Shown here piece after piece: positions 1 through 64,000 of a DNA stretch of 64,000 nucleotides. A program made the position numbers and the translations under genes. The notes under the pieces are model-generated. The model made no database searches and was not told the origin of the DNA. It saw only the letters and a program-made list of their open reading frames with translations. Each line of letters starts with the position of its first letter. Within the stretch, counting starts at the first letter, position 1. This stretch comes from an uncultured Gammaproteobacteria bacterium (GTDB lineage Bacteria; Patescibacteriota; Microgenomatia; UBA10105; UBA927), in NCBI GenBank assembly GCA_964445435.1, contig CAYUKU010000005.1, positions 6,627 through 70,626 on the forward strand, written 5' to 3'.

Positions 1-405
1 AATATCCGGTGGGCCGAAGGCTATCCGATGTTTACGGCAGCGGCCTCTACCTGCCTGGTTCTCATTTTTAGTCATCATACCGCTCCCAAAATAGGCCTTG
101 GGCATCTGCCGATTTTTTTTGGCAGTCAGGGTGACAAAACTAAAGAAATAGAACAACTGGAAGAGGCGAGGGATACGCTATCCTCAGGTGGGCATGAGTG
201 GGACCTCGATATTTTTGGTGGCCAACCGATTGATGACACACAGGACAGCCGCGAAATTGTGGACACAAACGTGAGGGAAGTGATGAGCATGTTTGCGGAT
301 GTCGGCGTCGCATGCCGTGATCATACCCACAGGGATCCGGACCAGGTAGTCGTGGGGGTTATCGCTGACCCGACGGTGAGGGAGATTCAAGTGTGTGAAG
401 AGTGA
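1..405 (+). CDS. possible 3' end of a CDS entering from upstream of the window; product unknown
   Basis: Open frame from position 1 to stop at 403-405. Composition is atypical and no motif was recognised, so this may be non-coding. Confidence 0.2.
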   Translation, partial: NIRWAEGYPMFTAAASTCLVLIFSHHTAPKIGLGHLPIFFGSQGDKTKEIEQLEEARDTLSSGGHEWDLDIFGGQPIDDTQDSREIVDTNVREVMSMFADVGVACRDHTHRDPDQVVVGVIADPTVREIQVCEE

Positions 406-451
406 TTGTGTGGGTGACCATGGAGTCGGACCATGCGCCTCTTTCTTATCA
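405..451. repeat. 47-bp direct repeat, copy 1 (attgtgtgggtgaccatggagtcggaccatgcgcctctttcttatca)
   Basis: Identical by eye to copy 2 at 513-559. Contains the small hairpin CATGG-agtcgga-CCATG. Confidence 0.8.
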
Positions 452-512
452 CGAGTCCATTGGGCGAGTGTCAAGAAAGTCGTCCCTTCACTTCGAAATC
501 TGAACGCGCTGT

Positions 513-559
513 ATTGTGTGGGTGACCATGGAGTCGGACCATGCGCCTCTTTCTTATCA
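513..559. repeat. 47-bp direct repeat, copy 2
   Basis: Perfect duplicate of 405-451, separated from it by a 61-bp unique spacer. Confidence 0.8.
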
Positions 560-728
560 GGAAAGCGTTCTACCGCTGAACTAGTCACCCTTCTGGGACA
601 GAAACTACGTTTCAATCCCCGCGATACTTCCTACCAAGGTGTCGCAAAGGGTTCAGTTCCGTTCGCACACCTTTGCGACAATTATATTCGATTTTATCAC
701 GATCGTGCCGCTTACGCAGTAATCGGAT

Positions 729-803
729 TGGAGGCGCGGAAGGGAATCGAACCCTTGCATAGAAGTTTTGCAGACTCCCGCGTTACCACTTCGCCACCGC
801 GCC
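729..803 (-). tRNA. tRNA-Cys (anticodon GCA), CCA encoded
   Basis: Minus-strand read GGCGCGGTGGCGAAGTGGTAACGCGGGAGTCTGCAAAACTTCTATGCAAGGGTTCGATTCCCTTCCGCGCCTCCA. It folds as a cloverleaf with a 7-bp acceptor stem, anticodon loop CTGCAAA, T-loop TTCGATT and 3' CCA. Confidence 0.9.
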
Positions 804-857
804 AATAGACGATATTGTACCAGATATGAAGCTATTTTTCCGTGGGAAAGATCGCGG

Positions 858-1505
858 TTAAAACAACCCTATTTGCCGCGACGCATCAATAACTTCTTTG
901 GGGTACGAGAAATCTACGGTGAATTCTTTTGCAGTATTCCACTTGTCCATGTACTTGAGTTTTTTCTCGCGCACGCCGTAGTCGTATAAGTCGCGGGTGA
1001 GAAGCACATCCGCTTCGCAGTACATCTTGAGTTTCGCAAGCTGCGCCGGGTCGCCGCTTTTCCAGTACGTCACTGCGTTCATTCCGACGTCGGTTTTCTG
1101 TGCGCCCAGCGTTTGGGATGCAAGCGCATTGAGCGAGAGGGAATGGTCGAGTGCATCCCGCACGTGTTCCATAATGTCGAAATGAGGGAGCCGGGCGAAT
1201 GTGGGGGGAGCGTATTTACGAAGCGCCGGCACGTCGAATTTCACGCTGTTAAATCCTATGATGCGTTTGGCCCTGAGAAAATGCGGCCACATCTGAGCCA
1301 ATTCGTTTTCCCAGTAACTGTACATCTTCCCGGTGAGTTCGCGTTGTGTTTCATCTACCGTCCGCACGTAGAGGGATACAAGGGAAATGCCCAAGTCACC
1401 CGGATCGTTGGTGGTAATTTCCGAGAACAGTTTTTGCGTCTCGCAATCGAAGATAACTTCAGTAATCATAGATTTTAAGATAATTTTTGAAGTGCAGAAT
1501 AGCAA
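858..1505 (-). CDS. DEDD-family 3'-5' exonuclease (RNase H-like fold, PolB-exonuclease-like)
   Basis: 215-aa ORF with VIFDCETQ (DxE exo motif I), downstream FD and YxxxD motifs. Overlaps the PIN gene by 31 nt. Confidence 0.65.
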   Translation of the reverse strand: MLFCTSKIILKSMITEVIFDCETQKLFSEITTNDPGDLGISLVSLYVRTVDETQRELTGKMYSYWENELAQMWPHFLRAKRIIGFNSVKFDVPALRKYAPPTFARLPHFDIMEHVRDALDHSLSLNALASQTLGAQKTDVGMNAVTYWKSGDPAQLAKLKMYCEADVLLTRDLYDYGVREKKLKYMDKWNTAKEFTVDFSYPKEVIDASRQIGLF

Positions 1506-2029
1506 GTTTCGAATTTGCTTTTGTTAAACTGAACCACACTAAAACTCCGCATACTGCCGTCTCCGCCCTGTTCAATGTTGAGAACAGCGAGCGTATCGAA
1601 CACGCAAGGCGGAAAGTCTTTCTTGTTGCCTGTAATGAGTATCGAATTTTGTGAATACATAAGTCTGGCCGCTAGAAACAAGTCAACTATGCTATTTCCT
1701 TTGCTTTGGTGCTGGTGTGAATAAATACGTGAAAGAAGAAGTGAGTTTTCGTGTAAGCGCTGGTAAATATCAGTATGATCACTGGCGGGGGCGAAAGGCT
1801 CCTTAGAAATAAACAGTTTTTTCTTATTAAATTGTTCTGGCAGAAAAATGTCGCGCAAAAACTCAAGGGCGGTAAGCGAATCGATAATGAGTATACCACG
1901 GCTTAATATTACAAGGGCCTCTTTTAGGGTGAACTCGTCATAAAAAAGCTGACTTAAGAAATCGTTGTCAAGGTAAATGTATTTGTTTTGTAAGAGGCGC
2001 GAGGCATCTTCGCTGTGGAAAATCTTCAT
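1475..2029 (-). CDS. PIN-domain protein (putative toxin-like nuclease)
   Basis: 184 aa. N-terminal YIYLDNDFL (first acidic residue), SIVDLFLAA (third) and ILITGNKKDF (fourth, the PIN T-x-D-x-DF signature). Confidence 0.5.
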   Translation of the reverse strand: MKIFHSEDASRLLQNKYIYLDNDFLSQLFYDEFTLKEALVILSRGILIIDSLTALEFLRDIFLPEQFNKKKLFISKEPFAPASDHTDIYQRLHENSLLLSRIYSHQHQSKGNSIVDLFLAARLMYSQNSILITGNKKDFPPCVFDTLAVLNIEQGGDGSMRSFSVVQFNKSKFETCYSALQKLS

Positions 2030-2035
2030 GCCTGG

Positions 2036-2197
2036 CTAAAGCTGATATTTGATATCAGCTTTTTTGAGGAGCGCTTTGTTTTCACGCACAATTTCGACCA
2101 ACTCAGCAATAATTTTGTGAGTAATTTTGACAGGCTTAACCGTAGCTGGTTTCGATTTTTCGTACTGGGGAGTCGGATCTTTTTTGTAGTCTCTCAT
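2036..2197 (-). CDS. small 53-aa protein upstream of the PIN gene (possible antitoxin-like partner)
   Basis: Not in the ORF track because it is under 60 aa. ATG at 2197 is preceded by GGTGA at -6. Translation is MRDYKKDPTPQYEKSKPATVKPVKITHKIIAELVEIVRENKALLKKADIKYQL. The stop lies 6 nt before the PIN start. Confidence 0.35.
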   Translation of the reverse strand: MRDYKKDPTPQYEKSKPATVKPVKITHKIIAELVEIVRENKALLKKADIKYQL

Positions 2198-2248
2198 AAA
2201 GATCACCTGAACTTAGTATATCAACTGTTATTTATGTGGTCAATAAAT

Positions 2249-2575
2249 TTATTCCTTTTTCTTCTGTATCTGTTTCCAGTGATAAAGGTAGAGCGGAAGT
2301 CCTACGATGACCATGGCAATGGCACCCGAAAATTCGCGCTGTCTTTGGCGGGTAATTTCACGGCGTTGCTCCATTTTCCACTGCGTCTCGCTCATCGCTG
2401 GTTCTCCCGGCATTTTTTCAGGCACAGGCATGGAATAACTCATATATTCATCGGCACCGCGGAAAACCAGAACCTTCAATCCCAGATCAACGATCCGGAT
2501 GCTTCCAATGACGGCAACAAGAAGACCGATGAACGAGAAAAGGTAAAGATAGAGGAGTCGGATATTGAATTTCAT
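2249..2575 (-). CDS. small membrane protein (two predicted TM helices)
   Basis: 108-aa ORF with hydrophobic N- and C-terminal segments, co-oriented with the flanking genes. The overlapping plus ORF 2015-2623 is low-complexity. Confidence 0.4.
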   Translation of the reverse strand: MKFNIRLLYLYLFSFIGLLVAVIGSIRIVDLGLKVLVFRGADEYMSYSMPVPEKMPGEPAMSETQWKMEQRREITRQRQREFSGAIAMVIVGLPLYLYHWKQIQKKKE

Positions 2576-2619
2576 ACGTACAACTCAGTGTATAAAGATG
2601 CGGATGAATTGACAAGGGA

Positions 2620-4011
2620 TTAGTTATAAATTACGACTCTCGTCCCGATATCCGCGAATTGGTAGACATATTTCGCGTCGCCCACGCCCAGCGCCACACA
2701 GCCTCCTGTGTTGGGTTGTCCGATGAAATTTGGCTTGCGATACTCCTGCCCGTTAATAAGTTTGTAGGGAGTTTCATGGATACCGAAATAGGCGTTCAAT
2801 TCCTCACTGTACTTAAATCCCATCCAGTACGGGAGCCACGACTTGTAGATGTTTGAGAATCCGAGCCCCGTTTTATTAAGAATTGTAAATTCACCCGTGG
2901 GTGTAGGATAGTCCAGACCTGTCGAGACGCGAAACGTTTTTATGAGCCTTCCGTCCTTGAAAAGGTACATTTTCTGCTGAGAGATATCGACCTCGATGTA
3001 TTTATCGGTTATCGATCCGGTTGTATTGGGCCCGGTATCGATGCTGATGGTGAGGGCGTCCACGGTATGTCCGTCATATCGGTTGGTAAGGACGGCCTGG
3101 AGATCCTCAATGACCTTCGGGGTGACGACGTTGCCCCGGATGATGAGTTTGAGCTTTTTGACTTTTTCGTTGACGGTTGTAGTCAAAGGCGCTTCTTTTA
3201 CCCCTATGGTGACGGATGTCTGGTCTTCCGACAGCTGAATATCAGTCATATCCGCAAGTTCCTTTTCGGTGAGGATAAACGCTTGTGACGTGCCTCCGGT
3301 GTCCACCAGAACGGTGAGCGGGGTGAGAAATACGTTTTTCATCCGATTACTCGTATCGGCGATCAATTTCGCTTTTTCGTTTTCGATTCTCGTGAGTTTG
3401 GGATAGAGGGGAGCGGTATTGTCCCCGATCCGTTGAGAAAGAAGCCGCATGAAGTACTCCTCATCGATCCGGTAGCGTTCTTCGTTTTCCACATAGACGA
3501 GTGACTTTTGCTGGTCATCGAAGTAGATTTCATCGGGAGCCTCGCTGAATTCAAAAACGGTCTGTTTGATATATTCACTGAATTCCTGGGTAAACGTGAG
3601 GGGAGCTTCTATCGTGGCGGGAATGAAAAACGACTTCACAAGGGTGTAGATATTGAAGGGGAGCGGCGCACGGTTCCGCGCAAATATCGCCTGCTTGATC
3701 CTTTCGTTATCCAAAACGACGCCCAGTTTGGAGTAGATGTACGTATACTCGCGGTCTCGCACCCGCACGCGGTACGGAAGAAGGGCAAACGAATCGATGA
3801 GATGGTCCACTTCGCTGACGCTTTTACCGGAGATGTCGATCGTGCCGAGCTTTGTATGAGGATACACCCACCAGGTCGCGTAAATTTGTGAGGCGGCGAG
3901 GAGATACAAAATAAATAAGGTAAACAGAAGAAGTTTTACGCGTTTACGAAGCATCCATACACGCTTAGCGTAGTAGGTTGCCCGATGAAGGTGGATCAGA
4001 TGTTTTCTCAT
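2620..4011 (-). CDS. L,D-transpeptidase (YkuD/ErfK domain) with N-terminal membrane anchor
   Basis: C-terminal HETPY...NTGGCVALG matches the YkuD catalytic His/Cys motif. An N-terminal TM segment is present. The start may instead be the internal Met at 3954. Confidence 0.75.
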   Translation of the reverse strand: MRKHLIHLHRATYYAKRVWMLRKRVKLLLFTLFILYLLAASQIYATWWVYPHTKLGTIDISGKSVSEVDHLIDSFALLPYRVRVRDREYTYIYSKLGVVLDNERIKQAIFARNRAPLPFNIYTLVKSFFIPATIEAPLTFTQEFSEYIKQTVFEFSEAPDEIYFDDQQKSLVYVENEERYRIDEEYFMRLLSQRIGDNTAPLYPKLTRIENEKAKLIADTSNRMKNVFLTPLTVLVDTGGTSQAFILTEKELADMTDIQLSEDQTSVTIGVKEAPLTTTVNEKVKKLKLIIRGNVVTPKVIEDLQAVLTNRYDGHTVDALTISIDTGPNTTGSITDKYIEVDISQQKMYLFKDGRLIKTFRVSTGLDYPTPTGEFTILNKTGLGFSNIYKSWLPYWMGFKYSEELNAYFGIHETPYKLINGQEYRKPNFIGQPNTGGCVALGVGDAKYVYQFADIGTRVVIYN

Positions 4012-4014
4012 TAT

Positions 4015-4159
4015 ACCGGGTTGTGAAATTTCGACTTTGCCTTAACGCTTTGCTCTCGAAAGTTCAGCTTCCTTTCTTTGGTATTTCCTCTTTCTCTCCA
4101 GATAGTCGCTCCACGCGCAGGCAAAGAGAGTACAAGCGTGTCGAAATTCTACTACCCGG
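4015..4159. repeat. Family A nested-palindromic intergenic element, copy A1 (145 bp)
   Basis: Terminal inverted repeats ACCGGGTTGTGAAATTTCGAC and GTCGAAATTCTACTACCCGG, plus an inner inverted pair CTTTGCCTTAACGC / GCGCAGGCAAAG. The left end abuts the L,D-transpeptidase start codon. Confidence 0.8.
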
Positions 4160-4212
4160 ATAGGTTAACGGTAGCAGATTGCCGTGACCTCGTAAACGTG
4201 CGTCTTTGATAC

Positions 4213-4241
4213 TTGCCTCATTGTGACCGTTTGACTATACT
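4213..4241 (+). promoter_or_regulatory. sigma70-like promoter of dcd (TTGCCT-17-TATACT); predicted start site at the ATG, so leaderless
   Basis: The -10 box TATACT lies at 4236-4241, 7 nt before the ATG at 4249. Confidence 0.5.
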
Positions 4242-4248
4242 GTGACGC

Positions 4249-4818
4249 ATGATTCTCTCCGATCGGGATATCAAAAAGGCGCTTAGAAGCGGTCATATTC
4301 ACATTTCTCCGGCACCGAATTTCGCTTCACAACTCGGCAGCTGCATGATCGATCTTCAGCTGGGCAATACATTCCGCGTGTTTAACCACAGCAAGACGCC
4401 GTACCTCGATCCGCAGGACCCCAAGACGCTGAAGGCCGCAACTGCCGAAGTGGTCATGCGAAACGGTGAGCCATTCATTCTTCATCCGGGTGAATTTGTG
4501 CTGGCTATGACGCGCGAGTACGTCGAAATGCCCGACGACTTGACGGGCAGACTGGAAGGCAGATCCTCAATTGGGCGTATGGGCGTAGTGGTCCACTCGA
4601 CAGCAGCCAATATCGAGTGCGGATTTCGGGGAAACATTACGCTCGAGCTTGCCAATATGGGTCGGATTCCGGTAATGTTATATCCCGGTATGCGGATTTG
4701 TTCGCTGTCGTTTGAACAGCTCACGAGTCCCGCAGACGTGCCGTATTACAAGAAGAAGGGTGCCAAGTACGTAGGCCAGAAAAAACCTGAGGCGAGTAAA
4801 ATCGCGCAGGAAAAATAG
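4249..4818 (+). CDS. dcd: dCTP deaminase
   Basis: Full-length alignment by eye to Dcd: MILSDRDIKKAL..., GRSSIGRMG, PGMRICSLSFE. Confidence 0.9.
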   Translation: MILSDRDIKKALRSGHIHISPAPNFASQLGSCMIDLQLGNTFRVFNHSKTPYLDPQDPKTLKAATAEVVMRNGEPFILHPGEFVLAMTREYVEMPDDLTGRLEGRSSIGRMGVVVHSTAANIECGFRGNITLELANMGRIPVMLYPGMRICSLSFEQLTSPADVPYYKKKGAKYVGQKKPEASKIAQEK

Positions 4819-4821
4819 CAT

Positions 4822-6354
4822 ATGGAATGGCCGATTCTATACAAACAAGTACTTCAGGTGAAAGATCCTACCAATCCGGTGGGTGTTGCCATCATGTGGA
4901 CCGAGCGGCAGGTTGTCGCCAATTTACTCAAAAGCGAAAATTACTGTGCCATCGGCAATCTCTACTCATCCGCCGGAATTTCCGCCATGATTCGCAATGT
5001 ATACGCCAATCCCCATATCCGTAAGATTGTGCTGTGGGGAGCGGATCTCTCCCGAAGCGGCCAGGCGCTCATGGCCCTCATGCAAAACGGCGTGGATGAA
5101 AATTTCTTTATCATCGGCGATGAGAAGAAAGGACAGATCGAGAAGGAAATCGGCCGCGAGGCAGTCGAATTATTTAGGAAATCCGTCGAGGTGGTCAATC
5201 TGCGCGGCAAGCCCGTATCCGATCTACAGAAGACAGTCGGACAGTTAAGCCGGACGAAATTCGACCCGTTCACGGATCCCAGGACGTTTCCGACAAGCCG
5301 TCCCAAGCCATTCACGTTCCCAAGCGAGCAGATTGGAATTCGCGCCCACGGACAGACGGCTGCCCAGACATGGCTGAAGATTCTTCAGAATATCATGCGT
5401 TACGGGCGCAACAAGACGACCCGCTACACCCAGGAGAATGAACTGAAAGAGCTCCTCAACGTCATGGCAGTCGTGTACAACGAAGATCCGGACAAGCCCT
5501 ACTTGCCGCACTATTTTCCGTTTTCGGAGAAAGACCTCGTGACGTATTATCCCCAAGTGTTATCAGCGAAGCAGATTCCCGGCATAGCCTATACGTATGG
5601 TCAGAGATTGCGTGATCACGATGGTGTGGATCAAATCCAAAACATCATTGACCTTATAAAAAACAGGCCGTTTAGTAAGAAAATGGCTGCCTTCACCGCG
5701 AAGGTGAAAGAAGACTGGTCTGTCGTCAACAAAGGGGACACGCCCTGTCTCACGCAGGTTCTTTGCAGCATTCAGGACGGTAAGCTCTTCATGACGACCC
5801 ACTTCCGAAGCCAGGACATGGTACACGGCTGGCCCCGAAACGTGTTCTCGCTTCGCAAACTGCAGAAGTTCATTGCCGATGAATCAGGCTATCCCATGGG
5901 TGCGTTTGTCATGATTACCCACTCTGCGCATATTTACAGTGACGATTACGAGCTTGTTGAGAATATCCTGAAAGATAACTATGACAAAGAGCTTGGATAC
6001 ACGAGCCGTCAGATGTTTGAGGAAGACATGCGCGGCAATGTCGTCATTGAAATTGAAGAAGTTGCGAAAAACGGTGTTGGCAGGCCCACCAAATATGCTG
6101 AAAAACCGCCGGTGAAAAAAGATTTCGAGATCGTGGTAAAACTCTACGCCCCCAACGGCGGCTTACTTCTCAAAGAATGGCGTGGGAAGACTGCAATGGA
6201 ACTCTATATTGAGATGGTGAATATCGGTGACTATCTCGTACTACCAAGTCACCTTATCTATATAGGCACGGAACTCCAGAGGGCTGAATACGCCATCAAA
6301 ATGGGCAAGCCCGAGAAGTTTAGCCAGGACCCCGCAGCCAACAAGGAACTATAA
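4822..6354 (+). CDS. ThyA-fold (thymidylate synthase / dNMP hydroxymethylase-like) three-domain protein
   Basis: Central region carries ThyA motifs: a TPCL nucleophile Cys in place of PCH, the RSQD...N substrate-binding segment, and HIY. About 160 aa of unknown N-terminal domain and about 140 aa of extra C-terminal domain are added. Confidence 0.65.
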   Translation: MEWPILYKQVLQVKDPTNPVGVAIMWTERQVVANLLKSENYCAIGNLYSSAGISAMIRNVYANPHIRKIVLWGADLSRSGQALMALMQNGVDENFFIIGDEKKGQIEKEIGREAVELFRKSVEVVNLRGKPVSDLQKTVGQLSRTKFDPFTDPRTFPTSRPKPFTFPSEQIGIRAHGQTAAQTWLKILQNIMRYGRNKTTRYTQENELKELLNVMAVVYNEDPDKPYLPHYFPFSEKDLVTYYPQVLSAKQIPGIAYTYGQRLRDHDGVDQIQNIIDLIKNRPFSKKMAAFTAKVKEDWSVVNKGDTPCLTQVLCSIQDGKLFMTTHFRSQDMVHGWPRNVFSLRKLQKFIADESGYPMGAFVMITHSAHIYSDDYELVENILKDNYDKELGYTSRQMFEEDMRGNVVIEIEEVAKNGVGRPTKYAEKPPVKKDFEIVVKLYAPNGGLLLKEWRGKTAMELYIEMVNIGDYLVLPSHLIYIGTELQRAEYAIKMGKPEKFSQDPAANKEL

Positions 6355-6364
6355 TAGCCTATAG

Positions 6365-6393
6365 TTGCAAATTAGCCTCCTGAGGAGTATACT
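6365..6393 (+). promoter_or_regulatory. sigma70 promoter TTGCAA-17-TATACT; downstream ATG at 6404
   Basis: Near-consensus hexamers with an exact 17-nt spacer. The predicted start site is 3-4 nt before the ATG at 6404. Confidence 0.55.
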
Positions 6394-6403
6394 ATTGCCC
6401 TCT

Positions 6404-6853
6404 ATGGCCAGTCCGCGCAGGCGCCACAAAATCCATTTCCAGCCCCTCTATTTGTGGGATTATGACGGCGTATGGGTACAGGCATCAAAAGATTCCTACT
6501 CCATCATGTGGGCGGCAATCGGCGGCATATTGGAAAAACAGGCACACCGTCCCGCCTCTGACATGGACGGCCTTAACTGGACCAAAATATTTGCCGATAC
6601 AAAGGGATTTACGGAACATACATTCGTTACCACCGTATTTGAAGCACTGGGGATTCAGCCGACTGACCGTGACCGCCTGTTTACGCATTTTATCCAGGAA
6701 CGCGCCGAACTTATCCGGTATTACAACGCGAAACATGGGCTTCGCAAGTTCGATGACCACAACGTCTATATCGACACCCATACGCTTGCAGTCAAACTGT
6801 CAGAGCGGTTTCCCGATGCCCTGCACGGACTAGTAACGGGTAACCCCCAGTGA
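6404..6853 (+). CDS. HAD-superfamily nucleotidase-like protein, N-terminal part; ends at an in-frame TGA
   Basis: LWDYDGVWV resembles HAD motif I (DxDGV, as in NT5C-type deoxyribonucleotidases). The reading frame continues into 6881-7393 across a single TGA. Confidence 0.45.
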   Translation: MASPRRRHKIHFQPLYLWDYDGVWVQASKDSYSIMWAAIGGILEKQAHRPASDMDGLNWTKIFADTKGFTEHTFVTTVFEALGIQPTDRDRLFTHFIQERAELIRYYNAKHGLRKFDDHNVYIDTHTLAVKLSERFPDALHGLVTGNPQ

Positions 6854-6880
6854 GTCATTGAACAGCGCCTTCCTGAACGG

Positions 6881-7393
6881 GTGCAGAATATCTTTCATAT
6901 CCGGATTGGCGGGGAGTACGGGAAGACGCGTCGGGATATGCTGGAACTAGCCGTGATTCACGCACGGAAACTGGGATGGCGGGGATACAAGGATGAAGGC
7001 GGCATGTATGTGAATGCCTTTTACTTCGACGATGCGAAGGCCGGTGCATTTTCCGCACTTGAGGGCGGGTTTCGAACGGTATTATTGGACCGACCGGATA
7101 TTCAGGAAGCGCATATGAGAATATTTGACCCGGCAGTATTGAATGACACGGTTGTGGAAGAAGTGCTTGATCGGTTCGGACCGGATAATACGCGGCGGAT
7201 CATCATCGGGGAGCCGGGCGTGACAACACAGTCGCTCTTCACGACCGCGACATTGGATAACTACTGGCTCCTCCGTCCCGCTGAGCATACCCATGTGAAG
7301 TTTCACGGCTGGCTGCAGCCTGCTATGCATGCGCTCTGGCAAGTGCATGAAGATGAGCCCCGTGAAGTTGCGTTTCGCGGGAAGGAAATGTAA
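6881..7393 (+). CDS. HAD-like protein, C-terminal part, in frame with 6404-6853 (possible split gene or pseudogene)
   Basis: Same frame as the upstream ORF, 27 nt after its TGA. Contains YFDDAKAG...LLDRPD, which resembles HAD motif IV. Confidence 0.4.
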   Translation: MQNIFHIRIGGEYGKTRRDMLELAVIHARKLGWRGYKDEGGMYVNAFYFDDAKAGAFSALEGGFRTVLLDRPDIQEAHMRIFDPAVLNDTVVEEVLDRFGPDNTRRIIIGEPGVTTQSLFTTATLDNYWLLRPAEHTHVKFHGWLQPAMHALWQVHEDEPREVAFRGKEM

Positions 7394-7413
7394 CAATCGA
7401 AGAGGCTCAACGT

Positions 7414-9432
7414 ATGAACAGAATTGATCAATTGGAGAGACAGCCGTCCGGGGAACGGGGGAATATTGTCCAAACACAAATCCTTGTCCGGCCGGATTTG
7501 GGGAAGTTCGACGATGAACGGCGTGAGCGGTGGGAAAAGTTTGACAACCAGCAAATTGCAGTTCAGGCATGGACACAGGGTGACGCACCGCATGTGACCC
7601 CGGATGAGATGCACCGGTTGCTCGCTGACGACGATACCCTGAAGATCGTGATTGGCAATGGGCTTGCGGCTGACTCAACGCAGCTGGACAACTCCGTATC
7701 TCTCGTGCGGACGATATTTGCTCAGCTGGCCTCCCACCAAACCTTGAAAGATAAAAAGGTCGTTATTCTCGGAATGTCGCTGAACGGTTTTCCCGGAAGT
7801 CTTTTTCGATCGGATTTCGTACCGACACCGGCCGATGTCCATCCCGATGAGTTTGCAGGCATGATCGACGACGCCCTTACCGACATGCAGTGCTCGCCTG
7901 ATTCCACGGTGGTGGCCGGTCATAGTTCTGGAGGTGAAACGGCCTTGCGTCTAGCAGACAAATACGCGACGGTTGCTTTGCATCCGGCCATCGGCGCCAA
8001 TACGACGCAGGATATATTCTCAATTCTTGAATCACTGGAGGGAATTTCCGACAAATTCGGATTTATCGCCGACAAAGCGGAAAATATTCCGGGCGTTGGG
8101 AGGTTTGTAAAATCGTTTATTAATAGCCGACGCGAAGATCTCACAAACGCCGTTCTGAAGTGGCTTGTGAGTGACAAAACCACTGCGATATCCAAGGATA
8201 TTGCATATCAGGTGGCCATGCATGTCCGGTGTAAGCAGCTGGCCGGGCCTGCATACGGCGCAAAATTGGCCGAGTTATCTCATATAGATGTGAATCCGTT
8301 TGGGCGGTTGGCAGACGCGAAGTTTAAGCCGATTGTCCTTCGATCGCATGGCGGTGATCGCCTCACCAAACAGGAAGCGACCGAGTATTACCTTTCGGAA
8401 TTACAAAAACATGGCCTGAATGTCATGGTAACCTCCGAAATATCTCCTGCCCTTCGCGGGGTTATCGATTTTGACGAAACATATACCTATGGTCATGACG
8501 CACCCTTTCTCATCCAGGAGGCATGTGATACTGCAGCCGCTGCAATTATCGTCCAGTTACAGAATGTCGAGCGCGTTCGCCAGGAAAAGAAGCGCTCGGC
8601 GGTCGTTGAAGCGCCACCGGTGCGGGAAGAGCCAAAAATAGAATCGCACGCCGGTTTGGAAGTCGATCCGTTCGTTGCAAAGGAACGGCGTGATTTTGCT
8701 CTGCAGCAATTTACCGATCTTATCGTAAGTGTGAAACGGTTATTGCAGGAAACCAACACCAAACTCGACGTCCACTTCCAAATCGTAGATGAGTTTACCG
8801 CTGCTGGTTTGGATGAGTATCTGGTACGGGCGGTGGAGATGCCGGAGAGTGAATTTTTGAAGTATCTGGATGGGGCGGATGTGCATTACGGATCTTTTTT
8901 CGCCAAACTAGCACAGATGGAATTGACATTGGCATGGAAAAAAGCGCTCGTGGCAGGGAGAGCCGGCGCTTCGCAGCGGGAAATTGCGGATATCGCATTC
9001 AACACCGTCGGGCTTCGTGCCGCTTGGGCGCGTTTGCATAGCCATGACACGGTGACCTCGCAGCAGCAATTGCGGGAGACTCCCAACACAATTGCGGGGC
9101 TTGATGGCTTTGCGCTTATGGATAGCATCATATTCGATGCGCACAGAACACACGGAATGGCGATCAGTGTTGTCTCCATGGCATCAAGTGACAAGCGGTA
9201 TAACGATTTATACGAGGCGAAACAATTGGTAGGGTGGTCAATCGCGATGCACGATGCTGATATACCGAACCAGAATATTCTGGATCTTTCCGAAGAAAAG
9301 TTTCACAGCATACTCACGGCACTTGAAGAGGAACTTGCATATAGGCTTCAGACGCCGATTCAACTGCATGAACAGGATTTTGCGCTCATGGCGGATATCA
9401 TGGCACAGGATACTTCGTCCACCCAAATGTAG
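7414..9432 (+). CDS. large alpha/beta-hydrolase-fold protein with long helical C-terminal region; function unknown
   Basis: 672 aa. GHSSGG nucleophile elbow (GxSxG) near residue 170. No other motifs recognised. Confidence 0.45.
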   Translation: MNRIDQLERQPSGERGNIVQTQILVRPDLGKFDDERRERWEKFDNQQIAVQAWTQGDAPHVTPDEMHRLLADDDTLKIVIGNGLAADSTQLDNSVSLVRTIFAQLASHQTLKDKKVVILGMSLNGFPGSLFRSDFVPTPADVHPDEFAGMIDDALTDMQCSPDSTVVAGHSSGGETALRLADKYATVALHPAIGANTTQDIFSILESLEGISDKFGFIADKAENIPGVGRFVKSFINSRREDLTNAVLKWLVSDKTTAISKDIAYQVAMHVRCKQLAGPAYGAKLAELSHIDVNPFGRLADAKFKPIVLRSHGGDRLTKQEATEYYLSELQKHGLNVMVTSEISPALRGVIDFDETYTYGHDAPFLIQEACDTAAAAIIVQLQNVERVRQEKKRSAVVEAPPVREEPKIESHAGLEVDPFVAKERRDFALQQFTDLIVSVKRLLQETNTKLDVHFQIVDEFTAAGLDEYLVRAVEMPESEFLKYLDGADVHYGSFFAKLAQMELTLAWKKALVAGRAGASQREIADIAFNTVGLRAAWARLHSHDTVTSQQQLRETPNTIAGLDGFALMDSIIFDAHRTHGMAISVVSMASSDKRYNDLYEAKQLVGWSIAMHDADIPNQNILDLSEEKFHSILTALEEELAYRLQTPIQLHEQDFALMADIMAQDTSSTQM

Positions 9433-9449
9433 CCTTCTCACGACTTTTT

Positions 9450-9477
9450 TTGCTTTTTTCCCTGTCTTTCGTACAAT
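9450..9477 (+). promoter_or_regulatory. promoter (TTGCTT-16-TACAAT) giving a leaderless start at 9484
   Basis: TACAAT lies at 9472-9477 and the ATG is 7 nt downstream. Confidence 0.4.
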
Positions 9478-9483
9478 CATGCT

Positions 9484-10314
9484 ATGACACAGGATCTCCG
9501 CATCGCCTTCATGGGCGATATTACCGCCGACAAATACATGGATACCAGTTCCGTGAAGTATGGCGGAGCTGCTCTCAATATGGCAATGTGGGCCAAACGC
9601 ATCGGGATTGTCCCGGAAATCGTTTCTGCGGTGGGGGATGATCAGATAGGAGACGAATTTCTCAACCTCCTTGTGGATGAGAATCTTTCCTCGGCGTGCG
9701 TCCAGCAGAAACCGGGAAAAACATCAGCCATTGAAATCTTCCTGGAGAACGGCGAACGGCGATATGGTACGTGGGAACCGGGCGTGCTTTCTTCATACCA
9801 TGTACGAACCGAAGATTTTGAGATTCTGCAGAATGTCGATGCTATCGCTATTACCGTCTACCCCGCATATCTCAATGTGCTGGAAGAGTTTTCTCAATGG
9901 AGACAAACACAGGCTCCTGAAGAGCGCCCGCTGCTATGCATCAATTACGGCGATCTGAAAGAATTCGGAAACAGTATCGATATTCCCAAACAATATATCG
10001 ATAGTGCGGATATTCTGGTATTTGGGCTGGATAGCGAGAAGGATGCTGCCATTATAAGGGACGTACAGACACTATCACGGCCGGATACGTTGATTGTCAC
10101 GACATTAGGAAAGCATGGTTCCCGCGTCCGCGTAGGGCTGGGAGAGTTTTTTCAGCCGGCGTTTGATGCACATGTTGTTGATACGACGGGAGCCGGAGAT
10201 TCGTTTCTTGTCGGATTTCTGTCGGACTACCTCACGCGGGCAGATGTATCCAAAGCCCTTATTGCGGGATCACAGCTTGCGGTCAAAGCCATTTCTACAA
10301 TCGGCGCGTACTAG
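9484..10314 (+). CDS. PfkB-family carbohydrate or nucleoside kinase (ribokinase-like)
   Basis: DTTGAGDSFLVGF is the PfkB signature 2. Confidence 0.8.
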   Translation: MTQDLRIAFMGDITADKYMDTSSVKYGGAALNMAMWAKRIGIVPEIVSAVGDDQIGDEFLNLLVDENLSSACVQQKPGKTSAIEIFLENGERRYGTWEPGVLSSYHVRTEDFEILQNVDAIAITVYPAYLNVLEEFSQWRQTQAPEERPLLCINYGDLKEFGNSIDIPKQYIDSADILVFGLDSEKDAAIIRDVQTLSRPDTLIVTTLGKHGSRVRVGLGEFFQPAFDAHVVDTTGAGDSFLVGFLSDYLTRADVSKALIAGSQLAVKAISTIGAY

Positions 10315-10723
10315 ATTTTCCGCTGCAGGATTGGCATATCCCGAAAAATTCGAGGGAATGGGATGTGACGGTAAACTTCGTCTGTTTTTCAACAACTCGT
10401 TCCAGATCCGCTTCCATAATTTCGGAAACGTCGCGCATGCTTCCGCATGACGTGCAGATGACATGATGGTGATGCGCCCGGTCAGCGCGTTCGTAGCGGA
10501 ACTTGCCTTCGCCCAATTCGATCCGTTTGACGAGTCCTGTCGTGACGAACACGTCAAGAATGCGGTATATGGTTACCGGATCGACGTCAAGTTTTCTGAC
10601 CGCCGGGTATGCGCGTACCTCTTCGACGCTCAAAGGGAGGCTTCCTTTAGTCAACGCCTCCATGACTGCTACCCGTGCCCTTGTCGGCCTGATGCCACTT
10701 TTCGCAAGCGAATATGTATTCAT
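10295..10723 (-). CDS. Fur-family transcriptional regulator (Fur/Zur/PerR)
   Basis: A helix-turn-helix N-terminus is followed by HHHHVICTSCG...CxxC metal-site motifs. Confidence 0.85.
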   Translation of the reverse strand: MNTYSLAKSGIRPTRARVAVMEALTKGSLPLSVEEVRAYPAVRKLDVDPVTIYRILDVFVTTGLVKRIELGEGKFRYERADRAHHHHVICTSCGSMRDVSEIMEADLERVVEKQTKFTVTSHSLEFFGICQSCSGKSSTRRL

Positions 10724-10817
10724 GACAGTATATTATGCAACTTATTTGCATCTGTCAAAATGGTGCGCTCGGAGTTTCTGACTTGACATACTGGTTTTGA
10801 CAATTCATAGTAAAAGT

Positions 10818-11696
10818 ATGTTCGATCAGCTAATTGCGTTTGTTCTCTTAGGGTTAGGCTTGAAGACGCCGCTCACCGAAAGCGCGCCTGCACGTGTCGC
10901 ATATTCACAGTCCCAACAGTCCGTTCTATCAAGCAGCGATTCAAACGATGACGATTCCGAGCACGATGGCAGCGGCGGGAGCTCTTCCGGCAGCAATACA
11001 TCGGGAAGCGGATCGGGAAATGACAACGAAGACGAAAAAGAGGATGACCATGACGGCGCTTCCGGAGCATTCGGACCGACGGGGATATTCCCTGCGAAAA
11101 ACAGGATTTCCATTCAGCTGAAGGAGGCACATGATATCTACCGTGCCGAGCTTCAGAAGGATCATGAGGTCTGGAACGGTGAGCTAAGAGCAAAACTCGA
11201 AGCCGCCAAGAAACAGCACGAAGCCAGACGCGAGGCGCTGAAAAAGAAGTTAACGACACTGAGAGACGAGCGCAAAAAGACGATTATCACCAAGCTTCAG
11301 GACCGTTTCGATGAGGTAAATCGGAAGCGTCTCGAGCGCATGACCGAGAATCTCAAGAAGATCGAAGAGGTTCTCATGCATATCGAGGAGAAGGCAGCTG
11401 AGCAAAAAGAGCAAGGCAAGGACACCTCATCTGTCGACACCGCCGTCGCAAGCGCCCATACGGCGATAGATGCGGCAAAGGCGGCCCTCACCACGCAGGC
11501 GGGGAAAGAATATGTGATTACGATCAACTCGGAAACGACGGCGAAAAACGACGTCGGCCAGACGCGCCGGACGCTCGAAGCGGATCTGAAAGCCGTGCAC
11601 GGGAAAATCGTCGCCGCGCGCAAGGCTGTAAGTAATGCTATCCGCGCATTAGCACGACTTCGCGGAGAAGAGATCCCTGAGGAGGTCATCAAATGA
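10818..11696 (+). CDS. secreted coiled-coil protein with Ser/Gly/Asp/His-rich low-complexity segment
   Basis: Signal-peptide-like N-terminus MFDQLIAFVLLGLGL. An acidic S/G/D/H tract is followed by a Lys/Glu-rich coiled-coil. Divergent from the Fur-family gene. Confidence 0.5.
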   Translation: MFDQLIAFVLLGLGLKTPLTESAPARVAYSQSQQSVLSSSDSNDDDSEHDGSGGSSSGSNTSGSGSGNDNEDEKEDDHDGASGAFGPTGIFPAKNRISIQLKEAHDIYRAELQKDHEVWNGELRAKLEAAKKQHEARREALKKKLTTLRDERKKTIITKLQDRFDEVNRKRLERMTENLKKIEEVLMHIEEKAAEQKEQGKDTSSVDTAVASAHTAIDAAKAALTTQAGKEYVITINSETTAKNDVGQTRRTLEADLKAVHGKIVAARKAVSNAIRALARLRGEEIPEEVIK

Positions 11697-12001
11697 AAAC
11701 AAAAATGCCTCTCTTGTTTCTTATCCCCATGATTGCCATCATTCTCGTCGTCGCGGGTGCCGCGCTTGTCCGCATGTTGTCCCGGCCGGCAACCGAAGTG
11801 GCACAGACGACGGAGTATCCCTCATTGGATGAATCGACGAACAAGCCTTCTTCGTTTTTGGGAAAACTGTTTGGCGGCGGTACGACGCCGGCCCCGACGC
11901 CGGCCTCGAGTGATGATCTCGCGCGGGAACTCAAAAACACCGTCGATGACGGGGGACAATCCGATTTTGACGCGCTAGAGAAGGAATCCGAAGGCCTGTA
12001 A
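11693..12001 (+). CDS. small membrane-anchored protein
   Basis: 102 aa with an N-terminal TM helix. Its start overlaps the upstream stop (ATGA). Confidence 0.4.
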   Translation: MKTKMPLLFLIPMIAIILVVAGAALVRMLSRPATEVAQTTEYPSLDESTNKPSSFLGKLFGGGTTPAPTPASSDDLARELKNTVDDGGQSDFDALEKESEGL

Positions 12002-12087
12002 GACCCCATCAAGCTTGACACCGCCTTCATCGTTGTCTACCATACTCTTGGAGGTACCGTAAAAGAGTGCGGAAATTGGAAATTTTT

Positions 12088-12245
12088 AAGCGTGTGGCCC
12101 GCCGGCGAGGCGGGATACGAGGGAAGGGCGTATCGAAATAATCTGCGGGTGCCCTTTGGTAGTTGCTCCCTACCACAACAGCGATTCGGAAACCTCCCGG
12201 TAACGGAAGAACAACGAAGCTGACGGAGTCCGCCTCTTATCATCG
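12088..12245 (+). ncRNA. glmS ribozyme-like 5' leader (glucosamine-6-phosphate-responsive self-cleaving riboswitch), putative
   Basis: A 230-nt leader sits between a TTGACA-17-TACCAT promoter (12015-12043) and the glmS ATG. It contains ACGAGG...ATCGAA...TCTGCGGGTGCCCTT, which parallels the B. subtilis core ACGAGG..UAUCGAAUU..UCGGCGGAUGCCUCC. It also has GGTAACGGAAG (compare GUAAGGA) and a GAAGGGC/GCCCTT stem. Confidence 0.45.
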
Positions 12246-12279
12246 AAAAATCGTTTTTTATTTTCCGAAGGAGTGTTCT

Positions 12280-14061
12280 ATGTGTGGAATTTTTGGCTAC
12301 GTGGGTCCGTCACCCAAGGCGACATCATTGGTTCTTAAAGGTCTTAAGGATCTTGAATATCGGGGGTATGACAGCTGGGGCATCGCCGCAGTTCCGGATA
12401 ATTCAAACGGGCACGGCAAGATCGTCGTGAAGAAAAAGACGGGGAAAATCGGCAACGCCACGCCGGAAGGGTTTCCCGCCAGCTCATTTGCCTTCGGGCA
12501 CACGAGATGGGCGACACATGGCGGTGTCACGGATATAAACGCGCATCCCCACCTGGACTGTACGGGGACTATTGCCATCATCCATAACGGCATTCTGGAA
12601 AACTATATGGAGATCAAGGAGAAACTTCTGAAGAAAGGTCACCGATTTATCTCCCAAACGGATACCGAAGTCGCGGTTCATCTCATCGAGGAATACGCCA
12701 AAACCATGCTTTTCAGCAAGGCGGTCCAGAAGGCATTCAATGAGATGACGGGTCTCAATGCATTCATTGCCATGAATACGAAGATTAAGCAGTTCGTCGC
12801 CGTGCGAAACGGCTCGCCATTAGTCGTCGGGTTCGGGAACAAGGAAAACTACCTGGCGTCAGACGCGGCCGCCCTTTTGCCGCATACCAAGCAGGTGCAT
12901 TTTCTTGAGGACGATGAGATGGCGATTGTTACACAAAAAGGCGCCATGATATTCAACGCGCGGACGGGAGCCCATGTCGCACCGCGTAAACAGCTTCTTA
13001 CCTGGTCCCTGGCGCAGGTGGAGAAAGGCAGTTATCCGTATTTCATGCTGAAAGAGATCCATGAACAGCCGGGAATTCTGGCGGATATCGCAGCAGATGG
13101 CGCCAACAGAGCGGTAGAATTGGCGAAGGTCGTGAAGAAAAGCCATGACGTTGCCATCATCGGTTGCGGGACGGCGAGCTACGCGAGTCTTGCCGGATCT
13201 ATCTTGTTTAACAAGATTGCCAAGCGGCCGGTCACGTGGGTGATCGGAAGCGAATTTGATGACGAGGTCCAGTTTTTGGGTCCGTCGAGTCTGGTTATAG
13301 CCCTGTCTCAGTCCGGAGAGACGATGGATACGCTTGAGGCAGTGCGCAAAGCCAAGAAGAAAAAGGCGAAGATTCTTTCCATCGTCAACGTCATGGGGTC
13401 GACCCTGTACCGCGAGAGTGATTATCAGCTTCTCATAGGTGCAGGTCCGGAGAAGGGTGTTGCTTCGACGAAGGCGTTTACCGGGAAAATCGCCCACACG
13501 CTTCTTCTGGCTTACGCGTCAGTCGGGAAGGTCGGGGATGGGCAAAAAATGCTGACCAAAGCAGCGCGTGTGGCCAAGGAAATACTGTCGGAGAAATCCG
13601 TTTCCCGGATTAAGACGCTTGCCAAGCGCATCGCCAAAAACGAACACGCCTATGTCATCGGCCGCGGCATGAGTTATCCAACCGCCCTCGAGACGGCGCT
13701 TAAGATCAAGGAGATCTCCTACATTCACGCGGAAGGGTTTGCCGCGGGGGAGCTCAAGCACGGAGTGATTGCGCTTATCGAAGAAGGAACGCCGTGCATC
13801 GCGTTTCTCCCCAACGACGAGACGTACGCAGCGAACCTGGCTGGCGCCATGGAGATGAAGGCGCGCGGCGGGTACATCATCGGGGTATCGCACAAACCCC
13901 ACGAGATATTTGATTACTACATTCCGGTGAAGGATGTGGGACCGGCAACGCTCATCCCCAACGTCATGGTTGCCCAGCTTTTGGCCTATTACCTGACGAT
14001 TGAGCGCGGGTTTGATCCCGACATGCCGCGCAATCTGGCCAAAAGCGTGACGGTAAAATAG
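12280..14061 (+). CDS. glmS: glutamine--fructose-6-phosphate aminotransferase
   Basis: Starts MCGIFGYVG (N-terminal Cys nucleophile) and ends with SIS domains. RBS AAGGAG is present. The ORF-track start at 12163 is too far upstream. Confidence 0.95.
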   Translation: MCGIFGYVGPSPKATSLVLKGLKDLEYRGYDSWGIAAVPDNSNGHGKIVVKKKTGKIGNATPEGFPASSFAFGHTRWATHGGVTDINAHPHLDCTGTIAIIHNGILENYMEIKEKLLKKGHRFISQTDTEVAVHLIEEYAKTMLFSKAVQKAFNEMTGLNAFIAMNTKIKQFVAVRNGSPLVVGFGNKENYLASDAAALLPHTKQVHFLEDDEMAIVTQKGAMIFNARTGAHVAPRKQLLTWSLAQVEKGSYPYFMLKEIHEQPGILADIAADGANRAVELAKVVKKSHDVAIIGCGTASYASLAGSILFNKIAKRPVTWVIGSEFDDEVQFLGPSSLVIALSQSGETMDTLEAVRKAKKKKAKILSIVNVMGSTLYRESDYQLLIGAGPEKGVASTKAFTGKIAHTLLLAYASVGKVGDGQKMLTKAARVAKEILSEKSVSRIKTLAKRIAKNEHAYVIGRGMSYPTALETALKIKEISYIHAEGFAAGELKHGVIALIEEGTPCIAFLPNDETYAANLAGAMEMKARGGYIIGVSHKPHEIFDYYIPVKDVGPATLIPNVMVAQLLAYYLTIERGFDPDMPRNLAKSVTVK

Positions 14062-14153
14062 TGTTAAGTGCAACCGCCGTGCAGACGGGAATTTCAAAGA
14101 CACGCTCACTGATGGTTGTCCGCACGTCGTTTGCTTTTGGGTGACCCGCTTTT

Positions 14154-14317
14154 AGCAGCGTAGCAAACAATTTTTTGCGACAACTGAGCGTTCGCATAAT
14201 GTCATGGAGTTTAATCGTGATATGCGAACGCTCACTTAGCGAACGACGGGAAGTACTCATCGATCAGTGATTATCATCAGGTGAGCAGGTCGCTGAAAAT
14301 TCGTTTGCGAAGCTGCT
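14154..14317. repeat. Family B nested-palindromic element, copy B1 (164 bp)
   Basis: Terminal inverted repeats AGCAGCGTAGCAAACAATTTT / AAAATTCGTTTGCGAAGCTGCT and inner stem GAGCGTTCGC / GCGAACGCTC. Lies between the convergent glmS and HD genes. Confidence 0.8.
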
Positions 14318-14328
14318 TCTGGAGGGCG

Positions 14329-14979
14329 TTAGTATTTAATCACAAATTCCTTGAGGAGTTTTTTCTCCGTCTTTCCGCCGATAATTGCCTTTACTTCGAA
14401 GTATTGCTCCACCCCTGAATGGGAGAGTTTTTCTTTCAGAAGCTCGTCGACCTGGAAGATGCCCGCCGAGTTGCTCATCGTGATGTAGATTTCAATCGGG
14501 CGGTCTTTGCCTTCTTTTATTTCCACGCCTTCGACGGCATACGCGGAGAGCGAATGGATATTTACTTTTCCTGCCTCATAGGGAATGCGGGAGCGGCCGC
14601 TACTCATATCAAGTGCGTCGGCGATCCGTACGATGCCGGCCTCTTTGGTAAGCGGTCTTCCGTCAGATCGGTGACTGATGATGGCGTGAAGCGTTTCAGA
14701 GATGACAATCGTTCGTTCCGAAATGGGCATAAACGAGAGCGTTTCCCGAAGAAGCGAATTTGCCAGAAACAGGCTATATGTTTCGTGGTCAATGCGGTGG
14801 ATGGACATCCCAAGATCATGGAGAATGCTTGCAAGTACGATGACCACTTCGGCATGCTGTTGGGTGAGTTTGTAGTCTTTCACGATGGACATCTGGATGT
14901 TGTTTTTCTCAAGAATCCGCGCAAGTCGAAGTGCGATATTTGCCACAATCTGGAAATGGACGGGTCCGTGATCGCTCAT
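14329..14979 (-). CDS. HD-domain phosphohydrolase (possibly a YfbR-like 5'-deoxynucleotidase)
   Basis: H...HD...H...D motifs: DHGPVHF, ILHDLGM, TLHAIISH, VRIADALD. The ORF-track N-terminus at 15489 overlaps the dNK gene, so the start was trimmed to the Met at 14979. Confidence 0.55.
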   Translation of the reverse strand: MSDHGPVHFQIVANIALRLARILEKNNIQMSIVKDYKLTQQHAEVVIVLASILHDLGMSIHRIDHETYSLFLANSLLRETLSFMPISERTIVISETLHAIISHRSDGRPLTKEAGIVRIADALDMSSGRSRIPYEAGKVNIHSLSAYAVEGVEIKEGKDRPIEIYITMSNSAGIFQVDELLKEKLSHSGVEQYFEVKAIIGGKTEKKLLKEFVIKY

Positions 14980-15177
14980 GCCCAGCCGGTCAATGGCGTT
15001 GACGTTGAGGATGTTCCAGAGCGTCACGATTTCTTCATTATTGTTTATCCGCTCAAGTGTTTCTGAGAGGAGTTTGTTACTCGCGGTCGGAACGTGGATG
15101 AGAGGTTTATCGGTAGTGTTCACTGGCACAGTATAGCAGAAAGGGTATGTTTGTGGTACAACAGTCAGGTAGTAACT

Positions 15178-15807
15178 ATGCGCAAAAGAAATTTGTATAT
15201 CTCCGTCATGGGTACGATGGGAAGCGGAAAGACAACCGCCGCCCGTCTCATCGCCCAAGAGCTTAAGTTTCAACTGGTGGAGGAAAATTTCGGCGAAAAC
15301 GCGTTTCTCCCCAGATTTTATGGAGACATGAACCGCTGGGCGTTCCATTCCCAGACGTTTTTTTTGATGGAGAAGATTACCCAGATGTTGGAAACCCCGA
15401 AAATGCTGGAAAAGGGGCCGGTCGTCCAGGATACGCCCATCCAGCAGGACGCGTTTTCTTATGCCAAGGCCCAGCATGTTCTCGGACATATTGATGATGC
15501 CGAGTGGAAACTGTATCAGAAGATTTACAAATCCTTCGAGCCGTATTTCCCCAAGCCCGATTGCATCGTTTTTCTGGAAACCTCAATTCCGTCGATTGCC
15601 GACCGCATCGAGAAGCGCGGGCGAGGGTATGAGCAGAAAATTCCGCAAAGCTACCTGGAACTTCTGGATATGCTCAATCACAAGTGGCTAACGGAAAACA
15701 AAAGCATCCCCGTCTTGACGGTGGCCACCGACGGACTCAATATCGTCACAAGCAAGGTCGCCAAAGAGGCGCTTCTCACAGCCGTAAAGAAGAAGCTGAA
15801 GCTTTAG
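15178..15807 (+). CDS. deoxynucleoside kinase
   Basis: P-loop GTMGSGKTT and the overall dNK/dCK-family pattern. Start trimmed to MRKRNLYISV. Confidence 0.8.
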   Translation: MRKRNLYISVMGTMGSGKTTAARLIAQELKFQLVEENFGENAFLPRFYGDMNRWAFHSQTFFLMEKITQMLETPKMLEKGPVVQDTPIQQDAFSYAKAQHVLGHIDDAEWKLYQKIYKSFEPYFPKPDCIVFLETSIPSIADRIEKRGRGYEQKIPQSYLELLDMLNHKWLTENKSIPVLTVATDGLNIVTSKVAKEALLTAVKKKLKL

Positions 15808-15850
15808 GTTGAATGCCTCTATCAATGTCATCGTGTTAACACGCTAATAT

Positions 15851-16552
15851 ATGCAGGATAAGCTGATGTCGGACATACGCGTAATCATTTGGGATTTCGA
15901 CGGGACGTTCTATCCGCAGAATCCCGCGGTAACTGCAGCGATGGAGGAAGGACAGTACCAAACAATCATGCGCCACAAGGGCTGGACGCATGAGCGGGCG
16001 AAAGAAGAATTCTGGAAGATATACCCTTCGCAAACGACAAGCGGAAATACCGCGGTGGGACGCATCTGCGGAATCACCACTGCTCAGGCGGGCGTGGAAA
16101 ACGAACAGGGATTTGATAGGCTTGCGTTTATCCCAAAGGATCACCATCTTCCCGAATTGTTTGAGAAGTTAAAAGGCTTCCGGCACTTCATTCTGGGAAA
16201 TGGCGTTCAAGCGAATTTGTTGAAAACAACCAAAGGGTTAGGCATTGATCACGTGTTTGAAGAGATCGTCACGAGTGAAACGGTAGGAGCCAACAAGCCG
16301 GATCCGGCGGGATTCCGGTATATCCTGAAAAAGACAGGGTTTGCGCCCCGACAGCATGTGATGGTTGGAGACCGCGAGGTGGTCGACCTTGCTCCCGCCA
16401 AAAAGCTGGGCATGCGCACCTGTCTCGTGACGTGGGGAGAGGGGTTTTCCGAACTGCCAACAACCGGTGAGAGCGTGGATATCACCATCCCAACGGTATA
16501 CGACCTGCCAGATCGGCTCCATGAAATTGCATCTGCAAGTCGCTTAGCATAG
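15851..16552 (+). CDS. HAD-family hydrolase (nucleotidase-like)
   Basis: IIWDFDGTF (motif I) and VGDREVVDLAPA (motif IV). The start could instead be the ATG at 15866. Confidence 0.7.
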   Translation: MQDKLMSDIRVIIWDFDGTFYPQNPAVTAAMEEGQYQTIMRHKGWTHERAKEEFWKIYPSQTTSGNTAVGRICGITTAQAGVENEQGFDRLAFIPKDHHLPELFEKLKGFRHFILGNGVQANLLKTTKGLGIDHVFEEIVTSETVGANKPDPAGFRYILKKTGFAPRQHVMVGDREVVDLAPAKKLGMRTCLVTWGEGFSELPTTGESVDITIPTVYDLPDRLHEIASASRLA

Positions 16553-16561
16553 TATATTTTT

Positions 16562-17251
16562 ATGGCACGAGGAAAACTTATCGTTCTTGAGGGCACAGAC
16601 GGATCAGGCAAGGGAACGCAGTTCAAACTTCTTGTGGATTACTTATCCACACGCAATATTCCCTACGAAACTATGGACTTCCCGCGGTACGGCAAATCGT
16701 TTTTCGGAGACCTTGCGGGCCGCATGCTCGCAGGAGACTTCGGCGGGGCGCAAACCATTGCGCCTGAGCTGGGGGTACTGCCGTTTGCCTGCGACCGGTG
16801 GCTTCTGAAGGATGATCTTGTGAAATGGCTTTCTGACGGCAAGATCGTGGTGAGTAATCGATACACCGCATCAAGTGCCGTGTATCACGCAGCCAAGCTT
16901 GAAAAAGAGAAGCAATACGCGTTTATCGATTGGGTGTATAAACTGGAACAGGAAATCATCGGCCTGCCCCAAGAAGACGTTGCGATCTATTTTCACGTTC
17001 CTGTTTCGGTATCCCAACAGCTTATCGAGAAAAAGGCAGCCCGCACCTATCTGGGCGACAAAAAGAAAGATATCTACGAAGAAGACACCCGTGTCCAGGA
17101 AAACGTTGAGCACTTGTACCTTGACCTGGCCGTCAACAGAAACAGCTGGAAAACCATCGAGTGCGTGCGGGATACCGTCATGCGCACGCCCGAAGAGATA
17201 CACAATGATGTACTTGACGTTCTTCAGGTAAACGGAGTATTTTCTTCTTAG
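16562..17251 (+). CDS. tmk: thymidylate kinase
   Basis: LIVLEGTDGSGKGTQ P-loop and DRY-like motif. Confidence 0.9.
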   Translation: MARGKLIVLEGTDGSGKGTQFKLLVDYLSTRNIPYETMDFPRYGKSFFGDLAGRMLAGDFGGAQTIAPELGVLPFACDRWLLKDDLVKWLSDGKIVVSNRYTASSAVYHAAKLEKEKQYAFIDWVYKLEQEIIGLPQEDVAIYFHVPVSVSQQLIEKKAARTYLGDKKKDIYEEDTRVQENVEHLYLDLAVNRNSWKTIECVRDTVMRTPEEIHNDVLDVLQVNGVFSS

Positions 17252-17256
17252 GACGT

Positions 17257-17291
17257 CATTCCCGCGAAAGCGGGAATCTGCCTTTTCTCCT
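17257..17291 (+). terminator. intrinsic terminator after tmk
   Basis: ATTCCCGC-gaaa-GCGGGAAT hairpin followed by CTGCCTTTTCTCC. Confidence 0.6.
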
Positions 17292-17308
17292 GCCAGAGCG
17301 TCACAACC

Positions 17309-17890
17309 ATGCCAAAGAATGCTCGCCGTTCGAAAAAGGGTCGTTTAACCGTTGTTGCCGGTCCCATGTTCTCCGGGAAAACGAGTAAGCTCGTTGCGAT
17401 GGTCGAAGTATTTACCCGTATGGGACATACGGTTCTCACCGTAAAGCCGAAATTGGACAACCGCTACGGCGGGAAAGACGAAATCCACTCCCACGATCAC
17501 AAGAAAACGCCGGCAATCGTGGTGGACGGCGAAGCCCCCGAGGTGATTATCGAGAAAATTCTGGAAACCGGCGCGGACAAAGTTATCTTCGATGAAGTGC
17601 AGTTTTTCGAGAAAGAAAAGGTCATGTACGTTATAGATGTCCTTCGCAAGCGCGGAATTCATGTGATTGCCGCGGGACTCCTCTATGATTACCAGCGCAA
17701 ACCGTTTGGTTGTACGCCAGATCTCCTGGGACTTGCGGATGAACGGCTCGAGTTGTTTGCTATTTGCCAGCACTGCGGTTCGCTCGCGCGGCATACGCAG
17801 AGAAACAAGGGTGGGAAAGGACAAATCGTCGTGGGTGCAGCTGACATGTACACCGCCAGTTGCGAAAAATGCCACAAGATATATAAATAA
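17309..17890 (+). CDS. tdk: thymidine kinase
   Basis: GPMFSGKT P-loop and a C-terminal Zn ribbon CQHCGS...CEKC. Confidence 0.9.
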   Translation: MPKNARRSKKGRLTVVAGPMFSGKTSKLVAMVEVFTRMGHTVLTVKPKLDNRYGGKDEIHSHDHKKTPAIVVDGEAPEVIIEKILETGADKVIFDEVQFFEKEKVMYVIDVLRKRGIHVIAAGLLYDYQRKPFGCTPDLLGLADERLELFAICQHCGSLARHTQRNKGGKGQIVVGAADMYTASCEKCHKIYK

Positions 17891-17907
17891 AATACAAAGG
17901 AGGTCCT

Positions 17908-18069
17908 ATGGGAAAAATTGAAGCAGGTCCGGGTCAAACGATAGTAGAAGGGTCAAGTGGCGCATCATATGTTAATGTGAAAGTAGAAGACGAAAATCTT
18001 GGAGAGGCAGACCATCTTGTTGGCGAAGCAGAAGAAGCAGAAGTAGTAGAAGCTGAGCCCCAGCAATAA
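17908..18069 (+). CDS. small acidic 53-aa protein
   Basis: Perfect RBS AAGGAGG 7 nt before the ATG. Translation is MGKIEAGPGQTIVEGSSGASYVNVKVEDENLGEADHLVGEAEEAEVVEAEPQQ. Sits tightly between tdk and the phosphorylase gene. Not in the ORF track because it is under 60 aa. Confidence 0.4.
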   Translation: MGKIEAGPGQTIVEGSSGASYVNVKVEDENLGEADHLVGEAEEAEVVEAEPQQ

Positions 18070-18070
18070 C

Positions 18071-18901
18071 ATGAAACCAAAAATCTCAGCAACCGCACCG
18101 ACGACTGCGGGGAAGCAGTATCACATTGAGTGTAAAGAAGGCGATACGGCAAGGTACGTCATTCTCCCAGGCGATCCCGGGCGGGTTGCCAAGATCGCTT
18201 CAGTGTGGGACGAGAAGCACGAAGTCGCCCATCACCGCGAATATCACACGATGACGGGGAAGGTCGACGGTACGCCCATTTCCTGTACCTCGACTGGCAT
18301 TGGATCTCCATCCCTTATGATCGGCGTTGATGAGCTTGCCAGAATCGGCAGCGACACATTTATTCGATTGGGTACGACAGGCGGACTTCATGAGAATATG
18401 AATCTTGGTGACGTGGTCATCTCAACGGGCGCGGTTCGTTTTGACGGCGCGTCGAAAGACCTGGTTGTACCCGAATATCCGGCGGTTGCCAATTATGAAA
18501 TCGTCATGGCGCTTATCCAGGCGGCGGAAGAACTAAAGGTTCCGTATCACGTCGGTGTCACCGCATCGACGGATTCGTTCTATACCGGGCAGGGGAGACC
18601 GGCGCTTCGCGGTTACCTGCCGAGTTTCAAAGAAAATATTTTGAGGGACATGCAGGCTGCCGGAGTCAAGAATTTCGAGATGGAGGTCGCGCCGCTTCTC
18701 ACGTTTGCAAGCATTTTCGGCAAACGGGCAGGGGCCATCTGTTTCGTGATCGCCAACCGCGTGACGGATGAGTTTGAAATCCGGGACGAGTGGGCAGTGA
18801 GAACCGCAAAGGTTGCATCTCGCGCGATCGTGATTCTCGCAGGATGGGATAAGAAAAAGGAAAAATCAGGGAAGAGATTTCTGTACCCCGACCTACTCTA
18901 G
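18071..18901 (+). CDS. nucleoside phosphorylase (PNP/UDP family, uridine-phosphorylase-like)
   Basis: ARYVILPGDPGRV and GTTGG resemble the PNP_UDP_1 motifs. Confidence 0.8.
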   Translation: MKPKISATAPTTAGKQYHIECKEGDTARYVILPGDPGRVAKIASVWDEKHEVAHHREYHTMTGKVDGTPISCTSTGIGSPSLMIGVDELARIGSDTFIRLGTTGGLHENMNLGDVVISTGAVRFDGASKDLVVPEYPAVANYEIVMALIQAAEELKVPYHVGVTASTDSFYTGQGRPALRGYLPSFKENILRDMQAAGVKNFEMEVAPLLTFASIFGKRAGAICFVIANRVTDEFEIRDEWAVRTAKVASRAIVILAGWDKKKEKSGKRFLYPDLL

Positions 18902-19030
18902 AATTCTTGAAAAATTCCTGGAAACGCGCCGCCCCTGCTTTTTGTATCATATGACATGTTCGCATGGTAGCATGGTAACATGCTAATATCCGGCGCGGGA
19001 TCACGTGCCACGTGGTAGAATAACTCCAGT

Positions 19031-19618
19031 ATGAAAACAGTGGTGTATCTGGTGCGTCACGGCGATGTTCATAATCCCGAGGGGATTTTCTATGAGCGCA
19101 TTCCGGGATTTCGGTTAAGTGAACTGGGACGTTCGCAGGCGAAACTTCTGGGTGATTTTCTCTCGGGGAAAAGCATATCCGCCATCTATGCCTCGCCTCT
19201 CGAGCGGGCACAGGAAACAGCTTCTTTTATCGTATCCCACCACCCCAAACTTTCCATTATTTCCGATGATAGACTCATTGAGGTTGCCTCCGCCAAGCGC
19301 GGCCAGAAGCAGGCAGATCTTGCCCGTGAACGATGGAATTTTTACAAGCCCGAATATACGAGACTGGGTGGCGAGAAGTTAAGCGATATATGGGCGCGGA
19401 TGCACGACTTTTTCCGCGAGACGATAAAACGGCATCAGGGCGAGAGTATCGTGGCGGTATCACACGGCGATCCGATCATGATTTCGGCAGTCAAGCACAA
19501 GGGCAGGCGTCTGTCGCTGTCTGCCATCAGGGACGAGAAGTATGTCGATACCGCTCGGGGATTTGAACTGGTATTTGAGGGATTTAGTGCGCTAGAAGTG
19601 AATAATCTCGAATTTTAG
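19031..19618 (+). CDS. histidine phosphatase family protein (phosphoglycerate-mutase-like)
   Basis: LVRHGD (RHG motif) and SHGD. Confidence 0.8.
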   Translation: MKTVVYLVRHGDVHNPEGIFYERIPGFRLSELGRSQAKLLGDFLSGKSISAIYASPLERAQETASFIVSHHPKLSIISDDRLIEVASAKRGQKQADLARERWNFYKPEYTRLGGEKLSDIWARMHDFFRETIKRHQGESIVAVSHGDPIMISAVKHKGRRLSLSAIRDEKYVDTARGFELVFEGFSALEVNNLEF

Positions 19619-19656
19619 GATTTGACAAGCATATTCCCGTTTGGCTAAAATAGTGT

Positions 19657-20643
19657 ATGGGGACACAGGCACCGAGCTATCTCACTGACCTGGTTGACCT
19701 TCACCTTCATTTGGGTTCTTCTTCCACGCCGCATTTTCTCTGGGAACTGGCTCACGAGCAGGGCATCAGATTGGCAGAGAAAGATTACTGGTCCTTCATT
19801 AATTCCATTACCATCAAAGACCAGACCACATACGATCACTATTTGTCATTTTTTGATCTCACTGAACTTATCCAGTCGTCCACATACGCCATCGAGAAGG
19901 CGACCCATAACGCAGTATCCCGCGCGTACAGGAAGGGTAACATTCAGACGCTTGAGATTCGTTTCAATCCTATGCTGCGAAATCGCGGCGGTGAACAGGA
20001 TCTGGACAAAATCATCTTCGGCGCCGTGGTCGGGATGAAGAAAGCCTGCATGGAATACCCGGTTCGCGCAGGTCTTATCCTTATGATGGACCGCAGATTT
20101 CCCAAAGAGCAGAATGAGATTATCGCCCAAAAAGCAGCGCGGTTTGCCTCAGAGGGAGTTGTGGGCCTGGATATCGCAGGACCCATAAACAAAAACTTCC
20201 ACGTGGAGGATATTGCAGGTGCCGTCGCCAAAGCCCGTGAATCCGGGGTGAAAATTACTATTCACACCGGCGAAGTGACGCCCGCATCCGAAGTATGGGA
20301 TGTGGTGAAGCTCCTTTCTCCTGACCGGATTGGTCATGGCATCCGTTCTATCGATGATCCGTCGCTTCTGGAATACCTGCGGCAGCACCACATTGCTCTT
20401 GAGGTGTGTCCGACTTCCAACCTCCAGACCAGCGCGGTGAAAACATGGGAGGAAATGAAAACCGTGATCGGGACATTGAAGAAAAGCGGTGTTCTCTTTA
20501 CTATAAATTCGGACGGTCCTGAATTGTTGGGGACGAATGTGAAAGAGGAGTTTGAGCGGCTTGTTGCGAAAGGAATTTTGACGCCCGAGGATGTCAGTGT
20601 CATCACAAAAACGGCAAAGGAGGTAGCATTTGTTCGTGCATAG
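19657..20643 (+). CDS. add: adenosine/adenine deaminase
   Basis: HLHLGSS metal-binding start, HTGE, and SDGP (SDDP-like). Confidence 0.8.
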   Translation: MGTQAPSYLTDLVDLHLHLGSSSTPHFLWELAHEQGIRLAEKDYWSFINSITIKDQTTYDHYLSFFDLTELIQSSTYAIEKATHNAVSRAYRKGNIQTLEIRFNPMLRNRGGEQDLDKIIFGAVVGMKKACMEYPVRAGLILMMDRRFPKEQNEIIAQKAARFASEGVVGLDIAGPINKNFHVEDIAGAVAKARESGVKITIHTGEVTPASEVWDVVKLLSPDRIGHGIRSIDDPSLLEYLRQHHIALEVCPTSNLQTSAVKTWEEMKTVIGTLKKSGVLFTINSDGPELLGTNVKEEFERLVAKGILTPEDVSVITKTAKEVAFVRA

Positions 20644-20775
20644 TGTGCGGACGGATGGCTCGCCGGAAGGGGTCCCAACGGCGCGCAGCCTTCCTCTTTG
20701 GAATACGTACGTGTAAGAGTGAGAACGCAATGCGAGCACCGTTGGGAGGGAGAGGCGAGACAGGACCCGTGGATT

Positions 20776-21861
20776 ATGGATAAAAAAATTATCATGGACG
20801 GCATTACCTTTGACGACGTGCTTCTCTTACCGGGATACACGGATTTCAAACGTGCTCAGGTTGACCTCGCAACCCGACTTCACCCCTCGATGACGCTTGC
20901 GCTTCCTGTGATTTCCTCACCCATGGACACCGTGACAGAAGAGTCGATGGCTACAGCGCTTGCTCTCGCCGGCGGCCTGGGAATCATCCACCGGAATCTT
21001 AGTGTTCCCGATCAGGCTGAGAAGGTCTCAATCGTCAAGAAAAAGAATCTTCCGGTAGGTGCAGCAGTCGGTGGAGGATCTGATTTCCAGGAGCGCGTGG
21101 ATGCGCTCGTGAAGGCCGGAGCCGACCTTCTGGTTGTTGATTCAGGCCACGGGAATACGTCGTTTGTGGCTGATGGAGTGGGCACGATCAAGAAGCATTA
21201 CCCGGGTGCGGTTGTGATGGCCGGAAATGTTGCGACATTTGATGGAGCAAAGAGGCTTATTGCAGCAGGCGCCGATATCCTGAGAGTCGGTATGGGTCCG
21301 GGGAGTATTTGCACGACCCGCATCATCACCGGCATGGGCGTTCCGCAGTTGACCGCAGTGGCAGAAGCGGTAAAAGCGGTCAAAGGAACGAATGTTACCG
21401 TCATTGCCGACGGCGGCATCAAACAGATAGGAGACATGGCCAAGGCAATCGGCATGGGCGCCCACGCAGTGATGCTCGGATCGCTTCTGGCGGGATTCGA
21501 CGAATCTCCAGGTGAGCGGGTGTTTGTTGACGGCAAGTCCTACAAGCAGTATCGCGGGATGGGTTCAGTCGGCGCGATGAAGAAAGGAAGCGCGGAGCGC
21601 TATGGCCAGACGAAAGACATCCAGGCGCGTAAAATGATCGCAGAAGGGGTAGAGGGTCTCGTGAAGTACAAAGGAGCGGTGACTGAATATCTTGACCAGG
21701 TGACGGGGAGCCTCAAGTCAGCTTTTTATTACATTGGCGCCAAGACCTTGGAAGAGTTTCACCAGAAAGCGCGGTTTGTCCGGATTACATCAGCAAGCAT
21801 GGTAGAGAGCCACCCTCATAGTATCCACATCTCAAACGCCGGCTCCAACTACAAGATATAA
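20776..21861 (+). CDS. IMP dehydrogenase / GMP reductase family protein lacking the CBS subdomain
   Basis: TIM-barrel IMPDH motifs GPGSICTTR (catalytic Cys loop), IADGGI and GMGS. Start trimmed to MDKKIIMDG. Confidence 0.8.
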
Positions 21862-21868
21862 TCAATCC

Positions 21869-23191
21869 ATGAAACTTTCTGACCAAGACCCTAGCATTGC
21901 CCAACTCATCGAGAAAGAATCCGTCCGTCAAAGGGACGGTTTGGAGATGATTCCTTCAGAAAACTACGTCTCGCCGGCAGTCCGAGAGGCGATGGGATCC
22001 ATTCTTACGAACAAATATTCAGAAGGATATCCCCATAAGCGGTATTACGGGGGCAACGAATTTATCGACGAGGTGGAAAGTTTGGCGATAGAGCGCGCGA
22101 AGAAGCTTTTCGGCGTTGCCCACGTCAACGTCCAGCCATATTCAGGGTCGCCCGCCAATCTCGCGGTCTACATGGCCACGTGTCAACCTGGCGATACGAT
22201 CATGGGTCTGAATCTTCCTGACGGAGGACACCTGACCCATGGATGGAAAGTTTCGGCGGCGGGAATTTTCTATAAAAGCGTCCCGTATCATGTGAAAGAA
22301 GACGGTCGTGTAGACTTCGACGAAGTCTGGCGCTTGGTGAAAGAACACAAGCCCCGTCTTATCTGGACCGGAGCAACCGCATATTGTTATCAATATGAGT
22401 TTGAGAAGTTTGTGGAAATCGCCGACAGTGTTGGGGCGTATCTGGCTGCCGACATCGCCCATGTAGTGGGCCTGGTGATTGCAGGCGTTCACAAAAGTCC
22501 GTTTAACTACGCTCACATCGTCACCACAACGACGCACAAGACGCTTCGCGGGCCGCGTGGGGGGATGATTATGGTCACTGACCGAGGGCGTACAAAAGAT
22601 CCACAACTTGCAGAGAAAGTAGATAAAGCGGTATTTCCCGGGCTTCAGGGAGGACCACACGATCATACGACGGCAGCAATCGCCGTTGCCCTGAAAGAAG
22701 CCTCCACGAAAGAATTTGCGGCGTACGGCGCACAAGTGGTCGCAAACGCGAAAGCACTCGCAGAGGTTCTTAAAAAGGAAGGGGTGAAACTCGTGGGCAA
22801 CGGAACGGAAAATCATCTTCTTCTCGTTGACTTGGTTCCCCAGCTTGGACCAGGAGGAGGCATATTTGCCCAAGAGGCGCTGGGAGCGGCGGGAATCACG
22901 GTAAACAAAAACACGATTCCGAAGGATCCATCAAGCCCGTTTTATCCTTCAGGAGTTCGCCTGGGGACACCTGCCATAACGACAAGGGGGATGAAGGAAG
23001 AAGAAATGAAAGCAATCGGGAAATGGATTGCCCGTGCGATAAAGGAAGCATCGTCGTATCGATTGCCCGATGGGAAAGACGAACGGATCCAGTATGTTGC
23101 GAAAGCGAAAAAAGAACTATCGGTAAACAAGAAGCTCGCTTCGATTGCGAATGACGTTGCGGTTTTGTGCCGCCAATTCCCCGTACCGTAG
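21869..23191 (+). CDS. glyA: serine hydroxymethyltransferase
   Basis: Full-length SHMT pattern, including the TTTHKTLRGPRGG PLP-lysine motif. Confidence 0.95.
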   Translation: MKLSDQDPSIAQLIEKESVRQRDGLEMIPSENYVSPAVREAMGSILTNKYSEGYPHKRYYGGNEFIDEVESLAIERAKKLFGVAHVNVQPYSGSPANLAVYMATCQPGDTIMGLNLPDGGHLTHGWKVSAAGIFYKSVPYHVKEDGRVDFDEVWRLVKEHKPRLIWTGATAYCYQYEFEKFVEIADSVGAYLAADIAHVVGLVIAGVHKSPFNYAHIVTTTTHKTLRGPRGGMIMVTDRGRTKDPQLAEKVDKAVFPGLQGGPHDHTTAAIAVALKEASTKEFAAYGAQVVANAKALAEVLKKEGVKLVGNGTENHLLLVDLVPQLGPGGGIFAQEALGAAGITVNKNTIPKDPSSPFYPSGVRLGTPAITTRGMKEEEMKAIGKWIARAIKEASSYRLPDGKDERIQYVAKAKKELSVNKKLASIANDVAVLCRQFPVP

Positions 23192-23228
23192 TTGAAAAAG
23201 ACCTATAGTTATTATATACTTCACTGCT

Positions 23229-23756
23229 ATGACTGCTGCTACAGAGCGCCAGGTTCAGGCGTTTCAAAAAGAGTTTGGGTACCGCGCGGATGCCGATTTC
23301 GCCTGTTTCCATAATGCGTTGGGTGCGCTTATGTTCGTTCACGAACAAACGGGAGAAATCCCGCGAATTTATAAAGTTCCCTTCCCGGGCGATCATCACG
23401 CCTACGTTGTGCATCGTGGTGCCGTATACAACGAGGGCGTCACGTGGCCGGATCGGAAATATCGGGATTTTTCTCTGGACGAACTGGAACGGGTTGGGGA
23501 GGATGTGACACGCGAGACGCTAGAAGCCGCGTTTGCGGCATACGAAGGCGGCCCAGACGACGGTGGCTTTCTGGTCGCGGGACGTCTCATCGCAGAGGGT
23601 CTTCGCACGTATGAATCAGCACGACGACAGCTTGCGGGTGCAGGGCAAGAAGTAACACGGTTTGAATATTATGGATACCTTCTTACGCTTGCGACATTGA
23701 AGGAGCGGGGATGGTCCAAGGAGGAGATACGTGAGTACTTTTTGGGGTCGGATTAG
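23229..23756 (+). CDS. hypothetical protein
   Basis: 175-aa ORF preceded by TTGAAA-17-TATACT. No recognisable motif. Confidence 0.45.
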   Translation: MTAATERQVQAFQKEFGYRADADFACFHNALGALMFVHEQTGEIPRIYKVPFPGDHHAYVVHRGAVYNEGVTWPDRKYRDFSLDELERVGEDVTRETLEAAFAAYEGGPDDGGFLVAGRLIAEGLRTYESARRQLAGAGQEVTRFEYYGYLLTLATLKERGWSKEEIREYFLGSD

Positions 23757-23925
23757 ATTGCCAAAGATCAGCACACGCAGCGCTTGTGCTGGGTGACTGA
23801 ATAGGATATAATTGCTCTATTACTCACACTCAGAGAGTATCTCTCCCGCAAGGGCACTGAGTGGAGGATGGAAGAGATACGCAGCTTATAGAACGCCGCG
23901 TATTGCGGCTTTTTTAACGCATATG

Positions 23926-24699
23926 CAGGATATTACACTTCAAGCATTACTCGAAGCAGGGTGCCATTTCGGGCACAAGGCGGAGCGGTGGCATCCGAAG
24001 GCTTCCTCGTTTATCTATACTGAAAAGGACGGCATCCATATCATCGATCTTGTCAAAACGAAATCAGGTCTTGAAGCCGCAGCCCAATTCGTGAGAGACA
24101 CGGTGGCAAAGGGCGGTGAAGTCGTTTTCGTTGGTACCAAGCGTCAGGCAAGCGGCATCGTCAAATCCGAGGCTGAAGCAGTGGGAGCTCCGTATTTTTC
24201 CGAGCGATGGATCGGTGGATTTCTCACGAACTGGGATCAGATAAAGAAGAATATCGAAAAGATTAACCGGATGGAAGAAGAGCAAAAGAGCGGCGCCTGG
24301 AAGAAATTCCCCAAGCACGAGCAGGTGAAGATGGCGCGCTATCTGGGGAGAATAAAAGTCTACTACGGCGGCGTCTTGAAACTTACCCGCGTTCCGGAAG
24401 CGCTTTTCGTTATCGACGTGAAGAAAGAAGTCGCGGCAGTGCGGGAAGCGGCTCGTCGGGGTATGCCGTTAGTTGGCGTTGTCGATACCAATTCCGATCC
24501 GACCGGAATTCAATATGTCATTCCCGCCAACGATGACGCGGTGGGATCGGTATCCTACATCGTACACGTTATGGCTGCAGCGTATCAGGAAGGCAAAGAC
24601 GCGCGGGCAAAGGAAGAAGAAGTGAAAGCAAAAGAAGAAGCCAAGAAACAGGAAGCCAAAGCTCAAGAAGTGAAAGTCGAACCGAAAGAAGTCAAGTAA
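23926..24699 (+). CDS. rpsB: 30S ribosomal protein S2 with Lys/Glu-rich C-terminal tail
   Basis: MQDITLQALLEAGCHFGH is the S2 N-terminus. The ORF-track start at 23812 is too far upstream. Confidence 0.9.
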   Translation, partial: QDITLQALLEAGCHFGHKAERWHPKASSFIYTEKDGIHIIDLVKTKSGLEAAAQFVRDTVAKGGEVVFVGTKRQASGIVKSEAEAVGAPYFSERWIGGFLTNWDQIKKNIEKINRMEEEQKSGAWKKFPKHEQVKMARYLGRIKVYYGGVLKLTRVPEALFVIDVKKEVAAVREAARRGMPLVGVVDTNSDPTGIQYVIPANDDAVGSVSYIVHVMAAAYQEGKDARAKEEEVKAKEEAKKQEAKAQEVKVEPKEVK

Positions 24700-24702
24700 C
24701 GT

Positions 24703-25158
24703 ATGGACATTTCCCTCGATTTACTCAAGAAATTGCGTGCCGAGACCTCCGCCGGAGTTTCTGATTGCCGTCAGGCTCTGGAAGATGCCGCTGGAGACTA
24801 CGAGAAAGCCAAGAAGCTGGTCATGGAGCGAAGCACGGCGAAGGCGGAGAAAAAAGCTGACCGCCAGACAGGGTCGGGACTCGTCGAGTCCTACGTTCAC
24901 GGCGGCCGTGTGGGTGTCGTTGTGGAACTTCGGTGCGAGACGGATTTCGTTGCCCGCACGGACGAGTTTAAACATCTTGCCCATGAAGTCGCGCTTCAGG
25001 TTGCCGCAATGAATCCGAAGGACGCCAAGGAACTCCTGGAAAGCGCCTATATCCGTGACCCCAAACTCACGATCGGAGCGCTCGTTAAGCAGACGATCGG
25101 CAAATTAGGAGAGAACATCACCCTCGGCCGTTTTTCCCGCCTGGCTCTAGGCGAATAA
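24703..25158 (+). CDS. tsf: elongation factor Ts (short form)
   Basis: UBA-like N-terminus LLKKLRAETSAGVSDCRQAL and an EF-Ts core. Confidence 0.85.
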   Translation: MDISLDLLKKLRAETSAGVSDCRQALEDAAGDYEKAKKLVMERSTAKAEKKADRQTGSGLVESYVHGGRVGVVVELRCETDFVARTDEFKHLAHEVALQVAAMNPKDAKELLESAYIRDPKLTIGALVKQTIGKLGENITLGRFSRLALGE

Positions 25159-25170
25159 CCTCGTTGCGTA

Positions 25171-25334
25171 AGCAGCGCAGCAAACAATTTTCAAAGACAA
25201 CTGAGCGTTTGCGCTCGCAAAGTGAGGATTTCTTGAGTATGCAAACGCTCATTTAGCGAGCAATGGGTACGATTTCACGGTCAAAAATGTCATACGGTGA
25301 GCGGGTCTTTGGAAAATTTGTTTGCAAAGCTGCT
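25171..25334. repeat. Family B element, copy B2 (164 bp)
   Basis: Terminal inverted repeats AGCAGCGCAGCAAACAATTTT / AAAATTTGTTTGCAAAGCTGCT and inner stem GAGCGTTTGC / GCAAACGCTC. Lies between tsf and the frr promoter. Confidence 0.8.
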
Positions 25335-25339
25335 TTTGC

Positions 25340-25368
25340 TTGACCAATTCTGATTCATAGCGTAATAT
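25340..25368 (+). promoter_or_regulatory. frr promoter TTGACC-17-TAATAT; predicted start site about 4 nt before the ATG at 25379
   Basis: Hexamers with an exact 17-nt spacer. The first in-frame ATG at 25367 lies inside the -10 box. Confidence 0.5.
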
Positions 25369-25378
25369 GTTCCCACTG

Positions 25379-25942
25379 ATGGTAGACTCGATTCTCCAAA
25401 CCGCGCGTGACCACATGAAGAAAGCCCTCGAGGTCACAAGCGCAGACGTAGCATCTATCCGGTCCGGGCGCGCGACGCCCGCTCTCGTCGAAAATATTGT
25501 TATCACCGCCTATGGCGGGTCACAGAAGCTGCGTGTCCTCGAGATGGCTACGATCACGACAATGGACGCCAAGACGATTGTGATTGCTCCGTATGATCCG
25601 TCCACGCTCGCGGATATAGAGAAGGGCATTACCGCGGCCAATACGGGTCTCACGCCTGTGGTGGACGGCGAGATAATCAGGATTTCTATTCCGCCCTTGT
25701 CTCAAGAGCGCCGAATGGAATACATCAAACTCGCTAAAGCGAAACTCGAGTCCGGTCGCGTTATGGTCCGGCAGATTCGTCACGAAGCCATGAAAGATCT
25801 CAAAACCGAGGCGGATGAGAAAACGATATCAGGAGACCAGAAGAAAATCGGTGAGAAGATGGTACAGGAATTAACGGATGAAATGATTGCAGAAATAGAC
25901 GCCATCGGCGCGAAAAAAGAAGCAGAACTCCTCCAGATCTAG
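25379..25942 (+). CDS. frr: ribosome recycling factor
   Basis: MVDSILQTARDHMKKALE aligns with the Frr N-terminus. Confidence 0.9.
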   Translation: MVDSILQTARDHMKKALEVTSADVASIRSGRATPALVENIVITAYGGSQKLRVLEMATITTMDAKTIVIAPYDPSTLADIEKGITAANTGLTPVVDGEIIRISIPPLSQERRMEYIKLAKAKLESGRVMVRQIRHEAMKDLKTEADEKTISGDQKKIGEKMVQELTDEMIAEIDAIGAKKEAELLQI

Positions 25943-25984
25943 AATTTCCTCTTGCATCATGCTCTGAATCATTGATACAGTGAA

Positions 25985-27100
25985 TTGTTGGCTGTTTTCC
26001 CTATGATACTTACTGCCATCGTTTTTTTCGTCATTTTAAGCATACTTATTTTTATCCACGAGCTGGGTCATTTTTCGGTTGCCCGGTGGATTGGCGTTCA
26101 TGTGGAAGAATTCGGATTCGGACTTCCGCCCAGGATATGGGGGAGGAAAGTCGGAAAGACCATATATTCTCTCAATTGGTTGCCTATAGGCGGATTCGTC
26201 AAATTAGCCGGAGAAGATGAGGACCAGCGGGATACCTCCAAACACAAAGGTGCAGTTTTGAAAGAGTATTTCTTCGCGCGTAGCAAAAAAGAACGGGCCT
26301 CGATTCTTCTGGCCGGCGTGACGATGAATTTTCTCCTTGCCGTTGCGATCACGGCGTTTTTACTGACCCAGGGAATTTTCGAGCCGGCTGGGCGTGTACA
26401 TGTTAAGCGGGTAATCGCCAACAGTCCTGCCGAGGCCGTTGGCATCAAGGCCTCCGACATCGTGAAAAGCATCAGTTTTACGACCCCGGATGGGACAGTT
26501 GAGACGCGGGCAATTGTGGTGCCCAAGGATCTTATCGATACGACGAAGGCGCACGCGGGGGAGACTGTGACGGTAACGATTCTTCGGGGAGATGCGTTAC
26601 AATCAGTAACGCTTGTTCCGCGCAAAGATCCGCCACCCGGAGAAGGAGCCATGGGAGTCTCCATCACCGATTTGGAGGAAAGGAAATATCCATGGATAAC
26701 TGCACCATTTCAGGCGTTTATGATGAACGTTGCGCGTGCCCGCGATATGCTCGTGGGCATCGCAACGACTCTGTGGCGTCTGGTTCGTCTCGAACCGGTC
26801 GGCGCAGATATCGCAGGCCCGATTGGGATCGCCCAGGTGACGGGTCAGGCAGTGCGGTTCGGGTGGCGGGCGGTTTTGGAATTTATGAGTATTCTTTCTC
26901 TCAACCTCGCGGTACTTAACGTGCTACCCATTCCGGCGCTCGACGGCGGTCGGCTTCTTTTCGTATTCCTTGAGAAGGTGTTAGGGAAGAGGGTTCGGCC
27001 CGCATTCGAGCATTCCGCGCACCAGGTGGGCATGATAGTGTTGCTGTTTCTGGTGTTTCTTGTTTCCATAAACGATATTTTGCGGCTTGCGCGAGGTTGA
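25985..27100 (+). CDS. rseP: RIP zinc metalloprotease (site-2 protease, RseP-like)
   Basis: HELGHF zincin motif, a PDZ-like middle region and a C-terminal LDGG. Confidence 0.85.
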   Translation: MLAVFPMILTAIVFFVILSILIFIHELGHFSVARWIGVHVEEFGFGLPPRIWGRKVGKTIYSLNWLPIGGFVKLAGEDEDQRDTSKHKGAVLKEYFFARSKKERASILLAGVTMNFLLAVAITAFLLTQGIFEPAGRVHVKRVIANSPAEAVGIKASDIVKSISFTTPDGTVETRAIVVPKDLIDTTKAHAGETVTVTILRGDALQSVTLVPRKDPPPGEGAMGVSITDLEERKYPWITAPFQAFMMNVARARDMLVGIATTLWRLVRLEPVGADIAGPIGIAQVTGQAVRFGWRAVLEFMSILSLNLAVLNVLPIPALDGGRLLFVFLEKVLGKRVRPAFEHSAHQVGMIVLLFLVFLVSINDILRLARG

Positions 27101-27125
27101 CAGCGGCACATCGGTGCCGTACTGT
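27097..27125 (+). promoter_or_regulatory. promoter TTGACA-17-TACTGT, leaderless start at 27132
   Basis: A perfect -35, 17-nt spacer, -10, then 6 nt to the ATG. Confidence 0.5.
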
Positions 27126-27131
27126 TTAACT

Positions 27132-27986
27132 ATGCTGTCACGATACGGTGAATGGTTAGATAACGCAGTGTGGGGTATACTCATCCTTCTTTTGGTTCCG
27201 GCAGGATTTGCCATCACCTCGTGGAACAGTTTGCCCGGATCGGGACTGTATGGCATCCGTCAGGTGATGGAGAAGGTATTGGTTGCCATTGCGCCCGGAA
27301 GTCAGGCGAAGGGGCAATTGTACGTCTCGTTTACGACCAGGGGAGCTCGGGATGCGGTTCAGGTCTTAAGCGATAACGGATCAACGGCGGGACTCACATA
27401 CCTCAACGCGCATGTTACCGCAGCGAAAGAAAATATCGAGAAAACTTCGGATGCGAAAGTCCGGGCCAAGCTTGCCCGGCAATACATCGCGACCCTGAGG
27501 GAAGCAAACTCGACACTTGAACAGCAGAAGCAGATTATGTCAGGCACAACCCCCCGCCGTGCCACCACTCCAAGGACGACTGCTGCGCCCACATCGCGTC
27601 CGAATAACGCAACATCAACGCCTGCGCCAAATTCCGGTAATCCGCCCCCACCTGATCCGGTTGATCAGATTGAGGATACGCAAAACCAAATTGAGGATAC
27701 GATTGAAGACCTGGAAGAAGAGGCCGCTCTGGATATTCCTCAAATGGAGGGCTTAACCGGGGATGTACCCCCTACGAGTACCAGTACTCCTATCCCGACA
27801 TTCACACCTACGCCCACTTCGCTCCAACAAATGAACAGTTTTGGCGCCGACCAGAATGAAGAGAATGATGACAATAGAGGTGGGAATAATAATCGCGGAA
27901 ACGATGACAACGATGGAAACAACAGTGGAGGCGAGGGGAACAGCGGCGGCGGCAATAGCGGTTCAGGACGGTCGGGAAACCACTAA
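27132..27986 (+). CDS. membrane-anchored secreted protein with Pro/Thr-rich and Gly/Asn-rich low-complexity C-terminus
   Basis: TM helix near the N-terminus, a PT-rich linker and a GN-rich tail. Confidence 0.45.
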   Translation: MLSRYGEWLDNAVWGILILLLVPAGFAITSWNSLPGSGLYGIRQVMEKVLVAIAPGSQAKGQLYVSFTTRGARDAVQVLSDNGSTAGLTYLNAHVTAAKENIEKTSDAKVRAKLARQYIATLREANSTLEQQKQIMSGTTPRRATTPRTTAAPTSRPNNATSTPAPNSGNPPPPDPVDQIEDTQNQIEDTIEDLEEEAALDIPQMEGLTGDVPPTSTSTPIPTFTPTPTSLQQMNSFGADQNEENDDNRGGNNNRGNDDNDGNNSGGEGNSGGGNSGSGRSGNH

Positions 27987-28030
27987 TGGGTTTTGTTGAA
28001 TCTTAGAGAGAACAGGTGTATACTGACAAG

Positions 28031-28175
28031 TGACATGTGTCCCGAGTACCGACCGGGACGATACAGTCCCGCTAAAAACGGGAACGGGTATGCCCGTAAC
28101 AGCTGCCAATGAGAAGTAAATAAGGTGGTACCACGAGTAACCGCTCGTCCTTATAGGGAAGGAGGCGGTTTTTTT
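28031..28175 (+). promoter_or_regulatory. T-box riboswitch leader (specifier CCG = Pro) with short Stem I, controlling csaA-proS
   Basis: Promoter TTGAAT-17-TATACT at 27996-28024. Stem I hairpin GTCCCG-aguaCCGAc-CGGGAC presents CCG followed by A. The T-box consensus AAGGTGGTACCACGAG includes the UGGN bulge. An antiterminator ACGAG/CTCGT + AAGG/CCTT alternates with a terminator hairpin ending in a U7 run just before the ATG. Confidence 0.55.
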
Positions 28176-28511
28176 ATGGCAACATATGATGATTTTTTGA
28201 AACTTGATATTCGGGTCGGGAAGATAATCACAGTTGACGATTTTCCAGAGGCGCGAAAGCCCGCCTACAAAATCACGATCGACTTCGGATCAGAGATTGG
28301 CACGAAGCGAAGTAGTGTCCAGATAGTCAAGCACTATAAGAAGGAGGATCTGCTTGGGAAAAAAGTCCTGGGTGTGGTCAATTTCCCTCCACGGCAAATC
28401 GGTCCTTTTCTATCAGAAGTACTTACGTTGGGTGTTCCCGATACTGATCATGAGTGTATACTGATAGTGCCGGACATGGACGATGCTGTTGTGGGCGGTA
28501 AATTATATTAA
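28176..28511 (+). CDS. csaA: tRNA-binding protein (CsaA / EMAP-like OB fold)
   Basis: LDIRVGKIITVDDFPEARKPAYKITIDFG. Confidence 0.8.
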   Translation: MATYDDFLKLDIRVGKIITVDDFPEARKPAYKITIDFGSEIGTKRSSVQIVKHYKKEDLLGKKVLGVVNFPPRQIGPFLSEVLTLGVPDTDHECILIVPDMDDAVVGGKLY

Positions 28512-28519
28512 GGAGCAGT

Positions 28520-29971
28520 ATGAAACAATCATTTGAAAAAAAGGAACTAAAAAAACGAAGCGAGAATCTTTCGGACTGGTATACGGACGTGATTCTCAAA
28601 GCGGAACTAGCTGACTACGCGCCGGTGAAAGGCACGATGGTTATCAGGCCTTATGGGTACGCAATCTGGGAACATGTCCAAGAGATTATGAACGGCTTCA
28701 TGAAGGCGGCCGGTATAGAAAACGCATATTTTCCGCTCTTTATTCCGCATTCGCTTCTTGAGAAGGAAAAGGAACATGTCGAAGGGTTTTCTCCTGAACT
28801 CGCCATCGTGACGATCGGTGGAGGGGAGAAGCTGAAAGACCCCCTGGTTGTGCGTCCCACAAGCGAGACGATCATGTACGAGATGTATAAGAAGTGGATC
28901 CAAAGCTGGCGTGATCTGCCGCTTCTTATTAACCAATGGAATAACGTTATCCGGTGGGAGAAGCGTACGTACCTTTTTATGCGCACGATGGAATTTCTGT
29001 GGCATGAGGGACACACGGCTCACGAAACGGAGAAAGACGCAGTCGACCTCATCATGAAGACCCTGAACTGGTACAAAACGATCTACGAAGAATATTACGC
29101 AATTCCCGTTATCATCGGGTATAAGAGTCAAGCGGAAAAATTTGCGGGTGCGAAGGATACCTACACGGTGGAAATGCTTATGCCGGACGGCAAGGCGCTC
29201 CAGGGCGCCACATCTCACAATCTGGGTCAGAATTTTTCCGTCCCCTTTGAGATTAAATTCCAAAACCGGGAGGGAAAAGAGGATTTCGTCTGGCAGACCT
29301 CCTGGGCGATTACCACGCGGTCGATAGGGGCGCTCGTACTGACGCACGGAGACGATTCTGGGCTTATCATTCCTCCGAAGATCGCACCTATTCAGGTGGT
29401 TATCATGCCCATAACCAGGAAAGATTCGGCCAAGACGAAAGAGCTTCTTGCCTACTGCGGGGAGATGAAAGAAGCACTGAATAACGGTGGTATCAGAAGC
29501 AGGTTTGACGAGCGTACCGAGCCAAGCGTCGGACGAAGGTTTAACGAATGGGAGCTCAAGGGGGTACCACTCCGGTTTGAAGTCGGGGAGAAAGAGCTTG
29601 CCAATCGCAGTGTGACCATAGCCCGCCGGGATACCGGAGAAAAAACAACGGTTGACCGTCAGGACATGCTTACGACGACCGAGAAGCTTCTCAAGGAAAT
29701 TCAGCAGTTCCGATTTGGGGTCGCGAAGCGTTTCTTGGAGACAAACACGCATGACGCATCCACCTACGAAGCATTTAAGAAGATTATGAGCTCGACCCGC
29801 GGTTTTATCCGTGCCCTCTGGTGTGAGGAAAGAAGTTGTGAGGCGGCGATAAAAGAAGAAACCAAGGCTACGACGAGGTGCCTGCCGCTTGACGAAAAAG
29901 AAGTAAACGGTGTATGCGTCCACTGCGGTAAGCCTGCAAAACATCGTTGGATCTTCGCCCAAGCATACTAA
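28520..29971 (+). CDS. proS: proline--tRNA ligase (archaeal/eukaryotic type)
   Basis: Class II aaRS motifs and a C-terminal Zn-binding CxxC...CxxC. Confidence 0.95.
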   Translation: MKQSFEKKELKKRSENLSDWYTDVILKAELADYAPVKGTMVIRPYGYAIWEHVQEIMNGFMKAAGIENAYFPLFIPHSLLEKEKEHVEGFSPELAIVTIGGGEKLKDPLVVRPTSETIMYEMYKKWIQSWRDLPLLINQWNNVIRWEKRTYLFMRTMEFLWHEGHTAHETEKDAVDLIMKTLNWYKTIYEEYYAIPVIIGYKSQAEKFAGAKDTYTVEMLMPDGKALQGATSHNLGQNFSVPFEIKFQNREGKEDFVWQTSWAITTRSIGALVLTHGDDSGLIIPPKIAPIQVVIMPITRKDSAKTKELLAYCGEMKEALNNGGIRSRFDERTEPSVGRRFNEWELKGVPLRFEVGEKELANRSVTIARRDTGEKTTVDRQDMLTTTEKLLKEIQQFRFGVAKRFLETNTHDASTYEAFKKIMSSTRGFIRALWCEERSCEAAIKEETKATTRCLPLDEKEVNGVCVHCGKPAKHRWIFAQAY

Positions 29972-29987
29972 TGGTATACTCAAAGGC

Positions 29988-30824
29988 ATGAAAACTATCG
30001 TAACCCATATCGGTCCTGACTGTGACGCGATTACGAGCGTGTGGCTCGTGAAAACGTTTCTTCCCGGTTGGGAAGAAGCGGGATACGCCTTTGTGCCAGC
30101 CGGCAAGACACTTGGCGATTTGCCGCCCGATGACAACCCGGAGATTCTCCATGTGGATACCGGCTTCGGTAAATTCGATCACCACCAGACGAATGCAGAC
30201 ACCTGCGCCGCTAAACTCGTTTACGAAGCGGTGAGAGCTGAGCATGGCCCTGATCCCGCGCTTGAGCGGATGGTAACACTCGTCAACGACATCGACCACT
30301 TCCGGGAGGTTTTCTATCCCAATCCTACCGCGGATTTCTGGCAATTTGGACTCGAAGCGCAAATTGATGGGTGGCGACTTTTGCACGCTGACAATCCCAT
30401 GAAAATTGTCGATCTGGGTATGGAAGCGCTCGACGGCATCTATAAATCGTTCCAGAATAAAATCTGGGCGGAGAAGGAATTGAAGGAAAAAGGTATCGAG
30501 TTTGAGACGAAATGGGGGAAGGGCATCGGTGTTGAGACCACGAATGACGACGTCGTCCACCTCGCCCAGAAGATGGGGTATGCAATTGCCATACGCAAGG
30601 ATCCCAAGAAGGGATATTTGCGCGTGAAGTCGCTCCCGAAGGACGAGATTGATCTGGAGCCTGTCTATGAGAGATTGAGGGGAGACGAACCGGGGGCCAC
30701 GTGGTTTTTGCACGCCAGCCACCATATGGTGTTAAACGGCAGCAGCAAGAATCCGGATATGAAACCGACCCAAAAAACGCTCACAGAAATTCTGGCTGTC
30801 ATAAAGGAGGTTACGCATGGATGA
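29988..30824 (+). CDS. DHH-family phosphoesterase (NrnA-like nanoRNase / pAp phosphatase)
   Basis: HIGPDCDAI (motif I) and GKFDHHQTN (DHH motif). Confidence 0.75.
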   Translation: MKTIVTHIGPDCDAITSVWLVKTFLPGWEEAGYAFVPAGKTLGDLPPDDNPEILHVDTGFGKFDHHQTNADTCAAKLVYEAVRAEHGPDPALERMVTLVNDIDHFREVFYPNPTADFWQFGLEAQIDGWRLLHADNPMKIVDLGMEALDGIYKSFQNKIWAEKELKEKGIEFETKWGKGIGVETTNDDVVHLAQKMGYAIAIRKDPKKGYLRVKSLPKDEIDLEPVYERLRGDEPGATWFLHASHHMVLNGSSKNPDMKPTQKTLTEILAVIKEVTHG

Positions 30825-31137
30825 CTGCATTTTTTGTGGGATTGCGCAGGGGAAGATTCCCGGAAATTTCGTCTATCAGGATGATGCGTTTATGGTCATT
30901 CGGGATATTCATCCGCAGGCTCCGGTGCACCTTTTGGTGATCCCCAAGAAACACGTTTCCGATTTTATGGAGGCCGACGAGAAAACGGTGTCTCAGCTTT
31001 TTTCAATTGCCCGGCAGATGATCAAAAGTCAGAACATTACTGATTATCGGTTGGTAAACAATGGACAGGGTGCTGCAATGATCGGACATATGCATCTTCA
31101 TATTCTCGGAAAGGTTGATAAGACGCGCTCGTTATAG
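30817..31137 (+). CDS. HIT-family hydrolase
   Basis: CIFCGI and the HxHxHxx histidine triad HMHLHILG. Confidence 0.85.
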   Translation: MDDCIFCGIAQGKIPGNFVYQDDAFMVIRDIHPQAPVHLLVIPKKHVSDFMEADEKTVSQLFSIARQMIKSQNITDYRLVNNGQGAAMIGHMHLHILGKVDKTRSL

Positions 31138-31209
31138 GCTCACTTTCAGTCTCTCATTTGCCCTTTTTCGTGATATAATACGACCAGAAAGCGAGGTGTT
31201 TTTCTTTCT

Positions 31210-31398
31210 ATGGTATTTGTGAAAGCCCAACCTGGTGACTCATCAGATTCTCTTATTCGCAAGTTTTCCCGCAAAGTTTTAGCGGAAGGAATTCTCCAGG
31301 ATCTCAAAAAGCGCGAGTTTTATCAGAAACCCGCCGAGGTCCGCAAGGAAAAGAAACGTGAACTTGCCCGTCGACTACGGCATCCGAACAGAGGATAA
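31210..31398 (+). CDS. rpsU: 30S ribosomal protein S21
   Basis: 62 aa with S21-like FYQKPAEVRKEKKRELARRLR. Confidence 0.85.
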   Translation: MVFVKAQPGDSSDSLIRKFSRKVLAEGILQDLKKREFYQKPAEVRKEKKRELARRLRHPNRG

Positions 31399-31408
31399 TA
31401 TTTATACC

Positions 31409-31858
31409 ATGACGCTCTCGGATTTGCAGACCGATCTCAACGCTTCTCTCAAAGCAGGGAAGGTGTCCCGTGTGGCTACGCTGCGCCTCCTTATATCTGC
31501 GGTGCGCAATGTGGCGATAGCCAAATACGGTGCTTCGTGGGAGACGTCACTTACTCCGGCAGACATAGAGGACGTCGTCAAAAAGCAGATTAAAACGCAT
31601 AAAGAATCAATCGACGCCTTCACTGCTGCAGGACGAGGAGAGTTGGCTGCCAAAGAACAGGAAGAGCTCAATGTGCTCTCTGAATTTGCGCCGAAAGAAA
31701 TGAGCGATGATGAACTTGAGGCAATTCTTCGTCCCATCGCCGCAAGCGGTGAGGCAAATTTCGGACTTATGATGAAGTCGGCCATGGCCGCCGTAGCCGG
31801 GAAAGCCGATGGCGCACGAGTTTCTTCTGCCCTTAAGCGACTGACATCTTCCAAATGA
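31409..31858 (+). CDS. GatB/YqeY-domain protein
   Basis: YqeY-like pattern with AIAKYG and EL(N)VL. Confidence 0.75.
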   Translation: MTLSDLQTDLNASLKAGKVSRVATLRLLISAVRNVAIAKYGASWETSLTPADIEDVVKKQIKTHKESIDAFTAAGRGELAAKEQEELNVLSEFAPKEMSDDELEAILRPIAASGEANFGLMMKSAMAAVAGKADGARVSSALKRLTSSK

Positions 31859-31875
31859 CGTGAAGTTGGTATATT

Positions 31876-32280
31876 GTGAATGGCATGATTACAGTCCTGT
31901 TTCAGACGGAATCGCATTTCCCGGTGAATCGGAAGAAAATTATCGAAGCGGTGAACGGGACGCTCGCCTCGCGCGTAAAGGGAGATACTGAGGTAAGCAT
32001 TACAATCGTCGGAAACCGGCGCATGCGCGCTCTCAACCGCCGGTACCGTCAGATAGATGCAACCACGGACGTCTTATCTTTTCCGCAAAACGATCCTTCC
32101 CAGCCGGGCCACGCGTTTGTTGAAGCGCCTGACGGGATATTGCGTATGGGAGACATCATCGTATCGTACCCGCAGGCAGTGGAAGAGGCGGCAGCAGAAA
32201 ACAAGTTAGTCGATGACCAGATTACCTTTCTGGTTCTTCATGGGCTTGACCATCTGATGGGGATCCATCACCCGGAATAA
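31876..32280 (+). CDS. ybeY: rRNA maturation endoribonuclease YbeY
   Basis: HGLDHLMGIHH metal-binding motif. Confidence 0.85.
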   Translation: MNGMITVLFQTESHFPVNRKKIIEAVNGTLASRVKGDTEVSITIVGNRRMRALNRRYRQIDATTDVLSFPQNDPSQPGHAFVEAPDGILRMGDIIVSYPQAVEEAAAENKLVDDQITFLVLHGLDHLMGIHHPE

Positions 32281-32283
32281 CCT

Positions 32284-33657
32284 ATGTCATTTTACCGAAG
32301 ATACCGCCCGATGGTGATTGACGAGATAGACAATGTCTCGGTGAGGAATGCGCTTCTCTCGCTTCTTACGAAGCCGAGGAAGGATCTGCCGCATGCATAT
32401 TTTTTTAGCGGCCCCCGGGGTGCCGGGAAAACAACGGCTGCCCGTGTGGTCGCCAAACTCTTTAACTGTGAAAAACCGGGGAAAAAGGGGGCATGCGGTG
32501 TTTGTGACCAGTGTGTTGCTATCGCAGACGGCCGGAATCTAGACGTCCTTGAGCTTGATGCCGCAAGCAATCGTGGTATTGACGAAATTCGGGCATTGAG
32601 AGACGGCATAGCTCTGGCTCCCGTCGCGGGCAAATACAAAATCTATATCATTGACGAAGTGCACATGTTGACGACGGAAGCGTTCAACGCGCTTCTTAAG
32701 ACCCTCGAAGAACCTCCCGCTCACGCGGTGTTTATTCTCGCTACCACGGATCCTCAGAAAGTTCCCGGTACGATTGTGTCCCGGTGCGTTCCGTTTATTT
32801 TTGCGAAGGCGAGCCCCAAGGAACTGCGAAGCGCCCTGTCCCGTATCGTCGAGGTGGAAAAGTTGACCATCAGTGACGATGCGCTTGAACGGATCGCCGA
32901 AGCGGCTGACGGATCGTTTCGCGACGCGGTCAAATATCTTGAGCAGGTGTCCTTTCATTCAGGCGCGATTGACCTTGTTGCCGTTGAGCGGATTTTGTCC
33001 TTGACGGCTGCCGGTTCGGCAGGTGAGTTTCTTGCAGCGGTATTTGCCCGCGATGCCAAGAAGGCACTATCGCATATCCAGACGATGGAATCCGCTGGTG
33101 TCGACATCAAATCTTTCATAACGCAGTGCTTGCGGGTCATGGAGCAGGCCCTTGTTGCCATGGCCAAAGGTGTTAAATCACCGCTTGACGTGGATGCGGA
33201 TTTTCTCAGGCGCGTGATCCGTACGTTTGCCCTTGCGCACGCGGAGATGAAGACTACGGCAATCGCCCAGTTGCCGCTTGAGCTTGCTGTCATTGAGCTG
33301 TGTGAAGAAGATAGGCCGCACGAGGCCGTACCGCCGAAAGAAGTGCCGCAGACTCCCGCAACCAGCACGGTTAAAAAAGAGCCGAAGCCCGACGTTACGA
33401 CACTCACCGTTGAGAAGCTTGCTGACCACTGGCCGGACCTCATTGCCGCGCTTAAGCCATATAACCATTCGGTAGCGGGCGTCATGCGCTCTACTAGACC
33501 GAAAGCCGTTGAAGGTGGTATAGTGGTGATCGAAGCATATTATACCTTCCACAAAGATAAGCTGTCCGAATCCAAAACCCGTGATATATTATGCGAGGTT
33601 TTGAAGAAACTCTTTGGCGAGAAAGTAAAAGTAGAAGTCGTATTGGGAAAAAAGTAA
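32284..33657 (+). CDS. dnaX: DNA polymerase III subunit gamma/tau
   Basis: AAA+ motifs GPRGAGKTT, the Zn module CGVCDQC and SRC. Confidence 0.9.
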   Translation: MSFYRRYRPMVIDEIDNVSVRNALLSLLTKPRKDLPHAYFFSGPRGAGKTTAARVVAKLFNCEKPGKKGACGVCDQCVAIADGRNLDVLELDAASNRGIDEIRALRDGIALAPVAGKYKIYIIDEVHMLTTEAFNALLKTLEEPPAHAVFILATTDPQKVPGTIVSRCVPFIFAKASPKELRSALSRIVEVEKLTISDDALERIAEAADGSFRDAVKYLEQVSFHSGAIDLVAVERILSLTAAGSAGEFLAAVFARDAKKALSHIQTMESAGVDIKSFITQCLRVMEQALVAMAKGVKSPLDVDADFLRRVIRTFALAHAEMKTTAIAQLPLELAVIELCEEDRPHEAVPPKEVPQTPATSTVKKEPKPDVTTLTVEKLADHWPDLIAALKPYNHSVAGVMRSTRPKAVEGGIVVIEAYYTFHKDKLSESKTRDILCEVLKKLFGEKVKVEVVLGKK

Positions 33658-33669
33658 AAGGAGGCTCAT

Positions 33670-33936
33670 ATGATGAATCCATTTAAGATGCTCGGTGACA
33701 TAAACGCCATGCGTAAACAAGCCATGGCAATCCAGCAGGCACTCGAGAAGGAAGAGTTTGAAGTAGTGCAGGGCAATGTCCGCATCCTTATAAGCGGCAA
33801 CCAGAACGTGAAGATCGTCGAGATCGACGGTGTAGCCGACGAAAACATACGCCGCGCGATTAACGACGCCATTAAACGCTCCCAGCAGGCGGCTGCAGGC
33901 AAGCTTGCCGAATTATCCAAGTCCATGGGTCAGTAA
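33670..33936 (+). CDS. ybaB: nucleoid-associated protein YbaB/EbfC
   Basis: 88-aa YbaB pattern. Confidence 0.85.
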   Translation: MMNPFKMLGDINAMRKQAMAIQQALEKEEFEVVQGNVRILISGNQNVKIVEIDGVADENIRRAINDAIKRSQQAAAGKLAELSKSMGQ

Positions 33937-33942
33937 GCCTCT

Positions 33943-34884
33943 ATGGGTGTTGTCGTCACCGGTACGCTTGGATTTGACTATATCATGAATTTCTCCGGGC
34001 GGTTTGCCGACCGGATCATGCCGGACAAGATTCACCAGCTTTCTTTGAGTTTCCTTGTCGATACCCTTCACAAACAGTTTGGTGGCACCGCAGGAAACAT
34101 CGCCTACACGCTCAAGCTGTTGGGGGTTGAACCGGAGCTTCTGGCGCCGGCGGGATATGATTTTGCGCCCTATGAGGATTTTTTGCGCAAGCACAAGATT
34201 CGCATTTCGGGCATTCCGGTCCATGGCGATGTCGCCACAAGCGCCTATTTCGTGATGACGGATCAGGAGGATAATCAGATCGGATCCTTCTATGTGGGCG
34301 CGACGAAATACGCGAAAGATCTGAAGATCGCCTCAGTGAAACCCAAAGCAACCTTTGCCATCCTCGCGCCGACGGACCCATTGGCTATGAAGCGCTACAT
34401 AACAGAGTGTAAGAAATTACGCATCCCATACCTTTACGATCCCGCATTTCAGATCGGTAATTTCTCGGCTGATGAATTGAAAGACGGCATTGTCCATGCG
34501 CGGATTCTCATCGGGAACGATTATGAGATTGCGCTTATCGAACGCAAACTTGCGATTTCCCATGAAGAGCTTGTCCTTATGGTACCGATACTGGTTACCA
34601 CGTTGGGAAGCCGCGGTTCAGTTATCGAGACACGGTACGATGCGATTCATGTGAAGGCGGCCAAACCCGCAAATACGAGCGATCCGACCGGGGCCGGAGA
34701 CGCGTATCGCGCGGGATTTGTGGCAGGATATCTTAAGGATTTTGACCTTGCCGTATGCGGACAGATGGGGGCCACCGCGGCTGTCTATACAGTGGAGAAA
34801 TACGGAACCCAGACGCACGAGTTCACGAAAAAGGAATTCATCAAACGATACCAGGCGAATTTTGCCGGTTCTCTCAAATTGTGA
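33943..34884 (+). CDS. PfkB-family kinase (adenosine/ribokinase-like)
   Basis: DPTGAGDAYRAGF signature 2. Confidence 0.75.
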   Translation: MGVVVTGTLGFDYIMNFSGRFADRIMPDKIHQLSLSFLVDTLHKQFGGTAGNIAYTLKLLGVEPELLAPAGYDFAPYEDFLRKHKIRISGIPVHGDVATSAYFVMTDQEDNQIGSFYVGATKYAKDLKIASVKPKATFAILAPTDPLAMKRYITECKKLRIPYLYDPAFQIGNFSADELKDGIVHARILIGNDYEIALIERKLAISHEELVLMVPILVTTLGSRGSVIETRYDAIHVKAAKPANTSDPTGAGDAYRAGFVAGYLKDFDLAVCGQMGATAAVYTVEKYGTQTHEFTKKEFIKRYQANFAGSLKL

Positions 34885-34894
34885 TATATACTAA

Positions 34895-36211
<1,317 letters not shown>

Positions 36212-36263
36212 ATAATTTACCCTTTGACAACCGAAGCGCCGGTCCGTATACTCTCCCGCTAGG

Positions 36264-37622
36264 ATGTATTACGATTCAATTCTGGACCTTATTGGTCAGA
36301 CGCCGCTTCTTCGCATCCGTAGTTTTCACAAAAACCCCGACGTTACCCTGTTGGCCAAGCTTGAATTTATGAATCCCGGCGGATCGGTGAAGGACCGTAT
36401 TGGTCCTGCCATGATCAACCGCGCGGAGAAAATGGGAAAACTGAAAAAAGGCGGTACGATCGTCGAGCCCACAAGCGGCAACACCGGAACCGGACTTGCG
36501 ATGGTTGCGGCGGTGCGCGGATATAAGACGGTTTTTGTGATGCCGGACAAGATGAGCGACGAGAAGCGAAATCTTCTGCGAGCCTACGGAGCCAAGGTCG
36601 TGATCACTCCGACCGCAGTTCTGGCGCGCGACGAGCGAAGTTACTACAAAGTATCGGACCGTCTGGCTCAGGAGATACCCGGAGCCTACAAACCCGATCA
36701 ATACCACAATCCGGCCAACCCCCAGGTTCACTATGAAACGACTGGGCCTGAGATCTGGAAACAGACCGAAGGCAAAATTACTCATTTCGTCTGCGGCATG
36801 GGAACAGGCGGAACCATAACAGGAGTTGGGAAGTTTTTGAAAGAGAAAAACCCCAATATCAAGATCATCGGCGTTGATCCTGAAGGATCGGTGTTTACCC
36901 AATACAAGAAAACAGGCAAGTTCCCGGATGTGATGAAAACGTACAAGGTCGAGGGAGTCGGAGAAGATTTCATCCCGTCGACAATCGACTTCCGGTATAT
37001 CGATGACGTTATCCAGGTTGGCGATCGCGAATGCTTCACGACGGCCAGACGGCTTGCTCGCGAAGAAGGAGTTCTGGCAGGCGGATCATCGGGGATGGCG
37101 CTTTATGCGGCTTCGCGCGTATGTAATGCGCTGAGAAAAGGTCTTGTTGTTGTGCTGTTTCCCGATTCCGGCAAATCGTATCTTTCCAAGATGTACTCGG
37201 ATGACTGGATGCGGGAAAACGGATTTCTCGCGCCGGACGGGAAACTGGGGAAGATCGGGGATGTGCTTGGTGCCAAGCGTGGTGCACGTATGGTGAGCAT
37301 ATCGTCGCGTGATACGGTGAAGAAAGCTATCCAGATTATGAAGAAAAAAGATATTTCCCAGATGCCCGTTATTGACGGAAATAAGGTCCTGGGGAAGGTT
37401 ACCGAACGGCACCTTCTGACCGGGTTGTACAAAAAAAGTATCGGTCCTTCCAATCACATCGCCGCTACTTTGGATCCCAATGTAATGAAAGTAAGCGCCG
37501 AGGAGTCGATCGATCACGTATCGCAGCTTCTGGAGCTGGAGAATTTGGTCGTAGTGGTGGACGGTTCGGGCAGGCCGCTTGGTGTCGTGACACGCATTGA
37601 TCTTATTGATTATTATACCTAG
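36264..37622 (+). CDS. cystathionine beta-synthase-like (PLP cysteine-synthase fold plus CBS-domain pair)
   Basis: PLP lysine motif GGSVKDR, the TSGNTG loop and C-terminal tandem CBS domains. Promoter TTGACA-17-TATACT lies at 36224-36252. Confidence 0.85.
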   Translation: MYYDSILDLIGQTPLLRIRSFHKNPDVTLLAKLEFMNPGGSVKDRIGPAMINRAEKMGKLKKGGTIVEPTSGNTGTGLAMVAAVRGYKTVFVMPDKMSDEKRNLLRAYGAKVVITPTAVLARDERSYYKVSDRLAQEIPGAYKPDQYHNPANPQVHYETTGPEIWKQTEGKITHFVCGMGTGGTITGVGKFLKEKNPNIKIIGVDPEGSVFTQYKKTGKFPDVMKTYKVEGVGEDFIPSTIDFRYIDDVIQVGDRECFTTARRLAREEGVLAGGSSGMALYAASRVCNALRKGLVVVLFPDSGKSYLSKMYSDDWMRENGFLAPDGKLGKIGDVLGAKRGARMVSISSRDTVKKAIQIMKKKDISQMPVIDGNKVLGKVTERHLLTGLYKKSIGPSNHIAATLDPNVMKVSAEESIDHVSQLLELENLVVVVDGSGRPLGVVTRIDLIDYYT

Positions 37623-37643
37623 TTTCTCTACAATACCCCTATC

Positions 37644-38435
37644 GTGGGAGAGCAAGTGTTTATCCAGCTCATTGCAGACTACGGCATCGGCGACCCCTCA
37701 TTTGGGGAGGTTATTCAGAAGCTGGCTTTTTTGGATCCAACCGCACGCGTCGTTCGCACCTCCGTGCCTCCGTTTAGCACCCTTTCCACTGGGTTTTGGA
37801 CCGCCCAGTACGCGCTTGTCAATCCCGTGCCCCGAATGATGATATACACCAACACAGCGCCCCGGAAGGACAACAAGGAATCCCGCGACAAGAATGAAGG
37901 CGAGCACCTGGTATACGCTGAATTGAAAAACGGCGTGAAGGTTGTCGGGGTAAACGCAGGTTTTTGTTTTTCTTTTGTCAAGCAGCACGTCAGGGGTTTG
38001 TATAAGGTTAATGTAGCAAACAAAGGCTCGCAATTCCGTTCCCGGGATTTCTACCCGGAAGCAGTCATAGGGATTGCGAAAGGAGAGAAAAAATTCGTGG
38101 GAGAGAAGATAAATCTCTCCTCGGTTCCCGATGTGCCGCCGCGGCGGGTAGCATGGATAGACGGATACGGTAATATGAAAACAACTATGCGTGCAAGCGA
38201 GACGAAGTCATTTACGCCGGGTCAGCCGCTTCTGGTTATGATCGGGAATATGAAAAGGACCGCATGGTTTTCAGACGGTTCATTCAGCGTCCGGGAAGGG
38301 GAGCTCGCGTTTGCACCAGGCTCTTCGGGCGGTGAAGACCGGTTCATGGAGTTGTTTTTACGCGGTTTGTCTGCCTGGAAAGAGCTCGGAAAGCCGGAAA
38401 TAGAATCAGAGTTTACCATCGAAGCGATGGAATAA
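37644..38435 (+). CDS. SAM hydroxide adenosyltransferase family protein (DUF62, SAM hydrolase)
   Basis: The N-terminal IQLIADYGIGDPSFGEV matches the DUF62 T-D-F-G...D-x-Y-V-G motif. Possible GTG start. Confidence 0.65.
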   Translation: MGEQVFIQLIADYGIGDPSFGEVIQKLAFLDPTARVVRTSVPPFSTLSTGFWTAQYALVNPVPRMMIYTNTAPRKDNKESRDKNEGEHLVYAELKNGVKVVGVNAGFCFSFVKQHVRGLYKVNVANKGSQFRSRDFYPEAVIGIAKGEKKFVGEKINLSSVPDVPPRRVAWIDGYGNMKTTMRASETKSFTPGQPLLVMIGNMKRTAWFSDGSFSVREGELAFAPGSSGGEDRFMELFLRGLSAWKELGKPEIESEFTIEAME

Positions 38436-38438
38436 ACT

Positions 38439-39662
38439 ATGGCGACAGTTTCACAGCGACTTTTAGAGGTTCCCGCATCTCCCATCCGGAAACTTGTTCC
38501 CCTTGCCACTGCTGCCAAAAAAGAAGGGGTGAAAGTCTATCACCTGAATATCGGGGATCCGGATATAGAAACCCCACCGCCCATGATGAAGGTTTTGTCG
38601 GACTGGAAAGCTAACCCGATCGGCTATAGCCAGTCTCAGGGTGAGCCTGTATTCCTTGAGGCTCTCAAGACGTATTACCACAAACTCGGTGCGACATTTC
38701 TGGATATTCCCAATATCCAGGTAACGAGCGGGGGATCGGAAGGAATTTCGTATGCGATGTTTGCCACTTGCGAGTCAGGCGACGAGGTCATTGTCTTTGA
38801 ACCATTCTATGCCAACTACAACGGATACGCAGTGGTTAACGGCGTGAAGCTGGTTCCCATAAAAACATCGATTGAACAGGGGTTTCACCTGCCGTCTGCC
38901 GCCGAAATCGAGAAGCACATAACTGCCAAAACGAAGGCAATTCTTATCTGTACTCCGAACAACCCCACCGGTACCGTGTACACCAAAGATGAAATGGATA
39001 TGCTTGTCAGCCTGGTGAAGAAACATGGATTGTTTCTCTTGTCTGATGAGGTGTATCGGGAGTATGCCTATGACGGCAAGAAACAGACGTCACTTTTGGG
39101 ATACATGCAGGAGATTCCTTCCCAGGCGATCGTACTTGATAGTATGTCTAAGCGATACAACCTCTGCGGCGTTCGGCTGGGTGTCCTTCTGTCTCTCAAC
39201 GCCGACATCATGGCAGGCGTCCTTCGCATTTCTCAGGGCAGGCTTTCCTGCGGCATTATCGATCAGTCCATCGCGGCGAAATTGACGGATGTTTCTGAAG
39301 ACTGGATGAGAAAAACGCATGATGAGTGGGAGAAGCGGCGAGATGTCCTGTATGAAGGGCTAAAGAACATTCCGGGAGTAACAATTCCGAGGCCTGAGGG
39401 TGCTTTTTACACCATTGTCGGGCTTCCGGTTTCCGACTCGGAAGATTTCGCGCGTTGGCTTCTGACCGATTTTCGCGATCCTTCGGCAAGCTCAGGACAA
39501 CCTGAGACGGTAATGGTCGCGCCCGCCGCTGGCTTCTATGCGACGAAGGGCCTGGGGAAAAACGAAGTCCGGATCGCCTACGTTATAAACACCCGCGACC
39601 TGGCCAGATGCGTCGAGCTTCTCCAAAAGGCCCTCATAGCGTATAATAAAAAGAGTAAATAA
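38439..39662 (+). CDS. class I/II PLP-dependent aminotransferase
   Basis: SKRYNLCGVRLG (PLP lysine) and overall AAT-like pattern. Confidence 0.85.
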   Translation: MATVSQRLLEVPASPIRKLVPLATAAKKEGVKVYHLNIGDPDIETPPPMMKVLSDWKANPIGYSQSQGEPVFLEALKTYYHKLGATFLDIPNIQVTSGGSEGISYAMFATCESGDEVIVFEPFYANYNGYAVVNGVKLVPIKTSIEQGFHLPSAAEIEKHITAKTKAILICTPNNPTGTVYTKDEMDMLVSLVKKHGLFLLSDEVYREYAYDGKKQTSLLGYMQEIPSQAIVLDSMSKRYNLCGVRLGVLLSLNADIMAGVLRISQGRLSCGIIDQSIAAKLTDVSEDWMRKTHDEWEKRRDVLYEGLKNIPGVTIPRPEGAFYTIVGLPVSDSEDFARWLLTDFRDPSASSGQPETVMVAPAAGFYATKGLGKNEVRIAYVINTRDLARCVELLQKALIAYNKKSK

Positions 39663-39670
39663 CCCCTAGA

Positions 39671-39775
39671 AGGCAGCGCGAGAAACCATTTTGAAGACAA
39701 CTGCGCGTTTGCTCGGATTATTGAAGTTTCGCTGAATATGCAAACGCGCATTTAGTGAACAATGGGGCTGCGCCT
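39671..39775. repeat. Family B element, copy B3 (truncated, about 105 bp)
   Basis: GGCAGCGCGAGAAACCATTTTGAAGACAACTGCGCGTTTGC...GCAAACGCGCATTTAGTGAACAATGGGG. The inner stem has compensatory GC-to-CG changes relative to B1 and B2. Confidence 0.7.
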
Positions 39776-39901
39776 CATGATATATTCCAGCATGAGTGAA
39801 CGTGTCTTCATAAATGCGTTTCACGCGATGCCACGTGGTTATGAATAGAATTCTTTGGCTTCGCACAGGAGATGTTGCACGCGATGCATTTGATTTAAAT
39901 T

Positions 39902-40606
39902 ATGAACAAAAAACTTGTTTTATTCGATATCGACGGAACGCTCACCTACCACGTGGGCGCGCGCCGCTGGGAAGAACAGTACGCTCATGGTATGAAGGCG
40001 GCTTGGGGCATCACAACGCCGTATGAATACAGTTTGTATAACGGTTCGATCGAGCGCCACATGGCCTGGGATATCGTGCAGAAACATAATGTCTCGCGGG
40101 AAGACTTTTTCGCCAAATTTCCTACCTACGTGCAGGCTATGCTTGAACATTTGGAGGAGTGGGGGGAGAAGGGTAAGGTATTTGAGCCAATCTCCGAGGC
40201 GGTTGCACTTGTTTCGAAGTTAAGGAACCAGAATGTTCATGTTCTGGGAATACTTACCGGAAATGCCAAACGTATCGCGGATTGGAAGCTCACTCATGTC
40301 GGGTTGTCGCCAGCGTTTTTCCCATTCGGACTGTACGGAGAAGAAGCAGACGATCGCGTATCGCTGGCCCGGCTCGTATTTGCCCGCGCGAAGACGGAGT
40401 TAGGTTGGGACATCGCGCCTTCCGATATCGTCGTTATCGGTGATACGGTGCATGACATCCGCTGCGGCAGAGCAATCGGCGCACGTACAATAGCCGTGAC
40501 GACCGGCATGCACGGCAACAAGGATATTCTGAAAAAAGAAAAGCCTGACCTCCTTGTCTCTTCGCTTGCCGACAAACGGGTTTTGACTCTTTTCGGACTT
40601 TCATAA
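39902..40606 (+). CDS. HAD-family hydrolase
   Basis: LFDIDGTL (motif I) and IGDTVHDIRCG (motif IV). Confidence 0.75.
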   Translation: MNKKLVLFDIDGTLTYHVGARRWEEQYAHGMKAAWGITTPYEYSLYNGSIERHMAWDIVQKHNVSREDFFAKFPTYVQAMLEHLEEWGEKGKVFEPISEAVALVSKLRNQNVHVLGILTGNAKRIADWKLTHVGLSPAFFPFGLYGEEADDRVSLARLVFARAKTELGWDIAPSDIVVIGDTVHDIRCGRAIGARTIAVTTGMHGNKDILKKEKPDLLVSSLADKRVLTLFGLS

Positions 40607-40657
40607 GTGCCCCTCTTTTCAGAATCGGGAAAGTGGAGTAGTATACGGTATATAACG

Positions 40658-41572
40658 ATGAAGGACTATATCCTTTATTCAGGTTCCAGCAATTTGCCCC
40701 TGGCTCAGGAGGTCGCCAAAATCCTCAATATTACCCTCGGAAACGTCGATTTGACCCGTTTTGCTGACGGAGAGCTTCGCCCTTGGATTCAGGACGATAT
40801 CCGCGATAAGACGGTCATTGTCCTTGAGTCTCTCTCATATCCCATGGATGAATACGTCATGGAGTTGGTGTTGATGGGCGACGCCATCCGCCGCTGCGCC
40901 CCCAAGCGCACGATTGCCGTTATCCCGTATCTGGGCTACGCCAGACAAGACAAGCTGCATCGCCTGGGTGAGCCGGTATCGGCACGGGTCATGGTGAAAT
41001 TTTTGGAAGTCAGCCAGTTTGCCGAGATTATCGGTGTGGATTTCCACAATAACGCGATTGTCGGATTTTTTGAGATTCCGGTCACACACGTGACTGCCAT
41101 GGATGTGGTGGCGGAGGAAGTCAAAAAGTTAAATATTAAAGACGGCATCGTCGTCTCACCGGATGTCGGCGGATCCAAGCGTGCCCGCAACATGGCGTAT
41201 TACCTCGATATGCCGCTTGCGGTGATGGAGAAGAAGCGCTTCCTTGACCGCCACGACACGACTGAGACATATGAGATTATCGGTGAAGTCGCCGGGAAAA
41301 CGGCCATTATCTGTGACGACGTTATCTCAACCGGCGGCACGACCGTAAATGCGGCGTATTCCCTGAAAGCGGCAGGAGCCACGCGCATCATCGCAACGAC
41401 GACCCACGGAATATTTGCAAAAGATGCGGTTGCCAAACTCATGGAATCTCCGATCGAGCAGGTTTTCAGCACGAACACCATTCTCATCCCGAAGGAAAAA
41501 CAGTTCGAGAAATTGAAAACAGTGTCCGTTGCCCCGCTTCTGGCCAATGCAATTTCCACCCTGGTACGGTAA
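40658..41572 (+). CDS. prs: ribose-phosphate pyrophosphokinase
   Basis: PRPP synthetase pattern with DLHA-like and DDVISTGGT PRPP-binding motifs. Confidence 0.9.
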   Translation: MKDYILYSGSSNLPLAQEVAKILNITLGNVDLTRFADGELRPWIQDDIRDKTVIVLESLSYPMDEYVMELVLMGDAIRRCAPKRTIAVIPYLGYARQDKLHRLGEPVSARVMVKFLEVSQFAEIIGVDFHNNAIVGFFEIPVTHVTAMDVVAEEVKKLNIKDGIVVSPDVGGSKRARNMAYYLDMPLAVMEKKRFLDRHDTTETYEIIGEVAGKTAIICDDVISTGGTTVNAAYSLKAAGATRIIATTTHGIFAKDAVAKLMESPIEQVFSTNTILIPKEKQFEKLKTVSVAPLLANAISTLVR

Positions 41573-41583
41573 AATGGCCGGGT

Positions 41584-42192
41584 ATGCCACTTCTCCCGAA
41601 AGCCGTTTCGAAAGTTATTGAATCATTTGAGCGTTTGCCCGGGATCGGCCCCAAGACGGCGACGCGTTTAGCTTTTTACCTTCTCCATGTGCCGCAAGAG
41701 GAGCTTGACGGGTTTGCCGGGAGCCTCGCGGGGCTGAAAGCCAACACCGTGTTGTGCTCCGTCTGCAAAAACGTCGCCGAGGCAGACCCCTGCGGCATTT
41801 GCAGCAACCCGGCCCGAGATCATAGCGTCATCTGCGTGGTAGAAAGTTCCACGGACGTTCTTTCGCTTGAGCGGACCGGGAAATTTCAGGGAGTGTATCA
41901 CGTGCTTCACGGAGCGATTGATCCCCTCAATAACATCGGGCCGGATGAGATTTATATCGCGGATCTGGTCAAACGGGTGAGAAACGACAGCGCGATTGCA
42001 GAAATAATTCTTGCCACCAATCCGAATATGGAAGGGGAGGCAACAGCGATGTACATAACCAAACAGGTAAAAGCAGTCAACGACGCGCTTCGGATTACCC
42101 GGCTCGCGCACGGTCTTCCTGTAGGAGCGGATATCGAATATGCAGATGAGGTTACTCTGACGCGGGCGCTCGAAGGCAGAAGAGAGTATTAA
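41584..42192 (+). CDS. recR: recombination protein RecR
   Basis: HhH, the C4 Zn finger CSVCKN...CGIC and a Toprim domain. Confidence 0.9.
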   Translation: MPLLPKAVSKVIESFERLPGIGPKTATRLAFYLLHVPQEELDGFAGSLAGLKANTVLCSVCKNVAEADPCGICSNPARDHSVICVVESSTDVLSLERTGKFQGVYHVLHGAIDPLNNIGPDEIYIADLVKRVRNDSAIAEIILATNPNMEGEATAMYITKQVKAVNDALRITRLAHGLPVGADIEYADEVTLTRALEGRREY

Positions 42193-42330
42193 ATTGCTAC
42201 AAAAATAGCGCCCATCCAGAATTCTTTATAGTACCACGGTATGTCCGTGAGACAGGAACCCCTTCAAGAGCGCTATTTAATGGTGACGTACGTTACGTCG
42301 GACGATGATCACAGGCTGGCTGTTCGTGCC

Positions 42331-42603
42331 CTAGTTTTTCTTGGGCGGGTGCATCTTGAGATTTACGTTCTGATTGATTTGACGGCGTCGCTCGTTAGCG
42401 GTTTGTCGATCTAAGGGGCCGACCATCTTTCGCGGTTCGTACTTGCGCCGTTCACCCAGTGACACGTGCATGTCTTCCACTCGGAGACCGAGCGTTTTGC
42501 ATATCTCGATTTCCAGTTGTTGGATGTCGGGTTCGGTCGAAAGGACGATATAGTGCCCCCGTCCTTTTTCTCGTGTTGTGTACTCGCCATTTCTTGAAGC
42601 CAT
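42331..42603 (-). CDS. rpsF: possible 30S ribosomal protein S6
   Basis: HYIVLSTEPD...RVEDMHVSLGERRKYE resembles S6 (HYEIVFMVHPD...RLEDWGRRQLAY). Strong RBS GGAGG 8 nt upstream. Confidence 0.4.
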   Translation of the reverse strand: MASRNGEYTTREKGRGHYIVLSTEPDIQQLEIEICKTLGLRVEDMHVSLGERRKYEPRKMVGPLDRQTANERRRQINQNVNLKMHPPKKN

Positions 42604-42873
42604 TTCTAATTACCTCCGGTGTGTGAGTTGTAGTGCTATTTTTAGACTTTGCCATTGCCTGTGTCCCTGTTGGGATATCCGGCCTCGGAAAGAGGCAAAA
42701 TATTCCAACAGGGCGTAACGTCCGTTTTTAAAGTGCGTTCTGTCTATACAATTTCTGAGTGGCGTTCACCTGAATTGAAGATAGACAGAGGAAGAAGTAT
42801 ACCAGAATTGTTTTTGGAGGTCAATTACTATAGGGCTATTGCTTCGGGATACCGCATTGGGCATAATGCCCCT

Positions 42874-43176
42874 ATGGTCACCAAAAAACAGGTAGAAGCG
42901 GTACTTGATACCATTCCGGATCCGGAAATCGGCGTATCCATCGTCCAGCTCGGTCTTATCTATAAGGTGGAGGTGGATAAAGATGGAAATGTGCATATCC
43001 TTATGACCCTTACGACCATCGGTTGCCCGCTGTTTGAGCAGATCGAAGGGCCGATTAAGGATGAAGTTGCCAAACTTGATGGCGTGAAGGATATCACGGT
43101 GGAGCTTACCTTTGAACCGCCCTGGACTCCTGATACAATGAGTGAAGAAGCCAAAATGCAATTAGGATTCATGTAA
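42874..43176 (+). CDS. DUF59/MIP18-family Fe-S assembly protein (SufT-like)
   Basis: IPDPEIGVSIVQLGLIY...TLTTIGCP is the DUF59 signature. Promoter TTGCTT-17-CATAAT, then 6 nt to the ATG. Confidence 0.65.
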   Translation: MVTKKQVEAVLDTIPDPEIGVSIVQLGLIYKVEVDKDGNVHILMTLTTIGCPLFEQIEGPIKDEVAKLDGVKDITVELTFEPPWTPDTMSEEAKMQLGFM

Positions 43177-43179
43177 CGT

Positions 43180-43641
43180 ATGCCCAACGGTGTTCCCAGT
43201 CAGATTATAAGCGAATTAGGCGAACTAGGGAAAAAGGTCGGCGGCGAAGTGGCCAAGATTCCCAAGGACATCGCCGGCAAGGCCCTTGAAAGCATGGGTA
43301 CGGCAAGCGGTAAAGCAGGAACCACTACCCCCAAAGCGCCTCCAAGTGAGGCGAAAAGCGACTCCATGTGGGATAGAATCGGTCTCGAGAAAGATAAGAA
43401 GATCAAGCGCGCGATTGCAAGGAAGGCGCTTGAGGATCTTATAAATAAGCAGCCCCAACGAAGAGAGCCCTCCATCTGGGAGCGGCTCCAGATGGAGCAG
43501 GAACAGAAGAAACAAGCTCAGCAACAGGCCGGTGCAGGCTCACCGCTTCCCATGCCCGCAAGCAAGCGTCCGCGCGGAGACCTCTACGGCGCGAAGGCGA
43601 AAAAGACCGCCACCGAAAACAAAAACGTCCGGCAAGATTGA
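43180..43641 (+). CDS. hypothetical Lys/Gln-rich protein
   Basis: 153-aa ORF tightly coupled to the upstream gene. Confidence 0.4.
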   Translation: MPNGVPSQIISELGELGKKVGGEVAKIPKDIAGKALESMGTASGKAGTTTPKAPPSEAKSDSMWDRIGLEKDKKIKRAIARKALEDLINKQPQRREPSIWERLQMEQEQKKQAQQQAGAGSPLPMPASKRPRGDLYGAKAKKTATENKNVRQD

Positions 43642-43685
43642 GATGAAAGGCATTAGACTTCGGGTGACGCGCGAAATTCCAAACA

Positions 43686-43781
43686 AGCGGCGAAGTGACT
43701 CTATCAAAGACAACTGAGCGTTAACCCGACCTGGTAGTGAGTTTCCTGAATATGTGAATATTCATTGAGCGAACGATGGGA
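43686..43781. repeat. Family B element, copy B4 (degenerate, about 96 bp)
   Basis: AGCGGCGAAGTGACTCTATCAAAGACAACTGAGCGTT...ATTGAGCGAACGATGGG. The right end lies 8 nt before the ATG of the next gene. Confidence 0.6.
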
Positions 43782-43789
43782 ATGTCCGT

Positions 43790-45403
43790 ATGATACACAA
43801 AAAGCCATCCGGTAAGCGCGCCTTTGAAATTCGTCGACGAGCCGATTGGAAAGTCGTTATTCCATTTTCGAAGCGTCTTCTTCTTGCATCGCTTCTCCTT
43901 CCCCTCTGGATTTTCCTTCGCTCCGCCTACCGAGACAGGATCGGCGCGTTCGGGTGCTTCGATGACTGCTTCAACATTATGGGCGGCCATTTCCTCCTTC
44001 GGGGGAAGCGTTTGTTTTCCGAAATATTTTTCAACCACATGCCCGCAATGGCGCATCTAAGCGCCTGGATTCAGGCTGCTACGAAGCCCGATTCCATCTA
44101 TATGCTTATCTACCAGCACCGGATGTTTATGATCTATTTTTCCCTCATTGCTGACGTACTTTTGGTATTGCGGTTTGGCCTTCCCGCGCTTGCATTTGCG
44201 TTTCTCTATGAGTCGACGAAAGGATTTATCTTTGGTGAGCGGTTTCTTGCGGAAGGCCTTATCGTCTATCCGCTTGTTTATGCGCTGGGCGTTTCATGGG
44301 AAGCCTTGCGCAAGGGGACGGTGCGGACGGTGGAAGTATGGATTATGACTCTGCTCACTCTCGGCGTGGTATTTTCCCGCGAGCCGTATATACCGCTTGC
44401 GCTTTTCTTGTGGGGAACGGTTCTTTGGAAAGCCAAACGGGTACCGGGCATTGTCGCTATCGCGGCTTTTGTAGCGGCTGCAGGCGTGCTCGTCGTTTCA
44501 TACGGTCCCAGAGATTTCTTCTTTAATGTTGTGACTGTGAGTAGGCGCGTTATCGATGTCGAAAGCCAATTGACGTCTTCGGGAGCTGGCGGGCTGGCGG
44601 CAGTGGTCCTGTATCCGATTCTTCTTTTCTTCAAAGGCGAGTGGAATCTCTTCCATCAGGTCGAGGCGATTATGAGCGCTTTTTTCCTTCTTGGGGTAGT
44701 ATGGTTTGCCAAACGCGGGGAGTGGGGCAAGGCGATATGGTGGGTGGGCGTTCTGACGCTTGCCAACATCCGCACCATTGCGCCCGGATCCCTTTATTAC
44801 GGTACGTTTCATCATCTTCCATGGTATGCACTTATCGTTGCGGGATCAGGGGTGATGATGCGCCAGGTATGGCCGAAACTCTTTGTTCTCGCCTTCGCCG
44901 CGACGTCGCTGTATGCCATTGTGTCTCCGGCATCATACCTTCACGAGAAGGTTGATCGGCAGACGGAATTTACGACAAACTACGGACATTACTATGTTGT
45001 CGGTGAAGTCGTGAGAAGACTATCGGATGAGGGCAGCACGCTTTTTCTTGACGGTCAGGATGATCTTATTTACTGGCAGGCGAAACGGTATTCATCATAT
45101 CCGTACAGCTGGTATACCTCACTGATGCCGTATTTTCCCCGGTATACGGATGCCAGAAGCAGCATGTTTAAGAATAATCCCCCGGAGTATTACTACGGCA
45201 GCTGCAGTGAAAACAAAGCGCCTGAGGTCGTCCTTCCCACGCCGGAAGCATATGTGCGGCTCTCTCAAAACGGCAAGCCGTCCTGCCTCTGGATTCGGCG
45301 TGACACTTTGACCTCAATACCCGCCGACGCGTGGCAGTCCGTGTCTGAATTCAGATACACACCCCCCCCGACGGTCCTACCGGAATCGGCGTTGAAAAGT
45401 TAA
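43790..45403 (+). CDS. polytopic integral membrane protein (possibly GT-C-type glycosyltransferase-like)
   Basis: 537 aa with at least 10 predicted TM helices and an extracytoplasmic C-terminal domain. Confidence 0.5.
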   Translation: MIHKKPSGKRAFEIRRRADWKVVIPFSKRLLLASLLLPLWIFLRSAYRDRIGAFGCFDDCFNIMGGHFLLRGKRLFSEIFFNHMPAMAHLSAWIQAATKPDSIYMLIYQHRMFMIYFSLIADVLLVLRFGLPALAFAFLYESTKGFIFGERFLAEGLIVYPLVYALGVSWEALRKGTVRTVEVWIMTLLTLGVVFSREPYIPLALFLWGTVLWKAKRVPGIVAIAAFVAAAGVLVVSYGPRDFFFNVVTVSRRVIDVESQLTSSGAGGLAAVVLYPILLFFKGEWNLFHQVEAIMSAFFLLGVVWFAKRGEWGKAIWWVGVLTLANIRTIAPGSLYYGTFHHLPWYALIVAGSGVMMRQVWPKLFVLAFAATSLYAIVSPASYLHEKVDRQTEFTTNYGHYYVVGEVVRRLSDEGSTLFLDGQDDLIYWQAKRYSSYPYSWYTSLMPYFPRYTDARSSMFKNNPPEYYYGSCSENKAPEVVLPTPEAYVRLSQNGKPSCLWIRRDTLTSIPADAWQSVSEFRYTPPPTVLPESALKS

Positions 45404-45426
45404 AGATTTGATAGTAAGCTAAGCGA

Positions 45427-46863
45427 ATGTTGAAGCTCTATAACACGCTGACTCGTAAGACGGAAGAATTCGTACCCCTTAATCCTCCCAAGGTTGGCCT
45501 TTATACCTGCGGCATGACGGTGTATGACTTTGCCCACATCGGCCACGGGAGGAAATACGTCGGGGACGATGTTTTGCGCCGTGTGTTATCCCGATTCGGA
45601 TATGACGTCACGCACGTGCAGAACGTCACCGATGTGGGACACCTTGTCTCGGATGCCGATGATGGTGAAGATAAGATGGAGAAAGGGGCCAAGAAATCCG
45701 GGAAGACCGTTTGGGAAGTCGCCGAATTCTACACCCGTCACTTTTACGACACGATGGACAAACTGAACATTCTTCGGCCTTCCATTGTGTGCAAGGCGAC
45801 AGAGCACATCAAAGAACAAATCGCACTCGTTTCGAAATTGGTCGAGAAAGGGTATGCCTACGACACGCCGGAAGCCGTCTACTTCGACGTTTCCCGCTTT
45901 GAGGATTATGGGAAATTGCTCGGCCAGAGTCTGGAGGAGAAAAAGACGGCAGTCAGGGAAGAGGTGAAAACAGGCGAGCACAAACGGAATCCCGCGGATT
46001 TTGCCCTGTGGTTTAAAAGGGTGGGTCGCTTCGCCGATCACGCGATGCACTGGGAGAGCCCGTGGGGAGACGGGTTTCCGGGGTGGCATATAGAATGTTC
46101 CGCCATGAGCATGAAATATCTGGGAGATACGATCGACATTCACACCGGCGGCATTGATCACATCCCGGTTCATCACCCGAACGAGATTGCTCAGAGTGAA
46201 GGTGCAACGGGCAAACAGTTTGTCCGCTTCTGGGTGCATTACGCATTTCTCATGGTAGACGGCAGGAAGATGAGTAAAAGTCTCGGCAATTACTACACGA
46301 TCGAAGACGTGCTTGGGGAAGGCATTGATCCCATTGCGCTTCGGTATTTCTATCTGACGGCGCATTACAGGAAGCCTTTGAATTTCACCTGGGACGCGCT
46401 CACAGCATCAGCTCACGCCCTGGAAGAATTACGGGAAAAGGTGGGCAGCCTGAATCATCAGAAAGCCGCCATCTCCGGAGAAGGCATGAAATATAAAGCT
46501 TCGTTTGACGCAGCGCTTTCGGGCGATCTCAATACTCCGAAAGCGTTGGCCGTGGTTTGGGAGGTCATACGCTCTTCTCTCAACGACAGTGAAAAATATT
46601 CACTTCTTGTTGATTTCGACGAAGTTCTCGGTCTTCGGTTGTCGCATGTGCCGGTGACGCGGGTGTTCTCGGCAAGCGCGAAGGCAAACATCGCCGCAAG
46701 CGAAATTCCGGATGAAGTGAAATCACTTGTCGATAAACGTCAGGCGTTGCGGGAAGCGAAGAAGTTTAAGGATGCAGACGTAGTGCGTGCCGAGCTTGAA
46801 TCATTCGGATATGTGATTGAAGATACGCCCTCTGGCATCCGCGTAAAAAAAAAGACCAGTTAA
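45427..46863 (+). CDS. cysS: cysteine--tRNA ligase
   Basis: HIGH motif (CGMTVYDFAHIGHGR) and KMSKS. Confidence 0.95.
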   Translation: MLKLYNTLTRKTEEFVPLNPPKVGLYTCGMTVYDFAHIGHGRKYVGDDVLRRVLSRFGYDVTHVQNVTDVGHLVSDADDGEDKMEKGAKKSGKTVWEVAEFYTRHFYDTMDKLNILRPSIVCKATEHIKEQIALVSKLVEKGYAYDTPEAVYFDVSRFEDYGKLLGQSLEEKKTAVREEVKTGEHKRNPADFALWFKRVGRFADHAMHWESPWGDGFPGWHIECSAMSMKYLGDTIDIHTGGIDHIPVHHPNEIAQSEGATGKQFVRFWVHYAFLMVDGRKMSKSLGNYYTIEDVLGEGIDPIALRYFYLTAHYRKPLNFTWDALTASAHALEELREKVGSLNHQKAAISGEGMKYKASFDAALSGDLNTPKALAVVWEVIRSSLNDSEKYSLLVDFDEVLGLRLSHVPVTRVFSASAKANIAASEIPDEVKSLVDKRQALREAKKFKDADVVRAELESFGYVIEDTPSGIRVKKKTS

Positions 46864-46877
46864 CCGCCAACCGCCCC

Positions 46878-47693
46878 ATGCGTAGCACTCCCGGTCTTAT
46901 AGTGCTATTTGGATCCGGCGAGATGTCTCCGACCGGTCGCAAGATTCACGAGGCGATCTTTCAAAGACTCGGATTTAAGCCACCGGTTCGTGTGGGAATC
47001 CTCGAGACGCCGACCGGGTTTGAGGTTAATGCGATTCACGGGTGGCCCGAGCGCATGGAAAAGTTTTTTGAGAAGAGTCTTCGTAATTTCAAGCCCGCGG
47101 TAACGCGCATCCGCGCCTGGAGACGGGACGGCCTTCACAGCACAAATGACGAGATGACGACCCAGCCGATTCTGTCTTCAGACTACCTGTACTGCGGCGC
47201 CGGATCACCGGGCTACACCATCAGACACCTCAGAGACACCAAGGCATATGAGAAGCTCAAACGTCTCCAGCGGCAAGGCGGTGTCCTGTGTCTGGGATCC
47301 GCAACAGCAGTTGCCATAAGCAGATTTGCCATACCGGTATATGAGATTTTCAAGGCCGGGGAAGACCTCCACTGGCTGGACGGTCTGGATATGCTTTCAG
47401 AATGGCTTCCCAATCTGGCAATCGTTCCGCACTGGAATAATAGAGAAGGAGAAGATTTCGATACGACGCGCTGCTGGATGGGGGAGGCGCGGTTCGACAA
47501 GCTCGTAAGCCTGCTGCCGCCCGAGGCAGGCATCCTGGGCATCGATGAGCAGACGGCATGCGTTCTTGACGTGACGGGAAAATCAGTAGAAGTAACGGGT
47601 ATAGGAAATGCGTACGTACTGCGTGCAGGAAAAAGGATTACATTCAAAAGCGGGAGCACGTTTCCGTTTTCTTTCCTTACTTCACCGGGGTGA
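46878..47693 (+). CDS. peptidase S51 / type-1 glutamine-amidotransferase-like protein (cyanophycinase- or PepE-like)
   Basis: LIVLFGSGEM N-terminus and GGVLCLGSATA. Confidence 0.55.
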   Translation: MRSTPGLIVLFGSGEMSPTGRKIHEAIFQRLGFKPPVRVGILETPTGFEVNAIHGWPERMEKFFEKSLRNFKPAVTRIRAWRRDGLHSTNDEMTTQPILSSDYLYCGAGSPGYTIRHLRDTKAYEKLKRLQRQGGVLCLGSATAVAISRFAIPVYEIFKAGEDLHWLDGLDMLSEWLPNLAIVPHWNNREGEDFDTTRCWMGEARFDKLVSLLPPEAGILGIDEQTACVLDVTGKSVEVTGIGNAYVLRAGKRITFKSGSTFPFSFLTSPG

Positions 47694-48060
47694 TGGCAAG
47701 CGCAGTCACGGAATGACTGGAGATAAGAAACGTCTTGGAGTCGATATTGACTTTCACCATTTGTCCCGGGGTGACGGAAGCCATATTGAAGGCAGCGGGA
47801 ACAGTCACGGTCCACCTCCCCAAATCTTGGGGGCTTCCTTCGCGGTTTTCATCCGAGAGAAACACGCGATCAAGCGTGAGTGTTCCGTCTGCTTCGTTGA
47901 CGGCGCTGACGGTGCCATTGAGTTCAAGCGTTTTGACGACGGCCGCGCGGGCCCGGACGTCCGTTGATGAAGAGGAGGATGTTCGCGAGAGAAGTGAGAC
48001 CATCGCGATAGCAAGGATGATGAGAAGGACGCTTCCCAGAAGAAGGACGTTTTTGCTCAT
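47677..48060 (-). CDS. membrane-anchored secreted protein, function unknown
   Basis: Starts MSKNVLLLGSVLLIILAIAMVSL (signal anchor). The ORF-track extension to 48174 runs into repeat A2. Confidence 0.5.
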   Translation of the reverse strand: MSKNVLLLGSVLLIILAIAMVSLLSRTSSSSSTDVRARAAVVKTLELNGTVSAVNEADGTLTLDRVFLSDENREGSPQDLGRWTVTVPAAFNMASVTPGQMVKVNIDSKTFLISSHSVTALAITPVK

Positions 48061-48206
48061 ACCGGGTTGTGAAATTTTGACCTTTGCCTTAACGCGTTTG
48101 TTCTGAACATGCAGCTTCCTTTCCTGTCGAATGAACTTTTTTCCTGACCAGAGAGTCTCTCCACGCGCAGGCAAAGAACAAAGCGCGTGTCGAAATTCTA
48201 CTTAGC
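48061..48206. repeat. Family A element, copy A2 (about 146 bp)
   Basis: ACCGGGTTGTGAAATTTTGAC...CTTTGCCTTAACGC...GCGCAGGCAAAG...GTGTCGAAATTCTACT. About 80% identical to A1. The left end abuts the start codon of 47677-48060. Confidence 0.8.
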
Positions 48207-48254
48207 ATATCTACATTGTTCCATTCCCATAACACCATGTCAAGCTGTTTCAGG

Positions 48255-48283
48255 TTGTCCGACGTACTTGTATACGATACAAT
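48255..48283 (+). promoter_or_regulatory. promoter TTGTCC-17-TACAAT, leaderless start at 48290
   Basis: The -10 box ends 6 nt before the ATG. Confidence 0.5.
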
Positions 48284-48289
48284 CAGTAA

Positions 48290-49474
48290 ATGAAGTCGCT
48301 TACTGCCAACAGGAATCTTCTTATCATTGCCCTTATCGCCATCGTCAATGCGTTGGGGTACGGCATTATCATTCCTGTTTTATACTCGTATTCGCAGCGG
48401 TTCGGGCTTTCCGATTTTCAGAACGGACTTCTGTTTTCCACGTTTTCGCTTTTTCAATTTTTCTCAACGCCGGTTATCGGGAGGCTCTCTGATATGTACG
48501 GCAGGAAGCCGCTTCTGGTTCTGTCCATTCTCGGTACGGCGGTGTCTTTTTTCCTTATGGCGTTTGCGCCGTCTTCCATATTCCTTTTCCTTGCCCGCGC
48601 GCTTGACGGAATTACGGCCGGCAACATTCCCGTTGCGTCTGCCGTTATCTCAGATACCACCGAACCGAAAGACAGGGCAAAGGGATTTGGGATCATCGGC
48701 GCCTCATTCGGATTCGGATTTGTCTTCGGTCCTGCCATCTCAGCACTCACCCTGGGCTTGGGAGCCAATGTGCCGTTTATTATCGCGGGTCTTGTGGCCC
48801 TGATTGCCGCAGGTGTGACGGCCGCAGCACTTCCTGAGACAAACAAGCACATAGGCCTGGTGAAACACGAGAAACTCTTCGATCTGTCGCATCTTGTTTC
48901 GGCGCTCTTCGATAAAAACATCGGGACGACGCTTCTTGTTTCATTCATATACACGATGGCGTTTGGGTTGGTCATATACGCCTATCAACCTCTTGCCGTA
49001 CGGGTTCTCGGGATGAGCCCCGCCCAGGTATCATTGAACTTCACACTCATCGGTATTGTTGGGCTTCTCTCTCAAGTTCTTATTATCCCGAGGGTTGTTC
49101 GCAGATTCGGAGATACCGGCACGCTTTCGAAGGCTCTTATCCTTGAGACCCTCGTCCTTCTGGGATTTTTCTTTACCCGGTCGATCGGCGTCATGATGGT
49201 GGTGACGGTTTTCCACGCGCTTGCCAATGCGTTTGTCAACCCGCTGATCGGGGCGCTTTTATCCAAAGAAGTCGATGAACACTCTCAGGGCGCCATTCAG
49301 GGGGTGAATGCGGCGTACATGAGCATCGGACTTATCCTGGGGCCTATTGTTGGAGGAACGCTTGCGTCACTTCTGGTGCCGCTTCCGTTTCTGGCAGGAA
49401 GTATCGGTGTATTTGGCTGTGTCTGGCTTGCCCTCCAGATTCAAAAACGTGTCCACGTGCGGGCGACGCTTTAA
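48290..49474 (+). CDS. MFS transporter
   Basis: 12-TM pattern and an MFS motif A-like GRLSDMYGRK. Confidence 0.85.
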   Translation: MKSLTANRNLLIIALIAIVNALGYGIIIPVLYSYSQRFGLSDFQNGLLFSTFSLFQFFSTPVIGRLSDMYGRKPLLVLSILGTAVSFFLMAFAPSSIFLFLARALDGITAGNIPVASAVISDTTEPKDRAKGFGIIGASFGFGFVFGPAISALTLGLGANVPFIIAGLVALIAAGVTAAALPETNKHIGLVKHEKLFDLSHLVSALFDKNIGTTLLVSFIYTMAFGLVIYAYQPLAVRVLGMSPAQVSLNFTLIGIVGLLSQVLIIPRVVRRFGDTGTLSKALILETLVLLGFFFTRSIGVMMVVTVFHALANAFVNPLIGALLSKEVDEHSQGAIQGVNAAYMSIGLILGPIVGGTLASLLVPLPFLAGSIGVFGCVWLALQIQKRVHVRATL

Positions 49475-49475
49475 C

Positions 49476-49799
49476 CTACTTTTCCCGGGAGTTTTGGAAG
49501 ACGGCAAGCGCAAGTCCGATAAGAAGCGCCACCACGAGCATATTGGATAGCCCCGCGATGGTGATAATCCCGAAAATTGACAGAAGCCAGAGAATAACCA
49601 GCACAAACGCTACCTGCCTTAGAGGATCAGGAAGCGACTCCATCGCCCAGGCAATCACAAGAAACAGAAGAATCTCCCACAACGTCACGCGGTGACCGAG
49701 GATCGTGAAAAGTACGCGGTTATGGAATATCAGCCAGGGAATCTGCACAAATCCCAGAAGCCAGAGAAGAAGCAGGATGACGAGAATCGTTCCTACCAT
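49476..49799 (-). CDS. small integral membrane protein
   Basis: 107 aa with three hydrophobic helices, downstream of pepD on the same strand. Confidence 0.4.
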   Translation of the reverse strand: MVGTILVILLLLWLLGFVQIPWLIFHNRVLFTILGHRVTLWEILLFLVIAWAMESLPDPLRQVAFVLVILWLLSIFGIITIAGLSNMLVVALLIGLALAVFQNSREK

Positions 49800-49821
49800 A
49801 CCCCTAGTATACAGGAAAATA

Positions 49822-51354
49822 TTATTGCACGTTTCTCTCAGCGAGTTGTTCGAGGAATTTCATGAGGACGGCGTATAAATCCACGACGGATTGGACATTG
49901 ACTCGCTCTGTCGTTTTGTGCGGATTTTCAATGGTCGGTCCGATGGAGACGGAAATCAAGTGAGGATACAGAAGCGCTATGGTGCCACATTCGAGTCCGG
50001 CGTGGGTACCCGTCAGTTTAAACGGGAGACCGAGAGATTCGTACGTCTCTTTGAGGATATGAATAAGTTCGCTCTCATCGTCTGCGACCCAGCCTTTGAA
50101 GTCATTGGATTGCTCCACTGCGGCGCCGTATTTTTCCCCGATTCGGGCGATTACTTCCCGGATTTGTTCCCGGTGATCTTCGCTGATACTCCGGGACATG
50201 GAGGTGACTTCAATGGCTTCCTCGGTTTGCCGTACGAGCGCCATGTTCGTCGAGGTATCGATGACACCAGGGAATTCTTCGCTCATGTGCCGGACACCAT
50301 GCGGCACATCAGTGAGAAGCTCAAGGAGCGTATGTGCTGATGCGTCTGTGAGCGCCTCGGTATACGTGCCTTGCTCAATTGTTGTAGCTTTCATTGTGAT
50401 GCCGGGTTCGTAATGCATATTTCTGCGGAAGAAAAGCTGCCACTGGTCGATGAATTGTTCAAACGCTTCTTCATATTGCGGGTCGTAGGCGATAATTGCG
50501 CGGGAGCGGGGAGGGATAGCATTTTTGGCGGTGCCACCCTCCACCAATATGAATTTAGCCGAGAGTTCGCCTTGCGCGGTCTTAAGGACGCTTGTCAGGA
50601 GTTTCAGAGCATTTTCGCGGGTCTGTGCGATATCAAGTCCAGAGTGTCCTCCGAGAAGTCCGTCAAGATCGATTTGTGCGACGCGAAGGTTCGGGTCGAG
50701 CGTTTCTTTCTCGATTGCGAGAGTCATCTTCGTATCGCCGCCGCAGGCGCTTGAGATAGCTGCCTCATTTTCCCGTTCCCAGTCAAGATTCACGAGATAC
50801 GTATATTGGGAAAGATCGAATGCGAGCGCTTTGGCGCCGTCCATACTCGTTTCTTCTTGGGTGGTGAAGAGAAATGCCATGTCGCCATGCGGTGCCTCGG
50901 TTTTCATGAGGGTGAGCATGGTTGCAATCGCAATACCGTTATCGGCTCCGAGGGTTGAGTCTATGGACGTCAGCCATTCTCCTGTAGCGTCAAGTCCAGG
51001 AACGACCCCTTCCGTTTCCGGATGTGTGAGCGCCTTTTTGCCGGCGTCACACACCATGTCCATATGCCCTTGAAAGACTATGCCCGGCAGGTGGTCATAG
51101 CCTTCGGTTGCCCTGACGCGCACAAGGAGATTGCCGATGTCATCATGTTCTACGGCGAAACCTTCGGCCAGAGCTTTCTCGGAGATATACTCCGCCATGA
51201 ATTCTTCCTGCTCGCTTTTTCGGGGGATGGGGCATACGCCCAGGATAAATTCGCGGAATATCGCCTCCGCTTCGGGCGGTAATTCTTTGCGCTCGGCAAG
51301 CTCGGCAAACGTTCGCTCCCGAATTTCAGTTGCGCTTGGTGCTCCCGTGTTCAT
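49822..51354 (-). CDS. pepD: aminoacyl-histidine dipeptidase (M20C, PepD-like)
   Basis: The N-terminal region aligns with E. coli PepD (FxEFxxICxIPRxS, GxVFQGHMDMV). Start trimmed to the Met at 51354. Confidence 0.8.
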   Translation of the reverse strand: MNTGAPSATEIRERTFAELAERKELPPEAEAIFREFILGVCPIPRKSEQEEFMAEYISEKALAEGFAVEHDDIGNLLVRVRATEGYDHLPGIVFQGHMDMVCDAGKKALTHPETEGVVPGLDATGEWLTSIDSTLGADNGIAIATMLTLMKTEAPHGDMAFLFTTQEETSMDGAKALAFDLSQYTYLVNLDWERENEAAISSACGGDTKMTLAIEKETLDPNLRVAQIDLDGLLGGHSGLDIAQTRENALKLLTSVLKTAQGELSAKFILVEGGTAKNAIPPRSRAIIAYDPQYEEAFEQFIDQWQLFFRRNMHYEPGITMKATTIEQGTYTEALTDASAHTLLELLTDVPHGVRHMSEEFPGVIDTSTNMALVRQTEEAIEVTSMSRSISEDHREQIREVIARIGEKYGAAVEQSNDFKGWVADDESELIHILKETYESLGLPFKLTGTHAGLECGTIALLYPHLISVSIGPTIENPHKTTERVNVQSVVDLYAVLMKFLEQLAERNVQ

Positions 51355-51436
51355 AGGGTACGAAAAAGCCGCTTTCCGGCGGCAGTTGAGAAGGAGTATA
51401 CGGCGGAAAGCAGGTGCTGTCAACGAAGGAGAACGG

Positions 51437-52714
51437 TTAGTTGTCAGGCAAAAGTGAAGCAAGGGAAAAATCCGGTCGTACCCACTCTGGGGGTGGGGCA
51501 ATTTCAACTCGACGCAGTTGGTTAGCCACGCGGTGAACGAATTCATAAATAAGTTCGCCGTTTCTAGCACCGTGGCGGAACGCTTCGGCTACAACCGCTG
51601 CATGATCGACATCTGCACTTCCGCTTCCGACGATGTCCGTGGGAAGGGCAATAAGAAGGAGCGGGAAATCCGGTTCGAAGTAATGATCGTCTCCGTTTAC
51701 GTGATGTCTTGCGATAGTCTGCCTGATAACATCCGCTTCGAATGACAGGCCCATATCGTAGAAAAGCGATGTGACGAGGAGAGATTCAAACATTTCTTTC
51801 GCCTGCGCATCCAAGTGATGGGCTACGTGCGAGAAAGCTGCCAGCGCAAATCCGCGGTCAAGTTCTCCCTGATATGAGGTAGTGCCGACGGTTCCCAGTG
51901 CTGCGGCGGGTCCGACCCTGATGTCCCTATTTGACGCAAGCTTAAAGAAAAGTTTTGCAAGGGAGCCGTCGGAGGCACGGCCCAATTTGGGCTGGAATCG
52001 TTCGCCGATAAGTGGATCCAGAAGATTTCTGGGTCCCGCTCCAGCGCTCAGGCCGGCTCTTCCACCGGCTGCTTCAGTATGATCGATGACGATACCAAGA
52101 TCGCCGGGTCTGAGCGGTGATTCTTCATCAACGCCGATCAAGTATGTGCATACAATCGCGCACTCCTGGCCTCGCTCCCGCTGCCGTCGCGCGAGTTCTT
52201 TTATGACATTAAACGGCCTGGCATAATTGAGTTCCGCAAATGCCTGGCCGATACCGGAGTACGGGTGCGCACGACCGAAGAACAGAAGCGCGCTTTGCTT
52301 TTCATCGATGGGAAGCGATTTAGCCTGCCCCGCATGGCCACCTATGTCCGCCGGCTGGAAATAAGGGAGTGGTCCTTTTTTGTCTCCATATGTCCCCAAG
52401 TAGACTGCATCCTCCGGTCCGTCAAAGCCCGCAGTATAGTACACAAACACAGTCGGCAGGGGGATGCCAAGTCGATTGTGTTCTTCTTCTATCATGTCTG
52501 CCTGAGTTTTGATGAGAAACAGTTCCTGGACTTGAGCGGCCTGCGAGAGTTCCCAGAGGTTCCTTGCATCCAGTTCAGGCGCTATACGATGGAGAAATTC
52601 AGGACGCAGAGGATTGCCGTCTTCTTCTTTGCGCCCGGTAACGGCAGCAGTAAATGCTGCTGATGGAATAAGTGTTTCCTCTGGCATCGTTGTGGTAGAG
52701 CAGGCCACTGGCAT
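51437..52714 (-). CDS. hypothetical protein (425 aa)
   Basis: Long ORF co-directional with pepD. No confident motif. Confidence 0.45.
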   Translation of the reverse strand: MPVACSTTTMPEETLIPSAAFTAAVTGRKEEDGNPLRPEFLHRIAPELDARNLWELSQAAQVQELFLIKTQADMIEEEHNRLGIPLPTVFVYYTAGFDGPEDAVYLGTYGDKKGPLPYFQPADIGGHAGQAKSLPIDEKQSALLFFGRAHPYSGIGQAFAELNYARPFNVIKELARRQRERGQECAIVCTYLIGVDEESPLRPGDLGIVIDHTEAAGGRAGLSAGAGPRNLLDPLIGERFQPKLGRASDGSLAKLFFKLASNRDIRVGPAAALGTVGTTSYQGELDRGFALAAFSHVAHHLDAQAKEMFESLLVTSLFYDMGLSFEADVIRQTIARHHVNGDDHYFEPDFPLLLIALPTDIVGSGSADVDHAAVVAEAFRHGARNGELIYEFVHRVANQLRRVEIAPPPEWVRPDFSLASLLPDN

Positions 52715-52854
52715 CCTACGCCAACGTTATCAATCAAGTCAAGGGCCTGCTTGACAGGGTGATGGTCCTGTGCCAGAATCCGCTCAGTATTCATTCTGCC
52801 CCATAGTTTTTATGGCATCAGAACAGGTTATAGAAGCGTTAGGTTCGCGACCGG

Positions 52855-54546
52855 ATGGCGCTAAATACGTTGATGCGTGGGGCCGAAAACCTCAAGCGAT
52901 TCGATGCCGTTGAGAGAGACTCCATTGCCGGCCTTCTGGAAGTAGACAGGATTACGAACGAAATATTTGCCCAGGACGCTGCGTTTGGAGCCCTGCGTGA
53001 TACGCTTGGAGAAACTGACGAGATGCACGCTCTCGTTGTTCGCGCGGTGACGACGCATAATTTCCCTTCCCAGTCGGAGTACGAAGATAAGTACGACACG
53101 CTTCTTCTTGCTTCGCATGTGAAGGAACAGTTAAGCCGCGCATATATAAGCCGTCTTGTGGAAACCGGCGCAACGTTTGGGCTGGAAGAGTGGGAGCGCG
53201 ATGTGCTCGTGACCGCCTGCCAGGTTGGCGGTTTCTACGACGAGCTGTGTGACAGGTGGCGCCGCGACGTCCAGAAAAATCCCCTCAATGAACAGGCCAA
53301 AGAGCTCGGATTCACCAATCCGTATACCGTTATACTGAATCGCGTAGTCGGTGGGCCCGAAGAAGTTCCATGGTCGAAGGCATATCCTCAAGAGATTGAA
53401 AAAATTACGGATCAATGGATGCTCCTTATTGAGAGGCTTCTGGAAGGGGAGCCTTCAGGGGAGCAGCGTGCCATGGCGAACTTTCTTCGGACGTATGTCA
53501 CGGCGCTGGGAAGTACCGACGAGGCAAATCTTCCCGAGCTTTGGCGTGAAGTTGATAGAAGTTGGATGAAAGTCACGGGTCGCGTGCAACCCATCCCTTC
53601 CCGCGAATTTGATTATTACGACAAAAACAAGCTTCGCGTATTTCCCGATTTCCGATTGGCTATCCTGGTCGACGATTCGTTGACACAGGCGTGCCGTCCG
53701 ACGCAAGCTGCACAGGTGAAATACCTGTCGCGTCTTTTCCGCCAGTCAAGGGTATTCCAGCAGACGCTTGATGGCATGTCACGCGTCCAGTTATTGCCGA
53801 ATATGTATGACATCGTCTTTTCGGGATCCCTTGATTTCCAACCGGCCGGACAGTCGCTCCCCAATGAGCAAAAAGTCCGTGACCAGGAGGGGACGAAAGT
53901 ATTTCTCAATGAGAGCGCGATGAAAAGCAGGTGGGCCGTCGCGCTTGAGGCGGCAGCCAAAACATTTGGAGAGGATATGCCGCTTTTTGAACGAGTCGAC
54001 GTGCGGTTTGACGGACTTGTCATTATGACGGCAGGGCATGAATACGGTGAGCCGCTGTTTAATGCAGAGTGGGTGACGGAAGCTCTGGGATCGGAGACGG
54101 TTGCCATGCTCAATGAGGATCTGGCGACACAAACGATCACGGCAATTCTTCCCATGTGGGAGAATGATACGAGCGATATTTCGAGACGCGATTTGCAAAT
54201 GCACGCGATGTATCTTCTCGGAAATTACCTTCGTTACATTGCCCTGGCTCGGGGATCAGAACACCTGCGCCCGTACTATGAGGGCATGGGGCTCTTGGGA
54301 CTGCGGCGTATGATAGAGTCTGGGTTTATCTTCCAGGATGCGAGAAAGAATTGGCACGTCGACATGAGTAAGTTGGACGAGTTCTATGAGGCATCGCTTC
54401 GTGATCTGCAAACGCAGGTTGAGATCGCGGAAAACGGCGATCAGATGCTTGCGACCCGATACCTTGCGCCCGCCGAATACATGGAGAAGCTTCCCGCGAT
54501 TGCCGATCTGATAGCAAAAATTTCCGCCAAACCCGCAACTGTCTGA
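52855..54546 (+). CDS. hypothetical protein (563 aa), possible metallohydrolase (HEYGE)
   Basis: Long ORF with a TAGHEYGEP segment. A TTGACA-17-CAGAAT promoter candidate lies upstream. Confidence 0.45.
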   Translation: MALNTLMRGAENLKRFDAVERDSIAGLLEVDRITNEIFAQDAAFGALRDTLGETDEMHALVVRAVTTHNFPSQSEYEDKYDTLLLASHVKEQLSRAYISRLVETGATFGLEEWERDVLVTACQVGGFYDELCDRWRRDVQKNPLNEQAKELGFTNPYTVILNRVVGGPEEVPWSKAYPQEIEKITDQWMLLIERLLEGEPSGEQRAMANFLRTYVTALGSTDEANLPELWREVDRSWMKVTGRVQPIPSREFDYYDKNKLRVFPDFRLAILVDDSLTQACRPTQAAQVKYLSRLFRQSRVFQQTLDGMSRVQLLPNMYDIVFSGSLDFQPAGQSLPNEQKVRDQEGTKVFLNESAMKSRWAVALEAAAKTFGEDMPLFERVDVRFDGLVIMTAGHEYGEPLFNAEWVTEALGSETVAMLNEDLATQTITAILPMWENDTSDISRRDLQMHAMYLLGNYLRYIALARGSEHLRPYYEGMGLLGLRRMIESGFIFQDARKNWHVDMSKLDEFYEASLRDLQTQVEIAENGDQMLATRYLAPAEYMEKLPAIADLIAKISAKPATV

Positions 54547-54557
54547 TACAATAATTC

Positions 54558-55478
54558 GTGATGCGTCACCTCACCTACGACTGGGACCTGTCTGCTAGAG
54601 AAATTCTTTCGCTTTTCCGTGCCGCAGCCGATCTGAAAGCCAAGCAAAAAAAAGGAATGTTCCCGACACTTCTTCAGGGTAAATCGCTTGCGATGATTTT
54701 CGCCAAACCCTCCACGCGTACCCGCGTGAGTTTCGAAGTCGGCATGACCCAGTTGGGCGGACATGCGCTATACCTTGGCCCGAATGATCTTCAGCTTTCC
54801 CGCGGGGAGACGATCGCCGATACCGCGCGCGTACTGTCGCGGTATGTTGACGGCATCATGGCCCGCGTGTTTGCCCAGAGCGATATAGAGGACCTTGCTG
54901 CACATTCGACAGTGCCCGTTATCAACGGATTGTCAGATGCCTATCATCCCTGCCAGGGACTGACTGACATGTTTACCATCTGGGAAAGGAAAAAGTCCCT
55001 TAAGGGCGTGCGAATCGCGTTTGTGGGCGACGGGGACAACAACGTCACCAATTCACTTCTTCTTTTATCCGCGCGGCTCGGTATCCCAATGACGGTTTCC
55101 TCACCCAAACAATATCAGGTGAGCAGTGCGGTTCTTGCTAGGGCACGAAAAGAAGCACGGAAAACCGGCGCGGACATATCGCTTGTTTCTGATCCCCGAG
55201 AAGCGGTTGACGGCGCCAATGTCGTGGTAACGGATGTGTGGGTGAGCATGGGAAGGTCAGATGCCAACAAGCGGAAAAAAGCACTTTCTCCCTATCAACT
55301 TAATGGAAAACTTCTTTCGTATGCCGCACGTGATGCCGTCGTCATGCATTGCCTTCCCGCTCACAGGGGAGAAGAGATTACCGATGGGGTCATAGACGGC
55401 CCGCAGTCGCTCGTATGGGAAGAAGCGGAAAACAGACTCCATGTCCAAAAAGCTCTCCTCGTAAAGCTCCTCGGCTAG
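54558..55478 (+). CDS. argF: ornithine carbamoyltransferase
   Basis: STRTRVSFE carbamoyl-phosphate-binding motif and HCLP. Confidence 0.9.
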   Translation: MMRHLTYDWDLSAREILSLFRAAADLKAKQKKGMFPTLLQGKSLAMIFAKPSTRTRVSFEVGMTQLGGHALYLGPNDLQLSRGETIADTARVLSRYVDGIMARVFAQSDIEDLAAHSTVPVINGLSDAYHPCQGLTDMFTIWERKKSLKGVRIAFVGDGDNNVTNSLLLLSARLGIPMTVSSPKQYQVSSAVLARARKEARKTGADISLVSDPREAVDGANVVVTDVWVSMGRSDANKRKKALSPYQLNGKLLSYAARDAVVMHCLPAHRGEEITDGVIDGPQSLVWEEAENRLHVQKALLVKLLG

Positions 55479-55542
55479 TATTTCCCATAACTTGACGGTG
55501 AGATAGATTACCGATATGCTGAACCCCTAAGGAGGTAGCTTT

Positions 55543-55908
55543 ATGTTATCGTTCAATTCACTTCTTCTTTTCTCTGAGAATCCCAAGAAGCTCGGCGAGT
55601 TTTATGAGAAAGTGTTTAACGTAGATGCATCGTGGGAGGATGGGGACTGGGTGGGATTTCAGGTAGGGAGTGGTTTTGTTTCCATCGGTTCCCATAGCGA
55701 GGTCAAGGGAAAAAACAAGAACCCCGCGCGCATGATGTTTAATCTGGAAACCGAGAACGTGCAGGAAGAATTCGACCGCATAAAAGGCTACGGCACCAAA
55801 GTGGTGGCAGAACCGTATCATCCTAACGAAGCTCCTGATATGCTGGTTGCCACGTTTGAGGATCCGGACGGCAACTATTTCCAGCTCATGAGCCCCATGA
55901 CTGTTTAG
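55543..55908 (+). CDS. VOC-family (glyoxalase/bleomycin-resistance-fold) protein
   Basis: 121 aa with a beta-alpha-beta-beta-beta-like pattern and FEDPDGNYFQL. Confidence 0.65.
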   Translation: MLSFNSLLLFSENPKKLGEFYEKVFNVDASWEDGDWVGFQVGSGFVSIGSHSEVKGKNKNPARMMFNLETENVQEEFDRIKGYGTKVVAEPYHPNEAPDMLVATFEDPDGNYFQLMSPMTV

Positions 55909-56116
55909 TGTACAATGAGCCGTAGTCGGAGCTCATCCACACCAGGTGTGTAAACATAGTCAGTCGGCCGAAGAAGCGTTTTTGGAAAAGCACTATAAAT
56001 CCATGCCCCGCACCATGCTTCGCTACGCCATCGAGAAGTTTTCTCCCGAAAAAAGAGCTTTCTACTTAAAGAAATAGCCTTCCAGGTCGCAGGCCCCGCA
56101 CTGCTATAATACACAA

Positions 56117-57076
56117 ATGAATATCTGGCAGAAGCTTCCCAAACCCATACTTGCGCTTGCCCCCATGGAGGACGTGACGGACACCGTCTTTCGACGCATC
56201 GTGGCCTCCTGCGCCCGGCCGGACATATTTTTCACGGAATTTACGAACGTTGATGGACTCGTATCCCAGGGTCGTGACGCGATTATTCATCGCCTCCGGT
56301 TTACTGATGAGGAACGGCCCATTATCGCTCAGCTTTGGGGTATGAAGCCGGATAACTACCGGACTGTTGCTTCGCAATTAGTTGATATGGGATTTGACGG
56401 CATTGACATAAATATGGGTTGTCCGGAACGTTCAGTTGTAGGTCACGGTGCATGTGCAGCGCTCATAAACACGCCAGACCTTGCAAGTGAGATTATAAAG
56501 GCAGTAAAGGAAGGAGCAGCAGGGAAGATTCCGGTAAGCGTAAAGACCAGAATCGGATACAAAAACATCTCAAATGAATGGATACCATTTTTACTCGAAC
56601 AACACTTAGATGCACTTACCGTACATGGGCGCACTGCCGCGGAAATGTCGAAATTTCCGGTTCACTGGGACGAGATTGCCCGGGCAGTTACGCTTCGAAA
56701 CGCGAAGAAGGTGGGCACCTTGATTCTTGGGAACGGAGACGTGAAAAGTGCTGAAGAGTCACTGGCGAAAATACAGACGTACGGACTGGACGGCATGATG
56801 ATGGGGCGAGCGGTTTTTGACGATCTGTACGCATTTGCGCGCGGACAAAAGCCGGTACGTACGGTTTTTTCGTATTTGACCATCATGAGAAGGCACGTTG
56901 AACTGTTTGAAGAAACATGGGGTGACACGAAAAACTATGCCATCCTTCGGAAGTTTTTTAAGATTTACGTCAGGGGCTTTGAGGGCGCGGGAGAGTGGCG
57001 AGAGCGCGTGATGGCGACCCGATCGCCCAGTGAGGTCTATCCGCTTATAGATGAGATGATGCGGATGGTACAATAA
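56117..57076 (+). CDS. dus: tRNA-dihydrouridine synthase
   Basis: LAPMEDVTD, DINMGCP and the catalytic Cys region. Confidence 0.9.
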   Translation: MNIWQKLPKPILALAPMEDVTDTVFRRIVASCARPDIFFTEFTNVDGLVSQGRDAIIHRLRFTDEERPIIAQLWGMKPDNYRTVASQLVDMGFDGIDINMGCPERSVVGHGACAALINTPDLASEIIKAVKEGAAGKIPVSVKTRIGYKNISNEWIPFLLEQHLDALTVHGRTAAEMSKFPVHWDEIARAVTLRNAKKVGTLILGNGDVKSAEESLAKIQTYGLDGMMMGRAVFDDLYAFARGQKPVRTVFSYLTIMRRHVELFEETWGDTKNYAILRKFFKIYVRGFEGAGEWRERVMATRSPSEVYPLIDEMMRMVQ

Positions 57077-57080
57077 AAAA

Positions 57081-57695
57081 ATGGACAGGATGTATCTGTG
57101 GGTTATCAAGCATCGCAATCCGCTCGTTTCCGCGCTTGTCGTTATCAACTGCCTTCTTGCCGTTCTTTGGTATTTCGCGTTTCAGGCAATCGTCCTGGGA
57201 GTCGGCGATGCGTCGTGGTTTTTCCTAAACGGTAAGACATTCGGGCAGACTGCGCTCGTTTTGTACGTCCTCACAACCATTCCCGGGATAGCCAGGCGCT
57301 TCGGGAAATTCTATAAACCGGTATCGATTCTCATGATTTTCCGCCGGTATATCGGCATTATGACCTTCATGTTTGTTTTTATTCACGCGTCTATCGTACG
57401 CTTCTTCTGGGTTCTCAAGGGCAAGATGGGAATAATCCCGACGGAATTTTTCCAACTCTTTGGGTTTATCGCATTTGTTCTGCTTCTGTCTCTTTTCGTC
57501 ACGTCCAACGATTGGAGCGTGAAGAGGTTGGGGAAGTGGTGGGAATGGATTCATAACCTTACTTACATTGTCGTGTGGCTTATATTTCTCCATGTTGCTC
57601 TTCAGCGCCTGAGTATCTGGTCTGTCCTCGTTGGTGTTGCGTCGGCGGCTCAGGTTGCATCACATCTCTACGCCAGGAGAAAGGGCGTGAAATGA
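57081..57695 (+). CDS. ferric-reductase-like transmembrane protein (MsrQ/YedZ-like haem-binding subunit)
   Basis: GQTALVLYVLTTIPGIARRF and LGKWWEWIHNLTYIVVWLIFLH parallel E. coli MsrQ segments. Confidence 0.55.
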   Translation: MDRMYLWVIKHRNPLVSALVVINCLLAVLWYFAFQAIVLGVGDASWFFLNGKTFGQTALVLYVLTTIPGIARRFGKFYKPVSILMIFRRYIGIMTFMFVFIHASIVRFFWVLKGKMGIIPTEFFQLFGFIAFVLLLSLFVTSNDWSVKRLGKWWEWIHNLTYIVVWLIFLHVALQRLSIWSVLVGVASAAQVASHLYARRKGVK

Positions 57696-58540
57696 ATTGG
57701 CTCTCGTACTCGGTTATCGCACTGGTAACTTTCAGCGGATACGACCTTCTGAGCCGCAGACTCGGTGTCGAAAGCAAGAACCCGCGCGCATTCGGGGCAG
57801 TCTATTATTTCGTCGCGGCGTTCCTTTGTCCGCTTCTGCTTTTTGCAGAACCGCTCGTAACACCTTCACTTTCCGGAGTCACGCTTGTTTTGACAGCATT
57901 AGGACTTTTTGCGTGGATACTGTTTGGCCGAATCGAGTATATGACGCACAAATACGTCGAGGCATCGACGTTAACCATCCTTCTTCGGCTCGGGCCGATT
58001 ATCACATTCGCATTGTCAGCACTTTTTTTAGCGGAAGCGGTGACTGTGCCGAAGCTTATCGGCCTTCTTCTTACGGTTTTCGCGAGCATTCTCGTTATCG
58101 GCGTCCCCTCGGTTTCTTTGTTTAGGAAAAATAAGGACTTGCGGTATGGCGTACTTCTGGCGGGTATTTTGGGTGTCGCGTGGACATTCGACAAGGTGCT
58201 TTCTCCGATTTACGGTGTTGTTGTGTTTGGCTTCCTCACGTTTTTCGTGCCGGCACTCGCCAATACATTCGTGCCGCCGCTTCCTCTGGCTGCGATGCGC
58301 AGTGAACTGCAGCATGCCTCGTGGAAGTTAATTGTCTTGGGACTTCTCAATATCATCGGGTACGGCGCCATGACGAAAGCACTCATTATAGGAGACGCCA
58401 CAAACGTCATACCAATCGCAACCTCCACGCCGCCGCTGGTTGTCTTGGGAGGCGTCTTGTTTCTGGGCGAGCGAACAGACGTGGGGAAGAAAATACTTGC
58501 GGTACTTCTCGTTCTTGTTGCTATCTACCTGATGCGTTAA
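57692..58540 (+). CDS. EamA/DMT-family transporter
   Basis: 10-TM pattern with two EamA-like halves. Start overlaps the upstream stop (ATGA). Confidence 0.7.
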   Translation: MNWLSYSVIALVTFSGYDLLSRRLGVESKNPRAFGAVYYFVAAFLCPLLLFAEPLVTPSLSGVTLVLTALGLFAWILFGRIEYMTHKYVEASTLTILLRLGPIITFALSALFLAEAVTVPKLIGLLLTVFASILVIGVPSVSLFRKNKDLRYGVLLAGILGVAWTFDKVLSPIYGVVVFGFLTFFVPALANTFVPPLPLAAMRSELQHASWKLIVLGLLNIIGYGAMTKALIIGDATNVIPIATSTPPLVVLGGVLFLGERTDVGKKILAVLLVLVAIYLMR

Positions 58541-59213
58541 AGAGTCGTGAGGCTTCCATCACGTACCGCAGAAATACCGTAGCAGACAGCATTTCCAACC
58601 CTTCTTCTATGCCAACCATCAGAACGTAAATCGGGTGGCCGTAGGTTGCTCCACCAACGATTTCAAATACGAGTATGGCGCCGTACATGAGAAGCCCCGT
58701 CCAGAGAAGCTGTTGCCGTTGCCGATGTGTTTCCCGTCGGGCAATCGCCGCGAACGACATGAAGACGAAGATGATAAAGACAAGTAACGGAAATATCCAG
58801 GAGAAATAAACAAAAGATCCGAGGAATGATTGTGCGGAAACGAGCCCCTTGAGCGTGGTGCTTACATATTCGTGAATTTCGAAGTATTCGTCGAGTGACA
58901 GCATGAGGAAAAAGGAGGCCATCCCGGCGTATGAAAGAATGGTACCGATCCTTTTTTGGGCGCCGAGGGTAAGAAAACCGATGACTGCAGCCAGAAGATA
59001 TACACCGGAGGTGAACCACGCGGCCAGAGTGACTTTCTCATCCATGTAAAAGATGCTGGTATCCATGCCCAGGATTCGGTAGGGATGAAACAGGAAATGA
59101 AGAAGCGTAATGCCGAGGCTAACGGCGAAGAGTCCGCGGAATGCTCGGGTCGGAATATCCATCTGTAATGTAGTATACACTGATTGGAACACCTCCTGTA
59201 TAATGAAGTTCAT
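58521..59213 (-). CDS. integral membrane protein, function unknown
   Basis: 230 aa with 6 predicted TM helices. Its start codon abuts repeat A3. Confidence 0.5.
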   Translation of the reverse strand: MNFIIQEVFQSVYTTLQMDIPTRAFRGLFAVSLGITLLHFLFHPYRILGMDTSIFYMDEKVTLAAWFTSGVYLLAAVIGFLTLGAQKRIGTILSYAGMASFFLMLSLDEYFEIHEYVSTTLKGLVSAQSFLGSFVYFSWIFPLLVFIIFVFMSFAAIARRETHRQRQQLLWTGLLMYGAILVFEIVGGATYGHPIYVLMVGIEEGLEMLSATVFLRYVMEASRLFNASGR

Positions 59214-59357
59214 GCCGGGTTGTAGAATTTCGACACGGCTTTCTCTTGTTTGCCCGTATATCTACGTGACTCGCCATATGACAATCGGTATCTATAACGA
59301 AAGGAGTCTGGAATTTCGAAAGCCGTAAAGGCAAACGTCGAAATTTCACTACCCGGC
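59214..59357. repeat. Family A element, copy A3 (144 bp), flanked on both sides by divergent start codons
   Basis: cat|GCCGGGTTGTAGAATTTCGAC...GGAATTTCGAAAG...GTCGAAATTTCACTACCCGGC|atg. The terminal inverted repeats are perfect apart from 2 mismatches. A central TTTCGAAA palindrome is present. Confidence 0.85.
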
Positions 59358-60005
59358 ATGTTTCGTATAGAAAAGACAGACCTTCTCGTCTCCGTCTATA
59401 TCTTCTGCATTCTGGTCAGCGAACTTATGGGGGGCAAGACATTTCCTGTTTTGACGTGGCCCGTCAGGCTCAATGCATCGGTAGCTATTTTCGTTCTTCC
59501 CCTCGTCTATTCCATAAACGATATCGTAATTGAGGTTCTGGGAATTGAGCGTGCCAGAAGTATCGTCAGAAGCGGACTTATAACTGTTGCACTCGTATTG
59601 GGCTTTTCACTTCTTGCCACAAGTTTGCCGCCTTCGGGCAGATTTGCGGCAACCGAATCTGCGTACGATACCATTTTCGGATTGTCAGCGCGGATTGCAG
59701 CGGCCTCTCTCACTGCATTTTTGCTTGCTGAGTTTACCGATTTACTCGTGTTCCAGAAAATCCGTGCCCGACTGGGGAAGAAATCCCTCTGGCTCAGAAG
59801 TAACGCGTCCAATATCGTTTCACACTTCCTGGATACGGTTATCTTTATAACGCTTGCGTTTTACGGGGTCAACCGTCCGTTTGCCGATAACATTTCGTTT
59901 CTCTGGAGTCTCATTTTGCCGTACTGGCTTCTTAAGTGCAGCATGTCTGTTGTTACCACTCCGCTTGTGTATGCGGGAGTCAGGTGGCTGAAAGGAAAAC
60001 AATGA
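59358..60005 (+). CDS. VUT-family transporter (YhhQ-like queuosine-precursor transporter, DUF165)
   Basis: Aligns along its length with E. coli YhhQ, for example SHFLDTVIFITLAFYG compared with SDTLAFFFIAFW. Confidence 0.7.
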   Translation: MFRIEKTDLLVSVYIFCILVSELMGGKTFPVLTWPVRLNASVAIFVLPLVYSINDIVIEVLGIERARSIVRSGLITVALVLGFSLLATSLPPSGRFAATESAYDTIFGLSARIAAASLTAFLLAEFTDLLVFQKIRARLGKKSLWLRSNASNIVSHFLDTVIFITLAFYGVNRPFADNISFLWSLILPYWLLKCSMSVVTTPLVYAGVRWLKGKQ

Positions 60006-60532
60006 AGGTAATACTCGTCATGGTCTCCTCTATAAACGGGAAGATCACGAAGGGGGATAATCCCGACGTTTCTGCGTTCGCTTCCAAGGAAGACGCCGCG
60101 CTGTTTCTGAGCATCAAGGATCGTTTTCGCTGTTACATTTTGGGCTCGGCCACCTATGAAGCGTCACGGAAAAAGATTATTCTCCGGAAAGGCAAGCTTC
60201 GCATCGTCCTTACGAGGAACCCTGAGAAATACAAAGCCGAAACCGTTCCCGGTAGGCTCGAATTTACCAGTGAATCTCCCGAGACTCTTGTGAGGCGGCT
60301 TTCGCGGGATGGATACAAAAGTGCGCTTCTCTTGGGAGGATCACAAATAAACAGACATTTCCTCGCAGCCGGACTGGTCGATGAAGTGTATCTGACAATC
60401 GAGCCTGCGTTGTTTGGCAGGGGGAAGGATCTCGTGGCTGAGTCGGATGTGGATGTGCCCCTGAAGCTCATACGTTTTGAGAAACTCAACAAAATAGGGA
60501 CGCTTCACGTGCGGTATAAGGTGATCAAATGA
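60002..60532 (+). CDS. dihydrofolate-reductase-like (RibD C-terminal domain family) reductase
   Basis: MKVILVMVSSINGKI...LLGGSQINRHFLAAGLVDEVYLTIEP. Start overlaps the upstream stop (ATGA). Confidence 0.7.
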   Translation: MKVILVMVSSINGKITKGDNPDVSAFASKEDAALFLSIKDRFRCYILGSATYEASRKKIILRKGKLRIVLTRNPEKYKAETVPGRLEFTSESPETLVRRLSRDGYKSALLLGGSQINRHFLAAGLVDEVYLTIEPALFGRGKDLVAESDVDVPLKLIRFEKLNKIGTLHVRYKVIK

Positions 60533-61275
60533 ATATCACGCCGATACAAACGGAGATTATCCGTGCAGGCCAGACAGACCTGTTTTCTTTGTTGGACACG
60601 TATGTTTCCGTTTTTGCCGAACATTCGATCTTGGCAATTACTTCAAAAATCGTTTCGTTGTGTGAGGGCAGAGTTGTCCCCAAAAGCGCAGACAAGCTCG
60701 AACTTGTTAAGAAAGAAGCAGACCTGTTTCTTCCGCCTTCCGAAAACACGTACGGTATCGCCATGACGGTTGCTCACGATCTTCTTATTCCTGCCTCAGG
60801 CATCGATGAATCCAATGCCGACGGTGGATACGTCCTCTGGCCACGCGATGCCCAAAAAACGGCAAATGATGTGAGGGGCTACCTGATGCAGCGGTTTAGT
60901 GTTCAGGAAATCGGTGTTCTTATTACCGATAGCAAAACGGCGCCCCTGAGATGGGGGACCACGGGTGTGGCTCTGGCGCATAGCGGTTTTGTGGGGGTGA
61001 ATGATTTTATTGGTAAGCCTGACCTCTTCGGACGCCGCCTGGAGGTGACGAAAGTAAATGTCCGCGATGGATTGGCAGCAGGTGCCGTATTGGCGATGGG
61101 CGAATCTGTCGAGAAGACGCCCCTTACCGTTATTTCCGATGTTCCGTTTGTTGTATTTCAGGACCGCAATCCCACAAAGGAAGAACTAGCAGACCTTCAC
61201 ATCGATATGGATGCGGATGTGTATGGAGCTATTTTACGAAGGGCGCCCTGGCAGAAGGGCGGAAGGCGCAAGTGA
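60529..61275 (+). CDS. CofE-like (F420-0:gamma-glutamyl ligase family) protein
   Basis: 248 aa. ILAITSKIVSLCEGR and GIDESNA resemble the CofE/FolE-associated ligase fold. Confidence 0.55.
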   Translation: MNITPIQTEIIRAGQTDLFSLLDTYVSVFAEHSILAITSKIVSLCEGRVVPKSADKLELVKKEADLFLPPSENTYGIAMTVAHDLLIPASGIDESNADGGYVLWPRDAQKTANDVRGYLMQRFSVQEIGVLITDSKTAPLRWGTTGVALAHSGFVGVNDFIGKPDLFGRRLEVTKVNVRDGLAAGAVLAMGESVEKTPLTVISDVPFVVFQDRNPTKEELADLHIDMDADVYGAILRRAPWQKGGRRK

Positions 61276-61282
61276 GGCCGAG

Positions 61283-62293
61283 ATGAAACGGATTTTTATC
61301 ATCGTCACTATCTGTCTTGTTTTTTTCGGTACCTACTTCATGCGGTCAAACCTGGATGCCTCCCTGCCGCCGGTTTCTGTGCCCACGCCCACGCCGATGC
61401 CGTTTGTTGAGATGACGATACCGTATTTGGCAAATCGGACGTATGAAAGTGTGTTAGGAGAGCGGCAGTTTCTTTCCGAAAACGCATCGTACACATCGTA
61501 TCTGACGAGCTATACGTCAGACGGGCTGAAGATCAATGCATTATTAACGGTTCCCAAGGGAGACAAGCCGTTCCCTGCAATTGTTTTTGTCCACGGTTAC
61601 ATCGCACCGACCATATATCGCACGACCGAGCGGTACGGCGACTATGTGGACTATTTGGCCAGAAACGGCTTTGTGGTGATGAAAATAGATTTGCGTGGTC
61701 ACGGACAGTCCGAAGGGAATCCGGGGGGCGCATATTATTCCTCCGATTACATAATAGATACGCTGAACGCCCGGGCGGCGCTCGCATCCTTTGACGTCGT
61801 CAACCCCAAAGCAATCGGTTTATGGGGACACAGCATGGCGGGTAATGTGCTCATGCGAGCGTTTTCAGCCAAGCCTGACATTCCTGCTGTCGTAATCTGG
61901 GCAGGAGCCGGGTACACATACACGGATCTGGTAACCTACAGAATTTCTGAGATGAGTTACCGCCCGCCGTCCATAAGCTCAGAGCGGCAAAGGAGAAGGC
62001 AGGCATTGCGGGACGCATACGGTGAATTTGATCCTGATCATCCGTTCTGGAGTCAGGTCGCCGTCACCAAGTATCTTTCGAATTTACAGGGCGCTCTTCA
62101 AGTGCACCATGCCGTTGACGATGCGGTCGTGAATATCGAGTACAGTAGAAATCTCATGAAACTGCTTGACCAAACGTCCGTCGACCACGAACTGTTCGAA
62201 TATCCCGCAGGTGGCCATAATATCTCGGGTTCATCATTTTCTCTCGCCATGGCTCGTACGGTTGAATTTTTCCGGAAGCATCTTTCAGACTGA
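61283..62293 (+). CDS. secreted alpha/beta hydrolase (S9 / dienelactone-hydrolase-like)
   Basis: Signal anchor, then the GxSxG sequence LWGHSMAGN, then HHAVDD. Confidence 0.7.
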   Translation: MKRIFIIVTICLVFFGTYFMRSNLDASLPPVSVPTPTPMPFVEMTIPYLANRTYESVLGERQFLSENASYTSYLTSYTSDGLKINALLTVPKGDKPFPAIVFVHGYIAPTIYRTTERYGDYVDYLARNGFVVMKIDLRGHGQSEGNPGGAYYSSDYIIDTLNARAALASFDVVNPKAIGLWGHSMAGNVLMRAFSAKPDIPAVVIWAGAGYTYTDLVTYRISEMSYRPPSISSERQRRRQALRDAYGEFDPDHPFWSQVAVTKYLSNLQGALQVHHAVDDAVVNIEYSRNLMKLLDQTSVDHELFEYPAGGHNISGSSFSLAMARTVEFFRKHLSD

Positions 62294-63124
62294 TTTTTCT
62301 TTGAGGTTTTCTTCGAGGAAAAGAAGCGTTTTGGCCCAGGCGTCTTTCGTTTCTTGGGGGGCGTAATTAGTACCGGTCGGATTGGCAAACGCATGTCCGA
62401 CACCGGGATAAATCGTGATACTTTGGGTGATATTGAGTGTTTTAAGCGCGCTTTCAAATTCGCGTACGCGAGCGGGTGGGATGGAGGTGTCCGTCTCGCC
62501 GAAGATTCCCAGGACGGGCCAGGTGATTGACCGCAGTTTTGACGGGTCGGTTACCAAATTTCCATAGTATATGACAGTTGCATCCAGTCTCTCGCCGGAG
62601 ATGGCCAGTTGCAATGATTGTCCACCGCCGAAGCACCACCCCAGGGAAGCGATCTTTACCGCGTTTTTGTCTCTGAGAAATGCCGCGGCTGCCCGGAGGT
62701 TTGACAGCGCCTCATCCTGCTTGAGGGTAGCCGTCTGCGTGCGGGCTTCATCCGAATTCTTGGCGACCGACCCTTTGAAAAGATCGACTGCCAGCACTTG
62801 ATATCCCTCTTTGGCAAGCGTATCTGCCATGGATTTGATTTGATCATTGAGTCCCCACCACTCGTGAATCATGACGATTCCTGGATATCCGTGGATGGGG
62901 GCTTTTGGCTCGTCGGGGACGGCGTAATATCCCTTGATTCCCTGAAAATACGTTACCGTTTCTGATTTGATCTTCGTCTGCTTATCACTCGTAAGCGCTT
63001 GGGAGTTGGTGGGAGTTGGAGTCGTGGAGGCGGCAATGTGAGGGGATTTCTGCCAGAAGTACGCACCGTAGGCAATAGCGGCAGCCAGGACGACTATGAT
63101 GGGCAAAAACCACACCTGTTTCAT
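62285..63124 (-). CDS. dienelactone hydrolase family protein (secreted)
   Basis: YPGIVMIHEWWGL and the nucleophile motif GWCFGG. Confidence 0.8.
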   Translation of the reverse strand: MKQVWFLPIIVVLAAAIAYGAYFWQKSPHIAASTTPTPTNSQALTSDKQTKIKSETVTYFQGIKGYYAVPDEPKAPIHGYPGIVMIHEWWGLNDQIKSMADTLAKEGYQVLAVDLFKGSVAKNSDEARTQTATLKQDEALSNLRAAAAFLRDKNAVKIASLGWCFGGGQSLQLAISGERLDATVIYYGNLVTDPSKLRSITWPVLGIFGETDTSIPPARVREFESALKTLNITQSITIYPGVGHAFANPTGTNYAPQETKDAWAKTLLFLEENLKEKSV

Positions 63125-63381
63125 AGAAGTCCACTTGGTATTGTATCACACAGTTTAAGGTGTATGAATCTCTACTCGTTTCAGTTTCGTTTTATCGCCA
63201 GTGACGATTTCGACCTGGCGTTTTTTTGACGAGGAAGTGCTGTGCAATCGCTTCGATAGCTGCGGCGTAGGCTTTACTCTCCAGTGGAGGGTTGTCACAT
63301 AAACATGGAGCGTTCCCGTAAGTCCGGCTCCACACGCGGCTTCTTGCTGTTTGGGTAAACAATGATTGACAACCATGGATG

Positions 63382-63771
63382 TTACTTGGCGAGAATTTCC
63401 GGCAGGGGGGTTTCTTTGGGGATAAACCGGATGGAGAGCGAATTGACGCAGTGACGGGTGTCTTTCTCAGTCATGCGTTCACCCTCGAAGACATGTCCCA
63501 AATGTCCGTCGCACCTGCTGCAGCGGATTTCGGTTCGTCGCCCGTCAGGATCGGTAAGCCGCTTCACGGCATCGGGGAAATGCTCGTCAAATGCCGGCCA
63601 GCCGCATCCCGCATCGAATTTTGCTTTCGAGGAAAAAAGCGGACTATTACACCGGCGGCAAATGAATGTACCTTCTTTATAGAAATCGTCATATTCACCC
63701 GTAAACGGCGGCTCGGTGCCATGACTGACGATGACGGCTGATTCTTCGCTTGTTAACGGATTGTATGGCAT
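63382..63771 (-). CDS. msrB: peptide-methionine (R)-S-oxide reductase
   Basis: CxxC...CxxC Zn site and the RTEIRCSRCDGHLGHVF catalytic motif. Confidence 0.9.
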   Translation of the reverse strand: MPYNPLTSEESAVIVSHGTEPPFTGEYDDFYKEGTFICRRCNSPLFSSKAKFDAGCGWPAFDEHFPDAVKRLTDPDGRRTEIRCSRCDGHLGHVFEGERMTEKDTRHCVNSLSIRFIPKETPLPEILAK

Positions 63772-64000
63772 GTGCGGAAATTCTCTATACTATTATTCTA
63801 ACACCAAAGTCGCCGGTTCTGTGCGGATTGAAACCTCGCAGTACGATCATATATTCGAAATCGAGCGTACTGCGAGGTTGGTTGACACAATGCTTTTTAG
63901 ATATAGGGTATGGTATAGTCAGGCTATAAAAAACGAGCACATAGGCGATTGCAAACAAGTTATGAAAAGGCAGAAAAATAAGGAAGCAATTCAGTGTGGC

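Follow-up and report, generated by a model that had tools for sequence, protein, structure and literature searches.

The csaA-proS operon in this 64,000-nt stretch of DNA (the window) is preceded by a leader of only 145 nt, and the question that this locus raises is whether so short an RNA could sense tRNA and govern the genes behind it, or whether it is better explained as a relic attenuator, a protein operator or a differently folded element. T-boxes are a model system for RNA-sensing RNA, and a first-pass annotation had read the leader as a proline-specific T-box whose Stem I is minimal. Inspection of the region confirms that every sequence feature listed in that annotation lies where it had been placed (28031–28175). 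The leader and its immediate surroundings are laid out as follows:

28031–28175, forward strand: predicted proline T-box leader, directly before the csaA ATG at 28176
27996–28024, forward strand: sigma-70-like promoter, comprising TTGAAT (27996–28001), a 17-nt spacer and TATACT (28019–28024)
28176–28511, forward strand: gene for a csaA-like tRNA-binding protein of 111 aa, the first of the operon (Pfam tRNA_bind; NCBIfam NF007495 and TIGR02222, above their cut-offs)
28520–29971, forward strand: proS, encoding an archaeal/eukaryal-type (family I) prolyl-tRNA synthetase of 483 aa (Pfam tRNA-synt_2b, HGTP_anticodon and ProRS-C_1)

The proS product scores 575.9 bits against TIGR00408 (cut-off 437). 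The nearest relatives of the ProRS and CsaA proteins come from Patescibacteria/CPR metagenome-assembled genomes, most of them from groundwater and with source names that include Candidatus Gottesmanbacteria and Patescibacteria group; the host is a Patescibacteria (CPR, Gottesmanbacteria-like) bacterium. An M50 peptidase gene and a DUF5667-like ORF lie upstream of the leader. The promoter had been described as a consensus one. Its two hexamers and spacer are indeed present, and promoter-like hexamers recur at the same relative position in related loci (L086, L101, L132, L004, L088, L100, L091 and L099), but the 9/12 matches in a consensus scan are, taken alone, at chance level (4 sites in the region against 3.3 expected). 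Transcription would start at about 28029–28032.

Standard annotation gives little hint of a T-box at this position. At the Rfam gathering thresholds, the whole window yields only two tRNAs and a glmS ribozyme; no T-box in the window attains the RF00230 gathering score of 93 bits, and the match appears only in a permissive local scan, in which the leader scores 42.2 bits (E = 2.7e-8). The RF00230 search that had been suggested as a check on the first-pass annotation thus falls short of threshold. Examination of the alignment shows high posterior probability over the 3' two-thirds of the leader (the Stem II-like hairpin, IIA, T-box and antiterminator), indicating that the low score stems from an absent Stem I interior and Stem III rather than from a poor core. 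The same holds beyond the window: 0 of 18 family members tested reach the gathering score, whereas a Bacillota proS T-box used as a control (L032) scores 108.9 bits, such that annotation at the Rfam threshold overlooks the whole family. A conserved element upstream of csaA in L081, L088 and L089 matches no Rfam family. A second T-box-like core in the window, at 50539 on the reverse strand, sits inside a 582-aa ORF and was set aside as a chance match.

Relatives of the leader were sought by a CsaA metagenome scan followed by contig look-ups, which returned about 25 homologous leaders in Patescibacteria metagenomes, located upstream of csaA-proS, proC-csaA-proS or ocd-csaA-proS. A covariance model (R1) built from 12 distinct leaders gives the window leader 127.5 bits, assigns 54–127 bits to 13 more distinct leaders (L084/85, L162, L132, L091, L192/198, L083, L093, L100, L191, L101, L086, L094 and L090), and scores about 11 divergent leaders at 18–38 bits (L004, L099, L088/89, L157, L096, L107, L013, L012, L003, L105/106 and L116). 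The operon downstream is csaA-proS in the window, proC-csaA-proS in L003 and L116, and ocd-csaA-proS in L004 and L105; the genes under homologous leaders are always proline-related (proS, csaA-proS, proC or ocd). The linkage of csaA to proline genes is also seen as proBAC-csaA-proS in L200 and L201, where the DNA examined contains no leader. The two closest ProRS loci, L002 (80%) and L001 (72%), have neither csaA nor a leader; the element thus does not occur throughout the clade, and these two loci were set aside in the comparison of leaders. The first-pass annotation was to be given up if the covariance score fell below threshold and, in addition, no orthologous leader stood upstream of proS in related genomes; since the score is low but some 25 such leaders do exist, its reading stands.

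Full-length leaders were misaligned by MAFFT at long inserts in the Stem III region; cutting these inserts out by hand yielded a core alignment (A2) and a covariance model, and fitting to the model gave a further alignment (A3) of 32 distinct rows. In A3, 96.5% of cells are paired as compared with 78.6% in shuffles (none of 500 attaining the observed value), at most 59% are paired when the 3' partners are slid, and double-sided changes occur at 21 of 23 pairs, although fitting this alignment to the model tilts its pair counts towards the structure. When RNAalifold was given the MAFFT core alignment with no structure supplied, it returned the same five helices, and a table made by hand segmentation gives the same picture of covariation.

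The 3' part of the leader contains the elements from which a T-box switch would be made, together with a competing hairpin:

28122–28152, forward strand: predicted discriminator/antiterminator, formed of a lower helix, a 7-nt T-box bulge and an upper helix (-7.7 kcal/mol, ViennaRNA)
28122–28137, forward strand: T-box core AAGGUGGUACCACGAG, a perfect core (AAGGUGGUACC) aligned by RF00230 at high posterior probability
28126–28132, forward strand: T-box bulge UGGUACC, of which UGGU would pair with the tRNA 3' end ACCA
28122–28125 with 28149–28152, forward strand: lower antiterminator helix (AAGG with CCUU), invariant in the family
28133–28137 with 28144–28148, forward strand: upper antiterminator helix (ACGAG with CUCGU), in which every position covaries and the basal pair is A-U or G-C
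28139–28175, forward strand: predicted intrinsic terminator, also a sequestrator of the Shine-Dalgarno (SD) sequence, in which 28139–28145 and 28148–28152 pair with 28159–28170 (12 bp, 2-nt bulge)
28159–28165, forward strand: SD sequence AAGGAGG, wholly inside the 3' arm of the terminator
28169–28175, forward strand: U7 tract, adjoining the ATG at 28176

The conserved T-box sequence (AGGGUGGNACCGCG-like) is thus present in the window, with the 7-nt UGGNACC bulge between the two antiterminator helices, and all of the elements that the first-pass annotation had assigned to the switch (core with UGGN bulge, antiterminator, and a mutually exclusive terminator that ends in U7 at the ATG and buries the SD) can be recognized. 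Its labels for the two antiterminator helices are a minor slip, being reversed with respect to the literature, in which the lower helix is called A1 and the upper one A2 (PMC7583486). UGGU occupies the bulge of all family members, which predicts a tRNA with discriminator A73. The terminator overlaps the 3' half of the antiterminator and is computed to be the stabler of the two (-14.7 vs -7.7 kcal/mol, ViennaRNA); the minimum free energy fold of the whole leader consists of three 5' hairpins plus the terminator. A terminator with a U run that overlaps the antiterminator 3' half was found in 16 of 17 relatives examined, there being no reported result for the remaining one, L107.

How this hairpin acts could be read in more than one way. 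The SD of the window lies entirely within the hairpin's 3' arm and U7 abuts the ATG, a layout shared with L094, L101, L132, L191 and L157, and T-boxes with a short Stem I are mostly translational (PMC10482949, PMC7583486); the window switch might therefore be mainly translational, with the alternative hairpin serving as an SD sequestrator and the U tract being incidental. However, with 12 bp, a G+C-rich base and U7, the hairpin has the textbook form of an intrinsic terminator, and in nine relatives (L083, L084, L086, L090, L162, L192, L091, L093 and L099) the start codon follows the U run at a distance of 13–150 nt and the SD lies free outside the hairpin, so that sequestration is impossible there. 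We consider a mainly translational switch unlikely for the window, where the two modes are in any case compatible and the layout permits both together; control by translation alone could hold for the window but fails for the family. The separation of the U run from a free SD in the nine relatives indicates that the family mechanism is transcription attenuation, and where the SD is in the terminator arm and the U tract adjoins the AUG, termination would strengthen SD sequestration and be strengthened by it.

Specificity for proline would be conferred at the 5' end of the leader:

28039–28059, forward strand: ultrashort Stem I, a 21-nt hairpin in which GUCCCG (28039–28044) pairs with CGGGAC (28054–28059) over 6 bp around the 9-nt apical loop AGUACCGAC (28045–28053)
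28049–28051, forward strand: predicted Specifier CCG in the Stem I apical loop, followed by the purine A28052

The minimal Stem I displaying CCG and then A, as first described for the window, proves to be kept in about 25 leaders, each with a codon for proline and then a purine. The apical loop of the first hairpin is 7–9 nt long in all members, with the codon and purine on its 3' side. The sequence is CCG-A in the window and its close relatives, as well as in L091, L192 and L004; CCG-G in L088; CCC-A in L096 and L099; CCC-G in L107 and L013; and CCU-G in L157. The stems that present these loops are unrelated among members (GUYCCG, CAUCCUU, GUCCUG, AGGG, UUUGG, GCGG and ACGG), and CCN is the sole triplet common to all of the loops. 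The proline codon agrees with the amino acid of the regulated genes (proS, csaA, proC, ocd), and covariation, codon and gene context together support the claim of a proline-specific T-box before csaA-proS. The hairpin itself is paired in 85/85 cells of the hand table, shows double-sided changes at 6/6 pairs in A3, and is predicted independently by RNAalifold; changes among relatives include C-G to U-A and G-C to G-U, and L192 and L091 carry different stems. A tRNA search detected no tRNA-Pro gene, either in the window or among 53 related loci; the anticodon CGG and the discriminator A73 of the cognate tRNA are therefore predictions.

Absent from Stem I of the window are a long stem, an IDTM platform (AG bulge plus distal loop) and an internal Specifier loop, and the Stem I columns of RF00230 can be fitted only onto the promoter and upstream ORF, at low posterior probability. 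The missing IDTM speaks against T-box function, as transcriptional T-boxes are said to need it (PMC7583486). By inspection only, a K-turn site at the Stem I base looks canonical in L083 (GCA-AUA-GA ... GA-UGC); the window, inspected in the same way, has GU for GA in the 5' strand, with no more than ~8–10 nt of 5' tail after the predicted transcription start.

The loop of this first hairpin, at 7–9 nt, is about the size of an anticodon loop, and the operon encodes two tRNA-binding proteins, which together bring to mind a protein operator: ProRS or CsaA might regulate its own synthesis by binding to a hairpin that resembles tRNA, in the manner of E. coli ThrRS and the thrS operator. The loop, however, shows the codon CCN rather than the anticodon NGG and so does not mimic tRNA-Pro, and the T-box core, UGGN bulge and antiterminator/terminator pair together typify RNAs that sense tRNA directly. 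We regard an operator of this kind as extremely improbable.

Between Stem I and the T-box core lie several elements that the first-pass annotation had not listed, namely a mini Stem II (28066–28084) and a IIA hairpin (28085–28096) with an F-box-like sequence, and, where a Stem III would be expected, none:

28066–28084, forward strand: mini Stem II of 19 nt, with 5 Watson-Crick pairs (U28067–G28071 with C28079–A28083), a closing G28066.A28084 pair and a 7-nt, A-rich loop CUAAAAA (28072–28078)
28085–28096, forward strand: Stem IIA hairpin, C28085–G28088 with C28093–G28096, loop UAUG
28093–28099, forward strand: F-box-like CCCGUAA (family form CCCGURA, after IIA)
28092–28103, forward strand: candidate IIB pseudoknot, G28092-C28093 with G28102-C28103, only 2 G-C pairs in the window
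28111–28121, forward strand: purine string GAGAAG (28111–28116) followed by UAAAU, matching the 5'-RRRxG ... AA-3' flanks of Stem III

The hairpin at 28066–28084 is aligned by RF00230 to Stem II. It is 100% paired with covariation at 4/5 positions in the hand table, and has double-sided changes at 5/5 pairs in A3; across the family, its loop follows the consensus C[UC]AAnAA and the G.A closing pair is kept. There is no S-turn in Stem II of the window, nor an internal loop able to form one. RF00230 aligns 28085–28103 to Stem IIA at high posterior probability, and the IIA stem is nearly invariant across the family. Pairing of the IIA/B type between loop and linker amounts to 3–4 bp in most relatives, with differing sequences; the predicted IIB pseudoknot is accordingly supported in the family and weak in the window.

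No Stem III hairpin is found between the purine flanks of the window, L084/L085, L132, L162 or L192/L198, nor, by sequence inspection, in L091 or the divergent L099, L107, L013 and L012; in the RF00230 alignment, Stem III is reduced to 2 nt in the window as against 17 in the model. A Stem III hairpin is present, as an insert of 26–69 nt exactly between the purine flanks, in L083, L086, L090, L093, L094, L101 and L191. The absence of Stem III, like that of the IDTM, counts against T-box function, as Stem III has been described as indispensable for binding of the tRNA 3' end (PMC7583486).

Stem I and the mini Stem II of the window are near-identical (GUCCCG...CGGGAC and GUCCCG...CGGGAA), which raises the possibility that the two hairpins cross-pair into one long Stem I, with CCG in an internal loop like the Specifier loop of Class I T-boxes. 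In the window, the energies are about equal (-18.0 kcal/mol for the cross-paired fold vs -17.2 for two hairpins). Comparison of 14 members, however, shows the native hairpins to be 100% paired, as opposed to 81% for the alternative inner helix and 75% for the outer one; the cross-paired helices break exactly at the compensatory changes of L162, L091, L094 and L192, and cannot form in the divergent L099, L157, L107 and L013, in which the two hairpins share no sequence. With cross-pairing, moreover, the codon would fall in the 5' half of the internal loop, the wrong side for a Specifier loop, and RNAalifold recovers two separate hairpins. The cross-paired fold is very improbable, and we rejected it on the grounds of conservation.

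The losses described above might alternatively mark the leader as the relic of a T-box, decayed to a constitutive attenuator or terminator that no longer senses tRNA after its Stem I platform, S-turn and Stem III were lost. This explanation would account for the sub-threshold RF00230 score and for the absence of parts reported to be essential (PMC7583486), and the close relatives L001 and L002 do without a leader altogether. It is difficult to square with the retention of compensatory changes in all five helices over many lineages, with the upkeep of the proline codon through synonymous changes (CCG, CCC, CCU) in unrelated hairpins, and with the invariance of the UGGUACC bulge; a constitutive terminator placed right before an essential aminoacyl-tRNA synthetase gene would, in addition, be harmful. 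We therefore find decay quite improbable.

Considered together, the match to the T-box core and antiterminator, the covariation, the conserved proline codon, the proline gene context and the competition between terminator and antiterminator argue that the leader is very probably a genuine and functional, if unusually compact, proline-specific T-box that controls the csaA-proS operon. As a working model, the nascent leader would fold the 21-nt Stem I, whose apical loop would present CCG followed by A, and CCG would pair with a tRNA-Pro anticodon, CGG being the simplest choice. The 5-bp Stem II with its A-rich loop, together with IIA(/B), would probably pack against the codon-anticodon helix, the loop perhaps taking a role analogous to that of the S-turn latch. 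If the bound tRNA were uncharged, its 3' ACCA would pair with the UGGU of the bulge and stabilize the antiterminator (28122–28152), allowing readthrough and leaving the SD free. If the tRNA were charged or absent, the stabler terminator (28139–28170) and U7 would stop transcription just before the ATG; in any full-length RNA, this same hairpin would also bury the SD. From these features we infer tRNA binding, docking by Stem II/IIA, a response to charging and function without Stem III.

How would such an RNA relate to known T-boxes, of which four classes have been defined (PMC10482949)? Judged by sequence and predicted structure, its decoding end is closest to Class III, and its expression platform and gene target resemble those of Class I Bacillota proS T-boxes. 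Class III is known from actinobacterial ileS leaders (Nocardia farcinica, Mycobacterium tuberculosis), is mostly translational and requires Stem II (PMC10482949, PMC7583486, PMC12647780). The likeness to truncated Stem I T-boxes of Actinobacteria that had been remarked upon at the outset is well founded, as both have a short Stem I that lacks the IDTM and holds the Specifier in its apical loop. The two also share a Stem II and a IIA/B element (its IIB part a candidate in the window) directly after Stem I, a T-box bulge with an antiterminator-type discriminator and, in the case of the window, an SD inside the alternative hairpin. They differ in that the apical loop is 5–6 nt in Class III (PMC10482949) but 7–9 nt in the Patescibacteria family (9 nt in the window), and in that Class III has a Stem II with an S-turn, of 37 nt in M. 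tuberculosis and 48 nt in N. farcinica (PMC12647780), as opposed to 19 nt and no S-turn in the window. Unlike Class III, the window and several relatives have no Stem III. Class III is mostly translational, whereas the alternative hairpin of the window is a terminator with a U tract, which stands apart from the SD in nine relatives; and Class III serves ileS in Actinobacteria, whereas the Patescibacteria family is proline-specific and precedes csaA-proS, proC or ocd operons. The window core spans ~114 nt (28039–28152), compared with 166 nt for the M. tuberculosis ileS core construct (PMC12647780).

With Class I (the B. subtilis tyrS type; among Bacillota proS leaders, for example, L032), the window leader shares terminator/antiterminator attenuation, the T-box sequence and the order of Stem II, IIA with F-box, and purine string; Bacillota proS leaders also place a proline Specifier and a purine upstream of proS. 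In contrast to Class I, the window has no long Stem I, IDTM, internal Specifier loop, demonstrable K-turn, S-turn or Stem III. The glycine T-boxes of Class II (B. subtilis glyQS) resemble the window leader in being reduced transcriptional T-boxes with an all-G-C codon-anticodon helix (GGC/GCC in glyQS; CCG/CGG proposed for the window), but the reduction runs the opposite way: glyQS keeps a long Stem I with the IDTM as well as Stem III, and drops Stem II and IIA/B, whereas the window does the reverse. Strong codon-anticodon pairing has been argued to let glycine T-boxes dispense with Stem II, and the coincidence of an all-G-C CCG:CGG pair with lost parts parallels that argument (PMC7583486); such pairing may compensate for the T-box parts missing here. 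The CsaA/Trbp111-like protein may also compensate in trans, although this is pure speculation.

Among existing resources, TBDB draws its class I leaders from RF00230-type sources, and its class II model was searched only in Actinobacteria (PMC7778990); within the literature that we searched, no link between T-boxes and Patescibacteria/CPR was found. We tentatively suggest, while judging it somewhat less likely than not, that Patescibacteria carry an uncatalogued fifth class of T-box and with it the smallest natural T-box (~114 nt), which would combine a Class-III-like apical-loop Specifier with a mini Stem II and a terminator, and would lack the elbow platform, the S-turn and, in ~40% of close members, Stem III.

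Structural models hold that transcriptional T-boxes depend on a long Stem I platform to capture tRNA quickly, and that Stem III is integral and indispensable to the aminoacylation sensor (PMC7583486). Both rules would be put directly to the test by a conserved, covarying terminator family that has neither the platform nor the S-turn and often has no Stem III; if the fifth-class proposal is true, then none of the three is universally required for co-transcriptional tRNA sensing. The family would, moreover, provide a natural scaffold of minimal size from which tRNA-responsive switches could be engineered. On the evidence of sequence conservation, a compact predicted proline T-box family is conserved across Patescibacteria and is overlooked by standard annotation. 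Gene regulation has hardly been explored in these ultrasmall CPR bacteria, in which tRNA-sensing riboswitches of this kind would tie both proline synthesis and proline charging to the status of tRNA-Pro.

Besides the compact proline T-box leader that precedes csaA-proS, the window holds a glmS ribozyme, which scores 52.4 bits against an Rfam gathering score of 37. This Patescibacteria-like genome therefore carries a structured cis-regulatory RNA in addition to the T-box. Genes for tRNA-Ile and tRNA-Cys are also present, and a tRNA search of the 64-kb window found no tRNA-Pro gene. These features, together with the open reading frame that lies ahead of the leader, are positioned as follows:

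518-590, minus strand: tRNA-Ile(GAU) gene
729-803, minus strand: tRNA-Cys(GCA) gene
12078-12232, plus strand: glmS ribozyme
27087-27986, plus strand: DUF5667-like ORF upstream of the T-box leader

A second T-box-like core, GGAGGGUGGCACC, occurs at 50539 on the minus strand; this element falls within a 582-aa ORF (49822-51570, minus strand), and we rejected it as a T-box, regarding it as a chance match in coding sequence.

Within the leader, the two 5' hairpins are near-duplicates, with Stem I (28039-28059) reading GUCCCG...CGGGAC and Stem II (28066-28084) reading GUCCCG...CGGGAA. This near-duplication makes an alternative, cross-paired fold possible, and in the window such a fold is about equal in energy to the separate hairpins (-18.0 versus -17.2 kcal/mol); the near-identity of the two stems could represent a folding trap or the trace of a duplication. 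Further 3' in the leader, an A-U pair (28133/28148) forms the base of the upper antiterminator helix, and the homologous positions vary between A-U and G-C across the T-box family, whereas the pair described at this place is a G.U wobble that senses the 3'-aminoacyl group sterically (PMC7583486). Because inspection of a Bacillota proS leader (L041) indicates that its basal pair is apparently G-C too, the departure from G.U may be ordinary variation.

The region 5' of csaA differs among related loci. In L081 (approximately 806-856), L088 and L089, the site directly upstream of csaA is occupied not by a T-box but by GGGGCCUAG-N11-ACUAAACCCCAG, a conserved element with a short hairpin behind it; this element has no match among Rfam families and may be an undescribed RNA motif. 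In two further lineages, a palindromic hairpin, GCGAAUUCAnAUUCGC, is conserved between the T-box terminator and csaA (L091, approximately 2395-2420; L192, approximately 2075-2100). The C-terminal tail of the window's DUF5667-like ORF is of low complexity, with many Asn, Gly and Asp residues. This ORF is syntenic in relatives, and its equivalents there likewise finish in N/G/D-rich tails immediately 5' of the promoter. One relative, L002 (CAYGFH010000003.1), shares the M50 peptidase, DUF5667-like ORF and proS synteny of the window and encodes a ProRS 80% identical to that of the window, and lacks both csaA and the T-box; the database label of this MAG, 'uncultured Gammaproteobacteria', is probably wrong.

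In Patescibacteria, a csaA-like tRNA-binding gene directly adjoins proS (loci L003, L004, L105, L116, L200, L201 and L013), and the csaA-proS pair is often preceded by proC, ocd or proB-proA-proC. In a single lineage (L171-L180, at about 2505-3362), csaA and proS are separated by an inserted KilA-N domain gene, which overlaps the csaA end. Trbp111-type proteins bind the tRNA elbow, a contact missing from the window T-box. The adjacency of csaA to proS in Patescibacteria, often behind proline genes, suggests that CsaA serves ProRS or tRNA-Pro as a dedicated cofactor.

Follow-up and report, generated by a model that had tools for sequence, protein, structure and literature searches.

A repeat that ends exactly at the ATG of a protein-coding gene raises the question of how it came to occupy such a position and what becomes of the initiation signals of that gene. 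Copy A2, the subject of this analysis, lies in a stretch of 64,000 nucleotides recorded as DNA of an uncultured Gammaproteobacteria bacterium (hereafter the window, at its full length). It adjoins the gene of a 127-aa protein on one side and, beyond a short spacer, faces a divergent MFS transporter gene on the other. The features of the locus are listed below.

47677-48060, minus strand: gene of the 127-aa protein, which is predicted to have a transmembrane helix at its N-terminus and, after a Ser-rich linker, a small beta-barrel
48058-48061, minus strand: proximal target copy TATG; its ATG (48060-48058) is the start of the 127-aa gene and its T is 48061
48062-48205, minus strand: copy A2, 144 nt, with the minus strand as gene sense; a decayed copy
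48062-48081, minus strand: gene-proximal arm P of A2, GUCAAAAUUUCACAACCCGG in gene sense, with a single G-to-A change (GTCAAAA) and otherwise intact
48117-48123, minus strand: SD-like GAAAGGA inside A2, unpaired and conserved (coordinate counted from the sequence)
48170-48176, minus strand: 5' strand CUUUGCC of helix 3 of A2, with its partner GGCAAAG at 48082-48088
48184-48188, minus strand: 5' strand ACGCG of helix 2 of A2, with its partner CGCGU at 48092-48096; it crosses helix 3, giving a predicted pseudoknot
48189-48205, minus strand: gene-distal arm D of A2, degenerate (CUAAGUAGAAUUUCGAC, not CCGGGUAGUAGAAUUUCGAC)
48206-48209, minus strand: distal target copy TATG, where the gene starts in element-free relatives
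48215-48243, minus strand: candidate resident promoter of the small gene, TTGACA-17(TG)-AACAAT, 6 nt upstream of the distal ATG (48208-48206)
48255-48283, plus strand: promoter-like site of the MFS gene, TTGTCC-17-TACAAT, 6 nt ahead of the ATG at 48290
48290-49474, plus strand: divergent MFS transporter gene

Copy A2 at the start codon of a small gene

The open reading frame at 47677-48060 on the minus strand opens with MSKNVLLLGSVLLIILAIAMVSL, and on the same strand the sequence ...GGTCAAAATTTCACAACCCGGT directly precedes its ATG. The first-pass annotation of this DNA had called this a convincing N-terminus, that of a signal-anchor protein. The start is supported by 15 homologues with 52-100% identity, whose shared N-terminus, M-(S/N/K)-K-N-V-L-L-L-G-S, falls on the ATG at 48060, and the upstream extensions found in three homologues with longer gene models are unconserved. 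The protein matched no Pfam family. In its AlphaFold model (mean pLDDT 78), a helix at residues 3-24 is followed by a disordered Ser-rich segment (28-41) and a small beta-barrel (44-126), the structural matches of which are weak (OB-fold/CusF/YobA-like, E ~1e-3). The modelled N-terminal helix makes the signal-anchor label reasonable and stops short of proof against a cleavable signal peptide. A fair reading of the model is that the product is a membrane-anchored extracytoplasmic protein, with a cleavable signal peptide as the alternative.

Contigs carrying homologues of the protein keep the gene order of the window (MFS transporter, small protein, 268-274-aa protein, cysS), and in related contigs (L106-L110) the spacer between the MFS gene and the small gene is short. 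A profile search found no element copy in these five syntenic loci, in which 6-7 nt separate the -10 of the promoter from the ATG and the gene follows directly. Three of the loci (L106-L108; protein 88% identical) read CTTGACA-17-AACAAT-GTGGCT-ATGAATAAGAAT, and the other two (L109, L110) read CTTGACA-17-AACAAT-gaggcta-ATGTTTAAAAAT. The window reads CTTGACA-17-AACAAT-GTAGAT-ATG, followed by the element (CTAAGTAGAATTTCGAC...CACAACCCGG) and then by T-ATGAGCAAAAAC. When aligned at the distal target, a relative has AACAATGTGGCTATGAATAAG where the window has AACAATGTAGATATG followed by CTAAG.... Relative to these loci, the window contains ~148 nt extra at the ATG, with (T)ATG on each side. Because the element-free relatives share both the promoter and the gene order, A2 is best explained as an insertion at the start codon in which (T)ATG was duplicated.

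A promoter scan placed the resident TTGACA-17-AACAAT promoter beyond the degenerate end of A2, from where it is now aimed into the element. Judged from the sequence, its spacing to the distal ATG is that of a leaderless-type layout. The insertion of A2 would have split the promoter from the gene, leaving the promoter and one ATG on the far side while the other ATG heads the coding sequence, and in this way would have given a 148-nt leader to a gene that had been leaderless. The first-pass annotation had overlooked that the ATG of the gene is half of a target-site duplication with a second (T)ATG at 48206-48209, as well as the gene's own promoter past the far end of A2 and the element-free relatives in which that promoter is fused to the gene. 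The leaderless-type promoter that it had noticed for the MFS gene, ~50 nt further on, was recovered at 48255-48283.

The right end of A2 had also been described as degenerate, and this description holds, as the far end reads GTCGAAATTCTACTTAG, bordered by CATA, where another copy of the window (A1) has GTCGAAATTCTACTACCCGG. About 3 nt of the distal arm are gone and others are altered, and the internal arm copy is degenerate. A2 retains helices 2 and 3 together with GAAAGGA, and it scores 84 bits with the family profile in gene sense versus 11-13 bits in antisense. Its predicted fold is no better than that of shuffled sequences (z = +0.5 for the element and +1.1 (+1.07) for the whole leader), whereas the folds of the two other window copies beat their shuffles (z = -3.5 for A1 and z = -3.2 for A3). 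A2 is probably an immobilized, decaying copy that is no longer able to move, and from the fold prediction we infer that the 148-nt leader now carried by its gene is essentially unstructured.

The element family and its insertion sites

A2 had been presented as one member of a repeat family whose end adjoins an ATG. Within the window, the 21-nt end motif occurs three times, with 0.00 occurrences expected by chance, and a profile of related copies finds exactly three copies in the 64 kb, namely A1, A2 and, in the opposite orientation, A3. The two copies other than A2 are as follows.

4016-4159, minus strand: copy A1, flanked by ATA/ATA; the ATG of a YkuD (L,D-transpeptidase) gene at 2620-4011 lies 4 nt past its end
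59215-59356, plus strand: copy A3, flanked by CATG/CATG; a Vut_1/YhhQ-type transporter gene (59358-60005) begins at its proximal ATG, 59358

The distal end of A3 reads TATAAT-GAAGTTC-ATG, which is the same layout as the distal promoter and ATG of A2.

The wider family was collected by scanning one genome per species for GTGAAATTTYGAC-N90-120-GTCGAAATTC, which yielded at least 105 loci; this pattern demands both arms, and the census and the invariance of the arms are therefore biased. Titled records among the listed loci belong to CPR bacteria (Patescibacteria), namely Gottesmanbacteria, Microgenomates, Parcubacteria, Moranbacteria/Moraniibacteriota, Saccharibacteria and MAGs titled 'Patescibacteria group', and several genomes contain six to ten or more copies each among the matches listed. 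The same element is also found in bins that third parties have labelled Gammaproteobacteria or Bdellovibrionales. One scan match, from a Chamaesiphon cyanobacterium (L100), is unrelated to the element and was set aside.

The element is 130-147 nt long and bounded by 20-nt terminal inverted repeats, CC.GGTAGTGAAATTTCGAC ... GTCGAAATTCTACTACC.GG, the arms of which form 19 pairs that are 97% paired over 74 copies. Conserved coding capacity is absent, and no transposase gene lies within the element. A flanking direct repeat of at least 3 nt is present in 93 of the 105 listed copies, with a length of 4 nt in 43 copies, 5 nt in 24, 3 nt in 15 and at least 6 nt in 11, the remaining 12 having less than 3 nt. 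The commonest flanks are CATA...CATA or, in the opposite orientation, TATG...TATG. Flanks other than TATG are duplicated on both sides too, among them TCAA, TCCA, GCTTCA (CTTCA), CTTTGC, GTATAG, CATG and AATG. Since such variant flanks match on both sides, the repeat is taken as a true target-site duplication and not as a fixed part of the element.

Two classes of the element can be distinguished. Class 1, with 79 copies of Microgenomates type including those of the window, carries the GTAGAAT arm at its distal end and the GTGAAAT arm beside the gene. In class 2, to which 16 copies belong (H41-bin156, Moranbacteria and others), the two arm types have changed places and the interior is a different one. 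A third copy of the arm, inside the element, complements the proximal arm exactly in either class, whereas the distal arm is an imperfect partner. This same gene-relative layout in both classes suggests more than a transposon landing either way round. Among long-distance arm pairs in ~840 kb of CPR DNA flanking the 105 loci, no autonomous partner or transposase with these ends was found. An arm pair at 4843/5922 (1.1 kb) in L048 was considered as an autonomous element and rejected, as it encloses an ordinary gene of ~243 aa; it reveals a short sister family, in which the TCAA flank recurs. The terminal inverted repeats, the target-site duplication, the small size without a transposase or a conserved ORF, and the dispersal together with site polymorphism are the features by which a MITE is recognized. 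On this sequence-level evidence we assign the element with high confidence to the non-autonomous MITEs and read its copies as insertions.

The nature of the flanks also bears on which enzyme might have moved the element. Were the element moved by a single-strand transposase (HUH/Y1, of IS200/IS605 or RAYT type) and not by a DDE enzyme, it would be inserted 3' of TATG, and a TATG at its own 3' end would then mimic a duplication. Consistent with such an enzyme, the arms contain GTAG, the tag of RAYT-mobilized REP elements (PMC3733652), the interior conserves structure rather than sequence, and the flanking tetranucleotide is strongly specific, with strict orientation and with TCAA present also in the short sister family. 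A fixed TATG would likewise fit IS200/IS605-type elements, which insert 3' of a set tetranucleotide without true duplication and have subterminal hairpins in place of terminal inverted repeats, but the flanks that depart from TATG change together on both sides (CATG/CATG in A3 and L041, AATG/AATG in L047, and also TCCA, GCTTCA and GTATAG). Moreover, the arms are not self-palindromes as in REP, terminal inverted repeats of this length are usual for DDE elements, and REPs lie mostly downstream of genes (PMC3733652). Because the variant flanks change on both sides together, HUH mobilization appears possible yet less likely, and we consider it improbable overall.

The position beside a start codon is a property of the family as a whole. 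An outward ATG that lies no more than 4 nt from one end and opens an ORF of at least 60 codons is present in 97 of the 105 listed copies, whereas 124 of 3000 random placements in the same DNA (4.1%) reach such an ATG and ORF. The first-pass annotation had maintained from A2 that this adjacency is no artifact of ORF calling. CAT is indeed a common trinucleotide, as an explanation by chance or by gene calling would have it, but such an explanation is left with next to no credibility by the conserved N-terminus of the 127-aa protein, the placement of 92% versus 4%, and the empty sites in relatives. The orientation relative to the gene is fixed across the family, and the proximal TATG is 93-97% conserved while the distal copy is 58-75% conserved. 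A -10-like TANNNT lies 5-11 nt upstream of the distal ATG in 48 of 95 copies, versus a background of ~2 per position. In some copies the distal ATG is instead preceded by an SD at normal distance, for example AAGGAG-N9-ATG ahead of rpsS in L054. The existence of such SD-led targets indicates that start codons in general are targeted, not leaderless starts alone. By a crude gene call, TATG/CATA sites outside coding DNA number ~64 in the window and gene starts of the form T-ATG number 23, so that a TATG-specific element purged from coding DNA would be expected at starts about a quarter of the time. For 92% of the copies to lie at starts, either starts must truly be targeted or survival must differ strongly between sites.

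No common function unites the host genes, which include groEL, trx, ssb, ftsZ, murA, rnc and hrcA as well as seven ribosomal-protein genes and many aminoacyl-tRNA synthetase genes. All three window copies precede membrane proteins, yet a preference for membrane or secreted proteins was rejected, as an N-terminal TM is found in only 33 of 94 family-wide. Orthologous genes carry copies in different species (groEL in L039 and L097, trx in L008 and L044, ssb in L086 and L096, ybaB in L024, L089 and L090). Several old copies, located at groEL, ybaB, trx and a membrane-protein gene (L046), have lost the distal ATG and carry an SD (AAGGAG, AGGGAG) immediately next to the stem, and AAGGAG lies directly against the stem in L039, L090 and L097.

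The nearest kinds of known element are, by analogy, the transcribed bacterial MITEs Correia, ERIC, YPAL and bcr1. Correia elements (CREE/NEMIS) of Neisseria are described as co-transcribed MITEs of ~100-155 bp that have long terminal inverted repeats and occur in large numbers close to genes; RNase III can cut or bind their hairpins and thereby change the expression of the adjacent gene, and no cognate transposase is known (PMC2649163, PMC10969869). Correia elements duplicate TA, have an IHF site and a 26-bp repeat and may give rise to promoters at their ends, whereas the CPR element duplicates 3-5-mers of TATG type and no promoter was found in it. Unlike Correia, it sits on the start codon in fixed orientation, has a covarying pseudoknot and an SD-like motif, and is unrelated in sequence and host phylum. 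Membership in the Correia family was rejected on the TATG-type duplication, the differing arms and the CPR hosts.

ERIC/IRU, YPAL and bcr1, of enterobacteria, Yersinia and the Bacillus cereus group, are small elements with terminal inverted repeats in transcribed regions, in which the RNA fold is conserved over sequence and the orientation affects the fate of the mRNA. They lie mostly 3' of genes, between cistrons or at variable distance from genes, in contrast to the start-codon position of the CPR element, and we know of no report of one on a start codon or duplicating an ATG. ERIC is covered among the prokaryotic MITEs (PMC10969869). REP elements are self-palindromes of 20-40 bp with a terminal GTAG, lack a flanking duplication and lie mostly downstream of genes, and in REPINs a pair of inverted units with 20-100 bp between them forms a single long hairpin (PMC3733652). 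With REP/REPIN the CPR element shares GTAG near its outer ends, abundance and a plausible action as RNA, and its fold resembles that of a REPIN. It was not assigned to REP/REPIN (RAYT), as the arm GTGAAATTTCGAC cannot form a hairpin by itself, duplications are present and 92% of the listed copies lie at starts. Integron attC sites were also dismissed; they need RYYYAAC ... GTTRRRY, and the element ends in CC.GGTAG ... CTACC.GG.

A literature search on the arm motif, CPR MITEs, CPR leaderless genes and Microgenomates inverted repeats, incomplete in its coverage, returned no description of the family, and a 2024 review of prokaryotic MITEs mentions neither start codons nor Patescibacteria. MITEs near genes are already known, while a seat at the start codon before groEL, ribosomal-protein, tRNA-synthetase and ftsZ genes is undescribed in the literature searched. 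What appears to be new is a MITE that combines start-codon placement, ATG duplication, fixed orientation and a putative conserved pseudoknotted leader across CPR lineages.

Conserved pairings and the SD-like motif

The structure tests were performed on 74 class-1 copies aligned in gene sense. Three helices are supported, comprising the arm-arm stem of 19 pairs, helix 3 (CUUUGCC/GGCAAAG), which is stacked on the arm stem, and helix 2 (ACGCU/AGCGU), which crosses helix 3 to form a class-1 pseudoknot with an A-rich linker. Paired cells amount to 96.2%, versus 89.4% in shuffles, and 16 pairs are changed on both sides, with 142 double-change cells versus 34.6 in shuffles. None of 500 shuffles was as good as the observed long stem with pseudoknot, and sliding the partners by 1-3 columns leaves a pairing of only 27-43%. 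Compensatory changes are present in all five pairs of helix 2 and in six of the seven pairs of helix 3. RNAalifold independently recovers the arm stem and helix 3. In class 2, both the outer stem and a local hairpin covary.

In an alternative fold of two hairpins, which is 87% paired, the outer distal arm is matched with internal ACUACCUGG, and the proximal arm with the copy of the arm inside the element. Changes in this fold are mostly one-sided, with ~160 G.U versus ~62 A.C cells on the gene-sense strand, and its covariation is weak (6 of 500 and 8 of 500 shuffles do as well). Profile scores are 84-102 bits in gene sense versus 13-23 bits in antisense. Together, the G.U excess and the higher gene-sense scores suggest that the transcript of the gene-sense strand is where the pairing takes place. 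The covariation of the long fold is strand-neutral, with C.A, for example, occurring 12 times at pair 46/141, and could for this reason reflect a DNA hairpin used in transposition instead of RNA.

The motif GAAAGGA is at least 90% conserved in the 74 copies (columns 102-108), is unpaired in both folds and matches the SD (AAGGAGG) of SD-led genes in the window. An interval of 3 nt separates it from the internal hairpin, beyond which another 9 nt lead to the AUG. The resulting spacing of 12 nt across the hairpin is at the long end for an SD.

Rfam 15 gave no match at gathering thresholds, and with E up to 10 it gave one chance-level match on A1 and none on A3. No cores of hammerhead or HDV-like ribozymes were seen by eye. 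At ybaB, a helix-2 extension that differs by two compensatory pairs (L024/L090 versus L089) was considered as a case of compensatory evolution in situ and discarded, as the whole interior differs and replacement by another subfamily is possible.

Two mutually exclusive conserved pairing schemes are also what would be expected of a domesticated cis-regulatory RNA, a temperature, ligand or short-uORF switch of a post-transcriptional regulon in which the arm stem and the two-hairpin fold are the off and on states. The complementarity of the internal arm copy to the proximal arm in both classes, the pseudoknot with its A-rich linker, the conservation of GAAAGGA and the presence of groEL and hrcA among the hosts agree with such a switch. 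It is nevertheless an unlikely account, given that the host genes have no common function, that Rfam has no match, that the interiors of class 1 and class 2 are completely different and that the covariation of the two-hairpin fold is weak (6/500 and 8/500 shuffles).

A possible role in the 5' leader

By a sigma-70 criterion, promoter-like pairs occur inside 2 of 79 copies in gene sense and 6 of 79 shuffled copies, and a promoter scan of the interiors of A1-A3 returned nothing. The helix-3 strand TTGCCn as a -35 and the AT-rich center appeared plausible by eye as an internal promoter; this candidate was rejected, with only the 2/79 passing, fewer than in shuffles. Without a promoter of its own, the element would depend on the resident promoter for its transcription and would form a leader of ~145 nt, and since it precedes essential, highly expressed genes, such a leader would have to permit efficient initiation.

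These results bear directly on the proposal that the element is a mobile promoter, outward or internal, that gives a new leaderless transcript from the proximal ATG. Correia elements are known to create promoters at their ends (PMC2649163), and the distal arm contains TAGAAT. However, no TANNNT lies 5-9 nt upstream of the proximal ATG, where the sequence is an invariant TTTCACTACCTGGT, the internal promoter-like pairs are rarer than in shuffles, the scan of A1-A3 was empty, and TAGAAT faces the gene in class 1 and away from it in class 2. A mobile promoter is thus very unlikely.

We consider it likely that the element is a non-autonomous transposon (MITE) that is transcribed as a structured 5' leader keeping translation of the downstream gene working. 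Within this proposal, we infer the RNA-level role with moderate confidence. In the leader RNA the arms would form the long stem with the pseudoknot on top, and in the alternative two-hairpin fold GAAAGGA would be one hairpin away from the AUG. The pairings would be under selection because it is they that allow the downstream gene to be translated. Three routes, which are not exclusive of one another, may lead to this outcome. The closed arm stem could act as a bypass that sets the old initiation signal, either the 5' end or an SD, beside the new AUG; the element's own GAAAGGA could work across the local hairpin; or RNase III could cleave the stem, as it does in Correia elements (PMC2649163, PMC10969869). 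More speculatively, translation of an ORF from the distal ATG might open the long stem and favor the two-hairpin fold. This ORF always covers the distal arm and starts MPGSRIST, which is the arm itself, with a length of 3-50 codons. A leader peptide from the distal ATG was rejected, as length, frame and stop position are not conserved, and a relay through the distal ORF is for this reason not obviously constrained.

Genes 38 and 25 of phage T4 have split ribosome-binding sites in which a stable hairpin brings the initiation signal and the AUG within working distance. The likeness to the CPR element, with AAGGAG abutting the stem and GAAAGGA one hairpin upstream of the AUG, would be a functional analogy only, those of T4 being short hairpins that are fixed and do not move. 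IStrons are self-splicing IS. Rickettsia palindromic elements lie in-frame in genes (PMC10969869). With these two groups the CPR element shares the persistence of a mobile element at a sensitive site, its product sparing the function of the gene. Rickettsia palindromic elements are translated in frame and IStrons splice out, whereas the CPR element is not part of the coding sequence and shows no sign of splicing.

The evidence for a leader RNA has to be weighed against a purely selfish MITE without any RNA role. In that case the pairings would represent a DNA hairpin or cruciform for the enzyme, and the placement at starts would combine a preference for TATG with survivorship, as in compact, deletion-prone genomes the loss of the wedge between promoter and ATG would kill the gene. 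The strand-neutral covariation of the arm stem and of helices 2 and 3 agrees with this, as does the fact that about one in four of the non-coding TATG sites of the window is already a T-ATG start. Further, the copies at orthologous genes across species suggest long retention, and A2 is decayed while its gene is still kept. Against it, insertions before groEL, ribosomal-protein, aminoacyl-tRNA synthetase and ftsZ genes must allow strong expression, and a DNA hairpin leaves the conserved, unpaired GAAAGGA unexplained. The gene-sense G.U excess points to RNA, the gene-relative orientation is fixed in both classes despite the swapped arm types, and in several old copies the SD (AAGGAG) has moved directly against the stem. 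We regard a purely selfish element as a possible though doubtful explanation.

Beyond a leader that keeps translation working, we tentatively suggest a transposable translation-initiation module for start codons, which would duplicate the ATG, carry its own SD together with switchable hairpins and a pseudoknot, and relay or replace initiation; at present this stronger form seems more doubtful than probable. If it were true, dozens of genes per CPR genome, essential ones included, would be subject to a single mobile element of post-transcriptional control, and genes that were leaderless would have gained a leader. The family has a bearing on translation initiation in CPR bacteria, which have reduced ribosomes, and many genes of leaderless type are present in the window.

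Loci with and without the element provide natural paired experiments, in which one and the same gene occurs with or without a 145-nt structured leader. For annotation, the motif marks true starts and explains 'orphan' promoters ~150 nt upstream of genes in CPR MAGs. The element is also a likely cause of contig breaks, as several copies lie at contig ends (L050, L056, L089).

The distal end of A3 and the divergent reading frame

The duplicated target of A3, the family A copy at 59215-59356 (+), is CATG, and because this sequence is a palindrome, its distal copy (59211-59214) also reads ATG on the opposite strand. That ATG opens a reading frame for a 230-aa membrane protein (58521-59213, -). A second candidate start (MDIPTRAF) is found 17 codons further into this frame, and TATACT stands 9 nt upstream of it. 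The protein may begin at either the A3 distal ATG or the MDIPTRAF start.

Family A and a shorter sister family at other loci

Orthologous genes in different species were found to carry the family A element, namely groEL (loci L039/L097), trx (L008/L044), rplK (L071/L072), ssb (L086/L096) and ybaB (L024/L089/L090). In several of these copies, a Shine-Dalgarno sequence (AAGGAG, AGGGAG) takes the place of the distal TATG, the usual duplicated target, and directly abuts the stem formed by the two arms. Family A copies also occupy the very contig end at L050 (8-134), L056 (8-134), L089 (1-128) and L036 (12-126), which suggests that the repeat breaks MAG assemblies.

A sister family is shorter than family A (~70-95 nt) and contains one hairpin only. 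Its arms, CCCTGTAGTGAATTTTCGGCC / GCCGAAAATCTACTACGGGG, are related to those of family A, and TCAA was present on the flanks of the copies that were read.

Members of the sister family
L048, 4839-4939: copy
L066, ~5236-5310: copy
L010, 5880-5950: copy
L048, ~5912-5945: solo arm

Other repeats, RNA features and gene starts in the window

The window also holds a second repeat family of ~100 nt, unrelated to family A, with the consensus GCAGCG.AGCAAACAATTTT..GACAACTGAGCGTTTGC...TGAATATGCAAACGCTCATTTAGCGAACAATGGG and an internal inverted repeat, GAGCGTTTGC/GCAAACGCTC. A co-directional gene lies just 5' of each window copy (4/4), and these copies gave no match in Rfam. A 50-nt direct repeat, its two units 98% identical and 108 nt apart, adjoins or overlaps two tRNA genes, and a glmS ribozyme that scores 52.4 bits, against a gathering score of 37, precedes a glmS-like ORF (12163-14061).

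Repeats and RNA features of the window
14154-14250: second repeat family
25171-25267: second repeat family
~39680-39766: second repeat family
~43690-43780: second repeat family
405-454 and 513-562: units of the 50-nt direct repeat
519-590, -: tRNA gene
732-803, -: tRNA gene
12078-12232, +: glmS ribozyme

Across the whole window, a crude gene call of 64 genes showed leaderless-type starts (start codon preceded at 5-9 nt by TANNNT) in 22 and a Shine-Dalgarno sequence (AAGGAGG) in 10, and cumulative GC skew climbs almost monotonically. Finally, a 510-aa ORF (4822-6354, +) begins 4 nt past the stop of the dCTP deaminase gene (4249-4818).
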